NCBI RefSeq assembly: GCF_009914755.1
Contig: NC_060936.1
Reading direction: 5' to 3' (one strand)
DNA length: 64,000 nt
Origin: the human T2T-CHM13v2.0 reference genome, Homo sapiens
The position numbers and the translations under genes were made by a program. The notes under the pieces were generated by a model. The model searched no databases. It saw nothing but the letters and a program-made list of their open reading frames with translations, and was not told where the DNA came from. Positions 1 through 64,000 of the stretch are shown one piece after another. Numbering within the stretch: position 1 is the first letter of the stretch; each line of letters opens with the position of its first letter.

Positions 1-195
<195 letters not shown>

Positions 196-382
196 TCAGA
201 TGATGCTACCAAAAAATGGTTAACTGTGTTAAACAAAGATCAAGTCACTCAAGAATGTTTTTAAAAACTGCATGAAAATCTGGAAAATCAGTGAGTAAAT
301 CACTTGCTACATACAGAAATCTAGGGGCTTAGTAGAGGAAGAGTTCTCAATAGAGTGCTTGAACTTAAAACCTTGCAGGAGG

Positions 383-696
383 TTTTTTTTGTTTGTTTGT
401 TTTTGAGGCAGGGTCTCACTCTGTCACCCAGTCTGGCATGAAGTGGCACAATCTCAGCTCACTACAACCTCTACTTCCCAGGCTCAAGCATTCCTCCAGC
501 CTCAGCCTCATGAATAGCTGGGACTACAGGCATGAGCCACCAAGCCTAACTAATTTTTTTTTTTTTTTTTTTTTTTTTTAGAGATGGGGTTTAGTCATGT
601 TGCCCAGGCAGGTCTTGAACTCCTGAGCTCAAAGGGATCAGCCTGACTCAGCCTCCCGAAGTACTGGGATTACAGACATGAGCCACTGCACCCAGC
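383..696 (-). mobile_element. Alu (AluJ-like)
   Basis: Reverse Alu consensus with expanded middle T run. Confidence 0.93.
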
Positions 697-1225
697 TGCA
701 GAAGTACTTTTAAGAAAATAAAGTGCCCGAGTTTGCTCAGTGCTTTGAAATGCAGAATAGCTGCAGAAATGAACCTGCTTAGCAGACATCTTTTATCTCA
801 TGAAACAGTTGACCAAATCTCTACAAGACCTTGTAGAAAAGGTTTTTATTTCAATTGACAAAATTCTTAGACTTTAAAGGGAATTGAATCTTTGGGAAAA
901 TCATGTTGCAGAAGGAAATTTTGAAATGTTTCCACTACTGCTTGATTATGCAAGTGAGGTGGGATATCACTAAGTAGGCTTTTTATTGAAACCACCTGGA
1001 AGAACTTCAGTATACAGCTAAACAGTATTCTCCCTCCCTTCTAATACAGGAGTAGGGTCCCTTTAAGATCTGCTCAGGTTGAGAACTTTGAGCTGCAGTC
1101 TGATTTTACACTCAAGATGAGAGCTACTGATACGCCTCTAGACGACTTCTGGCTTTCTATTTAAAAGAGAGAGAGAGAGACAGAGAGAGAATATCCTGTC
1201 ATTCATAGAAAAATAATGAAAATCT

Positions 1226-1549
<324 letters not shown>

Positions 1550-1995
1550 TCAGTTCCTTATATGTGTGAATAGGCTTATTTACTTCAGGTGAAAATGAAG
1601 TCTGTGTACTTATCCTAACCTATACCCAGAATTGAGCACCCATTAAAGCACATTATAACCAATATAGGCATAGTCTAACAATGATATGCTTTCAATTCTT
1701 CCCTTCAATCTTCTGTGCTATTATTGTTATACAGTTACATTTAAATATGTTATACTCTTAGTATACTGTTCCTATTTTTTATTTAGCCATTTATTTTAAG
1801 AGCTATTAAGTATGCAAAAAGTCCTTTATATTTACCTATATCTTAAGCATTTCCACAAAGCTTCTCTTCTTTGCATAGTTCCAAATTAGTTTGATATCCT
1901 ATTCCTTCTGCCTAACTTCCTTTAACATTTTTTTGTAGCATAAATCTGCTGCTATTGAATTTCCCATTTTTCTCTTAAAAAACATTTGTCATTCA

Positions 1996-2436
<441 letters not shown>

Positions 2437-5400
2437 CTATTATTCTTACCATCTTTTTCTGTATATAATGTCTTTTTTTTTCTCCACTGATCATCTACAA
2501 GATTTTATCTGTATCTTTGGTTTTCAGCAGTTTGAACATGGTGAATCTAGTTTTTTGTTTTTAAATTCTTGGCATTTTCTGAGCTTTTTGAAACTGTATT
2601 TCATCATTTTTGAAAAATTCTCAACAATTGTCTCTTTCTAGGATTAAAATTACACATATGTTAGACCATATGATATTGTTCAACATCTCTTGAATGCTAT
2701 TTGTTTTCTTTTGCTCTTGCCACTTATTTTTCTTTTTGATCATTTCATTGACCTATCTTTAACTTCACTGTTTCTTTCCTTGATTGTGTCAAATGATGTA
2801 TGGATGTGTCTGTATAAGTCACTTTTTATATCTGTTACCATGATTTTAAATTCTACCACTTGACTATCTTTTACCTTCTATCTGTCTGCTGATTTTCCTT
2901 ATCTGTCCATGCATGTTCTCCCTCTTTTCCAGGAGGAAAGGCTAACAATTTAATCATAATTATTTAAAATTTCATATCTGATAGTTCCAACATCAATGTC
3001 ATCTCCAAATCTGGTTCTATTGATTGCTTTGTCTCTTGAAAATGGGTTTAAACTTTTTTTTTTGTTTTTTTTGTGTCTTGTACTTTTAAATTTCTTGCTG
3101 CACAGAGTAGGTAGAACAGTAGAAATTGAGATAAATAGTAGTAAATACTATTTATTACTGGAAATGACATTTCTCCTGTTGGCTTCTAGAGGGTTAGTCA
3201 GTATAGTCAGGAATTGAGCTGGGTTTCTCTTTTGCTGTTGCTATGTTTATGTTCCATGTACCACCAGTTTTAGATTTCACTAGATATACCTTGTGCGTAG
3301 GGTGGGATTTGGTTTCCAGAGGCTTTTTCCTCAATGTCCTGCTTCTTCCTTAACTTTATACCTTCTCTATAAATGTGTGCCTCAGAGTTCTCCATGTTCT
3401 TGCCTCTTCCCCAAAAGTAGACTTTGGTTGCTTGTTGCCTGGTGCTTGTTATTTGGCACTTGCTAGAGGGTAGGATGGGGAGAGAGAGGGCAGGATAACT
3501 TTCTGTGGTCCTTCTCCAGCCTCAGACTTAGTCAGACCCTATATCTCTGGGTCTAGGAGTGGAGTTTTCTCAGTGATCGTATCCCTCACCCAGAGGCAGG
3601 AAACCTCTCTTGGACTGGATCCATGATAGTTTCTTTCCCCTCCTCCAGAGTTGGAGGGTTTTGTTCTTTGTATTTCTCCCAGATAAAATGGTATGTCACC
3701 TGTGCTCTGGGGGAGATAGGTTTACTGCCCTTACCCTAACAACATAAGTATTTTGTTTCTTAGGGGAGAAGGTCTGGGTGGAGCTTTGTGTGTTTACCAC
3801 AGAACTGGCCATTCTCCTCTCCAGGCCTATACTGCAAAAGGTGGCTTCCTATGAAATCCCACCCTGACTCCTGTCTTTCTCATCTGTATCCAGCGAAGTT
3901 GGTGAAAACAAACCAGCAAAAGGATGCAAACCATCTTTGGGTCTAGGGCTCTCAAGGGTTCCATGATTTCATTCTAGAACAAACAAATTGCCTTTAGCAA
4001 TTTGTTAAATATTTTAGCTTCTTACCTGCTTGTATGGTGGGCTTGCCTTCCTCTTATGCTCTGCCACAGGTAAATCAATGCTTTCATCTTCTCTCCTCTT
4101 GAAGATGCCTATTTTTCCTTAGAATATCAGGCTATTTTGGTGCCTTACCTCAGTTCTTGAGGGGGGGTGGTTCAAGACAAATTATGATTTTGTACATTAT
4201 TTTTTCTTGTTGTTAGCAAAATTAAAAATTATTTCCAGTTTTCTAGATCTTAGGCAGAAGCTATAAGCATTCCTAAGGATTTGAAATGTCATGTTTATCA
4301 TATTCTAAATTCTCATATGTATTTGGATTCATTTCTCAACTTTTTATTCTGTTTCATTAATCTGTCAATCTATGCACATACCAGTTACATGAATTGTAGC
4401 TTTATTGTAAATAATGATGAGGGACATTTCATCCATCCTCATTATTGTTATTTTTCAAAAATTTCTTAGATATTCTTGCTAAGTTAATTTTTAAATATAA
4501 AGTGTAACATAATTTTCACTTTAGAGCACTGAACTTAAAATAGCCTATGTTTAAGACAGCACTCTACAGCTATATCTCTAAAAGAGACCCTATTTCTAAT
4601 TCTTTTAACAATTTATTAATGTTTTTCTCTTATTAAATCAAACTTATTCAGTATAGCAAAATAAAAAATAATAGATAGTTAAATAAAAAGAGTAAAATTA
4701 CCTGCAATTCCACCATCCAATTATACCACTGTTAGCTTTGGACTATATCCTTGTTACAGAACTTTTACTACATAAGCAGACACATGTTACACCTATTATG
4801 TATAAATGGTTTCACACAGCATTATAATCTGCTTTTAAACTTAAAATTAAAAAATTTAAATATTATTAAAATTATATATTAATATATTATCAAAATATTT
4901 AATATTAAATATTCTTATTAACAATATTTTACAAATAGATACCCTTCTAGAACAGTGATTTTCAGATGTGCTGCTGGGAACTCTAAGGATTTAGAACTCT
5001 AGACTTCTAGATTTCTAGAACTCTAGAAAACTTTTCATGGGCTATTCTGCATGAGGTTGGAGAATAGAGATTGCCAAGCTGAACCTAACTCTGGCCCACT
5101 ATTCTCTCTTCTAGTAGAACATTTACTTGTCTCTTTTGGTTCTTAGGATTCTGCATAAGTTTTAATTTAAAAAAAGGCTCTGAAAAGAAAAATAAGTTTA
5201 AAAATCACCATTTTGCATCATCAATTAATTTTCTATGAACTACTTCAGGCATACAAAAAAGAGAGTATAATATAAAACTTGAACATATATCACTAACCTC
5301 AAGAAATGGACATAATATTATTGAAGCTTTCTGGATGCCTCTTTTTCATTCTTCAGACGCAAGCAATCACTATCCTTTGTTTTATCGTTCTCCTGCAAGT

Positions 5401-5454
5401 CCTTTTATATTTTTGCTACATATGTTTCTATAAGTAAAATATGATATTATTTTG

Positions 5455-6128
<674 letters not shown>

Positions 6129-6188
6129 AATATACGAAAGTTCCAGTTGCTTCACAGCCTCACAGTTATATCCCTTGTGGAAATTCCA

Positions 6189-7523
6189 TTTTATTATACT
6201 TTAAGTTCTAGGTTACATGTGCACAACGTGCAGGTTTGTTACATATGTATATATGTGCTATGTTGGTGTGCTGCACCCATTAACTTGTCATTTACGTTAG
6301 GTATATCCCCTAATGCTATCCCTCCCCCCCTCTCCCCATCCCACAACAGGCCCTGGTATGTGATGTTCCCCACCCTGTGTCCAAGTGTTCTCATTGTTCA
6401 ATTCCCACCTATGAGTGAGAGCATGCAGTGTTTGGTTTTCTGTCCTTGTGATAGTTTGCTCAGAATGATGGTTTCCAGCTTCATCCATGTCCCTAAAAAG
6501 GACATGAACTCATCCTTTTTATGGCTGCATAGTATTCCATGGTGTATATGTGCCACGTTTTCTTAATCCAGTCTATCACTGATGGAGATTTGGTTTGGTT
6601 CCAGGTCTTTGCTATTGTGAATAGTGCCACAGTAAACCTGTGTGCATGTGTCTTTATAGCAGCGTGATTTATAATCCTTTGGGTATATACCCAGTAATGG
6701 GATGGCTGGATCAAATGGTATTTCTAGTTCTAGATCCTTGAGGAATCGCCACACTGTCTTCCACAATGGTTGAACTAGTTTACACTCCCACCAACAGTGT
6801 AAAAGTGTTCCTATTTCTCCACATCCTCTCCAGCACCTGTTGTTTCCTAACTTTTTAATGATCGCCATTCTAACTGGTGTGAGATGGTATCTCATTGTGG
6901 TTTTGATTTGCGTTTCTCTGACGGCCAGTGATGAAGAGCATTTTTTCATGTGTCTGTTGGCTGCATAAATGTCTTCTTTTGAGAAGTGTCTGTTCATATC
7001 CTTCGCCCACTTTTTGATGGAGTTGTTTGATTTTTTCTTGTAAATTTGTTTAAGTTCTTTGTAGATTCTGGATATTAGCCTTTTGTCAGATGGATAGATT
7101 GCAAAAATTTTCTCCCATTCTGTAGGTTGCCTGTTCACTCTGATGGTAGTTTCTTTTGCTGTGTAGAAGCTCTTTAGTTTAATTAGATGCCATTTGTCAA
7201 TTTGGCTTTTGTTGCCATTGCTTTTGGTGTTTCAGACATGAAGTCCTTGCCCATGCCTATTTCCTGAATGGTATTGCCTAGGTTTTCTTCTAGGGTTTTT
7301 GTGGTTTTAGGTCTAACATTTAAGTCTTTAATCCATCTTGAATTAATTTTTGTATAAGGTGTAAGGAAGGGATCCAGTTTCAGCTTTCTACATATGGCTA
7401 GCCAGTTTTCCCAGCACCATTTATTAAATAGGGAGTCCTTTCCCCGTTTCTTGTTTTTGTCAGGTTTGTCAAAGATCAGATGGTTGTAGATGTGTGGTAT
7501 TATTTCTGAGGGCTCCATTCTGT
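6189..7523 (-). mobile_element. 5'-truncated primate L1 (L1PA): ORF2 C-terminus and 3' UTR
   Basis: L1PA 3' end (ttattatactttaagttctagg...), ORF2 fragments [31 protein letters not shown] and [27 protein letters not shown]; frameshifted. Confidence 0.97.
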
Positions 7524-7833
<310 letters not shown>

Positions 7834-7859
7834 AATATTAGCATATTCATAGTTCATAT

Positions 7860-8128
7860 TTTAGGACTAATCTTGGAACTAATCAGTACTATGTATTTCA
7901 AATATCTTCTCCCATTATGTGACTTGTTTCATTTTTGTGTATGTTTTTTATGCAGAAAATTTTTAAAGTTGAATATAATATACTATATTAGTATTTTCCT
8001 TTATGGTCATCTTTGTGTTTTACTTAAATTTTTTTTACCTTACCCTTAGATCAAAAAGATAGCCTCCTACATTCTATTAAAAATGTTAAGGTTTTGCTTT
8101 TATTTGGGCTTGTAATTTGCCTGAAATT

Positions 8129-8161
<33 letters not shown>

Positions 8162-9290
8162 TGAGATAGAGATCCAATTTATTTTATTTAGATAACCAAC
8201 CGTTCCAACCATTCTTCTCTAATCATTTATGATGTTACATCTGCTACTTATTAAGTTCTCATAAGTTCGAGTCTCTTTTGGAGTTCTGTATGTATTGTTT
8301 ATTTTTGTATTATTGGGTTCAACATTGTTTAAAATACTATGATTTTATAATGTCTTGATAGTTTTCAGGGTAAAACTTCACTTTATCCTTAGTCTTCAAA
8401 ATTGTCTTGGCTATTTTTGGCACTTAGCTCACTCATATAAACTCAAATTCTTCATTTCTAAGCAATAATGTTGTCCCTAAATCATTTAATTTTCCATTTT
8501 TGTAAGTATGTAGAAATGCAAGTGATTTTTGAATTTGACCTTGTATCCTGAGACCTTGATAAATTCATTCTTAGTTCTAGTAGTTGCTTTGTGGATTCCT
8601 TAGGATTTTTTGTGCAGACAATATGTCAGCTGAAAATACAGTTATACTTTTTCCTTTCAGATATTTATTTTTTGTTTTTTCTTAATACACTAGCTAGGAC
8701 TGCCAACACCACGCTGAATGGAATGAGTAAGGGACTAAGAGGGGACCATCCGTTACTTGTTTCTGATCTTAGGAAGAAAGCATTTAATATTTCACCATTA
8801 TGTTGGGTGTAGGTTTTTAATGGAGGGCCATTATCAGATTGAGAAAGTTTTTTATATTTCTAGTTTGCCGAGAGTTTTACATTATGAGTGGGTATTATAG
8901 CTGTTAAATGCTTTTTCTGGGCCTATTGAAATGCTCATATTTTATTTCCTTTACTATGTTAATATGAATTACATTGATTATCAAATGTTAAACCAACCTC
9001 TCAATTCTAGTATAAACCACATTTAATTATGATGATTTATCCTTTTTATATATTGGTTAATAGTGTTGAAGACTTTTGCATTTATGTTATTGAGGGATAT
9101 TGGTTTGTAATTTTCTTGTAATGTCTCCATTAGGTCTTGGTATCAGGCTAATGCTGACCTTACAAAATGAACTGGGAAGTTCTGCCTCCTCCTTCATTTT
9201 TTGAAGAGTTTGCATGTAAAATGTTTTATTTCTTCCTTAATTTTGGGTAGAATTCAATATAGAAACCATCTAGACCTTTAGTTTTCTGTG
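7860..9290 (-). mobile_element. Old L1 (L1M-type) ORF2 fragments
   Basis: Degenerate antisense L1 ORF2 motifs (gaccttgtatcctgagaccttg, cttaggaagaaagcatttaatatttcaccatta, gagggatattggtttgtaattttc); (TG)n at ~8129-8160. Confidence 0.7.
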
Positions 9291-9323
9291 AATCACAGCT
9301 ATTTTAAAGTTTGTTTCTGATAA

Positions 9324-10225
<902 letters not shown>

Positions 10226-10799
10226 ACTAAAAAATTAAAATTTTCTATGGGTCTGTTTTAATTATCCTTTTTCCTTTCTGTTTTTACAGTCAGTTGGTTT
10301 TATCTCCTTGAATGCCTTGTCATTTTTTGATTGAATGCTGGACACTTTGTATCCAAATTTTAATAATTTTAGGGTCTGGATGATGCTATCTTCTTCCAAA
10401 ATGATGGACTTTAACATCCAGCAGTGAGTTAGGGTAAGAACAGATCGTCTTAATCTTGTTCAGGATTGAGCAATTTCAGACTTTGTGATGGCTTACTTAT
10501 TTTGGGTTTATGCTTTTCTTTTAGGGAATAGCCCTTCAAGGATCCCCACTTAAAAAAAAAAAAAAGCTGGTATTTAATGCAGTTCCTCCCCTTTGGCAGG
10601 CCATGAACTGAATGTTCTGAATCCCCCACCCTGTGTGAGTGATAATACAGCTGCTCAGTTTTTCAGTCTCTTGGCCACTAGTTATAAATTGTCTTTGGGG
10701 AAAAGTGGTGCTGAATGTGTGGTTCACTTTTTTTGTGCTCCTCTTCTTTTTAGGATCCTGGTCCCGCAAGGCCTTGCTGCAAAACATTGGAAAAAATTA

Positions 10800-12350
<1,551 letters not shown>

Positions 12351-13309
12351 CATCAATTTTCAATGGATTCTGATTAAATTTACAAGTCAATTCTAAACAA
12401 GCGGTGACATTTCAAGGTTTAAACTTCAGTGATCAGGTTCCTTTTAGGTGATATTCCTGTCATTGATTTTTTGCTTGCTTTTTGTCCTTCTTCTGGTTAT
12501 AGCCCCCTTCTTTTTTGGGGGGGACTGTACATCCTTTATATCTTCTGGCAATGCTGCTAACCATAAAACTTTACATCTCCCTTGCTTTGAGTGGTAAATA
12601 GAAACCCAGGACTGATCAATCAGTACTCCATCTCCATGGAAAAACAGATTAGTTCAAGGGATTAAAATAGCTCATTTCCTGGGATTTCATATATTAGGTG
12701 TTGGGATAAGAAATTACTTCTTTCCTCTGCGGTTGTTAGTCATTCATAGTCCTAAGTTTTCTCCATTTTAGTAGGACAGATGAGGTCACTGCACAGAAGA
12801 GAAGAGAGGTGACACCCGATGGATTCTGTCTTGTCTAAGGACAGCTAGACCTCTGAACTTCCTGGTAACTTGAGCCAATATATTTTATCTATCCTCCCAT
12901 CCCAAAATTTCTAGGTAATTTGAGTTTCTTCACTTGTAACTTGACAAGCATTGAATAATATATGCCTCATTTTAATAGTATAACCTTATCTCCCCCCAAA
13001 CAAAAATCTCTTGTTCAGTTTCTTCTGTAGGGATTCCCTAAAAAAGATTTTTGAAGTGAATCTGCTCAACTTAAAATGAATTCATCTGATTAGGAACTTC
13101 TCCAATCCAGTTGTGGAGATTAAGGTCTTCCCTAGCATTTTTCAGATGGTGGGAGTGGTATCAGCAGAACATTCCAATATAGCTAGAGATTTGTTACCCC
13201 ACTGATAATTCTTTTCACTCCTCACTAAAAGCCTTGAGAATTCTTTTTTTTTTTTCCAACCCTTAGTTCTACTTCAGCCCAGGTGATCTAGATTTGAAAC
13301 CTATAGGCA

Positions 13310-13800
13310 AGTAGTTCTCAAACTTTAGCTTGCATCATAATCCCTTGGCGAGGTTGCTGAAAAAGACTGTTGGGGCCAGGTACAGAGGCTTATGCCTGTA
13401 ATCCCAGCACTTCAGGAGGCTGAGGCAGGAGGACTGCTTGAGCCCAGGAGTTCGAGACCAGCCTAGGCAACATAGGGAGACCCTGTCTCTACAAAAAATA
13501 AAAAATTAGCTGGGTGTGATGATGTACGCCCAGCTACTCGGGAGGTTGAGACCTGGGTGGAGGATCCACCAGGAGGCCAAGGCTGCAGTGAGCTATGTTC
13601 ACACCACTGCACACTACTTCAGCCTGGTAGAGGAAGACTCCTTCTCAAAAACAAACAACAAAAAAACAAAAAACAGTTGTGCTTCATCCTCAGTTTTTGA
13701 TTCTGTAGGTTTGGGGTGTGGTCTGATAATTTGTATTTCTAACAAATTCCCAGATGATGCTGATGCTATTGGTCCCAAGATGACATTTTGAGAATTACTG
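13310..13800. mobile_element. MER5A split by an AluJ (13374-13673)
   Basis: agtagttctcaaacttt...; gattctgtaggtttggggtg...tctaacaaattcccagatgatgctgatgct...ttgagaattactg. Confidence 0.8.
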
Positions 13801-14449
13801 ATAGATTCATATGTTAATAATAGAAAGTGGTTATTTTCCTTTAATCCAAGTACTCAAGTAACTAGCAGTCCTGGCATATTTAGCTGCATAAGTCATGCAG
13901 CAAATGGATGCATATTTTAGAAGTAGTAGAGTCCCTACATCATGCTGTGCCATGGTAATGATGCACTTTATAGAATGCAGAAAGCTTGGGCCTCAAAGAT
14001 AAGCAGCAGTTGTGTTGGTTTTCCTAAGAATTTAACCTTGCAAGAGATCTAGATTGTAGGACATTTGCCTCCCCACTTGGAATTTTTGGCTTTCTCTCTC
14101 TCTCTAGCAAGCAGAGAAGAGATGTAGGAGACTGGCTACTCTTTTCCTGATCAAATGTTAAGGGACTATCATCCAGCTACTTGTCTCATATGAAAAAATC
14201 TTTTTCTAATTTGATTTCCCGATACACTAGATTAGATTTGTTTGGAGGTGTATTTTTCCTTTGCCAGGGAATATGTAATATGATTGAACACATGATCTTT
14301 TATTTTTTAACTATTACTCGTGTTACCCAAGGTTTGATATCTATATGATCTCTTTTTTAACTAACTACTAACATAGAATACCTACATTTTAAGTTCTCAC
14401 AAGTGATTTTACTAATGAACTCTATTTCCGTTCAGAAAAAAGACAATTG

Positions 14450-14627
14450 GTAGTGTAAGTTTCTAAATACAGTTTCTGGACCAACAATATCAACATCATC
14501 AGAGAACTTGACGGAAATGCAAATTCATGGGCCCCACTCCAGACACTCAATACTGACTTAGAAACAGGAGCAACCAAAATTGTGTCTGAACAAGCTTGCC
14601 AGGTGATTCAAGTTTGAAAACCACTGT
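14450..14627. mobile_element. MER5A, opposite orientation to the copy at 13310
   Basis: gaaatgcaaattcatgggccccactccagac...caggtgattcaagtttgaaaaccactg. Confidence 0.75.
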
Positions 14628-15199
14628 TGCAGAGGAATAATTAAGCTAAACACTCCTAGGACAAGAAAGATGGTGAATATTACACACTGGGATGATATTA
14701 CTATGATCCCTGTTGGAACGATAGCACAACATTTATGGAAGCACACCTCAATATTCTAGCTGAGACAATGCAGAGACAAATGAGGACAGTGTACGTTAAG
14801 TGTACAGACCAATAGTAAAATCCATGAGAAAAATCATTTTCTGAGAACTGCTCTAAAAATGTTTATTTTGCCCAATGAACTGATATGATTTTTTAATATA
14901 ACAATGACATTTATAATCAATTTTCCTATTCCTAGCTTGGTTGCTTGGAGACTTTGAAAATGTTTTATATTTAAATGAATGTTTCCTCTAGGTGATTTAG
15001 CTTAGTTTTCTAGTATAATTATCCTTAACAACTTATATAATTCTTTTATTAAAAAATATTTATAGTTATACAGTATTTGTGCGTTTTATTAAGAAGAATT
15101 ACAAATTCTTCTTGGGAAAAGGATATATAGATAAGGTTTTTGAGGGAGCAAGTCTAGCATATGGTCAATAAATATCTAAATGAAGTCCTGAGTTTAGCT

Positions 15200-16125
15200 C
15201 TCCTGTTGCCTCTCTGACTTTCTCTCCTATTACTCTACTTCTTGCTCACTCCAATATAACCATATTAACCTTACTGTTTCTCCAACATATGAGAATATCT
15301 GCACCTCAAGGCCTTTGCTTTTGTTCCTCTGCATGGAAATGGTGGTCTCCTAGACATCTGCATAATTTTTGTCCAACGTTTCTTGCAGTTTTGGCTCAGG
15401 TACTACATTCTCAGTGAGGCTTTCTCTAATTAGTTCTCCCTTCGCTCCTGAATTCTTTTCCTGGCCTAGTTTTTGCACGATCTCAGCTCACTGCAACCTC
15501 TGCCTCCCGGGTTCAAGTGATTCTCCTGCTTCAGCCTTGAGTAGATGGGACTACAGGCACGCACCACCATGCCCAGCTAATTTTTGTATTTTTAGTAGAG
15601 ACGGGGTTTCACCATGTTGGCCAGATGGTCTCATCTCTTGACCTCGTGATCCACCTGCCTTGGCCTCCCAAAGTGCTGGGATTACAGGCGTGAGCCACCA
15701 CGCCCAGCCCATTTTTCCCTAGTTAGCTATTATCATGTAAGGTAACATGTAACGGATTATTTTCAGTCTTTCTGCTATTTGAAAGTAGCCTCCACAAGGC
15801 AGGGACTTTATTTTTGCCTGTTTTGCTTTTGGATGTATGCCCATCACCTACAGCAGTGCTTGGCATATAAGTGCTAACAGGAGCTTGTGAATGACAGACA
15901 AAGTATGCAAGAATCTGAGTGTTTATATTTAATAGCTTTAAAAAGCTTTTTTAAAAATCTAGATGCTAGCCGAGATTTTTTCTTCCACAACACATACCAC
16001 AACTATTCAGATTTACTCTTTCCTCCAAAACATTTAGTAAACACCTACTACGTGCCAGGCACTGTGCTAAGTGTTGAGAACAAAGATGAATGAGATTCTG
16101 ATGTTTCCTGGAGCTCATAGTAAAA
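15200..16125. mobile_element. L2 fragments and a partial minus-strand Alu (15475-15709)
   Basis: L2 3'-end motifs (acctacagcagtgcttggcat; acctactacgtgccaggcactgtgctaag). Confidence 0.65.
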
Positions 16126-17864
16126 TAAAGGAAACAACTTTTTTTAAAAAAACACAAATACAAGATATGTGTAGGCGTTTGTACACAGAAAATACTAAAA
16201 TTTAGGTCCTTTCCCCTCTGGTTTTTCTACTACTAGTCTCAGTAAAGCAAATACTAGACACTAGAGGGACAGTAAAGCACAAAGAAAGAATGAGATACGC
16301 AGGACTAAAGCTTCAGCCAAAAGGACAAATCACAGATTATAACATTCTTATGCAGAAGAGCATTATGTAACAAGGTTAGTCTGACCCCGAAGGCTGACAA
16401 ATGGCCCAGATGACCTCATGATATTTTGAGAAGCATTACGTAAACTTTAAGTATCCACAGTTAGTGATAATCCTGACATTCCAACAAATTATAATATTTT
16501 CTTAATAATTATTAGCTATTATCAAGTATTGATTACAACATTTTCTAGCCCACACCACCTGTCTTTTCTATGGCAAACACATTTTGCATATGACGCCTAT
16601 AAACATCCTGCCACTTTTCCCTATCTTTCCTTCTCTGGTAACAGCAACTAGGGTTCATAAACAAAGCAGATTCATATGAGTAGCAGGTCAGTGTCCCTGG
16701 AGTCCTTTAGGACAGATGTGGCAGCATAGTTACAGAGGTTTACTTTGCTCTTTCCAATGGGACAAGGAAGTCCTCTGAAATCCACCTCTTAAACCTTTCT
16801 CCCTTACTGGTCTGAGTAAAAAATTAGGTGTTTATGGTAACCAAGTAAATTATTCCAAAATTTTGCTTTAAGGTATTTTAAGAAGAAACAATAACATGTT
16901 TTTTAAAACAAGATGCTTTGGATATATGTAATTGACTTTTATCAAATGAAGCTGAGATTTATTATCTAGATGTGATTGAATCCAAAGGACCATGTCAAAG
17001 GTTTACAGATCAGTGTCCCCGTAGGGTTTGCAAAGTTATTTAATGGATTTTACCAAATTTAAATTCAAATTTTGCTAAAATGCTTTAATTTTTAGAAATT
17101 GTAAAAATAATGTTTAGATATAGGCAAAATTTGGACAATATTGAATACTAGTGCACTAACTTGTACTGCCAGGTTATCTTTGTGTGAGGCTTCTCCTACT
17201 CTGTACCTCTATTTGTTTTTCACTGTTGAGGAAAGTAATAGCATACTCACTCACATAAACTAGTATACTACTAGAGCATGTGTATAGTATATATATTATA
17301 AAAGTTTAAGTCAGATGCATCTGCTTAGCAATGCTGTGGTCACAACCTAAGAATTGTGCAGTAACAAGTGAAGGAGTCAAGCTGCTGTCATAAAACTGTT
17401 TTATAGAGGCCCATTTTGGCTACTGTTTTGGGAGGTGGGGAAGTTCATATCTATGAGTTTCTATAAATTCAATTTTTATGTTTTACATATTTGGTATTCC
17501 ACACATTTTTCACTGGAAAAGTCTGTTAAAACTGTAGCACTAATAACGTTGCTTATCTTACTAGGGAATAAAAAAGGAATTAAGCTCTGAGCACCAATTT
17601 TTAAAAATCTATTTTTGAAGAATGCAAAGGAAATTTTTCATGCAGGTATGTTAAATCTTAATGGACTACTGGCCATCATTAGAATTTGCACCAGAAAATC
17701 AACTAACTGCTTGAGCATTACAGCATTCCTCTGTCTAAAACAAAAACAAAAACAAATTATAGGGCAAAGTGGTATTAAGTAAGCCCTAAGAAGGAAAAAT
17801 ATAGCAGGTGTAGGGGTGAGGATGTGAGATTAGAGAATGAGGAGAAAAAAAAAAAAAATCAAGA

Positions 17865-18164
<300 letters not shown>

Positions 18165-19627
18165 TCAAGAAATGCCATTCTCCAAGATAATCAAATATTT
18201 TAAGCCTAAGTATATAGACTCAAGAAACTTACGCAATTACATGAAAATAATCTATGCAACTAACTGGTATATGAAAAAAAAGTCCTGGATTCAGTTGGGA
18301 AAAACCACCACCACAAAGTATCGGTTAAGAGTTTTGTGTTGTACCAGGCTTTGGATGCTGAACAAATAATCCGTAAACCTCAGCTTTCTCACCTGTAAAA
18401 TGGAGCACTTTAAGGATCAAATGAGATATGCTGTTGAAACAGACCTGTAAGAAAAACTGAGAGTGAGAAAGGGGGGAAGAAAACAAATCTCTTCTTTTCC
18501 ACTGTCACTCTTCCAGGCCTACAACCACCAAGTACATGTTCTATTAGTTATATATTTTTGAGGACAGAATCTGCTAATATCCTTCATTTCTTCACACTTT
18601 TCCCCTTTTCCTTCAGCTTTTTAAAAATGAAAATGCAGTTGGTTTATGAGACCCAGACATTTACTGGAATTTAAGCGGGGACGTGTTGGGATAGCTTGGC
18701 TCAAAAGATCTTACTTCTAATAACCTTTAGACAACTTTTAATAAAACTTTGAAGTTACAGTAATAAGGTAGAATCCATTATTTGTTACATTATAGAAATA
18801 AGTCTCACACTTCTGACTCCTGTAATTTTATTTTATATTTAATACTTTTGTAATCTGGTTATTTTATAGGCAAGGAACAGCAATATAATACTCTCCACAT
18901 CACTTACCTAAGAGAAAGAGCACTCGTTTGTATGGCAATTAACGCCAGAGAACCTTTCCAAAATCAAAGTCAAGAAATGGATTCAGTTAGACAGAGATTA
19001 ATAAAATATGAAAATAATCAATATTTCACTCTAAACCCAATACTTTTAGAGTTCTCATATGTACATTATCCCTGCTGAATATCATATTCAGATACAGAGA
19101 CCACACACATACAGTGTAAACATGGAACATCAAAGCAGACTCCATCAGCCAGCTTTTGTCTTTGCAAACAAAGGTTATCATTAACAAGATAGAGCTAATG
19201 AATAGTTAATAATTTTTAGTGGAGTTTGCTCTGTGTTCTGCTTATAATGTCAAAGTGAAGGATAATCTACAAAGCCATTTATTATGCCCTATGGGAAATG
19301 TGTTGGGATTGGGAGTCATGACTGTCTCAGATTAGCCAGGGAAGATTAAGTAGTAATATACTTTTAAGCAAAAGAATAAAGTTAGCCTAATGGATTAGAA
19401 AATATCTACTTTACTTTTTTATATGAATACTCCTCTAGAGTTCTATAGTAGCTTTTATTTGGCTTTCAAGTATTTGCATGTAAAATGCTTGTTTTTTTTA
19501 TGGAGGACAAATAACAGTAAAACCTACCATTCTGAGCATGAATAGGTGAAGTACTGGAAATAGAAATAATAGAATTCAATCCTTGTTGTATTAATTTAGT
19601 CAATATTAATTTAGTCAATAGTATTAA

Positions 19628-19952
<325 letters not shown>

Positions 19953-20499
19953 AAAAGTGCCTCTTATTTATAGATGTGTTAGCAGGTCGAACCTTGGACA
20001 AATCTAAATTGGAAAATGATCTAATATTAAAGTAAACTGTATGTTTCAATGGAATATTACCTTTATATGTATCGCTAAGCCTATGTTTGCAGATAAGAAA
20101 AAGCACAGGTTTACTTTAAGAAAAAAAAAAAAAACAATGTTTATGGAAGCGAAATCTTGTGCTACAAAGCAACTACCCTGAAACTCACTGTTATTAATTT
20201 TTACCCACTTATTATCATAAAAAAACTAGTTCTCAGATTCTGCATACAGACAGCTTTATGTAAAATATATAAACATTTGTCCAAATTGGTACACAGATTG
20301 CATAAATATGGCAATTAAGATTGCATTTACAGATGTGCATGTACAATGCTGTGCAAATTATCACAATATTACAATTTCAGAAATTATTCAAATTGGTATC
20401 CAAGTAAAGCAATTAGTGAAAAAATACCCATGCAGAATTTAAATATCTCAGAACAAAATTTAAAATGTCTTCATTAAAAGTTCACACATTTAAAATAGT

Positions 20500-20540
20500 T
20501 TTATTCATTTTATTTGTATATGTCAAAATACATTTTTATT
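20500..20540 (-). terminator. Cluster of three AATAAA signals
   Basis: tttatt at 20500-20505, 20509-20514, 20535-20540. Confidence 0.55.
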
Positions 20541-21149
20541 TCCAAAATAGTGGGTTTTGCAACTAGTTTCATGCAGAAACAAGGTCTGCTCAATACTACC
20601 AATAAAATCAATATAGCACAGTAGCTGTTCAGTTTTAGATACAAAGAATAAATAACCTAAATACAAAACACTAAAATATTAGAAACATGTATTTAATCAT
20701 TCTTCACAGGCATCCAAACTTCACAAATATAAACCATAGCATGCCTAACTGTTGTGCAACCAGAACATGTTGCAGTCACTCAAACTGATCAGTTATCTGT
20801 ATATTTTACCTCCACATAAGACCATGGAAATTCTCAATATTCAGACCTACCATTCATACAGTTCAAATATAACCAAAAATAAAACTCCCACAACTATCCT
20901 TGTACCTTTAAAATCAAGAATCCTGAGCTTGGTAGTAAGAGCATAACCTTATATCTTCATAAAACCAATCGAGAGAGAGAGGACTTAAAATCCTGCTTAC
21001 CAAAACACCCTTCCCCAACCCCAAAGTAATCTAAAATAGGCAGTAGAACACAATGACCTTTTAAAATGAAGGGGTACAAATTCACATTTAATATAGTATA
21101 CAATACAATCAATAATACAATCAGCTACTATAAGCTTTACAATGTACAA

Positions 21150-21155
21150 TTTATT
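21150..21155 (-). terminator. Proximal poly(A) signal AATAAA
   Basis: tttatt on + strand about 1.45 kb past the stop, followed (sense) by GU/U-rich sequence. Confidence 0.6.
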
Positions 21156-22596
21156 CAAATGGCTGAACTGTTCAGTGGTTAAGGAGACAGTTATGTGCCA
21201 GAAAGATGTAGTATTTTTTGCATGGTTTAATGAAAATATAAAAGCTATTTGTCCAAATAAAAGCCATCGTCACTATGTACTTGGTTTTGCGCTTTTTTTT
21301 CCTTAAAAAAAAAAAAGGCCACTGAAATGTATAAAATGGTCTGAACATGATGGTGGTATCAAAGTCGATGCCTCTTCACATGGCAATAACAGTGCATTTA
21401 ACATTAACTCACGGGTTAATTCTGCAAATGATTTCATAGCATTACTTTGGCTAGCACAACAGTTTTAGACAGCACTCAGATAAATATAGGTATGTGAAAT
21501 GTAAAGCAATTATCTTATGCAACTTTAATTATGGTTGAGTACTATCAAGTGAAAACTGAAAATAAAAGCACTTTACAGTAGGAAACTTTTGTAAAGATAG
21601 GGCTCCACATAATGTGTAACTTTTAAAGTCTTTATATCACATTGTTAGCAAATTTTGTTTTTTAACACTATCATGGAGTAGCCTACTCTGCATTAGCAGA
21701 CATTTGAAATAAGAAATAGTCAAGCATGCCATGTGGTGGTCTAAAAATCAAAACAATACACTTATTTGTATATACAGCATCACTCAGTACCTGCTAAAAT
21801 GAATGTGAAGATTACAGAATCTAACATCTTATACTACAATAAAAAAAAAGTGACCAATGAAGCAGAAAATAGGAATTAAAAGATCTAACCTCAAATGACT
21901 TTAAAGCATTCATATAAGAAATAAATGCATATTGCACAAACAGTGAAAGCATATGTTCCACCAAGCAATTCAGTTCCAGGTGGGAGACAACACAGCATTA
22001 GCCTAATACATGACAATAATCACAGAAGAGCAAGTGTTCTTTTCTGTAATGAAAAAGCTGTGAAAACATAGAAGACTCTGCCACATGAAGAGTTTAGAAG
22101 GAAAAAATACAAACCCAAACTTAGATGAAAAGCCAAAAAATTTAAATATCGAAAAACTCGAAACTGTGGCACATCAAAAAATGTTGAGTAACTGTCTTCT
22201 GTGAGAGCTGAAAGTTTTTGTTGACACAAAAGTATTTATGTACAACTAAGGCTTACTGGTTAAATATCTGAGGCATATCTGGCCTTGAACACTTTCCTTA
22301 TATGCTGGAGCTGTAAACAAGTTTTCTCAGTCATTAAAAAAAAATCTTCTCAGCAGCTGCATTAACATGAAACAATGGTCTTGATTAAAAAAAAAAACAA
22401 AAAACAAACCAACAACAACAAAAACACCCCAGAAAATTAAACAAAATGAAACAAAAATTCTAGATAAGAGGGCATTTGGCAGGATATCCGAAAATGACAG
22501 TCTCCAAGGATTCTTCCCAGACTTCCAGTGACTGCCAATTATGGTCCACTGGGTTACTAATATGTGCAATTCCATTACTTGCTGCTTTTTTTTTTT

Positions 22597-22683
22597 TTAT
22601 TTGGAAAGTTTGCTTATAACTCTGATCAAGGCCCCATTTTCATCCTTTAGCCTCTGGTTGTCTGCTTTTAGGTCTGGTAACAT
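22597..22683 (-). CDS. PPP1R12A: MYPT1 terminal coding exon: C-terminal leucine zipper (L1007/1014/1021/1028) and stop
   Basis: MLPDLKADNQRLKDENGALIRVISKLSK*; TAG acceptor at 22684-22685, TAA at 22597-22599. Confidence 0.98.
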   Translation of the reverse strand: MLPDLKADNQRLKDENGALIRVISKLSK

Positions 22684-24185
22684 CTATAAAGAGAAAAATT
22701 GAAGATCAAGTTTTACCTTCAATATTAAAAGATAAAACATTATTCTTAATAAATGTTATATTTTCACCACAAAACACATGATCAAGCTTTGTCAGTTATA
22801 TATATTTCTAGTATCTAAAACATGTATCAGGAAGAAGGAAAAAAACCACACCTGGATTTGTAAAGCTAATTAGTTTCATAAATGCTGGAATGAAAGGTTT
22901 ATTCTCTCCAAATTTTCCATTGAAATTTACTAAATCACTTGATTTTATGACTCACAAGCACACCACATTCCAGCAGCCAAGACAAGCCTGTTTTTGTTAG
23001 GATAGGCTCTTAAAAGAGGTTCCTGTCAGCACCTAAACCAAAGACTTTTGCTTTTATGTATGTCAGACCTAAAATCATAATACTTAATATTGTTCCACAA
23101 GAAAGTCAAACTACCTAGGAAAACATTGAGGAAATTAGACTTGTTCTAAATTATTAAAATTCCTTAAACGATTCACCTACAGTAGCTCAGTTTAAAATGC
23201 CTAAACAATGTCCGATCCCAGATAGATGCTTATTAAATGGTAACAAGCAATTACTATTATTAGAATAGTGCATCATGTTTAAGCTAAAGTAGAAAGTCTG
23301 TATCTATGATCCAACTATTACAAAAATAACCAATTTTGAAGCAAATAGCCTCATATCTTCAAACAACACATCTCAATTTTCTGTTGTTTTACAGACAAAT
23401 TGATGAAGGGGTGAAAATATTACAAGTTAACTGAATACTCTACTAAGGATGATTAAAACTGTATGTTCTTTGCCAGTTTCACTAGGAAATGAAATAGCTC
23501 ATATTTTTGGTCCCTAAACCATACTTTCCAAAATAGTCCTCTTTCCTCAGTTTTCAAAATGTATTAGTTTATCTAACTTGATAAAAGTAAAACTTCTATT
23601 TGCAAAACTAGGTAAAGCAAAATCTTTAAGAAGATTTAATTTTACGTGGAACCAATATGTTCTTATCTGTGTTCAGAATCTTTAAGATATAAAATATAGT
23701 AATATTAAGTTTATTCATTTGAATATTTGTAATATAAACTTAAATATAAACTAATGTGGTTCTGACTTCAAATGACATTATTTTGAAAAACATAATGCAT
23801 GCTTAATCTTCAGCTTCAAAATATATTAATTATATGTAAAATGTTATATACTGTTGGTTTTCTCTCTAGTAAAGAACTGTAAATAATAGTCATATTTTAA
23901 GTCCTAAAATATCTGTATAGCTAAAAAATGTGCAAAAGCTTTACAAAAGTACAGATAAGTCTTTAACTTAAATTCCAAAATCATCCCTAATTTTAATGTA
24001 GCTCATCAATTGCAATATACAATTAGTGACAATTTCTAACATTCTAAGAAGCCATGCATAATTAGTTATATGATATGCTCCAGACACAATGGCATTAATT
24101 TGTAAAAGTGAGCTCTTACAAAACACGCCTACTAATATAAAAACACCTGCCTGGCTCTACCAAGAAGAAATGATGAAACTAAAAA

Positions 24186-24320
24186 TTATAGGTTCACAGA
24201 CTGCAGTTGCCTATAGAACCCTGAGCGCTTGGCTACCACTCTTGTCAAGGCCCTATTCTCAGTCAGCAGTCGCTCATTTAACTCCCTCAGAGATTGAATT
24301 TGCTTTATTTGGTGCAGGTT
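24186..24320 (-). CDS. PPP1R12A: Candidate alternative C-terminal exon (44 aa + stop), duplicate of the leucine-zipper exon, MYPT2-like
   Basis: ~50-nt pyrimidine tract then CTGCAG|, followed by [44 protein letters not shown] in phase with exon 25. Confidence 0.7.
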
Positions 24321-25217
24321 CTGCAGGAATCAGAACATAAAGAAATAGGAATAAAAAATAAGAAAATGGAAAAGAGTATAATAAGAATGTAATCACAGGT
24401 AATTTTTTAAAAATATTACGTCTTAAAGGAACAAGAGATTCAGAAAGGTAAACACTGTATTCCTAAAATTCTATTTCAAACTAAGTAATACATAAGCAAA
24501 CAAAATACAAAAGATTTGTCTCCAATCTTCAAAGCCATTCAATAATGGTCTAATAACAAACCAAACAATTTAATAATGAAATATCTAAATCTTGAACTTC
24601 TAATTCTATGGGTACAACATACTTACTATGCACTGGTTCATTAATTCACAATGTGATAAAGATTTTATGAAGGACAGTGTGGTAAGAGGTAATCAATTAA
24701 CTATGCTACTTGTGAAGACATTCAAAACATAATTATTTCTATAGGTAATATGGAGTTTGATAAAATACAGCTCTGCCTGTTCACTCCCCTAATGTCCTTT
24801 ACTTTCAAAGGAGAACATTTTATAGTAACCCCCTCCACTACTTACTCGCCAAAAAACATGAAAGTATATAGAAACATAAAGAATAAATAATAAATCCTAC
24901 ATCTTATTATTATTGTCTAACTTTTTCTATACCTGAACAGCAAAAGTGCTACACAAATTAATTATCAAAATAATTCGGGTTTTATTTTTTATTTTATTTT
25001 TGCTCCTTCTTTTCATAGGTGTTAAGATTTGGGTTTTAGACCCTCTTCTGGCTCACTAAAACCTGGATTCAGGAAGAAAGAGAAGCACCAGATATAGACA
25101 GTTCACAAATTGGGTAATCAGCTTTGAGAACAATTAATGTAAACCATATCTATAATAGTATTTTAAACATTAATACATAAACAGCACTCTCTCTCATAAG
25201 TAACATAGTTTACTTAC

Positions 25218-25268
25218 TTTGAGCTCTTCTTCCATTTCAGATATTCTTCTTTCTAGAGCTCTTCGTTC
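25218..25268 (-). CDS. PPP1R12A: MYPT1 exon 25 (51 nt)
   Basis: ERRALERRISEMEEELK; TAG acceptor, GTAAGT donor. Confidence 0.97.
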
Positions 25269-25988
25269 CTAGATCGATTTAAGGTACCAATGTTAGTTAT
25301 ATAATTATTATATTCTTAAGTCTTCTTCTATACTGTGAAATAGTGATACTTCAGAATTAAAGGTCCAATCAGGAGCAGTGTAGAAAAGATGTGATGCCAG
25401 TGATATGTAAAGAGCTTTCCAAAATTTGACAAAAATAAATATGAAGATCTTTATCCTTAGAGTACAAGCTCTTAATTTAAAGCTTTGACTTTCTGGGAAG
25501 ATGCTACATAACATATTCAAACTACTTTTTGAGTTCATGTAAAACTTAGAGTGAATCAATACTCAAGACTGAAGACTGTACAGAAAAGAAAAACAAAACT
25601 CACACAAAGATGCAATCATATTACAGTGACAGAAGCAGAAAAGCAAGAAGCAAACATGCCTAAAATATGTGTACTTTGCAATTTCAGAGGAATGTAAGAG
25701 AAGCTCATTTCCTCCACTCACAATGTGTACTAGCCATTATTTATCCAACTGACTTTATAGCTTTGTATTTAGGTTGACATTATGTGTAGCATTAATGCAG
25801 TGAATGTAATAGAAAAGCAACTGCAGCGTTTATTTTAAACTTGTTTCAAAGAGTGACAGGCAAAGCCAACACACAACACATTATTGCAGTGTACTGTTTT
25901 ATTCTCCCTTAAATGATAAGCATTCTGGGGTGTTATGCAAAAAGCAAGCAGCAGTAATTGATGAGCTGTAAAACTGGTTAGGTCATAC

Positions 25989-26019
25989 CGCCCAGAAGAT
26001 ACTGACTCTTGCCGGTCAC
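25989..26019 (-). CDS. PPP1R12A: MYPT1 alternative exon E24 (31 nt); inclusion gives the leucine-zipper-negative isoform
   Basis: GTGACCGGCAAGAGTCAGTATCTTCTGGGCG between AAG acceptor and GTATGA donor; frameshift gives VTGKSQYLLGGTKSSRKKNI* with TGA at 25237-25239, the known LZ- tail. Confidence 0.93.
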
Positions 26020-26589
26020 CTTTCAGATACAAACCATTTAAATTTAGTTTAATCACACTGAAACTATTTCCAAGACACTCTTTCCCAGATTAATAAATAA
26101 TGCTGATATTTAGTCAAGCAGTACATTTACTGTAAATGTTAATGTTTTTAGGGTATGTGATTTTAAAAAGTAGACAGAATCCTACTGATCGTCTTTTAAG
26201 TACCATGTTATTCCAACATCGGCATGCCTAAACATTATTGTATAGACAGAAACATTATTTTCAATACATAGATCTTTCTTCTACTAAATAATACAGTCAT
26301 GACAAATTCATACAAATCATCACACTTCTCAAAATACTAGCACATAAAGTGTCATATTTGATCTTTACCACTTTGCAAAATATCAGAAATAGAATATTTC
26401 TTCTGAGAGGTAATCTCCCTATGAGCCTCAATTTTATTAGGTGTCTTCAAGATTTTAAATTAGTGGTAAAGTAAGACAAGAAAACTACACCCAACTGCCT
26501 GATTCTATTAGCTCAATGAAATTGACATCTGTAAAATGATATGAAATTTCTTATGTTTGACAAACATATTAACATTAAAAAATATAACT

Positions 26590-26904
26590 GGCCAGGCACA
26601 ATGGCTCAAGCCTGTAATCCCAGCACTTTGGGAGGCCTAGGTGAAAGGATGCATAAAGCCAAGAGTTCAAGACCAGCCTTGGCAACAAAGTGAGACCTTG
26701 TCTCCAAAAAGAAATTAAAAAAATAGTTGGGTGTGGAGACATGCACCTGTAGTGCCAGCTATTCTGGAGGCTGATGCAGGAGGATTGCTTGAACCCAGGA
26801 ACTGGAGGATGCAGTGATCGGTGACTGTGCCACTGTACTCCAGCCTGGGTGACAGAGCAATATTCTGTCTCTTTAAAAAAACAGACAAACAAACAAAAAA
26901 AAAA
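26590..26904 (+). mobile_element. Alu (AluJ-like)
   Basis: Diverged Alu consensus. Confidence 0.92.
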
Positions 26905-28482
26905 CACAAGGAAAAAAAATATGGTTTAGAGAAAATGCATGTAAAGTGTTTAATTTTGTGCCTGCTTGATATACAGAGAATGATGAATAAATGTTAGCAG
27001 TTACTATTAATACCATGATTATAGAGAGTGGATTAGCTACTTTGTAATTTATCTGCATTTGACAAGCAGAAAAAGGAGGTTAGGTGAGCTTGTCAGAGTA
27101 TGAATGTGTCTGCATCATGTGTATATTAGAAAAAAAAAGTATCAAAATATCAGCTATCTCTGCATGACAGATTACAGATAATTTAATATTGTCTTCTTTT
27201 GTTAAAGTTTCTGTAATAAACATATTACTTTCATAAGAAAAATTAAATATTTAAAATTGTGATTGTATTTGAAAAATAAATACTACTTTAAGTACAGTTT
27301 GTTATCCATGCCTTTCATCTCAACCGTTAGTATAACAGAGAACTGATTTTATTATTTCTGCCTATCCTGGAGATAAAATTCAGTAACAGTTAAATATTCT
27401 AACAGGATATAATAATATTAAATTTATTAAAACAATATTTTAGCAATTATTATGTCCATTTTGAAAACATGACTCAGAACACTAATTTTTAAAACTTGCA
27501 GAAAGCATAATAAAATGGTAGCTATTGCAAGGTACAACTAGCAAATGACAGACATTATAACACTATTTTTATATTCTTTTTTTTTAACCATTTCTCTTTT
27601 TTTTGGTGAAAAGGGCAAATTGGTTATTTTAAAATAGAATGGAAGAAAAATGTTTTTATATCAATAGCTCCTAAGTATTTACTCTTTGATCATAGCTACC
27701 AGCATGTCATTTCTTCTCTGGTCGAAACCCTACCAAGTCTAGCTACTGCTCAGCTACACTACAAACAATCTTTGGGCACTTTTCCTTTAACTTTTGGATC
27801 ATTTATACATTTTCAACTGATGAGGCTAAACTTGTACAGTTATTCCTATGACTACTCCTAGACCTTTGAGCAACAATAAGTGAAGAGAAATACAAGTGAA
27901 TGTATTACAATCAATAAAAACTTGCAGAAAGACATCAAGTGGCATAAGGATTTTCTTGTAATCTTTTTTTTGTTTAAAATAGCCTACTTAAGTTAAATAT
28001 TTAAACTCAAAATTTTAAAAAATTATTAAATTAACTTTAAAAAGAATTTGAAAATTTGATGTTCCAGATTTAGAAACTTTATTTCAAGAACGAAAGTATT
28101 TTAGGTTTATAAAGAATTAAAATAAATGTATTTATGATTAAAACGTTTTAGGTACAGGCCATAAGAGATAAACGGCATTTCAAAAATATCAAATTCACTA
28201 TCAAAATGTGTATAGTACATTTCAGAATCAAGGCAAGACAGTTTTTTTAAATTCATTAAAAGAATTATGTGGTAAATTAAATTTTATTTAACAAGGTCAT
28301 TTCATACCTAGAGAAACCCCATAGAATTCTATAAAGAAGTTGCTGCAAAATACATTAACTCAATAAATATTTAAACTAATTAAAACTGTCATCCATAATA
28401 ACAAAATAAAAACAAAAAACCTACCATTGTTTACCTAAAACAAGAAAGAAAAAAATAATTATTTAATAAGTGGGACACTTAC

Positions 28483-28530
28483 CCTTTTTTCCATTTCCAA
28501 CAGTGATCTATCAGCAAATCTTTCTTGTCT
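28483..28530 (-). CDS. PPP1R12A: MYPT1 exon 23 (48 nt)
   Basis: RQERFADRSLLEMEKR; CAG acceptor, GTAAGT donor. Confidence 0.97.
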
Positions 28531-29843
28531 CTGCAACAAAGTAAGAAATTATAAAAGAGATAAGTGCAAAAAAGTTCAGGGGTGACCACAGTAATTCTCT
28601 TTTAATAGGTATTAAATCACAATATTCAAGTGGAGTAAAACACAGGTTCGTAAGTAAAGCAAAGAGAAAACAGGATTTGTATTAAAATAATAAAGAGTGC
28701 AATGAATGTTTAGAAATAGAATGGTAACCAGAGCTCTCATTTTATGTTCTCTATCACTTTTCCCCAGGAACTTTCATAGTTTAGCTGGGCGTGAGGGTGA
28801 GTGAGTATGTGGAAGAAAAACAAAAAAAAACTGTAGCTTTCCTTCTGAAGCTCAAATTCTTTCCTTTCCTACACCATCAGGAGTGGCTAATCAGAATGGT
28901 CAGATTCCAGGACCTTGATTGAAATATATTCATCAGCAGGTTGAATGACTCTGTATCCATGCAGCCAGACCAGTAAACTGGCCTTTTTATCTTCTCCCAC
29001 AGCTATCTTGGTCTTGGCTCACACTCTAGGTTTCTTTTCCAATCATCCATGCTCCACAATTGGTTCACATCCACTTTCACTTATAAGAAATTCTAGCTGT
29101 ACAGCTTTCTTCTGCTGGTGAGCTCAGGCCTTTCATTTTTTCCACTTCCTGTACTATCTGACCAGCTCAAAGCTGATGAAATCCTGATATATAAGCTTGG
29201 CTTTAAGGGATGGAAAAGCACCTTGGGTTTTAGCCTACCTGTTGTATCCTGTACTGGAGAGCTCTGGACATTAAGCACAGGCACAGTTTAAGAACAAAAC
29301 AAAAAAAGAAAAAAAAAGAAAAAAACAGTGGCATCTTAGATTTTATTTACATTGATCTCTGTACAAACATCTCCCTTGGAATTCCTGGTCAATTTGCTGA
29401 AAATGAATTCCTCAAAAGCCAACTTGCTGAATAACCAATTTTACTAATTTACCAAAAATGGTTTTTGACCACTTTAACAAGAATGCTTTATGAGTGCTAA
29501 CCACAAAATATGCTTTAAAAACATATTGATTAAACACAATTTCACTGTTAAATGTGGTAATTTTAAAAATATTTCTTTACATAATTTTCTTTTATGCCAA
29601 CCCTTTCAGTATTCATGTTTTAGTATCTCTAGGACTTATAACCAAGTCACTTTTTGATCCCTCTTTCACAATTTTTACGGTTATGGTGTGTAACATTTAA
29701 AGAACTAATCATGGCTAGGTTTTCTTACTTTTTCTCTTATTTTAAAATGGCTTCAAGCTTTTGTGCTTACTCTTTCTGGAAACATAAAAGTCAATATTCC
29801 AATTGGTTCTTGTGAGAAATTCAGTTCAGAATTTCAAATATGA

Positions 29844-30175
<332 letters not shown>

Positions 30176-31303
30176 TTAGTTAATTCTCATTTATTTTTGG
30201 TTTTGAATTTAAACATTTAATTGCTAGAAATATAAAACAAAGGCTGATACACCACGTGAGGATTTAAAAATAAATCATAGAAACTCTTTACAAGACCAAA
30301 AAAATTTTAAATAACATTCAAAAGCACCTGAAAAAAATCAAATAGCCAAAATAATAACAACACATGTAAATTAACAAAACATGGAAAAATAGCATTTCAC
30401 TGGAGATTTTTTCATATGGGAAGATTTTAGCAATTATATGTGGTTTGCCAATTTCATTGATTAGAAAACATTAACATCAGTTTAGATAGTATTTTTACTT
30501 AGTTAACTTTCTTGTTAAACATTCCAGTTAAAGCTGTTAAAATCACAATGGTTAAATCTGGTGAAATGGTCATTTGGCAAAGTGGTATTCAGCAAACTGG
30601 TTCTGGTAAGCTGGCATATTTTTTCCCTTCCTTGGAGATGATATGGGAAGGAGGGTACCTGGGCTAGGGCAAGAGTCAAGGATTCCAGAGTCTCTTGGCT
30701 AAATAGTATCAAACAGACCTAAACTTCAAGATTAATTTCATGCAACTATCAAAACTGCCACTGCTATTTGTGGCAAATATCTGACGCAAATATTTGTGTA
30801 TTTGTGAATAGTTATGAAGTCAATCAATGCCAAAAAAAAAAGGTGGAAAAGTTCACAGTAGATTCAGGATAAATACCTGAAAGTTGAACCCCTGATTAAA
30901 GTTACTTTAATGCTTATCAGTTTTACTTTTATGAATTATACTTCTCATTATTAACTCAGCATACTGGATGCGATACTCAGAGTACCTGCCAAGGCAGAAG
31001 CTGGGATATTTTTTAATCCTACTTCTCTTGCCAGGTAACAGAAATTGGTACCTGACCCACAGGCAACTTTCTGTCCAGTGACCTATGAAATGGTCACTAA
31101 CAAAACAGGCTGCTCCATACTGGGTAGTAACAGGCTAATTCTATCAATTCCCCTCTCTTGCAGGGTTTGACTGAGAGACATACAGGAAGAATTACATGAC
31201 AATGAAGTAGGCAGCAGAGCAGAACACAGAGAAGGCATTAAGTAGCGGAGACACAGATGAGCTGAGTCACCATGACAGAACACTATAGTAGGGAGCAGTG
31301 GAT

Positions 31304-31606
31304 ATTTATTTATTTATTTATTTGAGATGGAGTCTTGCTCTGTCACCCAGGCTGGAGTTGCAGTGGCACGATCTTGGCTTACTGCAACCTCCACCTCCCG
31401 GGTTCAAGCAATTCTCCTGCCTCAGCTCCCAAGTAGCTGGGACTACAGGCGCCCACCACCACACCCAGCTATTTTTTCTGTATTTTTAGTAGAGATGAGG
31501 TTTCACTATGTTGGCCAGGCTGGTCTCGAGCTCGTGACCTCAGGTGATCCGCCCACCTTGGACTCCCAAAGTGCTGGAATTACAGGCGTGAGCCACCGCG
31601 CCTGGC
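31304..31606 (-). mobile_element. Alu (AluS)
   Basis: Reverse consensus; TSD gcagtgga(t/c)at. Confidence 0.93.
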
Positions 31607-33042
31607 TGCAGTGGACATCTTTACTTAGAACATTATAATGAAATCCCTAGAGCTGAAGCTATGCTCAGAGAACTCATTATATTTTTATGTATACAGGCTC
31701 ACTAAGATACTAATGCAACCTGAAGGATGATGACAAGTTCACTGATTAAAAAACAGCAACATCAGTTTAGGTATTTTTACTGTTAACTTTTCTGCTAAAC
31801 ATTCCAGTTTACCATGAAGCCTAAATATAAGTAGTAGTTTTAATGTGTATGACACTGTAAGTTTTTATGACATCTCACTATGAAACCTATTCTTGTTCTG
31901 TTTTACTTTTCTGTTTATCTTTACAAAAACCTCCATTAACATGAAGGAATTTGAGGAGTGGTGAGGTTAGCCTGAACCCTAGAAGTTTGGCATAGTAGCT
32001 ACCGTGCACAGACAATCGCTTTACAACACAACAATGGTTAAAAAAAGGATCTGGTAACAAGTTTAAGTTCAACAAACAGAATGAACTTTTTTGGTTTTTG
32101 TTTTGTTGTTGTTTTTTTAGAATTAATTTTTAAAAATTAAGAAAAAGATGAGTGTAAAGACTGACCAAAAAAAGTACATAGTCCCATTCACAGATCTGGA
32201 TATGCTGTTTTTAGATCCATGCTTTCAGCTGGATTCTAAGAGTTGTGCTGCAGAAATACGTTTATGCTAGAAAGTCCCAGGTTAAAATTGAACACATTTG
32301 TTTTCTTAAAAATTACAGGATGCCTTAGAGCCTTTAGCATATAAATAGACCCTGTAAAGTCTTTAACATGTAAAATATGTAGTATTTCCCTAGTTTCTTT
32401 GATCACAAAGCTTTTTTTTTGTTTTTTGAAAGGAGGGAAATGAGGAGAAGATGTACCTATTCCTGTCTCCCAGAACTAATGTTCCATGGAAATGGAAAAG
32501 TGGCTTGGGAAACAATTGCTAGATCATATGTACAAGGTTGTGAGTTTTGCTTGGCCATCCCAATTTTATTGTCCAAATTTATCTTCTCTAGACTGCTGCA
32601 TAGAAGGAACTTACAAAAGGAGTTATGATTAAAATTATCTTCTTCCAGCACTATAATATAAAATAACCTTTACTTGAACAAACATAAAATATTTGTAGTA
32701 AACAAAAACTATTATAAAATTTTTTATATGGCTATAAGATGATTCTGTATAGATGCTTTTAATGTTTTAATGACTTGCTACATTTGGTATTCTGGAAATA
32801 AACATTTAAAACCTTGACATACCACAACATTGGTATTAAAAGGCTTTTTATAAGTTGACTTTTGACTATGACTATTTTTTAAATTTACTCCAGAAAAAGT
32901 AAATCATCCATAAACAGCATTATCTTCTATTACCAATTATCAAACTTCTATTTAGAGTATTAGAAAAAATTTTAATACCATTTTTAGATGGGATAAATCA
33001 CAACCATTACCTTGAGAGTAACAAAAAGAAAAGGGTACAAAC

Positions 33043-33147
33043 CTGGGTGGCCTTTTCCAACTGTAATTTAAGATCTGTTAGTTCCATATTTGTATCATGT
33101 AGCTGTGCCTTCAGCTTTTCATTTTCAGCTAGAATTTGTTCATAAAG
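33043..33147 (-). CDS. PPP1R12A: MYPT1 exon 22 (105 nt, coiled coil, L935-Q969)
   Basis: LYEQILAENEKLKAQLHDTNMELTDLKLQLEKATQ; TAG acceptor, CAG|GTTTGT donor, phase 0/0. Confidence 0.97.
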
Positions 33148-33699
33148 CTATAAAAATTAGGGTAAAAGAACAAATTACTTTTCTGCTCTCCTATTACTTT
33201 AAAATTTCTCATTGATTACTTTGCAATATTAAAACAGCTTAATGTAGCATATGAGCTATAAAGGATACATTTAAAAAATCCTTCATGGTTGCAAAGCAGA
33301 GACTGTTCGTTATGCAAGTGTGTTTGTCCCATATAAAGTCTTAAAATTAGTTCCAGTATTCAAAAATCAAGACTTCACAGAAAAATTGGACTTTTCAGGT
33401 TATCTTAAAAAAGATTCAGTTATCTGATAAAGAGGGACCACATACCTGCACAGCAACTGCAGCTAGGGCTAAGGAGTCACTGTGATCTTTATTTGGAGTC
33501 CGTGAGATTTTCTGCCCATCACTCTCTCTTGCATTCCCAAAAATGAGACGGAGTACCAGCTGTATTTATCATTATACTTCTACATTGCTTATAGTAAAGT
33601 TAAAAGGCAAATGATGTATTTCCTGAAATATTTCAAATCCAGGATAAAATCCAAGACCTTCCCCTTTTCTAATGCTTTTCGTCTTTCTTAACACTCCTT

Positions 33700-34715
<1,016 letters not shown>

Positions 34716-35316
34716 TACTCATAATGTAAAATGATTCTCTCCCTCACCCGTTCCCCTAACTTGGCTTTTAAAAAAGTATGTAATTCAAATAGCTGCCAGA
34801 TAACTGGGGACATGTACAAATGCCATAAGCTTTCTCCTTCTCCAACAGACTTTATGTTTACTATAAGCACAAAATAAGAAGATATAGTTTCTGCGATTTA
34901 TTCATTAATTACTTCAATCCTTAATAGCACTTGAGCTGCCCCAAGTTTTTCAGTTACCTATGAAAAACTACCAATATATTATCTTAGGAAAAGCCATCTT
35001 CTCTGTTTGGCTGCTTCCTAGTAACAAGAAACAAAGTGTGTATACATTTGTGTGCACCCATTTATTGAACGCTCCTTTCCAGCTCAATCATAGCAATGAC
35101 TTGAGATACTTAAATGTAAAATCATCTTGGATGACTTTCTCTTCCCTTTAATAAACAAACAGCTATTTACATTCTACTTAACCATCACTTGCCGAAAACT
35201 GAAAATAAGTTATTTCAAAATACTCATTTCATTATGAGTTTTTAAAATAATATTTGAATGAGTATCTCAACATAAAAGATAACTTTTTATTAAATATAAC
35301 TAAATAACCCAAGTAC

Positions 35317-35452
35317 CTTTTTAAAGTCAGTTGAGTCATCCTTTTCTAGCCTGCTGCTGTAAGGTTTTCTTTCTTCTAAGTAACTGTATGATCCAGAGCG
35401 ACCCAGCAAGGAATCATATCGATCACCAGCTGATGTAGAACTGGTTTCATAT
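35317..35452 (-). CDS. PPP1R12A: MYPT1 exon 21 (136 nt); S910
   Basis: YETSSTSAGDRYDSLLGRSGSYSYLEERKPYSSRLEKDDSTDFKK; AAG acceptor, GTACTT donor. Confidence 0.97.
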
Positions 35453-35608
35453 CTTCAAAAGATTAATTTAAATAAAAAACCTTGTTATAGGCTTTTACAA
35501 TTATAACAACATACATCCTAGTACACATATAACTTGACAGTTCAAAAGAGTAGGTCACAGTCTCCCTCTGTTATCTGATTAATTTTTGTGATATATAATA
35601 AGTGGGAA

Positions 35609-35902
35609 GTTATTTTATTTTTTTAGATAGGGTCTCACTCTGCTGCCCAGCTTGGAGTGCAGTGGCATGATCTCAGGTCACTGCAGACTCGACTTCTCGG
35701 GCTCAAGTGATTCTTCTACCTCAGCCTCCTGGGTTGCTGGGACTACAGGCATATGCCACCATGCCTAATTCTGTACTTTTGGTAGGGATGGGGTTTCACC
35801 ATGTTGCCCAGGCTGGTCTTGAACTCCTGGGCTCAAGCAATTCACATGCCTCAGCCTCCCAAAGTGCTGGGAGACTACAGGAATGAGCCACTGCACCCAG
35901 CC
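35609..35902 (-). mobile_element. Alu (AluJ-like)
   Basis: Reverse Alu consensus. Confidence 0.92.
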
Positions 35903-36266
35903 TATTTTTTTAATACTACTAATTTCCATTAATTGAGGAAGAGAGTCAAAATTTCCATGTTTAAAAGCCAAAACTGGTTTCATATAATGATTAATATTTT
36001 AAATTGTACATTTCCTCCCACATTTTAATATTTCCAAAACCAGAAAATGGCTTACAATTGATGATGCATTATAGTTTAATTGGTAGCACCTTTCCTTTTT
36101 TTCAGTAGTAGGTAACACAATGGTGTTTTAAAATGAGTAATGTCTTAGATTTGATGAAATAAAGTATATCCAAAGTGACAAGTAATGGGTTTGTCCTAAG
36201 CAGGAAAAACATATCTTACTGGTAAAGGAGAATTCTCTTATTATCTGGTTCTGAAATTCAGGTTAC

Positions 36267-36349
36267 CTTTTCTGAAAGATGCCATTGGCTCTGCATTTCA
36301 ATTCAATAGAATCATCAGTAGACAGAAATTTATTACTGGTCTTACAGGG
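36267..36349 (-). CDS. PPP1R12A: Candidate alternative exon (83 nt; internal 24-nt variant 36267-36290)
   Basis: CTCCATTCCATTTCTCTTATCATTGTTAACCACAG| PCKTSNKFLSTDDSIELKCRANGIFQK+AG |GTAACC; open in phase 0 to 2 like exon 20. Confidence 0.5.
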
Positions 36350-36447
36350 CTGTGGTTAACAATGATAAGAGAAATGGAATGGAGATCAAAATCAAGGATA
36401 TAGTGGAGGTTCTCTGAAAAGATGGATAATTTTGAATTAGGTGACAC

Positions 36448-36740
36448 TTTTTTTTTTTTTTTTAAAGACACAGGGTCTCACTGTATCCAGTGAGGAGTGC
36501 AGTGGCACAACCATAGCTCACTATAACCTTGAGCTCCTGGGAGCTCAAGTGATCCTTCTGACTCAGCCTCCCCAGCAGCTAGAAATAGAGGAGCATACAG
36601 TTATGCCTGGATAATTAAGAAATTTTTTTTTTTTTTGGTAGAGATGGAGTCTTGATGTTGTCCATGCTGGTCTTCAACTCCTGGACTCAAGTGATGCTCC
36701 TGCCTCAGCCTCCCCAAGTGCTAGGATTAAGGGTTGAGCT
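36448..36740 (-). mobile_element. Alu (AluJ-like)
   Basis: Diverged reverse consensus; TSD tgacacttttt. Confidence 0.9.
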
Positions 36741-37134
36741 AGATGACACTTTTTTAAAAGTGTCTTCACTGGTTCTCTTTTGTCTAAAGCAGGGCTACAA
36801 GAGAAGATTCTGAATACTTAATCAAATACATTTCTGGCCAAGTGTGGGTTTTATCAGTCCCTGATGTTAATAATGAGATAGTTGAACTAACTTAAGAAAC
36901 TTTGGAATACCTTTGTTGTAGAGATTTGGGGAAAAATCTTACTTGCTCTGACTAGTGATCTTGAAGTAAAGCCTTTAACAAAGAAAGCTAGTAACAATGA
37001 TAAGGCCATCAAAATTTGTTTTTTATTATCAAATAATTCTATAAACTTACAAAATCCATAAATTCCTAGCAACACATTTTTAACAAAGATAAAAATAAGA
37101 AAAAAATGTCAGTTAAAAAATAAATAAAACATAC

Positions 37135-37151
37135 CTAGAAATGGAATCCGT
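37135..37151 (-). CDS. PPP1R12A: MYPT1 exon 20 (17-nt microexon)
   Basis: ACGGATTCCATTTCTAG = TDSIS+AG, needed to complete the known protein; strong pyrimidine tract TTTTTCTCTTTCTTTCCAG, GTATGT donor. Confidence 0.95.
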
Positions 37152-37996
37152 CTGGAAAGAAAGAGAAAAACATAGGCATACTAAATTTTTATGCTTTCAT
37201 TAAACTATTAACCTATGATTATAAGTAAATTTAATGTAGTATCAATAGAAGCAAACGAATGAACACCTAAGGTTCTTTATGCATAACAGTATATACATAT
37301 TTTGTTTAAAATTTACTTTCTCGAAATCTAGCTATATACCTTTAAGGTCAGCAATTAGGTGACAGGAAATTTAATTTTCTCAAGCAAGTGGTATGCTACA
37401 CTGAAGTTCCAGAAAGTCTTATCTAAATCGTGAAATGATTAATAAGGTAAAACAGTCTTACTGGGGGCCAAAGTAGTCTTTTTCAGTAGTCAAATTTAGC
37501 CTTTTCTTTTTCTATTGAAATACTCACTGATTCTATAATTTATTCAGAATGGTTTGTTAAACTTCTTAATTTAAATATTAGTGATTTCCCATTATATTTA
37601 TCTTTGGAGATACTGTAAAATTACTAGGTTACTTTTGGGATTGTTTAAAGTCTATTTTGGACTAAAAATGTTTTACTAAAGTCTGTAAATTTCCTCTGCA
37701 AAACCAATTTTAACTTTGCTCCTTACATTGTTCTTTAAGGTAATGTTTTCTTTTATTGATTTATTCTTTGGTTTAACAACAACTAACAATTTTAAAGAAT
37801 AAATTTCAATTTTCAAGATAATCAAATTCAGTAAAATGGCCATTCCTGAACTAAAATGTCTACATATCAAACAAAAATAATACATCTTACCTTATAGTCT
37901 GCACTTACATTCACTGATTTAAATTTTAACAATAAAAAGTCTAGTGAGAAATCACTCAAATTCCATTATCTTTAAAAATCATGGTGTTATCACTGA

Positions 37997-38610
<614 letters not shown>

Positions 38611-40530
38611 GTTCCCCAAATTTTAAGATTAATTTTCCAAAGTAAAAATATCTTTTTAAAGATAAAAAAGATTAAAATATATAGAAAGATATTCAGAAAT
38701 ATCTTTCTGACTATGGTATTGTAAAGTTCACATAATGGTATACAAAGTTCCTGTGTAATTCCTCATCCCTCCATTCTCTAGATAACCACTGTTATCTAAC
38801 CAACCTTTTCTGGACACATAATATCTATGTGAATATAGAAAATATTGATCTATGCACATACATTGCACCTTATTTATTTATCTACATCCATTCTTCCTTT
38901 TTCTCATGGTATAGCAGTTACTAGGTTTAGGTGAGATGACACATGGCCCATGTTGGTAGCAAAATGGCTGCAACAGTTCAGTGATAGGCCCTGTCTATCC
39001 TAAGCCAACTATAATCCTATCCCTATGAGGTACATCAGCCTGAGGATGAAGCTGACACAAAGGACTGCAGAATATAACTGGAGTACAATACATTTTCTTT
39101 GTTTAATCCAGTTTGACTTAGGTTTCATATTGTTATTTATATTTGTTATATTTATTTATATGTTATTCATTACTTTAAAAGAACTCTAAACAATCTAAAG
39201 TAAACAAAAACTACTTAAATTGAAAATAAAAAAACTTTTCGTCTTAGAAACAATGTTCCTCTTCATCTTAACGTATCTCATATGATTTTAACAGTAAAAC
39301 TTAAAATACAGTATACATCAATATGCTTCAAAATTACAACTTTAAAAGCTAGACAATCTCCCTTCCACTCCAGCCTGGTGGGGGCTGGAGTCTGCGTGAT
39401 AAGGCAATGAGAGGTGTCAGATGGGGATGGTTTACTAATTTCCTCCCCTCTTGTTTAATAAAGAAGGGACATAGGTAAATTGGGGAGTTCTGATAACTGA
39501 TAACCAAAAAATTTAGGTAACAGTTAAAGCTTTAGGCCTGCAAATAATTTAACCTCAGAACCAATTCACTCCTCATTGTCTGGCCACCTAAAGATAAAAT
39601 AAAATTGTGGGGTCAAAATAGGCAAACTTGGCCCTAAAATAATGTTCACCGTCACCTAGCACAGGTAACCAACTTTTGTTCACATTACTGTAGATCCTTG
39701 CTGACTAAAAAGAAATGTAATAGCTCTATTAAGGAACTTCAACTCAAAATGAAGAAAATAATATTAATATGACCAGAATGCTATTTCATGCTAGACAGTG
39801 CCAGGTTTAGACTCGTGTTGTTCAGCTCTATCCTCATATGAACAGAAATATTTTGAATATTTTTTAGCTTTCTACACAGCCAAACAATCAGGAAGGGGGT
39901 CGGGGGAACTTTCAACCCTTGCTGGCTGTGCAGCCTTGTCATTCAAACTTGCTTTAGGTCCTTCATCAGTACTGAGAGGAAAAAAATGTCTTTTAGATTC
40001 TCAACATAAAAATCTGTTGGAGACTCTAAATTTCTAAATATATGTAAAAGAAAGTTAAAAGATGCCTATATTCTCCAGAACATAACTTTGAAATAAAATC
40101 TACAGAAATAAAATCTGAGCCTACTACTTCTGGATTTCCACTACTTCTGATTATCCTTTAGATATTTTCCTTTGGCCAAGGGTACTATTTCTTTTTTTGC
40201 TTTTTCTTTTAACTCCGAAGGTTAAATGACATACATTAAATTACATCCACTTAGAGTGTACAATTTGGTGAGTTTTGGCAGTTCTGTATATCCATAAAAC
40301 CACTGCTAGGATCAAGACTCAGAACATTTTCATCACCTCCAAAACATTATTTTGTGACCCTTCCCAGTCCTTTTAATCCTGATCCCCAGGCAAACACTGA
40401 TATTGCATACCCAGCATGTAGGTAGAGTATGCAATAACTGCTTTGCATGAATAAACATAATAAAACGCAATTTAAAAGTAATTATTAAAAAATATGAATA
40501 CTTCTCAATACAAAAAGTAATGGTATTTAC

Positions 40531-40596
40531 CTGAGTTTCTTTCTTATTGGATCCCTCTTCTGTGTCTGATTGTTGTTCTTGTTCATTTTCATCACT
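40531..40596 (-). CDS. PPP1R12A: MYPT1 exon 19 (66 nt)
   Basis: SDENEQEQQSDTEEGSNKKETQ; TAG acceptor, CAG|GTAAAT donor, phase 0/0. Confidence 0.96.
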
Positions 40597-42301
40597 CTAA
40601 AAACAGATTGCCAATTTATATTTTAGGAAATTTTAGTAATAATTTCAAAATTTATTTTTTAAAATTATTTTTGGGAGTCCTTCTCTCTCAGAATATACAT
40701 TGAGACATTTGTAGATAGAATGAGATGTCTAGGATTTTCTTCTAAATAATATGGGAGTTGGGAGATGGAGTGGGAATTTAGCTGAAAAAATGAATACTGG
40801 GGGTAGGGCTCATTATACTATTATGTTACTTCTATAAAGTATATGTTTAACTTTTCTATATTAAAAATCAAAAGAAAAATAGAAAACTATTTTCCGATTT
40901 CCCCATCTGTTCTTCCCTTCTTTGTCATTTATGTATGATTTTCCCTCTCTTTTTAAACTTTTTTAAATAGACATATGCACTCTTGATTCATCAAGTTGAA
41001 TATATATTTTGTCCACAGCATGGACAATGCGAAGATACTAAAACTCTTCAACTCCATTTAATACTTTCCCATATTTTTGTGCTATTGTTTTCATATGCCT
41101 TAGCTCTTTATATATTTTAAACTGCAAATGACAATGTTATTTGTTTCATGTAATTAAGTAATTAGTAATTAAGTAAAATTAAAATGGACTGAAACACTGC
41201 AATTAAAAAAAAGTTCAGAAAAAAGTTGACCTAAATATGTTGTTTATTAAAAAAAACACAAATAAATTGAAAATAACAGAAAAGATATATTATACAAAGA
41301 TAATCAAAAGGAAGCTTTTCAAAAAAGCAGAATTTAAGGTCAGATATAATATTAGAGATAAAGAGGAACATATAGTGAGAGATGGGTCAGTTTAACAGGA
41401 AGACAGATGATTCCATGTTCTTTCAGTGAAAGGTTAGAAATTTTCTTTAAAAAATATTTTTATAACAATAGAAGTAAATGTACTGCTACATAAAATAGCA
41501 TAGATATATCTTATAAACATAACAGTTATAAAATTTATAGTTCTAGTCATATGCTCTTCAAAAACAGGCATAGTTAACTACGGTGTTAGAAATCAGGATA
41601 CTAGCTGACTTTGAAAATGAGGATGATAGGGATTGAGAGGGAGAACATGGGGGCAATCTACACTGCTGTTTTTATTCATCATTCTGAGTGGTGATTACAT
41701 AGATATGCTCCTATTGTGCTAATCTATTAAGCTATACATGTATGAATTATGTTTCTAAACATGCCATACTTCAATAAAAGGTTTATTTTTTAGAAAATGG
41801 AAACAAAATCAATGAATAGCAATGTCAGGCCTACAATCAAGGACCAGGAAAACACTAATTTTTACAAGACTGTTGTAATTTGATAAGCAAAGCACTGTGT
41901 CTATTTAGCATGCTTTGAGATGGAAGTAATCTGTAATGTAGATCTTATAATGATATTTATGAAAATGAAATTAAATAGACTCCTTAGAAATTCTTAAAAG
42001 ATGTTTTTACAAGAAGCAGTTTACCTATTATAAAATAATCAATACATGCACTCTGAGCTTCAGACATTATTATTTCTATTCCATAATTAGGTCAGAACCA
42101 CTCCTTTTAAGTAGTACCAACAATCTAAGTAGTTAACTATCCTTAAAAATAATTTTTCTTATTTAACAACTCAGAAAACACAGTGATGATTTAAGGAATA
42201 TGAAATCTAAGGCATATAAGAAATTATTAGTATGTATTTTTGGACACATTAAGAATACTATCAAGAATACTATCAAATAATGTATTTTAATAGGTTCTCA
42301 C

Positions 42302-42423
42302 ATCTTGTGTCCAAAATGAAACTCCTGTAGATCTTCTTTTCTCTCTTGGTCGTCGTCGTTCTCTGATTGATTTAGGTTGTGATTTATCTTCTCCTTCTTT
42401 CTCCTCTTCTCTTTTTTCTCCCT
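42302..42423 (-). CDS. PPP1R12A: MYPT1 exon 18 (122 nt); S852/T853 (ROCK site)
   Basis: GEKREEEKEGEDKSQPKSIRERRRPREKRRSTGVSFWTQD; CAG acceptor, GTGAGA donor. Confidence 0.97.
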
Positions 42424-42499
42424 CTGTTAAGGATTGCAATGAACCACAATATAGCAATATATCTTGACAATATTTTGCAAGGTAATTGTAAAAACAATG

Positions 42500-42710
42500 G
42501 GTAAAATGGGCCAGGGGACTATCTAGGGGGATGGAAGGTAGGCAGCTGCTACTACTTAGCTCCAGCCAATTGTTGGTATGTGAGAATTCAGATCCAGTGT
42601 TGCCAGGTCAGCCAACTTTTCAAGAAATGGCAAAAATCTGAAGTTTGAAGTGAGTATCTCTAATTTTAAATGTTGGTTCAACATTTTTACAAACACAATG
42701 CAGGCCTCAC
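42500..42710. mobile_element. MER102-like hAT element
   Basis: ccagtgttgccag...ttttcaagaaatggcaaaaatctg...ttttaaatgttgg...aaacacaatgcaggcc. Confidence 0.55.
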
Positions 42711-43445
42711 ACATAGAAGTTTAAAGAACTGAAACATCTCAATGATCAACATGAGAAAATATATAGCTGGAAATTGGGAAAAAACTTTATTTTCTGCTGT
42801 TTATTCTACATTACTACTGATATTATCATGACTAATACTGTAAGATTTAGGCTTTAAAATATGAAATGCCTATATTTAGTACTTATATCTGATTTAAAGT
42901 AGGAATTACTCAGAATTTAAATAGAAAGTTTATATAAAATAATAGGAAATGGTAATGAGTATCAATATGCCAATATATAGTTGAGAAAGAAATGTATTTT
43001 TTAAGAAATAAGCATAAAAATGTGTTTTAGTGAGAGCATTACATGTAGTTAGTAATTTTAGTTTACAACAATTTCACAAAAAAACATTTAAATGATATGA
43101 TCTACACAGTAGGCAAGAAATAGCTTAAAGCATCTGAGAAGTACTACACTAGTAAACTGCTTCTAGAAATAGTCACCCACCAGTTCGATATTAACTTTTC
43201 GTTGTAGGTGGACATGAAGATTTTTGTGAAGTATTAGGTTATAAAAATATTAGTATCAACAGCAGGCCATATTCTATTTCTGTTTTCTACTTTTCTCATT
43301 CTCAACCTTCATATTCTTTCTGTTTAGGTTCGATGAATCACAAGTTAGGATGCTGTTCCTTTACTGTTGAATTATTATTTAGGAAACCCTAATCCAAAGG
43401 ATTATATGAAGAAAGCAAAGTGTTTTCAAAATTTGGTATTCTTAC

Positions 43446-43614
43446 CTCTTTCATTTTCTTTTGTTATTCCTCTGGAGTAAGCAGAAGTTATGCCTACAAG
43501 ACTATTTGGCCTGTTTAGTTGACTTGAAGCATACAGTGAACTGCTCATAGTAGAAAGTGAAGAGGATGGAGTGGTTGAACTTGAAGTTGATACTGGCCTA
43601 TAACGCTGGTAAGT
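43446..43614 (-). CDS. PPP1R12A: MYPT1 exon 17 (169 nt)
   Basis: TYQRYRPVSTSSSTTPSSSLSTMSSSLYASSQLNRPNSLVGITSAYSRGITKENER+G; CAG acceptor, GTAAG donor. Confidence 0.97.
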
Positions 43615-43858
43615 CTGTGAAACATTAAGATCAAAACCCATTTGAAACATTAAACACAATTAAAAACATAAAAATACTTAAAAATTCATTTCAAAGAAAA
43701 AGTAGTATACTAATCACGCCAAAGTAATTCAAATTTCCAGCTAAAATCCTTTACAGTATTTTGCATATGGTTTGTTGGTATATAAATCTCTTGTATGTTA
43801 AGGATCATAAGGACTATTCATACCATTTGACTTAAATGTGCTTTTGATATACTGTTAC

Positions 43859-44059
43859 CTCATCATACGTTCTGGAGTACTTTTGTTTATATTCATCTTC
43901 TCTAGATGTTTCTGACTCCTTCTTTTCTTCTTGTTTCTCTTTATCTTGTTTCTCTTTTTCCTCTTTTTCTTTTTCTTCATTTTCTTGTTCTCTGGTTCGG
44001 GTAGAACGACTTCTTCCTATTGTTTTCTCAGCTTCTTGAAGATCAGTTAATGTCACTCC
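43859..44059 (-). CDS. PPP1R12A: MYPT1 exon 16 (201 nt)
   Basis: GVTLTDLQEAEKTIGRSRSTRTREQENEEKEKEEKEKQDKEKQEEKKESETSREDEYKQKYSRTYDE; lies inside ORF 43832..44152; AG/GT flanks. Confidence 0.97.
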
Positions 44060-45157
44060 CTGCACACACAAAAAGATCAATATAATTATGAGATGCATTA
44101 AAGCTTGTTTCAAGGAATATTTTAGAAATAGATATATTACATACAAATGCATTAAAAGTCAAATATGCATGTTTAAAATTGGTTTGCAAATGGAAACAGC
44201 AAGTTACATTCATTCTATGAAGAATCACCATTAGCAAGCACAACGATAGGTACTGGATACTCTATGCATATAAATGTTCCCCACAAGTTCAAACTAGAGA
44301 AGAATAGCCAGTATCTGTACTGTTTGTATATTATAAATATTTATGTTTATATATATGTCTGTGTGTGTGTATATATATGTGTGTATATGTATCTATATAC
44401 ACATGCATGATGATTGTTAAGGCTTAAAAGAGATTTCGATAAATTTTTCAAGATTTGACCTTGAAGAACAGGTTAGATTTCAAGAAGTGAAAAGTATAAA
44501 GACAGAAAAAGTATATTAAGGCCCTAGCAAATAGTTCAGCTTGAAAGCTAAGTAATGGTAAGGATAGACAGCTGAATCTGGACTGTGGAGCTTCTTAACT
44601 GTGGGAAAGCAGAAAGACACAAAAGTATACATCATATACAGCATAATCAGAATGGCAAAACGGAGGTAAGGAGATCGCCAGCCTGAATGACATTTTTTTC
44701 ATACTTGCATATTAGTTGTTTATACCTAATATACGAGCCTATTCTCTGCCCCCGATTTCCAAATATTCATAGAACTTTTAAATACTTATTAGACATCATA
44801 TGATTAATTTATTCTAACCAAATACTCTGGGCCAGACACTGTATTAGGAATAAGGATTTAAAAAATACTCAAAAAGACACAAAGGCATATGCTAATTAGA
44901 TGAAATACAATAGTAGCAGTGTAACCATACAAAAGGCTATGAGCAACCTTTACCTTTTAAGGATTTATTCACACTAGAATTACTAGAATAACTACAGCAA
45001 CCTTTACCTTTTAAGGATTTACTCACACTATATACTGACATCAATATTTTCACAACAAAGTGAAAAAGAGAAAGGTAACTTGTTTTATGTCAGTGTGTGT
45101 ATATATATTTTATATGCTACTTATGTAAGTTTTATATATTAATTACATTAACTATAC

Positions 45158-45248
45158 CTGTGTTGATCTTCTAGATTGTCTTGCTTGTCTAGATCTTGCT
45201 TTTCTTTGGGATTCAGACTCTTCATCCCTAACAGGAGTGAGGTATGAT
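45158..45248 (-). CDS. PPP1R12A: MYPT1 exon 15 (91 nt); S668 and S695/T696 phosphosites
   Basis: SYLTPVRDEESESQRKARSRQARQSRRSTQ; TAG acceptor, CAG|GTATAG donor. Confidence 0.97.
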
Positions 45249-45720
45249 CTACAGTAGTAAATTGAAAAATCGTTAGTTGTAAATACAATACCTGTGAATG
45301 TAAATATCTATCAATGCATATGAATAAAACATACAGGTTTAATATCTTAGTAAGTTTTAAGGAAAAGTCTTCAGAAAATGGTCTTTGAAATTCAATAATG
45401 CAATCTTATAATTTCTTTTTAGATTGGAACTAGTTATATTTTAATAATTATATTTTAACATCACATTTTAACTTCCTAACTACATTTTTTAAAATAATGT
45501 AATTTAATTTTAAGATGGAACCACATTTTTAAAAAGGATTTAGAGAACTGAAGATTAAAAATTTTAGCTCTATTGAAAAAAATAGAAGGATTTCATTTAG
45601 CCCAATTAAGCAGAATGGATAAGGAGTAAATTTTTTGTCTGTTTTTAACTGAGGAAGGTCCTCTTCTCCAGCCCTGAAAACATCCCCCAAAAGTGATAAT
45701 CTAAGCATCTTACTTAATGA

Positions 45721-46673
<953 letters not shown>

Positions 46674-46842
46674 GTTAAATAATTAAAGAGTCAAACAAGC
46701 AAAGATATGACAGAGCCCTGCAACACAACATAAAGACTTTCCTCTGATAATCAATATTTCTTGGGAAGTTCAATCATTAACGCTTCATCAAATTACACCA
46801 CCTAGCTCACATTTCTCAGAGAACACTTATAGAACCAGAGTA

Positions 46843-47292
46843 CAGTTGACTGCTGAACAACACAAGTTTGAACTGTGCAGGTCCACTTATATGAAAGTTA
46901 CACCAAGTGTGCCTGCCTCTTCTGCCTCCTTCCACCTCCACCACCTCTGAGATAGCAAGACCAATCCCTCCTCTTCCTCCTCAGTGTGAAGACGAAGAGA
47001 ATTCTGACCTTTATGATGGCCCACTTCCACTTAATGAGTAGTAAATACAATTTTCTTCCTTATGATTATCTTAATAACATTCTTTTCTCTAGCTAGCTTT
47101 ATAGTAAGAATACAGTACATAATATATGTAACATACAATATATGTGCTAATCAACTGCTTATGTTATTGGTAAGGCTGGCAGTCAATGGTAGGCTATTAA
47201 TTTAGATTAGGGGGACTCAAAAGTTTTACGCAAATTTTTGACTGCACAGGGAGTCAGCACCCCTAACCCTTGCATTGTTCAAGGGTCAACTG
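46843..47292. mobile_element. Tigger2a/MER28-type TcMar DNA transposon
   Basis: TIRs cagttgactgctgaacaa ... ttgttcaagggtcaactg with TA target duplication at both ends, 450 bp. Confidence 0.88.
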
Positions 47293-47326
47293 TATCTCTA
47301 TCTTCTATGCTGTTTAAATTTATTAA

Positions 47327-48049
<723 letters not shown>

Positions 48050-49164
48050 CCTCTTTCTTTTGTTAGCTTTAACATTCTTCTCAATTTGTAATTCATTTTT
48101 TTAGCCTAACACTATTCATACAATCATAACAAACCTCTGAATTTACTGTCAGTTTTATGCCTTTTCTCTGTGTCCTTTAAAGCTCTCAGTTCAGCGAGTA
48201 TAGCATATCTTCAAACATCCTTAGAATCATCTACCATTTTTTCAAAACTCCTTTTAGAGAGCCCTCATTCTTTTTATATATATAAGGAAATCATATTTCT
48301 TTCTACAACCCTGAAATTTTTGGAATCTGTTTCTCTAAAACTAGAATATATGACACTATTCTTAGCATTCACCTCCTTAGACAATTAACTCTAAGATGAC
48401 CAGGTAATTTCTCACGCAAGATCTTAGTTGCCTCAATTTCATCAATTAACTCTTACTTATTGCTTAAAATTAGTTCAGAAAACTGGTTCTTCTTGCTGTT
48501 TCCACATAATTACATTTGTAGCTAAGTCAAGAAATTTACAAGAGGGAGTTTTACTTGAATGGGACATCCAACATACTTATATTAAGATGAAAATTCCATC
48601 ACTATTATACTTTGACTTTAATTTTATTTAGATATAACAGATACTATGTTTTTATAATTATTATAGTGAGTTTCCTGGGACAAGTAATTCAAAAGGAATA
48701 AGAGAATAACTAATAATCTTGTTATTAAAATTTAAGAAACATTAATTCTGGGATATAAGAGGGGCTTGTTATAGAAAATGATTGCATAAATTAGGGAAAT
48801 GCTATACATTCTAACCTTCTCTAGGAAAATCACAATAAAATATTGAAAGGTCTGTGATACAATCAGAGATATAACCTATATTAACTTGGCTTAACTCAGT
48901 ACTTCCCAAGACCATTTAAATAGAGAATCCTCCACCCCTGACCCATTTTGTGGCATATTCAGTAAATATAGAAAAGTGCTCCTAAGAACATCAGCCTGGA
49001 AAATGTCCAATGGCTATTTTTTCCATTCATTCATTTAATTTATGTACCTACTGGCCCTATGCAAGTTATTACTTTTTGGACTTCTACCAAAGGAAGAGAA
49101 GAAAAAATAAAAGGAGATGAAACCTAAATGTGATCGTTAATCTGGTTAAACAAAGCTTATAGCA

Positions 49165-49449
49165 GGCTGGGTACAGTTGCTCATGCCTGTATTCCAGCAC
49201 GCTGGGAGGTCAAGGTGGGAAGACTGCTTGTGGCCAGGAGTTTGAGACCAGCCTAGGCAACATAGCAAGACTCCATCTCTACAAAAATTTAAAAAATTAG
49301 CTGGGTGTGATGGCACACCTGTAGTCCTAGCTACTCAGGAGGCTGAGGTGAGAGGATCGCTTGAGCCCAGGAGGTCATGGCTGCAGAAGCTATCATCACA
49401 CCACCACACTACAGCCTGGGTGACAGAGATCCTGTCTTGGAAAAAAAAA
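49165..49449 (+). mobile_element. Alu (AluJ-like)
   Basis: Diverged consensus. Confidence 0.9.
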
Positions 49450-52254
49450 GTTCATAGCAAGACAGATAGGGTGCATGCTATCACTTTAGCATTTCATGAG
49501 CTGCTCTGAAACTAAATATGAACGTGAACTACTGTCAAATTTGACTACAGTGAAATGTTTCATATTTAGTGTATAACAGAGAAACTTGCATTGACACTTG
49601 GCTCTTTTTTAGTACCATGGCAAATAGTACTATCAACCACTACACTCTCTCCCTATGAGCCTGGATTCCTTTTCAATAGTTTCAAATTGCCATGAAAGTC
49701 AATAAATCTATCATACCTGGTTTCACATATGAAGGTTAGGGGGATAAAAGTTACTAACTGAAATACATAAAATCTGCACCTGCAGATAATTTTAATTTTC
49801 CATATGACATTCATCCCAAATTAGCATAAAAATATAGCTTATCAATTTGTAATATAAACACATTTCCTTTATTTGATAATTACCACCTAATATTCAGTTC
49901 CTTTCTCCTCCTTTGGGGTACCTATCTAGAGGAGACCTCTAAGAATACGACATAGAGAAGAAAAATAATTTATATATTTTATGTACTTTTAATTGCAAAG
50001 AGCTGATCATTAAAAGATGGTAGAATATACCCACCAAACCCCATAGTTGCCTTTATCATTGCTGTATCACACTGACCTACTGCATCTCTTTCTTAGAACT
50101 ATATAGGGTATATAATTTTATTCCTTAGATGCTTACCATTTTCTGAGCAACCCAAAGGGTATACCTGTGTTGACTTTTTTTGTTTTAGCCACAGTATATT
50201 CTCAAATCAACATATATACATTTTTTAGGCAAATTTTAAATCATATACATTTCAGAACCACTGACGAAATTTAAATAAAAGACAAAGAGAAGAGGCCAAC
50301 AATGTATTCAAGATTGCAAACAATTATTTCACATGGAACAAAACACAAACAATATCACTGCAAACATCATTGAAACAAGGTTAAGACAAACAAAAAACCT
50401 CTATAATATAGACGAGAAAAAATGTTGCCACATTTTTTTCTTATGCAATTAGAATCTGTTTGTTTAAAAATATATCCAAGCGTTTAATTTTCAATCTTCA
50501 ATGTCTTCCATTAAAACTAATTAGGACTAATTCTAAAAGTCAAAACTCAATTCTCTTTAGCAGAATAAACAATCTGTGGGTTAAGAATCATAATTTGTTC
50601 TGAAACAACTGATGATTCTGGGGAGACATTTATTAGGTTTTGTCACTGGAGAAATTTTCAAAAGCACTGAATCTCTATGCTAGAGATAGAAAAGATTCTA
50701 GAAGTTAAAAATAATATAAATCAAACACCTCATTTAACAGAAGAGTTTCTGACTCAAAGATAATTCTAACCTTAAGAATCAAGGCAGAGTAAGGAGTAAG
50801 AAACCAAGAACTTCTGATCCTTCTTCCTTTCAATAACCCCTCCCAACCCCACCACCAAAAAAAGCAAAGCCCTCAAACTTATTTAAGTTTGATTAAATGA
50901 TGGATACTAATTTCTGTTGGCTCTGTGGTCTTACTGAGAAGCACTACAACAACCTAAAACTGACTTAAGTTTATAGGAAAAAGGGGAAGATAATTAAAAT
51001 ATAATATGACCTATACTGGTACTCAAATCACAAAATACTAACCACTTGCAGTGGCATTATAAAAGTACCACTAAATTTCACCATAGAAATAGAAACAAAA
51101 CCTAAATATAGGCAAAAACTAAAGATGCAATGATAGAAAAAAAAGTTAACACTAACTTATTACTTTTCATATATTCAAACACAAATATTACTGTGAGGCC
51201 ATTACTACTACAGGCCAGGCACTTCAGTAGGCAACAGAGAAAAAGAACTCTGTATGTAAGTACTACGTGACAGAAATAAAACAAAGTTAATCTGGTCAGT
51301 ATTTTAGTAAAAAAAAAAATTAGTTACATAGTTCATTTAATTTTGCAAGAATAAAATATAAAAATAAAGCTCACATTTGGTTTCCTAAGGTTTTATTTTT
51401 TTTCAAGAGGAAAAAAAAAGCTAGGGACTATGCATAATATAGCAGAAAGAACTGAACTACTTTTCCTGCAATCTTGGGGCTAGCCTCAGCCCTCACACCA
51501 ATAAAGCATACAAAAGTAAAATAGTCACATATTATCTCTGGGTCTCAGTTTCCTTCGGTAAAGCAAGGAAATCCCAAAAGATAGTTAGTAAGCTCCTTTG
51601 TACATCTATGATTCCATGCCAGTAGGCAGCAACAGAAAGAAGTGAGCAATCTTTTAAAAATATTTAAGCACACAAAATAAATTCAGACTCTTTGAAAAAA
51701 TCTGAATAAGTGCTTTCTATGTATCAGAGATAAAATTAAATGAATGTATTCAACATACTCAAAATTATTTGGCTTACACTTATGCACAGAAGTCTTTCCT
51801 TACCAAGAGAAGAAATTCTCCAAATCAACAGGAACAAAACAGTTCAACATCCTTCAAATTTCTTAATAATGGGAGGAAACAATGAGAAGAATGATAAAAC
51901 CTGTTTTTGTCATGTTGCATCTAATTTTCCCTAAGTGTGTGGTGTTTTCAGTTCTTCATCAAAAAATTTTTTTTGAAATAAACCACCTTAGAAACTAAAA
52001 TGTTTAAGAAAACAACTGTCTTGCTCACTGACTTTAAACAAAAAAACATTAATTCTGTCAGAGGTGAGTCGCAAAGCCTAAATATAAATAATTGCTAGTT
52101 GTATAAATTTACATAGTTCTGAGCTGACAGGGTATTTCATTTATTAGTCTACTGGAGAGATGGCCATCAACCTCACAAGATCTTTTTTAAAACAAAAAAC
52201 AACTTTCATCACTGGGCAAGATATATCAGCAGTACTGTTATGACCTTTACACAC

Positions 52255-52431
52255 CTGCGTCTCTCCCTGACCTCTGTTGTGGAGGAGACAGTGCCAGCAG
52301 TAGTTGTAGTCAGGGTTGTGGTAGAAGCTGCAGCATTTACAACAGTTGGAGCAACAGGAATGGTCACTGCCGTAGGAACACTGTCCTTTTCTTTCTCAGT
52401 ACTATCCTCAGCCCACAAACGATTTGAGGTA
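52255..52431 (-). CDS. PPP1R12A: MYPT1 exon 14 (177 nt, central-insert region)
   Basis: TSNRLWAEDSTEKEKDSVPTAVTIPVAPTVVNAAASTTTLTTTTAGTVSSTTEVRERR; TAG acceptor, GTGTGT donor; phase 2/2. Confidence 0.96.
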
Positions 52432-52828
52432 CTATAGCATCATAAGCAGCAACACAAAAAAGAGAAAAGGAAAACAGCTAAACAATGAAAGCACTTTCTA
52501 GCAGCTGAAAACACATGACTACAGGGATGGATTTTTTTAAAACGCAAGGTGAGACATCCTTAAATTATGAACCAAAAAGCTCACCCAGAGTTGTCAAAGA
52601 GAGAAATTTACATTTTAAGCAGTCTAATTCAAGGAAAGTTCATAGTTCAGGAACTTAAAATTTCCCCCAGACATGCATAATTGCCTCATTTTGGAACCAA
52701 TTTTTGTCTGCAAATAAATTTAACAAGATAAATGAAAAAATCCAGAGCCCCACAATCTTCTAAACAAAAACGCATGCACATACATAAGCACACAGTAGAC
52801 CTGAGCACAAAATGTATCTGTGACTTAC

Positions 52829-52996
52829 CTGCTTTGTGTGCCTGCTGAGGAAGAACCCGTTGTAATCTTTGTAGTAGTGCTTGTGCTGGAAAGCAGGCTT
52901 TTCTGAAGCCCAGCTGCAGAGGTAACTGTTGGTGTTGATGTGGTGCTTGGAACACTAGAACTAATCAAATCATCTTGTCTTCTACCAAAGGAGCAA
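52829..52996 (-). CDS. PPP1R12A: MYPT1 exon 13 (168 nt, central-insert region)
   Basis: CSFGRRQDDLISSSVPSTTSTPTVTSAAGLQKSLLSSTSTTTKITTGSSSAGTQS; TAG acceptor, GTAAGT donor; symmetric phase 2/2. Confidence 0.96.
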
Positions 52997-53888
52997 CTAA
53001 ACAAAAGAGTCATATCTATATAGGATGTGTTTGTATGTGTATTCTATAGTTAATGTCTATACATTATATAAATTACAAGGCTAGAAAAAAAATTTAAAAA
53101 CTGTGTTCCTAAATACACCACCAGCTCCAGCACCAAGAGTTGCATCTACAACTTGCTAGAGTTTAGAAGATTTCACTTAATTCGGTAGTGTATCATTTTA
53201 GTGCCTCCTCCCAACTTTCTCAACAAGACAAAGATGATCTGATATTTCATATTTTTGAAACTATTCCACACCATATGGTCATGCCAGGCTGAGCCTGAAA
53301 AACACACTTTGGTTTTGTATTACCCAGGGAAAACAAGACGTTGACATTTTTTTGAAGGAAATTATTTCAGCAATGGGTCAGATACCTCGGAAGTAACCAA
53401 TGCCTACATGATACTTGTTCACATCTTATTCTTTTTGGTTGCTTTTAGTAAAGAAATTGTTTATAGGGCTTTTTTTTCCTCTTCAATATGATACTACCAA
53501 CATTCCAACTGAAGGCATTTCCATAGCTCTGAGTTCTAGGGCAAGCCAAATCTTTCCAGATCAACAATGACAACTAGATCCATTAAGACACTGGCCTGTT
53601 TAAGTTGTTCTAGTCAAGGAGTTCCTTCTAAAGGAGTTCCTTTTAAATATGTAACAATCCAAAAAACATTTCATAATATTTGAAGCTTAATTATATAATA
53701 GGCATAACAAATTATCACCTATCTTTAAATATATATACTGTGTTTAGAGTAAGTTTTAAACAACAAAAACTCGCATTTAATAAAAACACATATTTGTTTA
53801 AAATGATGTTAAACTGAGGGCTCCAAACAAATTGCCTCATATTTTTATAAATGAATACATAAAAACCGCTTAAGAATAGTATTATTAC

Positions 53889-53993
53889 CTTTTATGATAC
53901 GTTGATCCTTCATTAACTGAGCTATTTTTTTTAAGATCATCTTCCCATTTTCTCCTTGTATATGAACTACTTGTTCGCAAACTTGAAGAATCT
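53889..53993 (-). CDS. PPP1R12A: MYPT1 exon 12 (105 nt)
   Basis: DSSSLRTSSSYTRRKWEDDLKKNSSVNEGSTYHK; CAG acceptor, GTAATA donor, phase 2/2. Confidence 0.96.
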
Positions 53994-54418
53994 CTGTTAA
54001 AAGAACACCCTTCAGATTCTGGTACATAATTTTAAAATAGGATTAAGAAAGCGGTACACTAGTAAATATTAGTATAAGCTGAAACTAGTAAAAACCTTTG
54101 GGAGGACACTTAGGAATACTAATCAAGAAGATAAAGTAATTTCAGTACTAAGATTATACCCTAAGGTATAATTTTTCCCCTAAGTATGGGGGAAAATTCA
54201 GATATTTATAGAAATATGCTTTTTGATCACAAAATATAAAGTAGGGGAGATGCTTACTTTAACCGCAGAAGATCTACTTTATAGTATGTTATGTGCCGAC
54301 AAAAAAAATGCTTATTAAAAATATATATTAACATAGAAGACTGCTTATGAGATCTTAGGGGAAAAAAATAAAAAAATTAGATATTATAACATGATTAAAA
54401 GTATATTAAAAAGTTATT

Positions 54419-54722
54419 GGCCGGGTGCAGTGGTTCACACCTGTAACCCAGCACTTTGAGAGGCCGAGGCAGGTGGATCACAAGGTCAAGAGTTCAAGAC
54501 CAGCCTGGCCAAGATGGTGAAACCCTGTCTCTACTAAAAATAAAAAAATTAGCTGAGCAGGGTGGCAGGTGCCTGTAATCCCAGCCACTTGAGAGGCTGA
54601 GGCAGAGAACTACTTGAACCTGAGAGGTGGAGGTTGCAGTGAGCCGAGATTGCGCCACTGCACTCCAGCGTGGGTGACAGAGCGAGACTCTGTCTCAAAA
54701 AAAATAAAAATAAAAATAAAAA
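54419..54722 (+). mobile_element. Alu (AluS)
   Basis: Full-length consensus with (A5T)n tail. Confidence 0.94.
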
Positions 54723-55143
54723 TAATTAAATTAAAAAAATAAAATTCTATAAGCTGAAAAACAGGAAGAAACTAAAATATTTAAACAATATTTAAACAAA
54801 AATATTTAAAACAAACTAAAATGATTAAGTAAGGGCTTTCCTTCTTCTTTCCCCTTTCCTAAATGTTCCAAATATTTAGAGAACTCATACTAGTTCATGA
54901 CCTTATCTCCTCCCACTTTCCCCTTACTCTGTTCCAGCCACATCTTCTTTGCTATTATTTCATGAACATACCAAGCCTGCACCTCCTCAGGACTATGTAC
55001 CTGGTATTTTCTCCTTCAGGAATATCCTCCATCTCTTCCCACAATACATATCCGCACATAATTACAATGCTCATGTATTAACTCTAATGCTAGATAATAA
55101 AGATTTTATAGTGAATGCATAAAGCAAATCAAAATAAACTCAC

Positions 55144-55238
55144 CTGTTTTCTTTCTCTTCAATGTCAGATGTACTGGCTAGTCGTCTTGGTATTGTAGGT
55201 GCAACATATGCAAGCCTAGTTCCTTTACTATCTTTCTC
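55144..55238 (-). CDS. PPP1R12A: MYPT1 exon 11 (95 nt)
   Basis: EKDSKGTRLAYVAPTIPRRLASTSDIEEKEN+AG; TAG acceptor, GTGAGT donor. Confidence 0.97.
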
Positions 55239-56455
55239 CTACACAACAGGGAAAAAAATAAGTAAAAATTAATTTGGGTACTGACTATAGGCAATGCTAA
55301 AAGTATTAAGAAAAGGTTATTCAATAATTATAATTACATAGCTATCATAGTTTACAGTATTTCAACAATTCCTAGCTGAACTCTAAAATTAATGTCAATC
55401 AATAATCAGCCTGTTCAAATTAGTTTTCTTTCTCTTTTAGCCTGGAATCAGATAATATTTTACTAAGAAAGGAAAAAAATTTCTCCAGATTTTAATGACT
55501 TTTTCTAAAACTTCTCTAACAGATTAATACTGTGTCATAAGCTGAAATATCTTTATTTCTTCCAGAGAAATAAACTTTCAAATATTGTTCACTGAGAGGT
55601 CTCAAGCATTTATATTATATAAGCTATTTAGAACCTTGATAATCAATGCTCTCAAATACATCAAAATAGTCAAAACAAATATTATTTAAATTATATTTAT
55701 CCAAATATGGCTAAGAGTGTGTAGTGACAATGACACTCTGATACATTCCTAGTAAGCTGGCATAAAATACCTGGAAACCAACTGCACAGTAAACTGATAA
55801 AAAAGCAAAAATATTAGAATTACTTGATGAGAAATTTCATCTGAATTTCTGATATAAGGAAACATTTCTAAGTATAGAAAGAAAACTGTATGGGCAAAAA
55901 AAATAGTTCAAGCACTGAATATGCTGTAGAAATAAATACTAGTATTGAATAAACTGTGGTACATCCTATATAATGCAGTATTAATACCACCTCTCAAAAT
56001 AGTTATTAAATTTACTCATTAAGACAAAGTTGCTTGTAATATGGTAGATGAAAAATCTGGTATTTTTTTTCAGATACTGAATAAATGTAACTTATGAGTA
56101 TACTAACATTCTAGAATAAATGTGTTCCTATGTTTTTTAAACTTCAGAAAGTTTCTTGAATCATAATAAACAAAATAAGCCTGCTCCTTAATACAGTTCT
56201 ATTATAAATTCTCAAGTAAGATAATAGATTCCTTTAACGGAGTATAGTCCCATAATTTATGTTTTAGGCAAATACATCTGATCTTTCCAGTATTTATAAT
56301 TCTGTATAAATTACATTTGTCTTATGTAATTCATTAAGGTTAATTAACTTGATACCTAGATCTAAAGATAACTAGCAGAAAATCTACCAGATTTGATGTT
56401 CCTGGAAAAGAAATCATAACAGTTTTCATAGAAACCAGACTGTGAAATAGATTAC

Positions 56456-56671
56456 CTTTTCTTTATTATCCAAAGAGGAGGAAAGTCTGGGACTTGAAGC
56501 TGAACGTGTAACACCTGCAGTATCTTTTTCTTTCTGACCCTCTTTAGATGCTGTGATTTCAGCAAGTGCACCATAGCTGCCCGTCTTTCTAAGTCCTAAC
56601 CTCCAAGTTGCAGGAGACTCATCTTTTCTCTCTTCTTCTTTGGGAGAAATTTTTGTAGCTGTGGTTGGAAA
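56456..56671 (-). CDS. PPP1R12A: MYPT1 exon 10 (216 nt, F414-K485); contains S445 and S472/S473
   Basis: Translates FPTTATKISPKEEERKDESPATWRLGLRKTGSYGALAEITASKEGQKEKDTAGVTRSASSPRLSSSLDNKEK, matching human MYPT1; CAG acceptor, AAG|GTAAT donor, phase 0/0. Confidence 0.97.
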
Positions 56672-57055
56672 CTGTGTTTATTTTATTTTTTAGGAAAAGA
56701 AAAAAGAATTTGTAAAGCTGATCAGTCCTTAAATTGGAAACAATAAGTTTACAGATAATATATTTAAAATTATGGTTTACAGTTTCAGGATAAAACACTT
56801 TTACTACATAGGTTAATGTCTTAGTAAAAAATGTAAAGATCTAAAAATTTTAAAGAAATAGACTACCTTCCTAGGGGTTAGACTTAAGAAAACACACTAC
56901 ACACTTTATATCACACAGAAAAATTATGATGCAAATACAGAAAACAGAAATGAGCACACCATAAGGACTTAAAACCATGCATCTTTGGAACCAATTTATA
57001 TTAAACTTGTTATGTTGTAACCTAATATAAATTCTTGCACATAGAAATGCCTCAC

Positions 57056-57172
57056 CATAGATTTTTCACCCTTACTGGGCACAAGAACAATGCCAGTTTT
57101 GCGCAAGCCCTGCCTCCATGATGCAGGATCTACTGATTCCACCACAGGCATGATAGGAGCAATGAAATCATA
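57056..57172 (-). CDS. PPP1R12A: Candidate in-frame cassette exon (117 nt, 39 aa) upstream of exon 10
   Basis: CTTTAG|YDFIAPIMPVVESVDPASWRQGLRKTGIVLVPSKGEKSM|GTGAG; phase 0/0; motif paralogous to exon 10. Confidence 0.72.
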
Positions 57173-57984
57173 CTAAAGCCAATTAAAATAAGACAGGTAA
57201 AGAGACAAAGATTGAAAGCATGAAAACAGAAAAGGGAAGTTATGAACAAAAAATATTTTCTTCATTTGAAAATAATTTTATAATTAACCCCAATAATTGG
57301 GTAATGATCCAATCTTTAAAAGTCACTGGGAACAAGTTCTAATTTTAGCATGAGATAATCTGAAAAAAATCTAATAAACTTCTAAAGCAATTAAAAGGCA
57401 TACAGAGTAGATAATATAGCATGTGACTGAACAAACTACTGCACATGAATTTTGTTTTTAATCCATGTATATACTCTGGTTAAAAAATTTTGTGTCCAAT
57501 ATAATCAACAAAAACTAGTAACTGATATTTTTCCAATTATAATACTTTTTTTTTTAACATCACAGCCTTAAATTTACTGATTTCCCCACCAAACATTAAC
57601 TATTTCAACTATAATAAAAACTAATTTTATGTACAAATATTTATGCTATTTTAAGGGCTTTCCAACAACCCTAAAAATGCAACCTCTGTTATCTTTAGAT
57701 CACTTCATCAACTTCACTTCTAGAAATTCTATACTCAACCACAGTTAACTATATAGATTGGTGAATACAGCAACTAACTAGTTGCCACAAGCATAGGGTA
57801 TTAATAATTTTTTAAAAATCATTTCTTTCATATCTATTGCCAACATTTGCTATAATTAGCAGGTTAACAGGGCTTGTTAAAGCCCCCATGATGATGCTTG
57901 AGGGCCACTTCATGGACAAAACTGTTATAAAGATATACCTCTGGTACTTCCAGTAATGAATTGCTATCAATAGTGTCTAAGCAT

Positions 57985-58490
57985 TCCTCAGTTCCTAAAA
58001 TGTGCACCAAAGTGCTCCAGAGTGTCACAACAAAATCACGGGGGCTCTGTAGAATAGTTTAAAGTTTTGAGAGAAGCACAGTGACATCTCATAGACACTG
58101 CACAAACTGCCATTTTGATCACATTTCCATCAAACTACTTAATGAGACAAACAGGCAATTCCTTTTGCCAGTGGCACTGTGAAAAAATCCTACCAAACAC
58201 TAGGGGCTCCAATGACCAAGAAAGTTTGCGAACTCTAATATTCTGTGCAATATGATAGGTACTGAGACAGCTGCTTATTGATTGGTGAGTTTACAGGGCT
58301 ACACTGTAAATGCTAGGCTTTGTGGAACACAGATAATATTAATACACAAATGATTGAGTGTGGCTGTAACCAATAAAACTTTAGGGACAATGACTTTTTT
58401 TTATTTTTTTTCTCCAACCAGTTTGCTATACAAAAACAGGTAATGGGCTAGGTTTGGCCCACCAGCCATAGTTTGCCAACACCCACATTA
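57985..58490. mobile_element. hAT-family MER fragments (Charlie-like ~57990-58236; MER58A-like ~58280-58485)
   Basis: aaagtttgcgaactc terminus; gtggctgtaaccaataaaacttt...tttggcccaccagccatagtttgccaac. Confidence 0.6.
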
Positions 58491-59042
58491 GGTCTCCCAC
58501 CTCCTCAAAAAACAGAAACAAAAAAACAAACAAAAAACCTGGAAACAAACGTTTTTTCCCCCATTATAAAACAGCCAGAGTCAGTCAGTCAGATAACATT
58601 TATTGTTATAAATGAAGCTAACATTTATTGTTATAAATGAAGCTAACATTTAACAAATATTTACTAGTGTGTGACCCTCAGCTAAGTGCTTCACATGGGT
58701 TATCCTGTTTCAACCTTATAATTACCCAATGAAATACTACTATTACTGTTATTTTAGAGTTGAGAAAAACGAGGCAGTACTATCTATCAATTTTGAAATG
58801 GGCATTTGTTACACTGTAATGGCTGATATACCTCCACTCTGCCCAACATGAACTTGGATTTAAGTACTGCTTTATATGTCTAAAAGCACCTTTTAATTTT
58901 ACTTGATATATAAATAAACCCTTCCTGAAATACTTAACTATACCTCCTCCTCCATTAAACTCTCTTCTTTGGCTTTTTTTACTGGACACTATCTTCACCT
59001 TCTTTTTCTTTTTACTCTGACCATTCCTTTTCTTGACTGACT

Positions 59043-59043
<1 letters not shown>

Positions 59044-59092
<49 letters not shown>

Positions 59093-59135
59093 CGTTCCTT
59101 ATACAGGCTGTGTGTGTTTGTGTGTGTGTGTGTGT
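59044..59135. repeat. (TG)n microsatellite, two blocks
   Basis: Direct reading. Confidence 0.95.
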
Positions 59136-60864
59136 ACAACTTTCCTTGTGCTAGCCCTTCCAGAGCCTGCTCTTGGATCTCTCATATTCTCTTTCTACTT
59201 TCTTCTCCTGGGGGGTTAGGAGGAGGGTCTTTACTTCCTCAGGCTAAATATTAATTGTAGTCAGCTTATTCTCAAATGTGTTATTCTCCAGTCCAGTCTC
59301 CTAAATTTCCAGTCCTAATTTTACCTGTCTATTCTAGGTAAAATTCTACCACACTATTCTAGAGTGGACAATCTAGAACTATAACTGAAAACTTGAAACT
59401 CAGTATGTCTAAAATAAAACACCTTTACTTCCAAACCATCTCTTCTTCAGTTCCCTAATTCTGTTAATGGCACTAAGTATATCTCTTCAATCTCCTATGT
59501 TTCAAACTTCACAATTATGTTAGACCTTCTCTGTCATTTTCCTCCATCCATAAATTAGAGGTCAAGTCTCTAAATCTCCTCTCCTTTATAAGCCCAGAGT
59601 CACTTCTCTAGTTCATATTCTTATCATTGTGGGCAACTTCAATGACTTTCTAATAAACCTTTTCTCAATAAGCCTCTCATCTTCAAATCTGTACACTGCT
59701 GTCAGAATAATATTCTATAAAGAATAATCCTCTCATGGCATTGTTCAAACATCTTCCACGACTACTACTTATCAAATAAATTATAAAAGTGTTATCCTAC
59801 AGTTGAAGACATCCTGCAATATAGCTCTACTTTTCCTGTTTACTTTGTATATATGCACCCTATAAATCAATCAAATGGAACAATTCATTTTTCCTGCGAA
59901 AGTATTCCATATTATCCCCACTTGCTCATATTGTTTTTCTTCTCTCCCTTTCAACAAGGTTTACAAGCCCTTCTTCTCTCAGGTGGAGTACTACCTACTT
60001 TAAGATTTATCTAAAATGTCCTGATTCTACTACCTTAAGTCAAATATAATTTCTTCTCCTTTTAAATCATGCTACATCTGTACGTTTCGATTGGACTACT
60101 TTATATACCCACAGCACATAGCAGTCTTTTGTTAAATTATTAGCTATTACATTGAATTCAATTAACCAGAACACTTAATTCCATAAAAATTCTGAATTTT
60201 TACCATCAAGTAAAGAAAATGCCATTTACATTTTATTGGAATGTACACCCATATAGAAGAATAGATAATCTGCTTTAGAGATCCCAACAAAATTTATTTT
60301 GACCAGAGAGGCTTATATAAACTTGTTAGTTAACAATTTTAAGCACAAAATCAAACTGATGGTTTTATAGATAACATCTCCACAAATCATCAGCTTGATA
60401 TTGCTACAGAAACAGTTCTTTAATTTCAGCGGAAGGGTTAAGGAATTAAAGTAAACACATCTATCTTTCACCATAGTTACCCCAAGTTATTAAAAGAAAA
60501 TAAGCATGTAAAACTGTTTCGTGTGCTTCCATTTTTGTGATCTGTCTTGCCATGAACACAAGTGCACACATACATAGTTTATGTACTGGGGTAGGAAGCT
60601 GGAGAACTTGATAACTTTATCTAAATATTAGAAGTGGAGTCATGACTGGGAACCTAAAAACAGATAATTGCAAAACCTTTTAAGATGCAATTAGAAATTA
60701 ACAACCTGTTTAAGGAAATTTAATGTTAGGTCACTAAAGTTACAGATAAACTTGAAAAAATTTTAAAAAATACTAATATGCTAAATTAGATACAGGAGTA
60801 TAAGAATCACTGAAAATAACAGGTTTTAAAAGTCATACAGTATTGATAAGAAGACTCCCTCTTC

Positions 60865-61511
<647 letters not shown>

Positions 61512-61922
61512 TTCAAAATTTTTACACATGATCGTTTTGAATAAAATTTGGTTACAAAACTTTAAGAACAAAGAAACAATATAATCTTCAAAGTAAGTTA
61601 TGGTGCTTGAAACTGAGAATAAAATAGTTTCTAAATATGCAAATTTAGAAGCAGATGTTATTATATTAGCTTAATTACAGAATCAAGAGTGATTTTGAAT
61701 AAGAACTTTTACAGCAAAGAGATTACTGGCCCACTATACTAAAAGAGGTTATAAAGTATTTCTTTTCAGTTAGGGCATTAGGTATAAATTGAGAACTACA
61801 TTGCCATAAATGTTGGCTATATGTGAGAAAAAGAAAAAGAAAATTGAACACAGGAAGTTTACCGTAATCATTTGACTGTAGTAGGAAAGGGATTACTTAG
61901 CCAAATACCCAAAAGATAGAGA

Positions 61923-62226
<304 letters not shown>

Positions 62227-63359
62227 CTAGGTATTCCAGGGAGATGGAATTTCTGATAACATTATAGTCTAAACAGATCAAAAGATGCAGGAATGAATTT
62301 AGTATTCACTGAAGAAGTACATGGGGGTCTTAGAAGTAAAATAAACTTTAATTAAAGCAGTTTATAGTGACGCTAGTTATAGGATGATTAACAGTCTTCA
62401 AAATTTTGCAGACAAACTGCTTTTAGAGAATTTCTTAACTGAAGCATACATAATTATTATCATATGAACATGAGTTCTAACTGAATTCAAGAAGCCCTCA
62501 GTTTTGGAATATATAAGGTAAGATAAGTCATTCATAGTTTCTCAATATTCAAACTATGTACCAATGAAACCAACACGTTTCTACCACTAATAATTTACAT
62601 TACTGCCTTCCTTGGGAAGTTTGAGAGAAGGATTATTACTAACAGCAGGGATTTTTTTTTTATTCTGCAGTTTATGATTTCAAAAAGATCTATATTTTGA
62701 CCACCTAAAGCCAAATCCAAATATTGGCAAGACTGACAACACAACAGAAATGCTGTGAGGATTTAAAAACCAATCAGTCCTTAAACTCATGCACATAATG
62801 TCAAACGAGCAACAAAATAAGAAGTTCAAAGGCAACTAAACACAATGTACAATCCAAGTGGACCCCTGATTTTAAAAAACAAACAGAAATACTCAAAGGA
62901 CAATTGGGAAAATCTGGGTATATTAGTTATTAATAACATAATAGTATTATACCAAAGTTAAATTTCCTAAGTGTGATTATTTTGAGAATGAAGAATAGCC
63001 TTGTACTAGGAGATACATACTGACATATTTAGGCATGAAGTGTTATGATTACTGCAATCAATTTTTCAAGGGTTTGGTTAAAAAAAAAGGTATGTGTGGA
63101 CAGAGAGGGAAATGATAAAAAAAGATAAAAAAAAGGACGGGTGAAGAGAAATCTTTGAAAAGAGACTAGTAGGTCAAACATAAACAAACAAAAACTCTTA
63201 ATCGTTAATTTGGGTTAAAAGAAAGATAGGTTCCAGAGAAGCAGGAAAACGTAAAGTCTTAAAAAGATTAACACACTAACTGGAAAACACTGCTTCGGTG
63301 GAGAGAAGAGATGAGAGGGATGGAGAACAGACAGAGAACAGAAAGAAGAGAAAGAAATG

Positions 63360-63565
63360 AAACTAACATTTTGAAAACACACTCAGTTTACTGGCCAGGC
63401 TATCTCAACCAATCCTTACAATATTAACTGTATTTCTCTTTATTTTGTTATACAAAAGGAAGATAGTAAGTAACTTGCTCAAGGTCATAACAACTAATAA
63501 GGTAGAGTCAGGAGCTCATCTCTGGTTTATCTGACCTCAGAGATCATGCTCCTACTGACATACCA
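63360..63565. mobile_element. MIR
   Basis: aagtaacttgctcaaggtcataacaactaataaggtagagtcagg core. Confidence 0.7.
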
Positions 63566-64000
63566 AAGTTGCCTGCCTAGTGCTTTGTACTATGAGTTTA
63601 AAAAATTTAGATTTTAGTTCTCTCATTGACTTGTGGTAGTAGTATTTGTAATTTACCCGTGTGTGAAATTATCAACATGCACACCTCTACTTAATAGAGA
63701 TAAAGGATATAAAACCTGAGCTTCTCAAAATAAAAGTTCAATAGAAAAAAAAAACTAATACAATCACTGATTTTAATATTACAAAAATTTTTATCTTTCT
63801 GCCATTTATTAACTATCAACTGTATGTAATATTTGTTAACTACCAACTGTAATATCAACAGTAATATCAATTGCAAAAAGGATAAAAAAACATGATTCAG
63901 AAGAAATCTCATTCAACTGAGAAACATAAATACATATTTATATTCTGAAATCTTACATATTTTTGGAACAGACTATAAAAATTCAGAATTACTTTAATGA

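What the first reader, a model, noticed from the sequence alone, without database searches (positions are those of the whole stretch)
24147..24376. Hidden duplicate leucine-zipper exon in the last intron of MYPT1: a possible third C-terminus
Seen: on the minus strand a ~50-nt pyrimidine tract ends in CTGCAG. It is followed, in phase with exon 25, by [44 protein letters not shown] (24320-24186). This aligns with the canonical last exon ([23 protein letters not shown] vs [23 protein letters not shown]). Three heptad leucines are kept and the fourth is Arg (CGC, one base from CTC Leu). A possible donor CAG|GTGTTT at 24147 gives a 174-nt cassette whose stop is 39 nt from the last junction, so it should escape NMD. 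From memory, the paralog MYPT2 (PPP1R12B) has an alternative C-terminal exon beginning [33 protein letters not shown] at the equivalent position. Inference: the exon duplication predates the MYPT1/MYPT2 split. MYPT1 may therefore have a second LZ switch besides E24, making a variant zipper with altered PKG1-alpha or homo/heterodimer binding. The ORF track misses it because it has no start codon.
Basis: partly seen in the sequence, partly recalled or inferred. Interest (0 to 1): 0.92.

Follow-up and report, generated by a model that had tools for sequence, protein, structure and literature searches.

The report
Conserved alternative leucine-zipper exon of MYPT1
The last intron of the human MYPT1 gene holds an intact extra exon, kept from sharks to primates and modelled in many animals but absent from human RefSeq, that would give this myosin-phosphatase subunit a different zipper-like tail.

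Summary
On the minus strand, 24320-24186 reads in phase 0 after exon 25 as 44 codons plus a stop. A strong pyrimidine tract and CAG acceptor precede it, and a weak donor CAG|GTGTTT follows at 24147.

It is a real, ancient coding exon. 240 of 240 listed PPP1R12A protein models from cartilaginous fish to primates join ...EEELK directly to this tail, and 238 of the tails are exactly 44 residues. The human peptide is 44/44 identical to macaque, baboon and colugo models.

Its paralogue is the exon that gives curated human PPP1R12B isoform b, and the 10-base donor block CCAGGCAG|GT is identical in both genes. The peptide matches the end of Pfam PRKG1_interact, as the canonical last exon does. The Arg at the fourth heptad position is a fixed therian feature, not recent decay.

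No exon is annotated here in human RefSeq or in the Ensembl set reviewed in 2022. I found no human protein with this tail and no paper describing it. Published pooled junction counts leave little room for heavy use in bulk human tissue.

Verdict: a new, unannotated human member of a known kind. Human expression and function are untested.

The parts
25218..25268 (-). Exon 25 (literature numbering), constitutive. It ends ...ERRISEMEEELK on a complete codon and is the upstream splice partner.
   Evidence: Hub annotation; translation. The same 17 residues precede the alternative tail in the models checked.
24321..24376 (-). Pyrimidine tract and 3' splice site (…TTCCTGCAG|AAC). Branch-point-like YTNAY motifs have their A at -39, -32, -18 and -10.
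   Evidence: 80% pyrimidine over 56 nt. Only 0.29% of 56-nt windows on this strand reach that level. Pyrimidine content at -25..-4 is 0.77, against 0.36-0.91 for the 16 annotated acceptors in the window.
24147..24320 (-). Alternative stop-containing exon, 174 nt, here called E25b. It holds 44 codons (24320-24189), the stop TAA (24188-24186) and 39 nt of untranslated sequence (24185-24147).
   Evidence: The tail is present in 240 of 240 listed PPP1R12A models. Pfam PF15898 positions 71-100 are matched at E 3.2e-7.
24141..24149 (-). Putative 5' splice site CAG|GTGTTT. It is weak. It sits inside the block CCAGGCAG|GT, which is identical at the PPP1R12B paralogous exon.
   Evidence: it is the best GT within 250 nt after the stop (1.49 bits on a matrix recalled from memory; the 15 annotated donors in the window score 0.78-8.66); a 10-column identical block in alignment A1.
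22597..22683 (-). Coding part of the canonical last exon (whole exon 20238-22683): [28 protein letters not shown], the known leucine zipper. It would become 3' UTR when E25b is included.
   Evidence: Hub annotation.
25989..26019 (-). Known 31-nt alternative exon E24 (the LZ-minus switch), in the intron upstream of exon 25. Listed for orientation only.
   Evidence: an exact match to 15 bases of the published insert (PMC5087845, section read). Sequence with AG and GT borders.
23992..23997 (-). ATTAAA hexamer about 190 nt after the stop. It is a candidate poly(A) signal if the exon were used as a terminal exon instead of a cassette.
   Evidence: pattern match only.

Best explanation
This is a genuine alternative penultimate exon of PPP1R12A (MYPT1), older than jawed vertebrates' divergence, here called E25b. 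It is a tandem duplicate of the leucine-zipper-coding part of the last exon.

How it would work. When spliced in after exon 25 (phase 0), its 44 codons replace the canonical 28-residue zipper. Its own stop ends the protein, and the canonical last exon becomes 3' UTR. The stop lies 39 nt before the downstream junction, so by the 50-55 nt rule the mRNA should escape nonsense-mediated decay.

Product. Full-length MYPT1 of 1046 instead of 1030 residues, as in the 1046-aa models of other mammals. Its PRKG1-interacting coiled coil ends in a variant zipper:
- 'a' positions: I8, N15, N22, V29;
- 'd' positions: L11, L18, L25, then Arg32 in therian mammals;
- then L39 and a conserved tail QLQSVNL.

Shown: the frame, the splice signals, deep conservation under purifying selection, paralogy to the PPP1R12B isoform-b exon, and the lack of human annotation.

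Inferred: that the exon is still spliced in at a low or cell-type-restricted level in human, that it is a cassette using the donor at 24147, and that the variant zipper changes partner choice (PKG1-alpha, M20, self-association).
For: 1. Frame, phase, acceptor and donor are as described.

2; the 120 best of 185 hits (E <= 0.01) are all named PPP1R12A isoforms of placental mammals; 120 of 120 have a 44-residue tail directly after ...EEELK, in 9 distinct versions. 18 of 120 are identical to human (Papio, Macaca fascicularis, Cercocebus, Galeopterus, Cynocephalus).

3; the 120 best of 340 hits are PPP1R12A or 12A-like models, or unnamed ones. They come from sharks, a ray, a chimaera, sturgeon, paddlefish, bowfin, gar, tarpon, coelacanth, lungfish, frogs, salamanders, a caecilian, an alligator, birds including chicken, marsupials and one deer; 120 of 120 carry the tail, and 118 of 120 tails are 44 residues.

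4., human tail compared with others: Canis 42/44, Monodelphis 35/44, Gallus 35/44, Latimeria 34/44, Heterodontus 31/44.

5. One search, neutral simulation (divergences recalled, substitutions only). 44/44 identity with an intact frame has probability 0.004 at 0.06 substitutions per site. It occurred in 0 of 20000 runs at 0.2. At 0.35, 0 of 20000 runs reached 42/44 or more; at 0.8, 0 of 20000 reached 35/44 or more.

6; the peptide matches PF15898 PRKG1_interact positions 71-100 (31.3 bits). In the 1046-aa colugo model the domain runs 931-1035 (91.3 bits).

7; the only other copy in the human genome is on chr1 and encodes the tail of curated PPP1R12B isoform b. It matches 23/33 over the zipper part.

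8; the donor block CCAGGCAG|GT is identical in both paralogues. The 12B exon is 185 nt with its stop 50 nt before the junction.

9. The Alligator sinensis model P0325 runs on from the tail into CYQT. That is the +1 frame of the canonical last exon (one search shows the same residues in the human last exon). This fits splicing of this exon onto the last exon in that model.
Against: No human transcript evidence could be examined.

Human RefSeq (hub table, 5 transcripts) has no exon here. The 23 Ensembl transcripts reviewed in PMC9367544 (section 3.2) add exons only in introns 2, 9, 20 and 22. No Homo sapiens PPP1R12A protein is among the 18 hits with 100% identity, although human PPP1R12B proteins are in that database. 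No ape model appears in the listed 120 either.

In that paper's pooled junction table (supplementary spreadsheet 1), reads entering exon 25 (99862 + 2020 + 566 = 102448) are matched by E25-E26 reads (103394). Use of another exit from exon 25 in bulk human data must therefore be small. The table lists no other junction from exon 25.

The donor is weak: 1.49 bits against a mean of 4.16 for the 15 annotated donors.

The models in other species are automatic predictions, and I could not see their transcript support.

Whether mouse and rat keep the exon is unknown; none is in the listed rows.
Confidence: 0.8

Rival explanations
1. A vestigial exon in the human or ape lineage. It was functional in the vertebrate ancestor and probably still is in many animals, but it is no longer spliced into human MYPT1 mRNA. 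The sequence is still intact only because too little time has passed.
For: No human annotation (hub table; PMC9367544 section 3.2). No human or ape PPP1R12A model among the 120 listed rows. Inbound and outbound junction counts at exon 25 balance in pooled human data. The donor is weak.
Against: Frame, stop, acceptor and donor are all intact. The peptide is 44/44 identical to Old World monkey models, which the simulation gives probability 0.004 under neutrality at 0.06 substitutions per site, and to colugo models (0 of 20000 at 0.2). Any loss of constraint would therefore have to be very recent. Balanced bulk counts cannot exclude use at about 1% or in rare cell types.
Confidence: 0.12
2. An alternative terminal exon rather than a cassette. 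Transcripts that include it end at a nearby poly(A) site, such as ATTAAA at 23997-23992 or AATAAA at 23715, and never reach the canonical last exon.
For: Hexamers are present about 190 and 470 nt after the stop. The donor is weak.
Against: The 10-base block spanning the donor (CCAGGCAG|GT) is identical in the PPP1R12B paralogue after roughly half a billion years, which points to selection on a splice site. The alligator model runs from this exon into the last exon. The hexamers are bare pattern matches in AT-rich intron. The protein product would be the same under either reading.
Confidence: 0.15
3. The conservation is non-coding. Under this reading the block is an intronic splicing or regulatory element, or part of the antisense transcript PPP1R12A-AS2, and the open frame and the gene models are by-products of homology-based annotation.
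For: All models seen are automatic predictions. The region lies inside an intron of the antisense lncRNA (hub table).
Against: Frame length is kept at exactly 44 codons, with the stop in place, in 238 of 240 models across jawed vertebrates. Changes are concentrated at a few positions and are mostly conservative, while the heptad a/d positions and ENRALTRV are fixed. The paralogous exon is translated in a curated human protein. The antisense exons (17565-17645, 25019-25113, 25241-26574) do not overlap it.
Confidence: 0.03

Closest known systems
Alternative 3' coding exon of PPP1R12B (MYPT2) that yields curated human 'isoform b' (998 aa, P0259)
   Same: Both exons code 44 residues plus a stop. 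Both are joined in phase 0 after ...EMEEE[LM]K. 23 of the first 33 residues are identical, including an identical [10 protein letters not shown]. Both have the donor block CCAGGCAG|GT, a short stop-to-junction distance (39 and 50 nt), and a position upstream of the canonical zipper exon.
   Different: The 12B exon is curated and named in human; the 12A exon is not annotated in human. 12B keeps Leu at heptad position 32 where therian 12A has Arg. The last 11 residues are unrelated (SESIESSDTQEL against [12 protein letters not shown]). The distance to the last exon is 5.3 kb in 12B and 1.5 kb in 12A.
Predicted PPP1R12A isoforms with this tail in other vertebrates (for example Macaca fascicularis X1, Canis X1, Gallus gallus X3, Latimeria X1, Heterodontus X1)
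   Same: They carry the orthologous exon in the same position and with the same length. The tail is 100% identical in Old World monkey and colugo models.
   Different: They are automatic models in other species. No such model exists for human in the sources searched. Non-mammals have Leu32 and the ending ...QLQ(A/S)VDL.
MYPT1 exon 24 LZ+/LZ- switch (31-nt frameshifting cassette)
   Same: Both are alternative exons at the 3' end of the same gene that decide whether the canonical zipper is made (PMC9367544 sections read; PMC13755552 passages).
   Different: E24 lies one intron upstream (25989-26019). It works by frameshift and removes the zipper. E25b is in frame and substitutes a second, zipper-like ending.
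Canonical MYPT1 leucine zipper / Pfam PF15898 PRKG1_interact, C-terminal part
   Same: The two share 12/26 identity. Both match the same profile positions, 71-100 and 75-101 of 101. They have the same a/d pattern: Asn, Asn, Val/Ile at 'a' and Leu at 'd'.
   Different: The human E25b tail has three heptad leucines followed by Arg, and 11 further residues beyond the profile end. Scored alone it reaches 31.3 bits, just under the curated 32.4-bit cut-off.

Membership tests
MYPT-family alternative zipper exon (type: PPP1R12B isoform b exon) | Lies between the ...EMEEE[LM]K exon and the canonical zipper exon, on the same strand | tested here: met
   In the window the order is 25218-25268, then 24147-24320, then 22683 and below. 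On chr1 the 12B exon at 201836795 lies upstream of the canonical exon at 201842271. The 12B upstream exon was not found within the 1.5 kb held.
MYPT-family alternative zipper exon (type: PPP1R12B isoform b exon) | Phase-0 acceptor, 44 codons, own stop | tested here: met
MYPT-family alternative zipper exon (type: PPP1R12B isoform b exon) | Sequence homology to the 12B exon beyond chance | tested here: met
   E 7.5e-7 against the whole genome, 68% identity over 34 residues; it is the only hit other than the exon itself; 23/33 identical.
MYPT-family alternative zipper exon (type: PPP1R12B isoform b exon) | Included in mature human mRNA | not testable with these tools
   No RNA-seq or EST resource was available. 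Indirect published counts limit bulk use to a small fraction.
Pfam PF15898 PRKG1_interact (C-terminal segment) | Match to the profile at or above the curated cut-off | tested here: inconclusive
   The peptide alone scores 31.3 bits against a cut-off of 32.4 (E 3.2e-7). In the context of the 1046-aa colugo model, whose tail is identical to human, the domain scores 91.3 bits and spans 931-1035.
Classical leucine zipper (four or more Leu at successive 'd' positions) | Leu at every seventh position over at least four heptads | tested here: not met
   The human tail has L11, L18, L25, then R32, then L39. Non-mammalian orthologues have L32 and meet the criterion. The therian form is a variant zipper.
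NMD-escaping stop-containing cassette | Stop no more than 50-55 nt upstream of the last exon junction (established rule) | tested here: met
   39 nt if the donor at 24147 is used. Use of that donor is itself inferred.
Parallel coiled-coil homodimer | Self-association of the tail | tested here: inconclusive
   The one prediction job gave no verdict; see Tried and rejected.

The most novel reading that the evidence does not exclude
MYPT1 has a third, so far unstudied C-terminal state besides LZ+ and LZ-. This is a second zipper inherited from before the MYPT1/MYPT2 split. In therian mammals it was retuned by a fixed Leu-to-Arg change at a core 'd' position, and it ends in a conserved hydrophobic-x-hydrophobic tail (V-N-L; V-D-L in other vertebrates).

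If it is expressed in particular human cell types, it would produce myosin phosphatase that targets normally but pairs differently through its tail. Examples would be weaker self-association or PKG1-alpha binding, preferential pairing with M20 or MYPT2 tails of the same type, or docking of the free C-terminus to another partner. That would add a new layer to the control of NO/cGMP sensitivity.
Probability: 0.3. Interest if true: 0.8.

Novelty: new member of a known kind. Interest (0 to 1): 0.6.

Why it matters
[quoted passage not shown] The field describes only two states, set by exon 24 (passages of the 2026 review PMC13755552; PMC9367544).

An in-frame second zipper exon, kept for the whole history of jawed vertebrates and intact in human, means there may be a third state that primers, antibodies and junction tables built on the human annotation cannot see.

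Standard proteomics would also miss it. Every tryptic peptide of the tail is 7 residues or shorter.

At the least this is a concrete annotation gap in a medically studied gene. PPP1R12A variants cause a developmental disorder (recalled, not checked here), so variants in these 44 codons are currently read as deep-intronic.

Tried and rejected
1. Homodimer prediction of exon 25 plus the tail (residues 986-1046 of the colugo model P0031, two copies). Four hand-ins met a full queue and the job was accepted. The result was 'no answer' (score 0.19, mark 0.32; controls not run; my alignment was not used). It counts neither for nor against binding.

3. Three papers of the Fisher laboratory are not held: PMC4121627 (Dippold and Fisher 2014, bioinformatic study of myosin phosphatase subunits), PMC4349328 and PMC8917933. 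The first is the most likely place for an earlier mention of this exon, so my statement that it is undescribed is limited by that gap.

4. Literature searches that found no description of this exon:
- a 14-residue stretch of the peptide, matched anywhere: 0 papers;
- 'MYPT1' + 'MYPT2' + 'leucine zipper' + 'alternative exon': 0;
- 'MYPT1' + 'leucine zipper' + 'exon 25': 0;
- 'MYPT1' + 'leucine zipper' + 'novel isoform': 0;
- 'PPP1R12A' + 'alternative last exon': 6 papers, 4 listed. The one I opened concerns exon 14;
- 'MYPT1' + 'mutually exclusive exon': 14 papers, 10 listed. The one I opened concerns exon 13;
- 'hHS-M21': 1 paper, not opened.

5. Solved structures: no significant match to the 44-residue peptide (best E 0.94, MCM2, taken as chance).

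6. A third copy near PPP1R12C: none in the whole-genome search at E <= 10, and none within 1.5 kb on either side of its last exon.

7. I first suspected that E24 shared this intron or this acceptor. It does not: E24 is at 25989-26019.

8. The short 'proteins' P0004-P0022 from the unnamed representative library read through the pyrimidine tract into the paralogous or orthologous exon. I take them as open-frame calls on genomic DNA, not as evidence of small proteins.
Full report
WHAT IS THERE

On the minus strand, bases 24320-24186 translate without interruption to [44 protein letters not shown] followed by TAA. The upstream annotated exon (25218-25268, exon 25 in the literature numbering) ends ...ERRISEMEEELK on a whole codon, so the new frame is in phase with it.

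The 56 bases before the frame (24376-24321) are 80% pyrimidine and end in CTGCAG. Only 0.29% of all 56-base windows on this strand are as pyrimidine-rich. Over -25..-4 the tract scores 0.77, against 0.36-0.91 for the 16 annotated acceptors of the gene in this window.

Thirty-nine bases after the stop lies CAG|GTGTTT (last exon base 24147). On a donor matrix whose frequencies I recalled from memory it scores 1.49 bits. That is the best of the 15 GT sites within about 250 bases after the stop. It falls inside the range of the 15 annotated donors in this window (0.78-8.66, mean 4.16), at the weak end. The exon would be 174 nt.

The stretch is not among the repeat-masked intervals listed by the hub, and it does not overlap the exons of the antisense lncRNA.

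The known 31-nt exon E24 is elsewhere, at 25989-26019, one intron upstream (insert sequence from PMC5087845, section read).

IS IT MORE THAN CHANCE?

Against the canonical last-exon peptide, BLASTP gives 12/26 identities, E 2e-6 for the single comparison.

Both peptides match the same end of Pfam PF15898 (PRKG1_interact, the cGMP-dependent protein kinase interacting domain). The new one matches positions 71-100 of 101 at E 3.2e-7 (31.3 bits, cut-off 32.4). The canonical one matches 75-101 at E 2e-13. The two exons are therefore homologous and lie in tandem.

RELATIVES

1. Unnamed representatives. A full HMMER pass over 1.84 billion representatives gave 20 hits at E <= 0.001. One is a 413-aa MYPT1-like protein ending ...ERRISEMEEELK plus a 44-residue tail. 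Another is a 1003-aa MYPT2-like protein with the paralogous tail.

2. Named placental models. A word-indexed search of the named database for longer proteins gave 185 hits at E <= 0.01. The 120 listed are all named protein phosphatase 1 regulatory subunit 12A, from placental mammals. In all 120 the tail follows ...EEELK directly and is 44 residues long, in nine distinct versions. 18 are identical to the human translation (Papio anubis, Macaca fascicularis, Cercocebus atys, Galeopterus variegatus, Cynocephalus volans). 57 carry the commonest version, which differs at two positions (S10T, Y36C).

3. Named non-placental models. A search seeded with the sturgeon-like tail gave 340 hits, of which 120 are listed. 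They are PPP1R12A models from six or more shark and ray genera, Callorhinchus, sturgeon, paddlefish, bowfin, gar, tarpon, coelacanth, lungfish, many frogs, two salamanders, a caecilian, Alligator sinensis, many birds including Gallus gallus, and three marsupials, plus one deer. All 120 carry the tail, and 118 tails are 44 residues. The exceptions are lungfish (46) and alligator (48).

4. Identity to the human peptide falls smoothly with distance: Canis 42/44, Cebus 41/44, Monodelphis 35/44, Gallus 35/44, Latimeria 34/44, Ambystoma 33/44, Heterodontus and Callorhinchus 31/44.

5. Position by position, across 51 distinct 12A tails and 17 distinct 12B tails: E21, N22, A24, L25, R27 and V28 never vary. 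L18 is invariant. The heptad 'a' positions hold I, N, N, V, and the 'd' positions hold L, L, L.

SELECTION

I had no orthologous DNA, so I simulated neutral substitution of the human 135 bases (no indels; divergences are my recalled rough values).
- At 0.06 substitutions per site, a frame that stays intact and 44/44 identical occurs with probability 0.004.
- At 0.2, it occurred in 0 of 20000 runs.
- At 0.35, no run reached 42/44.
- At 0.8, no run reached 35/44.

The pattern is that of a coding exon under purifying selection along the lineage leading to human, at least until the split from Old World monkeys.

THE ARG

All nine placental and all three marsupial distinct tails have Arg there. All 39 distinct non-mammal tails, and all 17 PPP1R12B tails, have Leu. 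It is an old, fixed therian change, not a lesion.

THE PARALOGUE

The human genome could be searched. The peptide finds only itself and one site on chr1, 201836795-201836896 (+), E 7.5e-7. [quoted passage not shown]

The canonical zipper exon finds chr12, chr1 (5.3 kb downstream of the 12B alternative exon) and chr19, which is PPP1R12C. No alternative-exon copy was found at PPP1R12C.

Aligned at the DNA level, the two alternative exons share the acceptor ...CAG|AACCT and an identical 10-base block CCAGGCAG|GT at the proposed donor, although the untranslated bases between stop and donor are otherwise unalike. The 12B exon is 185 nt, with its stop 50 nt before the junction.

It also supports the view that both genes inherited a two-exon arrangement (alternative zipper exon, then canonical zipper exon) from their common ancestor. 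The presence of the exon in cartilaginous-fish PPP1R12A fits that view.

HOW IT MOST LIKELY WORKS

Inclusion after exon 25 swaps the 28-residue zipper for a 44-residue variant and ends translation. The last exon becomes UTR. By the 50-55 nt rule (established knowledge) the message is not an NMD target.

The alligator model, whose tail lacks a stop and continues CYQT, fits cassette use. CYQT is the +1 reading of the start of the canonical last exon, and the same residues are visible in the human exon.

The protein would keep everything up to residue 1002 and complete the PRKG1_interact domain with the alternative ending. In the 1046-aa colugo model the domain is called over 931-1035.

What the variant ending does to PKG1-alpha binding, to M20 binding or to self-association is inference only. 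The single complex prediction gave no verdict and is not used as evidence.

STATUS IN HUMAN

- RefSeq on T2T lists five transcripts and no exon here (hub table).
- PMC9367544 (abstract, sections 3.2 and figure legends, 'find' passages, supplementary spreadsheets 1 and part of 3; its PDF supplement could not be read) reviews 23 Ensembl transcripts. It reports extra exons only in introns 2, 9, 20 and 22.
- Its pooled junction table shows 102448 reads entering exon 25 and 103394 for E25-E26. That leaves little room for another exit in bulk tissue. No other exit was tabulated, and the GTEx counts there follow annotated junctions.
- No human PPP1R12A protein with this tail is among the 100%-identity hits.
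- A review dated October 2026 (PMC13755552, passages only) lists the MYPT1 variants as N-terminal, central insert, exon 22 and exon 24.
- All ten of my full-text searches found no description.
- Three Fisher-laboratory papers that might mention the exon are not held.

So the exon is intact and constrained but unannotated in human and, as far as I could see, undescribed for MYPT1. Whether it is used in human is open.

COMPARISON WITH WHAT IS KNOWN, AND NOVELTY

It works like, and by the tests I could run is a member of, the kind represented by the PPP1R12B isoform-b exon. It is the orthologue of an exon already modelled automatically in well over a hundred other vertebrates.

It is not a classical four-leucine zipper in mammals. 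It differs in mechanism from the E24 switch, which acts by frameshift and loss of the zipper.

I rate it a new (human, unannotated) member of a known kind, with interest 0.6. Conservation is strong and the test is cheap and decisive. Against that, the exon is visible in other species' annotation, bulk human use appears low, and function is unknown.

Noticed in passing
window 25989-26019 (-): The well-studied 31-nt exon E24 (GTGACCGGCAAGAGTCAGTATCTTCTGGGCG, flanked by AG and GT) is present and intact. It is not in the RefSeq exon list given by the hub. PMC9367544 also says that it is not annotated in GenBank.
   Followed up: partly
P0325 (Alligator sinensis PPP1R12A isoform X4), last 48 residues: This model's alternative tail has no stop and continues as CYQT, the +1 frame of the canonical last exon. 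That implies a model in which the alternative exon is spliced onto the last exon through a donor at or before the stop codon.
   Followed up: partly
G000 chr19:58185965-58186045 (-), locus L005: PPP1R12C keeps the canonical zipper exon (89% identical to MYPT1's). No copy of the alternative exon shows up in the genome-wide search or within 1.5 kb of it. The exon was either lost in 12C or has diverged beyond recognition.
   Followed up: partly
window 24189-24209 (-), last seven residues QLQSVNL: The extreme C-terminus is conserved within PPP1R12A (QLQ-S/A-V-D/N-L in 45 or more of 51 distinct tails at each of L39, V42 and L44) but not in PPP1R12B. It has the hydrophobic-x-hydrophobic form of a class II PDZ ligand. 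That motif class is recalled from memory and was not tested.
   Followed up: no
P0001, whole peptide: Trypsin would cut the tail into pieces of 6, 6, 5, 6, 4, 4, 1, 5 and 7 residues. Routine shotgun proteomics would be nearly blind to this isoform.
   Followed up: yes
P0004-P0022 (unnamed representative library): Many short 'proteins' of 70-212 aa consist of a translated pyrimidine tract running into the 12B-type or 12A-type alternative exon. They look like prokaryote-style ORF calls on vertebrate genomic DNA.
   Followed up: no
window 24304-24309 (-): An AATAAA hexamer lies inside the coding part of the exon (codons for I-K). It is probably without meaning.
   Followed up: no
P0036, P0040, P0129 and similar models (1084-1085 aa): Many mammalian 'isoform X1' models combine this tail with an extra 39-residue insert (YDFIAPIMPVVESVDPASWRQGLRKTGIVLVPNKGEKSM) after ...SPIKK. 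This may correspond to the E9+ exon discussed in PMC9367544, but I did not check.
   Followed up: no

What the first reader, a model, noticed from the sequence alone, without database searches (positions are those of the whole stretch)
24147..24376. Hidden duplicate leucine-zipper exon in the last intron of MYPT1: a possible third C-terminus
Seen: on the minus strand a ~50-nt pyrimidine tract ends in CTGCAG. It is followed, in phase with exon 25, by [44 protein letters not shown] (24320-24186). This aligns with the canonical last exon ([23 protein letters not shown] vs [23 protein letters not shown]). Three heptad leucines are kept and the fourth is Arg (CGC, one base from CTC Leu). A possible donor CAG|GTGTTT at 24147 gives a 174-nt cassette whose stop is 39 nt from the last junction, so it should escape NMD. 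From memory, the paralog MYPT2 (PPP1R12B) has an alternative C-terminal exon beginning [33 protein letters not shown] at the equivalent position. Inference: the exon duplication predates the MYPT1/MYPT2 split. MYPT1 may therefore have a second LZ switch besides E24, making a variant zipper with altered PKG1-alpha or homo/heterodimer binding. The ORF track misses it because it has no start codon.
Basis: partly seen in the sequence, partly recalled or inferred. Interest (0 to 1): 0.92.

Follow-up and report, generated by a model that had tools for sequence, protein, structure and literature searches.

The report
Silent spare zipper exon in MYPT1
The last intron of the human MYPT1 gene holds an intact, unannotated copy of the alternative tail exon used by its sister gene MYPT2, so MYPT1 might make a third kind of tail, but no transcript evidence could be checked here.

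Summary
On the minus strand, a pyrimidine-rich tract ends in CAG. A 44-codon frame (24320-24189, stop 24188-24186) follows in phase 0 with exon 25. A GT donor follows base 24147, making a 174-nt cassette.

- **Paralogy:** its only other match in the human genome is an exon of PPP1R12B (70% identity over 33 residues). That exon lies in the same place, between the E25-like exon and the canonical zipper exon. PPP1R12C has no room for one.
- **The PPP1R12B exon is real:** it forms the C-terminus of small-subunit-sized PPP1R12B proteins in mammals, reptiles and a bird.
- **Coding constraint:** between the two human copies dN/dS is about 0.12. Both have exactly 44 codons, a shared 10-base donor motif, and unusually long AG-free zones upstream (99 and 93 nt).

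The duplication therefore predates the MYPT1/MYPT2 split, and the MYPT1 copy was kept by selection for most of vertebrate history.

Use in humans is not shown. RefSeq lacks it. A 2022 survey of Ensembl transcripts names extra exons only in introns 2, 9, 20 and 22. None of the 9 named proteins recovered is MYPT1-type. I put a live but tightly repressed exon at about 0.45 and a recently retired relic at about 0.4.

The parts
24323..24421 (-). AG-free zone of 99 nt upstream of the acceptor. Its 3' half is the pyrimidine tract (41 of 50 pyrimidines; four TCTT and four TTCT motifs in the last 100 nt).
   Evidence: An AG-free zone of 99 nt is longer than 99% of 353 constitutive chr12 acceptors (median 28). 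The PPP1R12B counterpart has 93 nt.
24321..24322 (-). Acceptor AG (ctgcag|AAC).
   Evidence: PWM score 8.1 bits: 26th percentile of 380 true acceptors, second best of 160 AGs in the last intron, and above 12 of the gene's 16 annotated acceptors in the window.
24189..24320 (-). 44 codons. Residues 1-33 are the zipper part, with heptad Leu11, Leu18, Leu25 and Arg32. Residues 34-44 are a variable tail.
24186..24188 (-). Stop codon TAA at codon 45, the same codon position as in PPP1R12B.
24147..24185 (-). 39 nt of untranslated exon between the stop and the putative donor.
   Evidence: PPP1R12B has 50 nt at the same place.
24145..24154 (-). CCAGGCAG|GT: a 10-base motif across the putative donor (GT at 24146-24145), identical in PPP1R12B.
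   Evidence: Donor PWM score 5.6 bits: 19th percentile of 371 true donors and 7th of 137 GTs in the intron.
25218..25268 (-). Exon 25 (annotated), the upstream partner. It ends in phase 0.
   Evidence: annotation given with the finding.
22597..22683 (-). Coding part of the last exon (canonical zipper). It would become 3' UTR if the cassette is included.
25989..26019 (-). E24, the known 31-nt switch to the zipper-less form. It is upstream of exon 25, so it is a separate switch from the candidate exon.
   Evidence: It differs at one base from the 31-mer printed in PMC5087845. Translated.

Best explanation
This is the MYPT1 counterpart of the alternative penultimate exon of PPP1R12B, the exon that supplies the C-terminal zipper of the small (M21-type) subunit.

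**Origin (inferred, about 0.95 sure).** An ancestral gene duplicated its zipper exon in tandem before PPP1R12A and PPP1R12B separated. Both genes kept the order E25, alternative zipper exon, canonical zipper exon.

**Shown.** The human MYPT1 copy has an open 44-codon frame in the right phase. It also has a usable acceptor behind a long pyrimidine-rich AG-free zone, and a weak-to-moderate donor inside a 10-base motif shared with PPP1R12B.

**Inferred mechanism.** If the exon is spliced between exon 25 and the last exon, it replaces the last 28 residues with 44. It terminates 39 nt before the final junction, which is inside the roughly 50-55-nt limit under which nonsense-mediated decay is not triggered (an established rule, recalled). 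The canonical zipper then becomes 3' UTR. The product would have an M21-like zipper whose fourth heptad position is Arg, plus a different 11-residue tail.

**Most likely state (about 0.45).** The exon is still usable but strongly repressed in most cells. I infer the repression from the weak donor and the long UCUU-rich tract with a probably distant branch point, a layout typical of PTB-type repressed exons (recalled).
For: - **Unique paralogous match** at the same gene position. BLASTP gives 23 of 33 identical and 30 of 33 similar.
- **Pfam:** matches positions 71-100 of the 101-position PF15898 profile at E 3.2e-7.
- **Coding constraint, codons 1-33:** dN 0.154, dS 1.30. There are 12 synonymous-only against 10 non-synonymous codon differences. 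Bootstrap omega has median 0.11 and upper bound 0.39, and 0 of 1,000 replicates reach 1. Random placement of the 25 base differences gives 17.0 +/- 1.8 identical residues against 23 observed (P 0.001), and 60% of placements create a stop.
- **Frame:** the other two frames hold stops in both genes.
- **Length:** 44 codons in all 11 sequences compared.
- **Splice layout:** shared donor 10-mer; AG-free zones of 99 and 93 nt against a median of 28; splice-site scores within the range of real sites.
- **Polarisable zipper sites:** by my reading of the table, Arg17 and Lys31 of the MYPT1 copy match all three canonical exons, while Arg32 is derived. This gives no sign of faster decay than in PPP1R12B.
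- **Neutral drift:** the frame, AG, GT and freedom from indels all survive with P 0.073 at 0.1 substitutions per site and P 0.005 at 0.2.
- **The PPP1R12B exon is a real coding exon:** it is joined to the E25-like exon in 8 named proteins from mammals, reptiles and a bird.
Against: - **No transcript or protein evidence.** None of the 5 RefSeq transcripts uses it. It is not among the extra exons Saldanha et al. took from 23 Ensembl transcripts. Their RT-PCR reaction for E22/E24 variants gave a single band in HUVEC.
- **Protein searches:** 0 of 9 named proteins with this exon type are MYPT1-type. The 44-aa search was blank. The length filters could not have shown full-length MYPT1.
- **Divergence:** the fourth heptad Leu is Arg. 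The copy differs from human PPP1R12B at 10 of 33 zipper positions. Human and sauropsid PPP1R12B differ at only 3 of 33.
- **Scores:** its Pfam score (31.3 bits) is below that of PPP1R12B (37.7) and just under the cut-off of 32.4. The donor lacks the usual +4A and +5G.
- **Intactness proves little.** It is still compatible with neutral drift of up to about 0.1 substitutions per site.
Confidence: 0.45

Rival explanations
1. A recently retired pseudo-exon. It was a working alternative zipper exon of MYPT1 for most of vertebrate history, is no longer spliced in humans, and has not yet had time to decay.
For: - Absent from RefSeq and from the Ensembl-based exon list of PMC9367544.
- Single RT-PCR band.
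- Leu32 to Arg at a heptad position, and 10 of 33 differences from PPP1R12B against 3 of 33 between human and sauropsid PPP1R12B.
- Weaker Pfam score and a weak donor.
- The simulation allows an intact state with P 0.27 at 0.05 and P 0.073 at 0.1 substitutions per site.
Against: - No disabling lesion of any kind: the frame, stop position, AG, GT, pyrimidine tract and 99-nt AG-free zone are all intact.
- If function had been lost at a random time since the duplication, an intact state would be unlikely (P 0.005 at 0.2 substitutions per site).
- RefSeq also omits E24, a well-documented alternative exon. Silence of that annotation therefore means little.
Confidence: 0.4
2. The stretch is kept for a non-coding role, for example as a decoy exon or splicing-control element for the last intron. 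The coding look would then be a leftover.
For: The splice-site layout (long AG-free zone, pyrimidine tract, shared donor 10-mer) is conserved beyond the coding part.
Against: - The differences between the two genes are concentrated at synonymous sites, and only one frame is open in both. That is a mark of selection on the protein.
- The PPP1R12B copy is translated in annotated proteins.
Confidence: 0.07
3. A chance open frame with coiled-coil-like composition.
For: Short coiled-coil peptides often give weak matches to each other. The PPP1R12B peptide matches 10 other coiled-coil families weakly in Pfam.
Against: - Genome-wide E 7.5e-7 to a single locus at the equivalent gene position.
- Same phase, same 44-codon length and a shared donor motif.
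- PF15898 is the only Pfam match of the MYPT1 peptide.
Confidence: 0.01

Closest known systems
Alternative penultimate exon of PPP1R12B (MYPT2), the C-terminus of small-subunit (M21-type) proteins
   Same: - Same position between the E25-like exon and the canonical zipper exon.
- Same phase 0, 44 codons, and stop at codon 45.
- 23 of 33 zipper residues identical.
- The same CCAGGCAG|GT motif after the stop.
- A similarly long AG-free pyrimidine zone.

   Different: - The PPP1R12B exon appears in named proteins of mammals, reptiles and a bird. I found no protein or transcript with the MYPT1 copy.
- The MYPT1 copy has Arg in place of the fourth heptad Leu.
- Its tail is basic and hydrophobic, not acidic and Ser-rich.
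- That PPP1R12B splices on from the shared donor is my inference. I had no exon table for chr1.
MYPT1 E24, the 31-nt switch between the zipper-plus and zipper-less forms
   Same: Both are alternative cassettes near the 3' end of PPP1R12A that change the C-terminus and hence the zipper. In both, the stop falls close enough to the last junction to avoid decay.
   Different: - E24 (25989-26019) lies upstream of exon 25 and acts by frameshift, removing the zipper.
- The candidate lies downstream of exon 25, keeps the frame and swaps one zipper for another.
- E24 is documented by experiment (PMC9367544, PMC5087845, PMC9343278). The candidate is not.
- Including both would put the E24-induced stop far upstream of the last junction (inferred).
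Tandemly duplicated alternative exons, and unannotated exon duplicates found inside introns (Kondrashov and Koonin 2001; Letunic, Copley and Bork 2002; both recalled, not read here)
   Same: A neighbouring exon copy of similar size and the same phase lies in the adjacent intron and offers an alternative version of one protein module.
   Different: It is not strictly mutually exclusive. The upstream copy carries its own stop, so the downstream copy stays in the mRNA as UTR.
PTB-type repressed exons with distant branch points and long AG exclusion zones (Gooding et al. 2006; recalled, not read here)
   Same: A 99-nt AG-free, UCUU-rich zone upstream of the acceptor.
   Different: No binding, branch-point or knock-down data were available. 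This is a resemblance only.

Membership tests
Counterpart of the PPP1R12B alternative zipper exon | Best match to each other in the genome, outside self | tested here: met
   only 2 matches, self and chr1:201836795-201836896, at E 7.5e-7; the PPP1R12B peptide finds window 24320-24222 at E 1.6e-12, ahead of any canonical exon.
Counterpart of the PPP1R12B alternative zipper exon | Same place and order in the gene | tested here: met
   E25-like exon, then the alternative exon, then the canonical zipper exon in both genes. In MYPT1 the flanking introns are 897 and 1,463 nt. In PPP1R12B they are about 5.8 and 5.3 kb.
Counterpart of the PPP1R12B alternative zipper exon | Same phase, length and stop position | tested here: met
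   phase 0, with 44 codons and then a stop in all 11 sequences compared.
PRKG1_interact domain (PF15898), C-terminal zipper part | Profile match at or above the curated cut-off | tested here: inconclusive
   31.3 bits against a cut-off of 32.4, E 3.2e-7. The exon alone covers only profile positions 71-100 of 101; 27.8 bits in the genome scan.
PRKG1_interact domain (PF15898), C-terminal zipper part | Four leucines at heptad spacing | tested here: not met
   Leu11, Leu18 and Leu25 are kept and position 32 is Arg. That is three of four. The Asn15, Asn22 and Val29 positions are kept.
Expressed alternative exon of human PPP1R12A | Present in a curated or predicted transcript | tested here: not met
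   0 of 5 RefSeq transcripts; not among the exons named from 23 Ensembl transcripts. 'intron 25' occurs 0 times in that paper's main text.
Expressed alternative exon of human PPP1R12A | Junction reads, ribosome footprints or peptides | not testable with these tools
   Sequencing reads were off for this job. A full-text search for four peptide strings found 0 papers.
Expressed alternative exon of human PPP1R12A | Conservation of frame and splice sites in PPP1R12A of other vertebrates | not testable with these tools
   No vertebrate genomes were on hand. The protein searches could reach only proteins of 24-77, 40-128 and 68-217 aa. All 9 recovered are PPP1R12B-type.
Decayed pseudo-exon | Stop, frameshift or lost splice dinucleotide | tested here: not met
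   none found.

The most novel reading that the evidence does not exclude
Human MYPT1 has a live third C-terminus. In some cell type or developmental stage where repression is lifted, the cassette is included. The result is a MYPT1 about 16 residues longer, with an M21-type zipper in place of its own. That would change which coiled-coil partners it pairs with (PKG1-alpha, the small M20/M21 subunit, itself). It would add a second, frame-preserving zipper switch beside E24 in the control of smooth-muscle relaxation.
Probability: 0.3. Interest if true: 0.75.

Novelty: new member of a known kind. Interest (0 to 1): 0.5.

Why it matters
The MYPT1 zipper is held to couple myosin phosphatase to cGMP-dependent kinase. 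The E24 switch between the zipper-plus and zipper-less forms is a standard explanation for why smooth muscles differ in their response to nitric oxide (stated in PMC5087845 and PMC9343278, passages read).

A second, zipper-swapping exon would give the field a new isoform to look for, and a concrete pair of junctions to test.

Even if the exon is now silent, it shows three things. The two-zipper layout is ancestral to MYPT1 and MYPT2. PPP1R12C lost it or never had it. And the small-subunit zipper and the MYPT zipper are sister modules.

Tried and rejected
**Searches that came back empty or off-target**
- The 44-residue peptide against named proteins was blank. The length filter allowed only proteins of 24-77 aa.
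- The solved-structure search gave only chance matches, E 0.94 and above.
- Full-text searches found nothing on this exon:
  - four peptide strings, 0 papers;
  - 'PPP1R12A' with 'exon duplication', 0 papers;
  - 'PPP1R12A' with 'novel exon', 3 papers, of which I checked two and both were unrelated;
  - 'PPP1R12A' with 'mutually exclusive', 48 papers, 15 listed. The four I checked concern E24, E14 or gene-level results.
- One search was badly framed: its minimum of two terms let in papers without the gene name. It told me nothing.
- Searches were meant to document PPP1R12B exon use and gave nothing direct. I got that from proteins instead.

**The paper I could not read**
Dippold and Fisher 2014, the bioinformatic study of myosin phosphatase subunits, is the paper most likely to have noticed this exon. 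It is not held. I cannot say whether the exon is already in print there.

**Ideas considered and dropped**
- E24 lying in the last intron or sharing the candidate's acceptor: rejected. E24 is at 25989-26019, upstream of exon 25.
- A hidden copy in PPP1R12C: rejected. Only 94 nt separate its two exons.
- Use as a terminal exon: not resolved. The nearest poly(A) signals are ATTAAA at 23997 and AATAAA at 23715.
- Reading the divergent 11-residue tail as a sign of decay: rejected. The tail also varies among working PPP1R12B orthologues (human against quail, 3 of 11 identical) while keeping its length.
- The Atlas search: not used, because its own description says it is not for known families.
Full report
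**What is in the sequence**

I read the minus strand of 24050-24480.
- A pyrimidine-rich stretch ends in ctgcag, and the first exon base is 24320.
- From there 44 codons run to a TAA at 24188-24186.
- Exon 25 (25218-25268) and the coding part of the last exon (22683-22597) both translate cleanly in frame 1. Every junction here is phase 0, so the candidate is in phase.
- Thirty-nine bases after the stop comes gccaggcag|gtgttt, with the last exon base at 24147. The cassette would be 174 nt.
- Codon 32 is CGC. The aligned PPP1R12B codon is CTC.
- 41 of the 50 bases before the CAG are pyrimidines. Only 8 of the 4,492 AG dinucleotides on this strand of the window have as many.
- The stretch is not repeat-masked.

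**What it is related to**

A six-frame search of the whole reference genome with the 44 residues found two places: itself, and chr1:201836795-201836896 at E 7.5e-7. The second lies inside PPP1R12B.

The canonical zipper peptide of MYPT1 finds three places, one in each of PPP1R12A, PPP1R12B and PPP1R12C.

A local search of the fetched 3' ends shows the same order in both genes:

| Gene | Intron after the E25-like exon | Intron before the canonical zipper exon |
|---|---|---|
| PPP1R12A | 897 nt | 1,463 nt |
| PPP1R12B | about 5.8 kb | about 5.3 kb |

In PPP1R12C the E25-like exon and the zipper exon are only 94 nt apart, so there is no room for a third exon.

A genome scan with the Pfam profile PF15898 scored 117 candidates and returned 14 matches. 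Six of them cover its C-terminal part:
- the three canonical zipper exons;
- the two alternative exons (the MYPT1 one at 27.8 bits);
- a weak hit (20.6 bits, E 1.55) in the neighbouring gene PAWR.

The MYPT1 alternative exon is closer to the PPP1R12B alternative exon (23 of 33 identical, 30 of 33 similar) than to its own canonical exon (12 of 26). Together with the shared order, this means the tandem duplication came before the two genes separated.

**Is the resemblance a coding one?**

| Region compared (PPP1R12A vs PPP1R12B) | dN | dS |
|---|---|---|
| Alternative exon, codons 1-33 | 0.154 | 1.30 |
| Canonical zipper exon | 0.08 | 0.96 |

(Both rows.)

- Of the 33 codons, 11 are identical, 12 differ only synonymously and 10 change the residue.
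- A codon bootstrap gives omega a median of 0.11 and an upper bound of 0.39. None of 1,000 replicates reaches 1.
- Scattering the 25 base differences at random gives 17.0 +/- 1.8 identical residues against 23 observed (P 0.001). It creates a stop in 60% of trials.
- The other two frames hold stops in both genes (all).

Since dS is near saturation, half of it (about 0.65) belongs to the MYPT1 lineage. Even if every amino-acid change had happened there, its time-averaged omega would be about 0.24 (my arithmetic). The MYPT1 copy has therefore been under protein-level selection for most of its history.

Codons 34-44 are not alignable (dN 1.69). This is not decay, because the same tail varies among working PPP1R12B orthologues. 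Human against quail has 3 of 11 identical, and human against fin whale 7 of 11. Yet the tail is 11 residues in all 11 sequences, the MYPT1 copy included.

**The PPP1R12B exon is a real coding exon**
- A search with the 73-residue open frame around the chr1 exon returned two named proteins.
- A second search, with the fin-whale protein restricted to its last 44 residues, returned nine, those two included.
- Eight of the nine are proteins of 124-216 aa from fin whale, camel, two New World monkeys, warthog, rattlesnake, anole and quail.
- In each of the eight, an E25-like exon of the PPP1R12B type joins directly to this exon and the protein ends there.
- Their sizes fit the small subunit that PPP1R12B makes from an internal start (PMC4552530, passages).
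- The ninth is the bird contaminant described under things noticed.
- None of the nine has the MYPT1 type of exon 25. Because of the tool's length window, full-length MYPT1 isoforms could not have appeared, so this is only a weak negative.
- 24 and 32 candidates known from samples alone were left out before scoring in those two searches.

**Splice signals**

I built position weight matrices from 380 acceptors and 371 donors of the 'select' transcripts in twenty gene-dense 10-kb stretches of chr12.

| Site | Score (bits) | Percentile of true sites | Rank in the last intron |
|---|---|---|---|
| MYPT1 candidate acceptor | 8.1 | 26th | 2nd of 160 AGs |
| MYPT1 candidate donor | 5.6 | 19th | 7th of 137 GTs |
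| PPP1R12B acceptor | 7.3 | 21st | not ranked |
| PPP1R12B donor-like site | 1.7 | 2nd | not ranked |

- The candidate acceptor scores above 12 of the gene's own 16 annotated acceptors in the window.
- The ten bases CCAGGCAGGT across the donor are identical in the two genes. The sequence between the stop and that motif does not align.
- The distance back to the previous AG is 99 nt in MYPT1 and 93 nt in PPP1R12B. The median is 28 and the 99th percentile 98 for 353 constitutive acceptors. The maximum is 81 among the 16 real acceptors in the window.

Both copies therefore share an unusual acceptor layout that coding selection cannot explain.

**How it would work (inferred)**

Inclusion between exon 25 and the last exon keeps the frame.
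- It replaces the last 28 residues with 44 and stops 39 nt before the last junction.
- Under the recalled 50-55-nt rule, such an mRNA escapes nonsense-mediated decay. The PPP1R12B exon has 50 nt at the same place.
- The new zipper keeps Leu11, Leu18 and Leu25 and the Asn15, Asn22 and Val29 positions, and has Arg at 32.
- By my reading of the table, at the sites that the three canonical exons can polarise, Arg17 and Lys31 of the MYPT1 copy look ancestral and Arg32 looks derived. With so few sites there is no sign that the MYPT1 copy changed faster than the PPP1R12B one.
- The weak donor and the long UCUU-rich, AG-free tract suggest an exon that is normally repressed. That is a resemblance to PTB-controlled exons that I recall, not a test.

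E24, the known switch, is at 25989-26019, upstream of exon 25. It differs at one base from the chicken/mouse 31-mer printed in PMC5087845, and its frameshift stops inside exon 25. The candidate is therefore a separate, second switch.

**Evidence against present use**
- RefSeq lists five transcripts of the gene here, and none uses the exon.
- Saldanha et al. 2022 (PMC9367544; I read the abstract, sections 3.2, 3.3 and 3.5, and the legends) went through 23 Ensembl transcripts, ESTs and RNA-seq summaries.
  - They name extra exons only in introns 2, 9, 20 and 22.
  - 'intron 25', 'MYPT2' and 'paralog' do not occur in their main text.
  - Their RT-PCR reaction targeting alternative splicing of E22 and E24 in HUVEC gave a single band, confirmed by sequencing as the E22-in, E24-out transcript. 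I did not see where the primers sit.
- RefSeq also omits E24, which the papers I read treat as an established, functionally important switch. Its silence therefore proves little.
- The MYPT1 copy differs from human PPP1R12B at 10 of 33 zipper positions. Human and sauropsid PPP1R12B differ at only 3.

**Live or relic?**

A simple neutral simulation asks how often the frame, AG, GT and freedom from indels all survive. It uses substitutions plus indels at one eighth of their rate, a recalled ratio.

| Substitutions per site | P(all intact) |
|---|---|
| 0.05 | 0.27 |
| 0.1 | 0.073 |
| 0.15 | 0.02 |
| 0.2 | 0.005 |

If the exon is dead, it died recently. By recalled rates that is roughly within placental-mammal time. 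Weighing the intact state against the lack of any annotation, I put:
- a live but tightly repressed exon at about 0.45;
- a recently retired relic at about 0.4;
- a non-coding role at about 0.07;
- chance at about 0.01.

The homology and the ancient origin I hold at about 0.95.

**Comparison with what is known, and novelty**

It works like the PPP1R12B alternative zipper exon and is its counterpart by every test I could run. It falls short as a classical four-leucine zipper, with three of four. It has no evidence as an expressed human exon.

As a kind of thing, a duplicated exon copy lying unannotated in the neighbouring intron, it is known (papers recalled, not read). As a specific exon of MYPT1, I found no mention in the held library. 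I could not read the one paper most likely to mention it. I rate it a new member of a known kind, with interest 0.5. It is neat and directly testable, and it would matter to smooth-muscle biology if expressed, but it currently rests on sequence alone.

**Limits**
- No vertebrate genomes, no reads and no structure prediction (closed) were available.
- There was no exon table for chr1.
- The dN/dS values rest on 33 codons.
- The splice matrices were trained on GC-rich, gene-dense regions, and they score several genuine PPP1R12A sites poorly.

Noticed in passing
window 25989-26019 (minus strand): The known 31-nt E24 exon (the switch to the zipper-less form) is here. An internal AG gives the 13-nt variant. 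It is absent from the RefSeq exon list supplied. On the other strand it is overlapped by the PPP1R12A-AS2 exon 25241-26574.
   Followed up: partly
G000 chr12:79571280-79571369 (minus strand), outside the window, inside PAWR: The C-terminal part of the PF15898 profile matches weakly here (20.6 bits, E 1.55) in the neighbouring gene PAWR. From memory, its product Par-4 is reported to bind MYPT1 through a zipper. The match could be chance.
   Followed up: no
protein P0002 (70 aa, 317-bp contig): A 'hypothetical protein' attributed to Klebsiella pneumoniae (12 member sequences) is intron read-through followed by the PPP1R12B alternative exon. In the exon it is identical to the quail protein P0009. 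It is most likely bird DNA contaminating bacterial assemblies.
   Followed up: partly
L006 566-791 (chr19, PPP1R12C): PPP1R12C has only 94 nt between its E25-like exon and its zipper exon, so it has no alternative zipper exon.
   Followed up: yes
window 22590-22600 (minus strand): The canonical stop codon is followed by an A-rich run that reads on as lysines. PMC9367544 notes that the stop is embedded in an AATAAA and that many ESTs end there, probably by internal priming.
   Followed up: no
window 56671 and 25268 (minus strand): Several genuine PPP1R12A acceptors score very low on a matrix trained on gene-dense chr12 regions (-13.6 and -1.4 bits). Simple splice-site scores are a poor guide in this AT-rich gene.
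   Followed up: no

What the first reader, a model, noticed from the sequence alone, without database searches (positions are those of the whole stretch)
36267..36384. 83-nt exon phase-matched to the 17-nt microexon: mutually exclusive partner, poison exon or 24-nt microexon
Seen: pyrimidine-rich acceptor (...TTTCTCTTATCATTGTTAACCACAG, AG at 36350-36351) and donor AAG|GTAACC at 36266. Read from phase 0 it is open for 27 codons plus 2 nt (PCKTSNKFLSTDDSIELKCRANGIFQK-R), the same phase 0 to 2 as exon 20 (TDSIS-R). It contains a faint echo of that exon (TDDSIE). Three outcomes follow. Replacing exon 20 gives an in-frame +22 aa variant. Including both exons gives a frameshift with an internal TGA (NMD/poison exon). 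Using the internal TGCAG at 36291-36292 after exon 20 adds 8 aa in frame (ANGIFQKR). Which, if any, occurs is inference.
Basis: partly seen in the sequence, partly recalled or inferred. Interest (0 to 1): 0.7.

Follow-up and report, generated by a model that had tools for sequence, protein, structure and literature searches.

The report
Known rare decay-triggering exon in PPP1R12A
The 83-base stretch is a real but rarely used extra exon of the human PPP1R12A (MYPT1) gene that was described in print in 2022 as breaking the reading frame, so the finding is correct but not new.

Summary
On the minus strand there is an AG at 36351-36350, an 83-nt body at 36349-36267 and a donor AAG|GTAACC. Frame 0 is open for 27 codons plus 2 nt, the same phase as the 17-nt exon 20.

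Sequence alone would not mark it out. 59 intronic AG..GT pairs in this window score at least as well, and random sequence gives about 43.

It is nevertheless a documented exon. Saldanha et al., Cells 2022 (PMC9367544), call it E20+, "83 bp", in intron 20. It belongs to Ensembl transcript PPP1R12A-217, annotated as nonsense-mediated decay. Two ESTs splice it in, and its use is called "very rare". Their Figure S1 prints the exon with exactly these borders.

The in-frame swap (+22 aa) has no transcript support. Among 5.8 billion proteins only one macaque gene model carries the peptide. That model looks like an artefact of missing the microexon. The 24-nt variant relies on a very weak acceptor.

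Verdict: already known, low interest.

The parts
36267..36349 (-). 83-nt cassette exon E20+ of PPP1R12A (Ensembl PPP1R12A-217, NMD biotype)
   Evidence: Sequence. Figure S1 of the supplement to PMC9367544 prints the same exon with identical borders. [quoted passage not shown]
36350..36384 (-). Acceptor region: interrupted pyrimidine tract, AG at 36351-36350, and branch-point-like TTGAT and CTTAT motifs upstream
   Evidence: The acceptor score of 5.38 is mid-range among the annotated acceptors. No other AG lies between the TTGAT motifs and the acceptor (read).
36261..36266 (-). Donor GTAACC after AAG. It lacks the consensus G at +5 and T at +6.
   Evidence: score 7.16, above 7 of 15 annotated donors.
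36298..36300 (-). TGA that becomes the premature stop when E20+ follows exon 20 (17 out-of-frame codons after exon 20)
   Evidence: the first stop lies inside the exon, 374 nt upstream of the last exon-exon junction. Position read.
36291..36292 (-). Internal AG proposed for a 24-nt variant; purine-rich upstream sequence, so it is unlikely to be used
   Evidence: acceptor score -0.82.
37135..37151 (-). Constitutive 17-nt microexon E20 (TDSIS plus 2 nt), the upstream partner
   Evidence: and the hub table. 108 of the 120 listed MYPT1 proteins carry its pentapeptide (TDSIS, TDSIP or TDSVS) before exon 21.
35317..35452 (-). Exon 21, the downstream partner
   Evidence: and the hub table. Its 45 aa are 100% identical in all 120 listed hits.
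36445..36745 (-). Context only: an old Alu in the sense orientation of the gene, with its poly-A ending about 95 nt upstream of the exon. It is flanked by a direct repeat, AAAAGTGTCA(T/C)CTA.
   Evidence: Read. Identification as Alu is by eye and recall, not by a repeat library.

Best explanation
The stretch is E20+, a rarely used cassette exon in intron 20 of PPP1R12A (MYPT1). It has ordinary, middling splice sites. When it is spliced between the constitutive 17-nt exon 20 and exon 21, its 83 nt shift the frame. After 17 out-of-frame codons a TGA at 36300-36298 ends translation. This stop lies far upstream of the last exon junction, so the mRNA is expected to be removed by nonsense-mediated decay. 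Any protein made would stop at about residue 905 of 1030 and lack the C-terminal coiled-coil and leucine-zipper part.

Shown: the sequence, the frame arithmetic, and identity with the published and Ensembl exon. Taken from print: that two ESTs splice it in and that its use is 'very rare'. Inferred: that decay really acts on it, and that it is a low-level by-product of splicing rather than a regulated switch.
For: - Identity: Figure S1 in the supplement of PMC9367544 prints 'Exon 20+' as ...ttgttaaccacagCCCTGTAAG...TTTCAGAAAAGgtaacctgaat, the same borders as 36349-36267.
- Annotation: section 3.2 of the main text places E20+ in intron 20. It names transcript PPP1R12A-217, annotated as nonsense-mediated decay, and calls its use 'very rare'.
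- Frame check here: with both exons the first stop lies inside E20+, 374 nt before the last junction.
- No coding constraint: the macaque counterpart differs at 3 of 28 residues, against 2 of 467 in the well-aligned flanking exons (Fisher p = 0.0015).
- No paralogue counterpart: the DNA and the peptide each match only themselves in the human genome.
- Not in other lists: the NMD-event table of Lim et al. 2020 has no PPP1R12A row, only PPP1R12A-AS1. The poison-exon supplements of Felker et al. 2023 have none either.
Against: - I saw no reads myself. Figure S3B is an image and is not held, so the EST accessions are unknown.
- I could not see directly that the two ESTs also contain exon 20. This is inferred from the legend and from the NMD biotype.
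- Two ESTs are thin support.
- Decay lowers steady-state levels, so 'very rare' may understate how often the exon is spliced in.
- Conservation beyond one macaque protein model could not be tested. A regulated role is therefore not excluded.
Confidence: 0.85

Rival explanations
1. E20+ is a regulated poison exon. Cells vary its inclusion to tune the MYPT1 dose, as SR-protein genes and SCN1A do with theirs.
For: - The mechanics are the same as in the best explanation, and an NMD transcript is annotated.
- The gene is dosage-sensitive. The row for PPP1R12A in the supplement of PMC12096787 shows pLI>0.9 'Yes', dominant inheritance and loss-of-function disease.
- The splice sites and open frame persist in macaque.
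Against: - Its use is described as very rare and rests on two ESTs.
- It is not in the NMD-event table of Lim et al. or the poison-exon tables of Felker et al.. The column 'TANGO_(Lim.et.al)' reads 'No'.
- At least 3 changes in 83 nt between human and macaque is about the neutral rate (the rate is recalled). Known regulated poison exons are highly conserved.
- No counterpart exists in the paralogues.
Confidence: 0.1
2. The 83-nt exon is a mutually exclusive partner of the 17-nt exon 20 and gives an in-frame MYPT1 isoform with 22 extra residues.
For: - The phases match and the swap stays open to the normal stop.
- One protein, P0101 (Macaca fascicularis, 1012 aa), reads ...KKETQ-PCKTNNKFLSADDSIELKCRANGICQKR-YETSS.
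Against: - P0101 is 1 of the 120 listed proteins. It is the only hit to its own residues 838-877 among proteins of 556-1771 aa (1 of 2 candidates). Among proteins of 30-555 aa there is none (0 of 1 candidate). None of the listed human or other primate isoform models with this context has the peptide.
- P0101 also has gaps and clustered mismatches elsewhere.
- Other automatic models that miss the microexon patch the frame in other ways. 4 of 120 read 27 nt and more into intron 19 at 40530-40504, and 2 of 120 read VKSIFL. P0101 therefore looks like an artefact of the same kind.
- The peptide differs at 3 of 28 residues from human, against 2 of 467 nearby.
- The similarity of the two exons is no better than chance (800 of 5,000).
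- The documented transcript is the frame-shifted one.
Confidence: 0.03
3. It is a chance pseudo-exon that is never spliced, and the Ensembl model rests on artefactual clones.
For: - 59 intronic pairs score at least as well in this window, and random sequence gives about 43.
- One of the three ESTs covering it carries intron sequence on both sides.
Against: - Two ESTs are reported to splice it in at exactly these borders.
- Ensembl annotators accepted the transcript.
Confidence: 0.02

Closest known systems
E20+ of PPP1R12A (Ensembl PPP1R12A-217), Saldanha et al., Cells 2022;11:2315 (PMC9367544)
   Same: It is the same object: same intron, same 83 nt, same borders, same consequence.
   Different: Nothing differs. 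The paper does not discuss the phase match with exon 20 or give RNA-seq counts for this exon. All 19 of the 20 'E20' matches that I viewed in its supplement were canonical junctions or legends.
Poison (NMD-coupled) cassette exons, for example those of SR-protein genes or SCN1A exon 20N (recalled)
   Same: It is a cassette exon whose inclusion brings a premature stop far upstream of the last junction.
   Different: Those exons are strongly conserved and regulated. Here the only cross-species evidence (macaque) fits neutral drift, and use is described as very rare.
E24 (31 nt, or 13 nt as E24b) of the same gene, which gives the leucine-zipper-minus isoforms
   Same: It is a short cassette exon in the same gene whose length is not a multiple of three and which shifts the frame.
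   Different: With E24 the new stop lies in E25, near the 3' end, and the transcripts are annotated as protein coding and give shorter isoforms. With E20+ the stop lies inside the exon itself and the transcript is annotated as NMD.
Intronic pseudo-exons (decoy AG..GT pairs)
   Same: By site strength and length it cannot be told from about 59 others in this window.
   Different: This one has EST and Ensembl support.

Membership tests
NMD-coupled (poison) cassette exon | Bounded by canonical AG and GT with usable flanking signals | tested here: met
   AG and GT are present. The scores (5.38 and 7.16) fall within the range of the gene's own exons.
NMD-coupled (poison) cassette exon | Actually spliced into transcripts of the gene | not testable with these tools
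   No read data are held here. In print, two ESTs splice it in and it is part of Ensembl transcript PPP1R12A-217 (PMC9367544).
NMD-coupled (poison) cassette exon | Inclusion creates a stop more than about 50-55 nt upstream of the last exon-exon junction | tested here: met
   the stop lies inside the exon, 374 nt before the last junction.
NMD-coupled (poison) cassette exon | Transcript level rises when NMD is blocked | not testable with these tools
   No such data are held. The main text of the 2026 bioRxiv resource on NMD-inhibited brain cells does not name PPP1R12A, and its supplements are closed.
NMD-coupled (poison) cassette exon | Conservation or regulated inclusion (needed for a functional poison exon, not for membership as such) | tested here: inconclusive
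   The only comparison is with a macaque protein model: 3 of 28 residues differ, against 2 of 467 in flanking exons. No vertebrate genomes are held.
Mutually exclusive exon pair | The two exons are related (tandem duplication, similar length and sequence) | tested here: not met
   Lengths are 17 and 83 nt. The best local match is 8 of 9 nt, a score reached by 800 of 5,000 random intronic 83-mers.
Mutually exclusive exon pair | Transcripts or proteins exist that carry the alternative exon in place of the other | tested here: not met
   Only one automatic macaque model carries it: 1 of 120 listed proteins, and nothing else in the 5.8 billion-protein searches. The documented transcript is the frame-shifted one.

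The most novel reading that the evidence does not exclude
E20+ may be included far more often than steady-state data show, because decay hides it. It would then act as a brake on the MYPT1 dose. PPP1R12A is haploinsufficient, so blocking this exon would raise the protein level. Deep-intronic variants that strengthen its weak donor or pyrimidine tract would then be an unrecognised cause of loss of function.
Probability: 0.1. Interest if true: 0.45.

Novelty: already known. Interest (0 to 1): 0.1.

Why it matters
It matters little as a discovery. The exon is in Ensembl/GENCODE and was described in 2022. Three practical points remain.

1. The RefSeq-based table given to the scan lacks this exon, and it also lacks E22+ and E24 in the same window. 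Readers will therefore keep 'discovering' exons that Ensembl already holds.
2. PPP1R12A is a dosage-sensitive disease gene. A frame-breaking exon in it is relevant to interpreting deep-intronic variants and, if inclusion proved substantial, to exon-blocking approaches.
3. The 17-nt exon 20 is mishandled by automatic gene builders in several species. 12 of the 120 listed models lack its pentapeptide, and one of them uses E20+ as a patch.

Tried and rejected
- **Chance pseudo-exon.** This was my working view up, on the counts. I dropped it when the exon turned up in print.
- **Repeat or paralogue origin.** The DNA at 36200-36445 and the 27-aa peptide each match only themselves in the window's own genome. 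The tool says its counts are lower bounds.
- **Direct protein search with the 27-aa peptide.** I searched with exon 21 instead, then with residues 838-877 of the macaque hit.
- **Paper searches that gave nothing on this exon.**
  - 'PPP1R12A' + 'poison exon': 3 papers. Passages read in two concern E14 and a VastDB exon elsewhere in the gene.
  - 'MYPT1' + 'splice variants' + 'human' + 'exon 22': 0 papers.
  - 'myosin phosphatase' + 'MYPT1' + 'alternative exon' + 'bioinformatic': 9 papers, 7 listed, none opened.
  - 'PPP1R12A' + 'cryptic exon': 5 papers. Passages read in two.
  - 'PPP1R12A' + 'microexon': 3 papers.
  - 'PPP1R12A-217': only PMC9367544.
- **Supplement searches.**
  - Lim et al. 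2020: only a PPP1R12A-AS1 row.
  - Felker et al. 2023: no occurrence in 5 files.
  - PMC12096787: one row, which gave hg38 exon coordinates and TANGO 'No'.
- **Not attempted.** Structure prediction, RNA family searches and complex prediction do not bear on this question.

Full report
**1. What is in the sequence**

The gene runs on the minus strand. There the window reads ...ccatttctcttatcattgttaaccacag|CCCTGTAAG...TTTCAGAAAAG|gtaacc. The AG is at 36351-36350, the body at 36349-36267 (83 nt) and the GT at 36266-65. The internal tgcAG is at 36292-36291. Exon 20 is the 17-nt ACGGATTCCATTTCTAG at 37151-37135.

- The 83-nt exon in place of exon 20 stays open to the normal stop (+22 aa).
- Exon 20 plus the 83-nt exon gives a first stop inside the new exon, 374 nt before the last exon junction. 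This is the TGA at 36300-36298, 17 out-of-frame codons after exon 20.
- Exon 20 plus the last 24 nt stays in frame (+8 aa).
- Skipping exon 20 alone gives an immediate stop.

**2. Is it more than chance?**

On sequence alone, no. I scored the sites with a simple weight matrix built from recalled human splice-site frequencies. The acceptor scores 5.38, above 9 of the 16 annotated acceptors in the window. The donor scores 7.16, above 7 of 15 annotated donors. The internal acceptor scores -0.82.

- In 41,317 nt of the gene strand, 239 AGs and 48 GTs score at least as high. They form 70 pairs 30-250 nt apart, 59 of them intronic.
- First-order Markov sequence gives 42.8 +/- 9.5 pairs, 4.1 +/- 2.0 of them open from the first base. 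A per-intron recount of the real sequence in the same call gives 58 pairs and 6 open.
- 16.4% of intronic 81-nt windows are open in a given frame (6,292 of 38,254).
- The TDDSIE/TDSIS 'echo' is an 8-of-9 nt match. 800 of 5,000 random intronic 83-mers reach the same local score.

Up to this point I read it as a probable decoy.

**3. Surroundings**

Intron 20 holds two Alu-like elements in the sense orientation of the gene, at about 36745-36445 and 35902-35625. I identified them by eye. The exon lies about 95 nt beyond the poly-A of the first, in DNA that matches only itself in the window's own genome. The 27-aa peptide likewise matches only itself. The paralogues PPP1R12B and PPP1R12C therefore have no counterpart at E <= 10.

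**4. Proteins**

A search with the 45 aa of exon 21 returned 1,073 hits, of which 120 were listed. All 120 are MYPT1 models from primates and carnivores, and they include many predicted human isoforms.

The sequence just before exon 21 divides them as follows:
- 108 of 120 carry the microexon pentapeptide (TDSIS 73, TDSIP 26, TDSVS 9).
- 4 read VNTITFCIEK. This maps to 40530-40504, a read-through of the exon 19 donor.
- 2 read VKSIFL.
- 4 join an upstream exon directly.
- 1 is otherwise aberrant.
- 1, P0101 from Macaca fascicularis (1012 aa), carries PCKTNNKFLSADDSIELKCRANGICQKR. This is the 83-nt exon in place of exon 20.

Residues 838-877 of P0101 found only P0101 itself. This held among proteins of 556-1771 aa (1 of 2 candidates) and among those of 30-555 aa (0 of 1 candidate).

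P0101 also has gaps and clustered mismatches elsewhere. I read it as one more gene model that missed the 17-nt exon and patched the frame.

P0101 does show that the AG, the GT and the open frame persist in macaque. The peptide differs from human at 3 of 28 residues, against 2 of 467 in the well-aligned neighbouring exons (Fisher p = 0.0015). There is therefore no sign of coding constraint.

**5. The decisive evidence is in print**

A search for 'MYPT1', 'isovariants' and 'exon' brought up Saldanha et al., Cells 2022;11:2315 (PMC9367544). I read the outline, all of part 1 of the Results, passages of the Discussion, and parts of the supplement.
[quoted passage not shown] E20+ belongs to PPP1R12A-217, annotated as nonsense-mediated decay. 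[quoted passage not shown] Two clones splice it in, and a third carries intron sequence on both sides.
- Figure S1 prints 'Exon 20+' with lower-case flanks ...ttgttaaccacag and gtaacctgaat... around exactly the 83 nt of 36349-36267.

The candidate is therefore E20+. In hg38 it lies at chr12:79,789,598-79,789,680. I derived this. T2T is one base shorter than hg38 between exon 20 and E20+.

**6. Mechanism**

Shown:
- The exon has usable but unremarkable splice signals.
- Including it after exon 20 shifts the frame to a stop that satisfies the usual distance rule for nonsense-mediated decay.

From print:
- It is spliced in, rarely.

Inferred:
- The mRNA is degraded.
- Any protein made would end near residue 905 of 1030. 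This count assumes that the window encodes residues 414-1030. Such a protein would lack the C-terminal coiled-coil and leucine-zipper region.
- The event is a low-level by-product rather than a regulated switch.

The last inference rests on four things:
- The reported rarity of the exon.
- Its drift between human and macaque.
- Its absence from the paralogues.
- Its absence from two lists of decay-coupled exons and the 'No' in the 'TANGO_(Lim.et.al)' column of PMC12096787's table.

None of these is strong. Decay itself hides such transcripts, and I had no access to reads or to vertebrate alignments.

**7.

The swap is arithmetically sound but has no transcript evidence. The two exons are not related. 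The only protein that shows the swap is an automatic model. The 24-nt form depends on an acceptor preceded by a purine-rich stretch.

**8. Verdict**

The feature is already known, and interest is low.

The boldest reading still open is that inclusion is substantial once decay is blocked. That would make E20+ a dose brake in a haploinsufficient gene. I put this at about 0.1.

Noticed in passing
window 29239-29263 (-): E22+, a 25-nt exon in intron 22 (Ensembl PPP1R12A-205, annotated as NMD, one EST). It is absent from the hub's RefSeq table. I located it from Figure S1 of PMC9367544 and read it in the window: tgtccag|AGCTC...AACAG|gtaggc.
   Followed up: partly
window 25989-26019 (-); short form 26007-26019: E24, the 31-nt exon (13 nt as E24b) whose inclusion gives the leucine-zipper-minus MYPT1 isoforms. 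It is also absent from the hub's table. In the window it reads ctgaaag|GTGACC...GGGCG|gtatga.
   Followed up: partly
window 40504-40530 (-) and proteins P0022, P0049, P0079, P0083, P0038, P0105, P0101: Several automatic MYPT1 models (gorilla, bonobo, mandrill, dingo, cynomolgus macaque) lack the 17-nt exon 20. They keep the frame by reading into intron 19 or by borrowing E20+. This is a systematic microexon annotation error.
   Followed up: partly
window 56672-56691 (-): The acceptor of the constitutive exon 56456-56671 is preceded by aaaaaataaaataaacacag. It has almost no pyrimidine tract and scores -10.4 on the simple matrix, by far the lowest in the window.
   Followed up: no
window 36445-36745 and 35625-35902 (-): Intron 20 holds two Alu-like elements in the sense orientation of the gene. 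The first is flanked by a 14-nt direct repeat. Between exon 20 and E20+, T2T is one base shorter than the hg38-based numbering of PMC9367544.
   Followed up: no
PPP1R12A, exon not identified: A bioRxiv preprint (10.1101/2025.06.28.662167, passages only) shows a spinal-cord-specific cassette exon in PPP1R12A with a TTTTT (TIA1-type) motif near its splice site. The figure is not held, so I do not know which exon is meant. Exon 20 has a T-rich stretch just after its donor.
   Followed up: no

What the first reader, a model, noticed from the sequence alone, without database searches (positions are those of the whole stretch)
57056..57172. 117-nt in-frame cassette exon duplicating the WRxGLRKTG motif without its phospho-serine
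Seen: about 385 nt upstream of exon 10 lies TTTAG|...|GTGAG, enclosing 39 stop-free codons (YDFIAPIMPVVESVDPASWRQGLRKTGIVLVPSKGEKSM). It is phase 0/0, compatible with the flanking junction, and GC-richer than the surrounding intron. Its core DPASWRQGLRKTGI matches SPATWRLGLRKTGS in exon 10. Known: S445 in LRKTGS is a NUAK1 site implicated in 14-3-3 binding. Inference: a tandem exon duplication supplies a second, non-phosphorylatable copy of the motif (Ser to Ile), either added to exon 10 or replacing it, since both are phase 0/0. The LRKT core also resembles the WH2 LKKT actin-binding motif, which is speculative.
Basis: partly seen in the sequence, partly recalled or inferred. Interest (0 to 1): 0.85.

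Follow-up and report, generated by a model that had tools for sequence, protein, structure and literature searches.

The report
Ancient duplicated MYPT1 cassette exon
A rarely used, already annotated extra exon of the myosin-phosphatase gene PPP1R12A is a very old copy of part of the next exon, and it repeats a kinase-target motif with an isoleucine where the phosphorylated serine should be.

Summary
Window 57056-57172 (minus strand) is a 117-nt, stop-free, phase 0/0 exon with an AG acceptor and a GTGAGG donor, 384 nt upstream of PPP1R12A exon 10. Its core DPASWRQGLRKTGI matches exon 10's SPATWRLGLRKTGS at 10 of 14 residues.

The exon is not new. NCBI predicted human isoforms carry it (XP_011536676.1, 1069 aa = 1030 + 39). 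It is very probably the "E9+" exon of Saldanha et al. 2022 (Ensembl PPP1R12A-223), which has 315 and 443 junction reads against 9974 for skipping.

In 215 of 216 retrieved predicted proteins it sits in front of exon 10. It never replaces exon 10, so the "mutually exclusive" reading is not supported.

It is present in mammals, birds, turtle, lizards and ray-finned fishes, including sturgeon, gar and bowfin. Human and sturgeon share 30 of 39 residues. W-R-x-G-L-R-K-T-G-I, including the Ile, is invariant in 34 species.

I found no printed mention of the internal duplication or the serine-less motif. Function is untested. My best guess is a non-phosphorylatable decoy or docking copy of the NUAK/LATS site motif. 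The WH2 idea has no support.

The exon itself is known; the duplication reading is a modest new insight.

The parts
57056..57172 (-). Cassette exon ('E9+'), 117 nt, 39 codons, phase 0/0, inserted between exon 9 and exon 10 of PPP1R12A
   Evidence: sequence, translation; present in human XP_011536676.1 and many vertebrate models; published junction reads
57173..57202 (-). 3' splice site: pyrimidine-rich tract (72% C/T in the 25 nt before the AG) ending in ttag; branch-point-like TTAAT, CTTAT and TTTAC with the A at -11, -17 and -26
57050..57055 (-). 5' splice site ATG|GTGAGG
57089..57130 (-). Motif core DPASWRQGLRKTGI; the Ile codon ATT at 57089-57091 takes the place of the phospho-acceptor Ser
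   Evidence: coordinates checked; W432 R433 G435 L436 R437 K438 T439 G440 I441 invariant in 34 species
56672..57055 (-). 384-nt intron between the cassette and exon 10
56456..56671 (-). Constitutive exon 10, the parent or sister copy. Motif core SPATWRLGLRKTGS at 56576-56617; Ser445 codon AGC at 56576-56578
   Evidence: annotation table supplied with the finding; Ser445 as a NUAK1 and LATS1 site
56976..56981 (-). Single TGCATG (RBFOX-type hexamer) at +75..+80 of the downstream intron. It is a lead for tissue-regulated inclusion, not evidence
   Evidence: the count in the whole window is at chance level (36 found against 32.9 expected)

Best explanation
The feature is a genuine, evolutionarily old, low-inclusion alternative coding exon of PPP1R12A (MYPT1). 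It arose by tandem duplication of the 5' part of exon 10.

When included, it is spliced between exon 9 and exon 10 and does not replace exon 10. It inserts 39 residues into the disordered central region. The isoform then carries two copies of the W-R-x-G-L-R-K-T-G motif 42 residues apart. The upstream copy ends in an invariant Ile. The downstream copy ends in Ser445 (Ser484 in the long isoform), which NUAK1 and LATS1 phosphorylate.

Shown:
- the exon's anatomy;
- its presence in predicted proteins from mammals to sturgeon;
- residue conservation as high as in neighbouring constitutive exons;
- additive arrangement in all full models;
- published spliced reads.

Inferred (about 0.3 on its own): the serine-less copy keeps the whole motif for more than about 400 My, a date recalled from general knowledge. 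So the motif probably does more than mark a phospho-site. The cassette probably supplies either a non-phosphorylatable copy that acts as a constitutive docking site for whatever reads the unphosphorylated motif, or a cis pseudosubstrate/decoy for basophilic kinases (NUAK, LATS). Either way it would blunt kinase and 14-3-3 control of the MYPT1-PP1 complex in the cells that include it.
For: Anatomy.

Duplication:
- BLASTP E = 4e-7.
- The core is 10/14 identical. Of the 10 identical residues, 5 use the same codon and 5 use a different synonymous codon, which indicates an old split with the protein sequence kept.
- Genome-wide the motif occurs only in 12A exon 10, this exon and 12B exon 10, plus one chance hit.

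Coding use and age:
- The 120 best of 398 hits are PPP1R12A models with 87-100% identity, including eight human XP isoforms.
- Lizards, turtle and birds appear.
- All 82 hits are ray-finned fish PPP1R12A, including Acipenser, Polyodon, Lepisosteus and Amia.

Arrangement: both copies are present in 134/134 and 81/82 models.

Conservation in 34 species (my selection of one isoform per species from 216 stored proteins):
- 13 of 39 columns of the cassette are invariant, against 14 of 60 for the end of exon 9 and 37 of 72 for exon 10.
- Human against sturgeon: 30/39 (cassette), 32/60 (end of exon 9), 58/72 (exon 10).

Transcripts: Saldanha et al. 2022 (PMC9367544; section 3.2, figure legends, passages of 3.3 and the Discussion, and supplementary spreadsheet 1 read). 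They report junction reads E9-E9+ 315, E9+-E10 443 and E9-E10 9974. The authors estimate about 5% inclusion; my arithmetic gives 3.7%.

Motif as a kinase site.

Local structure: the AF2 model puts residues 294-715 below pLDDT 50. It draws short helices exactly on both motif copies (429-438 and 473-481), with small pLDDT bumps of 40 and 42 against 27-34 nearby. This is low confidence.
Against: - No EST or mRNA covers the exon. RT-PCR was negative in HUVEC and saphenous-vein smooth muscle cells, RNA-seq gave <1% in platelets, and GTEx does not score the junctions. So in the human cell types tested it is nearly unused, and no tissue with high inclusion is known to me.
- The paper says the E9+ isoform is '32 amino acids longer', not 39. 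No canonical 96-nt AG..GT version overlaps this exon, and I could not read the paper's PDF supplement. The identity of E9+ with 57056-57172 is therefore very likely but not proven.
- All orthologous proteins were retrieved by similarity to the cassette. They cannot show how many species lack it or how often it is included.
- They are computer-predicted models.
- No nucleotide alignments of other vertebrates were available, so no dN/dS or PhyloCSF test was run.
- The functional mechanism has no direct evidence.
Confidence: 0.8

Rival explanations
1. The cassette and exon 10 are mutually exclusive alternatives, so the cassette isoform loses Ser445 altogether.
For: Both exons are phase 0/0 and multiples of 3 (117 and 216 nt), so replacement would stay in frame. 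From recall, tandemly duplicated exons are often mutually exclusive.
Against: 0 of 215 full models lack the exon 10 copy. The one exception (P0225) runs on past the cassette and ends. The published counts list an E9+-E10 junction with 443 reads. The two exons differ greatly in length and are alike only in their 5' parts.
Confidence: 0.04
2. The exon is splicing noise: a pseudo-exon with no protein function that gene predictors copy from species to species.
For: Inclusion is low (about 4-5% in one aggregated data set), RT-PCR was negative in two cell types and there is no EST or mRNA. Open AG..GT windows of this size occur about twice per 7 kb of this intron. Ab initio artefacts that read through its donor exist in databases.
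Against: The frame is open and 22-30 of 39 residues are identical between human and ray-finned fishes. Thirteen columns are invariant. This is higher conservation than in the constitutive end of exon 9. Neutral intron sequence would not stay alignable at that distance (established knowledge).
Confidence: 0.06
3. The conserved element acts mainly through its hydrophobic flanks (YDFIAPIMPVV and IVLVP), as a new binding or membrane-contact segment. The motif copy is then only a relic of the duplication.
For: The cassette is the most hydrophobic stretch between residues 300 and 700: the 9-residue Kyte-Doolittle maximum is 2.3 at FIAPIMPVV, and the mean is 0.01 against about -1.1 for its neighbours. 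L443 and P445 are invariant and P422 is nearly so.
Against: The most strictly conserved block is the motif itself, W432-I441. The N-terminal hydrophobic part varies more in fishes (alignment block). A relic would not stay invariant.
Confidence: 0.1
4. The LRKT core makes the cassette a WH2-like actin-monomer-binding motif.
For: Only the resemblance of LRKT to the LKKT of WH2 domains (recalled), plus a low-confidence predicted helix just before and over it.
Against: Neither the cassette, exon 10 nor the full isoform outside the ankyrin and C-terminal domains gave a Pfam WH2 hit (or any hit) at E <= 10. In the model the helix covers the LRK residues instead of preceding them by a linker. HMMER filters may drop very weak matches, so the test is not strong.
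Confidence: 0.03

Closest known systems
PPP1R12A exon 'E9+' (Saldanha et al. 2022, Cells 11:2315; Ensembl PPP1R12A-223) and NCBI Gnomon isoforms such as human XP_011536676.1
   Same: It lies in intron 9, is in frame and protein-coding, and is said to be conserved in some vertebrates and supported by RNA-seq junctions. The Gnomon proteins contain exactly the 39 residues translated from 57056-57172.
   Different: The paper gives 32 added residues, not 39, and does not mention a duplication, Ser445, NUAK in its text or 14-3-3. A search of the paper found 0 hits for 'duplicat', 'Ser445', 'S445' and '14-3-3', and NUAK only in the reference list. Its PDF supplement with the exon sequence could not be read.
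Alternative exons born by tandem exon duplication (Kondrashov and Koonin 2001; Letunic et al. 2002; recalled, not read here)
   Same: The two exons are adjacent, on the same strand and in the same phase, with significant protein similarity and diverged synonymous sites.
   Different: That class is typically spliced in a mutually exclusive way. Here the duplicate is an optional addition in front of its constitutive sister. Only the 5' half is alike.
Pseudosubstrate segments of basophilic kinases (PKI, PKC pseudosubstrates; recalled)
   Same: The cassette has a full substrate-like context with a non-phosphorylatable residue at position 0: Leu at -5, Arg at -4 and Lys at -3, as in LRKTGS445.
   Different: No kinase binding or inhibition has been shown. 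The +4 residue is Pro, not the hydrophobic residue of the recalled AMPK-family consensus. The segment sits in the substrate protein, not in a kinase or a dedicated inhibitor.
The other MYPT1 alternative exons (E13/E14 central insert, E22, E24 leucine-zipper switch)
   Same: They are cassette-type alternative splicing in the same gene, and the in-frame ones (E13, E14, E22) change the protein.
   Different: None of these was reported as an internal duplicate of a neighbouring exon. They are far more abundant (13-15% for skipping of E13 or E14) and have known tissue patterns.

Membership tests
In-frame alternative cassette exon | Canonical AG acceptor with a pyrimidine tract, and a GT donor | tested here: met
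   ttag|...|gtgagg; 72% pyrimidines in the 25 nt before the AG
In-frame alternative cassette exon | Length a multiple of 3, no stop, frame continuous with both neighbours | tested here: met
   117 nt, 39 codons; human XP_011536676.1 reads through E9|cassette|E10
In-frame alternative cassette exon | Spliced reads for both inclusion junctions and for skipping | tested here: met
   Taken from print only: 315, 443 and 9974 reads in supplementary spreadsheet 1 of PMC9367544. This assumes that E9+ is this exon. No read data could be examined here.
In-frame alternative cassette exon | Coding-type conservation in other species | tested here: met
   Tested at protein level only: 13 of 39 columns invariant in 34 species from human to teleosts. 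Codon-level tests were not possible.
Tandem exon duplication | Adjacent exons on the same strand and in the same phase with significant sequence similarity | tested here: met
   384 nt apart; both phase 0/0; BLASTP E = 4e-7; the motif is genome-unique apart from the PPP1R12B paralogue
Tandem exon duplication | Mutually exclusive use of the two copies (typical of the class, not obligatory) | tested here: not met
   Both copies are present in 215 of 216 models
NUAK/AMPK-related (and LATS1) kinase substrate site | Hydrophobic residue at -5 and basic residue at -4/-3 (consensus recalled) | tested here: met
   L436, R437 and K438 relative to position 441, identical to the LRKTGS445 context
NUAK/AMPK-related (and LATS1) kinase substrate site | Ser or Thr phospho-acceptor at position 0 | tested here: not met
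   Ile441 is invariant in 34 species. The cassette copy therefore cannot be a member, only a look-alike.
Phospho-dependent 14-3-3 binding site | Phosphorylatable Ser/Thr in an RxxS-type context | tested here: not met
   There is no Ser at the homologous position. Thr439 remains but was not tested.
WH2 domain (Pfam PF02205; accession recalled) | Match to the family profile | tested here: not met
   0 Pfam families for the cassette or the exon 10 peptide at E <= 10

The most novel reading that the evidence does not exclude
The cassette may be a built-in, splice-controlled pseudosubstrate or decoy. This would uncouple MYPT1-PP1beta from LKB1-NUAK and 14-3-3 control. It would be an isoform-level switch kept since the common ancestor of bony vertebrates. 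As far as my searches reach, it has not been described.
Probability: 0.15. Interest if true: 0.6.

Novelty: already known. Interest (0 to 1): 0.35.

Why it matters
MYPT1 targets PP1 to myosin and to mitotic and adhesion substrates. Ser445 is the read-out site used for NUAK1 activity.

An isoform with a second, unphosphorylatable copy of that motif, kept from fish to human, implies that the motif has a reader beyond the kinases. It also implies that some cell type uses splicing to alter this control point.

Practically, the finding shows three things:
- An exon missing from the curated RefSeq transcripts in the table supplied with the finding is under long-term protein-level constraint.
- Antibodies or peptides built on the RLGLRKTGS epitope might meet a near-copy in this isoform.
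- The duplication predates the split of ray-finned fishes and tetrapods.

The exon itself is already annotated and named, so the gain is interpretive.

Tried and rejected
- Earlier findings of this scan were not open.
- A whole-genome protein search with the 39-aa peptide found only the exon itself, so it was too insensitive to see exon 10.
- PPP1R12B: its exon 10 was found at chr1. The 9.7 kb upstream holds no cassette-like copy; the best non-self tblastn hits have E above 1. A PPP1R12B cassette is therefore not seen in human, but a more distant or larger-intron copy is not excluded.
- PPP1R12C was not recovered or 58 and was not examined.
- The representative-library search gave only 8 hits at E <= 0.001. 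Three are repeat proteins unrelated to MYPT1 (P0139, P0142, P0143) and three are read-through ORF artefacts.
- No solved structure covers either exon.
- The Pfam WH2 test was negative.
- Literature searches found nothing on a duplication or pseudosubstrate: the motif string, 'PPP1R12A' with 'exon duplication', 'MYPT1' with 'pseudosubstrate' and 'NUAK', and 'MYPT1' with '39 amino acid'.
- PPP1R12A mentions in the Shiba preprint (E14), the myocardin paper (E24) and the RBFOX2 paper (MPRIP only) concern other exons.
- Dippold and Fisher 2014 (PMC4121627) is not held, so I could not check whether it mentions the exon.
- A 96-nt version that would explain the paper's '32 amino acids' does not exist at this exon. 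Two unrelated open 96-nt AG..GT windows lie elsewhere in the intron and have no support.
- The AF2 model of the full isoform is low confidence through the whole central region and gives no contact information.

Full report
**1. Observation**

On the minus strand, window 57172..57056 reads ttag|TATGAT...TCTATG|gtgagg. It translates to 39 codons without a stop, YDFIAPIMPVVESVDPASWRQGLRKTGIVLVPSKGEKSM. Exon 10 of PPP1R12A (56456-56671) lies 384 nt downstream.

The 25 nt before the acceptor AG are 72% pyrimidine. The exon has 46% G+C, against 27% and 28% in the flanking 300 nt.

An open AG..GT window by itself means little. The 7.3 kb of intron 9 inside the window holds two open 117-nt windows and two open 96-nt windows.

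What is not chance is the similarity to exon 10:
- BLASTP gives 12/24 identities, E = 4e-7.
- The core DPASWRQGLRKTGI against SPATWRLGLRKTGS is 10/14 identical.
- A back-translated W-R-x-G-L-R-K-T-G pattern hits the whole 3.1-Gb assembly only four times: exon 10, this exon, exon 10 of the paralogue PPP1R12B on chr1, and one degenerate hit on chr3 that encodes WSQGFRKT. The reversed control pattern gave no hits.

Of the ten identical residues, five use the same codon and five a different synonymous codon. That is what an old duplication with the protein sequence held constant would give.

**2. The exon is used in gene models and is already in print**

A search of the 5.8-billion-protein collection used the 40-aa translation of 57053-57172, because the 39-aa peptide was under the tool's minimum. 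It gave 398 proteins at E <= 10. All 120 best hits listed are PPP1R12A models or unnamed equivalents with 87-100% identity. They include eight human Gnomon isoforms.

Human XP_011536676.1 is 1069 aa, the canonical 1030 plus 39. It reads ...TSPIKK|YDF...KSM|FPTTATK....

Saldanha et al. 2022 (PMC9367544) describe an exon 'E9+' in intron 9. I read section 3.2, the figure legends, passages of section 3.3 and the Discussion, and supplementary spreadsheet 1. The exon is taken from Ensembl transcript PPP1R12A-223, is protein-coding and preserves the frame. The authors report:
- No EST or mRNA support, but 'clear support by RNAseq'.
- 315 reads for E9-E9+, 443 for E9+-E10 and 9974 for E9-E10 in NCBI's aggregated RNA-seq. 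They estimate about 5% inclusion; my arithmetic from these numbers gives 3.7%.
- RT-PCR did not detect the exon in HUVEC or saphenous-vein smooth muscle cells. RNA-seq gave <1% in platelets.
- GTEx does not score the junctions.

One discrepancy remains. The paper says the isoform is 32 residues longer, not 39. No canonical 96-nt version overlaps this exon. Met421 to Met452 of the cassette is 32 residues, and database ORF artefacts start at that Met. The PDF supplement that holds the exon sequence could not be read. I therefore take E9+ to be this exon, with high but not complete certainty.

The annotation table supplied with the finding lists no transcript with this exon.

**3. Added, not substituted**

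All 134 tetrapod proteins of 100 aa or more stored after carry the exon 10 motif downstream of the cassette motif. That is 130 by a first pattern and the four Anolis models on inspection.

Of the 82 fish proteins, 81 carry both copies, 35-57 residues apart. One (P0225) ends shortly after the cassette. The published junction table joins E9+ to E10.

**4. Age and constraint**

One search, with a gecko copy as query, listed lizards (Gekko, Heteronotia, Anolis, Phrynosoma), a turtle (Pelodiscus) and birds (Pezoporus, Accipiter).

The search of 1.84 billion representatives gave 8 hits. One was a diverged copy in a fish, Umbra. With that copy as query, all 82 hits were PPP1R12A of ray-finned fishes: many teleosts, eels, gar, bowfin, sturgeons and paddlefish. 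Sturgeon reads SDFITPLMPVAELCDPASWRQGLRKTGISLVPNKGEKAMF.

I aligned one isoform from each of 34 species, chosen by me from the 216 stored proteins: 4 mammals, 5 sauropsids and 25 ray-finned fishes. Invariant residues in the cassette (numbering of the 1069-aa human isoform) are P429, W432, R433, G435, L436, R437, K438, T439, G440, I441, L443, P445 and K450.

| Segment | Invariant columns | Human vs sturgeon identity |
|---|---|---|
| Last 60 residues of exon 9 | 14 of 60 | 32/60 |
| Cassette | 13 of 39 | 30/39 |
| Exon 10 | 37 of 72 | 58/72 |

The cassette is thus about as constrained as its constitutive neighbours. The Ile that replaces the phospho-acceptor never varies.

Caveats:
- Every sequence was found by likeness to the cassette, so the data say nothing about species that lack it or about inclusion levels.
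- The proteins are predicted models.
- Amphibians, coelacanth, sharks and lamprey did not appear in the lists I could see, so their status is open.
- No vertebrate nucleotide alignments were available for codon-level tests.

**5. Paralogues**

Human PPP1R12B exon 10 carries WRLGLRKTGSH. No cassette-like copy lies in the 9.7 kb upstream of it, and none appears in the genome-wide pattern search. PPP1R12C was not recovered. All named hits are PPP1R12A.

**6. What it may do**

Ser445 in LRKTGS is phosphorylated by NUAK1 and NUAK2, together with Ser472 and Ser910. This promotes 14-3-3 binding and restrains the phosphatase (passages of PMC3969223). LATS1 also phosphorylates Ser445 (tables of PMC3849777).

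The cassette copy keeps Leu at -5, Arg at -4, Lys at -3, Thr at -2 and Gly at -1, and also Trp at -9 and Gly at -6, but has Ile at position 0. Since this copy cannot be phosphorylated there and yet keeps the whole motif, the motif probably has a reader beyond the kinases.

The AF2 model of the long isoform (34-sequence alignment; mean pLDDT 48.8) leaves residues 294-715 below pLDDT 50. It draws short helices exactly on both copies, 429-438 and 473-481. Ten-residue pLDDT blocks there are 40 and 42, against 27-34 around them. This is consistent with two like short linear motifs in a disordered region, but at low confidence.

The cassette is also the most hydrophobic stretch between residues 300 and 700. 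No solved structure covers either exon, and no Pfam family, WH2 included, matches them.

My best functional guess, marked as inference, is that the cassette is a non-phosphorylatable docking copy or a cis pseudosubstrate/decoy that blunts NUAK, LATS and 14-3-3 control.

**7. Comparison and novelty**

The exon is annotated in Ensembl and Gnomon and was named in 2022, so the feature is already known.

In the literature I could search, I did not find the recognition that it is an internal duplicate of exon 10 carrying a serine-less copy of the Ser445 motif:
- In the 2022 paper: 0 hits for 'duplicat', 'Ser445', 'S445' and '14-3-3'.
- In the library: 0 papers for the motif string, 0 for 'PPP1R12A' with 'exon duplication', 0 for 'MYPT1' with 'pseudosubstrate' and 'NUAK', and nothing relevant for 'MYPT1' with '39 amino acid'.
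- Dippold and Fisher 2014 could not be read.

Compared with the classic tandem-duplication exons (recalled literature), this one is additive rather than mutually exclusive.

**8. Verdict**

Its deep conservation and motif logic are a modest, testable addition. Interest 0.35.

Noticed in passing
window 56976-56981 (-): A single TGCATG (RBFOX-type site) lies 75-80 nt downstream of the cassette's donor, followed by a GT-rich run at +97 to +160. The hexamer count in the whole window is at chance level (36 found against 32.9 expected), so this is only a lead for muscle- or brain-enriched inclusion.
   Followed up: partly
window 57070-57078 (-), exon position 98: There is an internal donor-like site CCA|GTAAGG inside the cassette. 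Using it would give a 97-nt, frame-shifting version. Species with Asn instead of Ser446 lack the GT.
   Followed up: partly
P0138, P0140, P0141; window 56996-57172 (-): Public protein sets hold short ab initio ORFs that start at the cassette's internal Met and read through the donor into the intron. The human frame stays open for 58 codons. These are artefacts. Met421 to Met452 is 32 residues, the same number as the '32 amino acids' printed for E9+.
   Followed up: partly
L008 (G000:C1:201690100-201700096); L003: PPP1R12B exon 10 carries WRLGLRKTGSH, but no cassette-like duplicate lies within 9.7 kb upstream. The duplicate looks specific to PPP1R12A, at least in human.
   Followed up: partly
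L005 (G000:C3:87214963-87214988, -): This is the only other genome-wide hit of the degenerate motif pattern. It encodes WSQGFRKT, which matches through the degeneracy of the pattern and is taken as chance.
   Followed up: no
Fish PPP1R12A models P0144-P0225: In ray-finned fishes the residue after the invariant Ile is Ser (TGISLVP) instead of Val. Teleosts also replace the C-terminal NKGEKxM with a shorter KKPM. Some fish isoforms differ just upstream as well...SPTNQ| is joined directly to the cassette, without the TSPxKK segment.
   Followed up: no
Human isoform P0099, residues 414-452: The cassette is the most hydrophobic segment of the disordered region from residue 300 to 700 (FIAPIMPVV, 9-residue Kyte-Doolittle mean 2.3).
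   Followed up: partly
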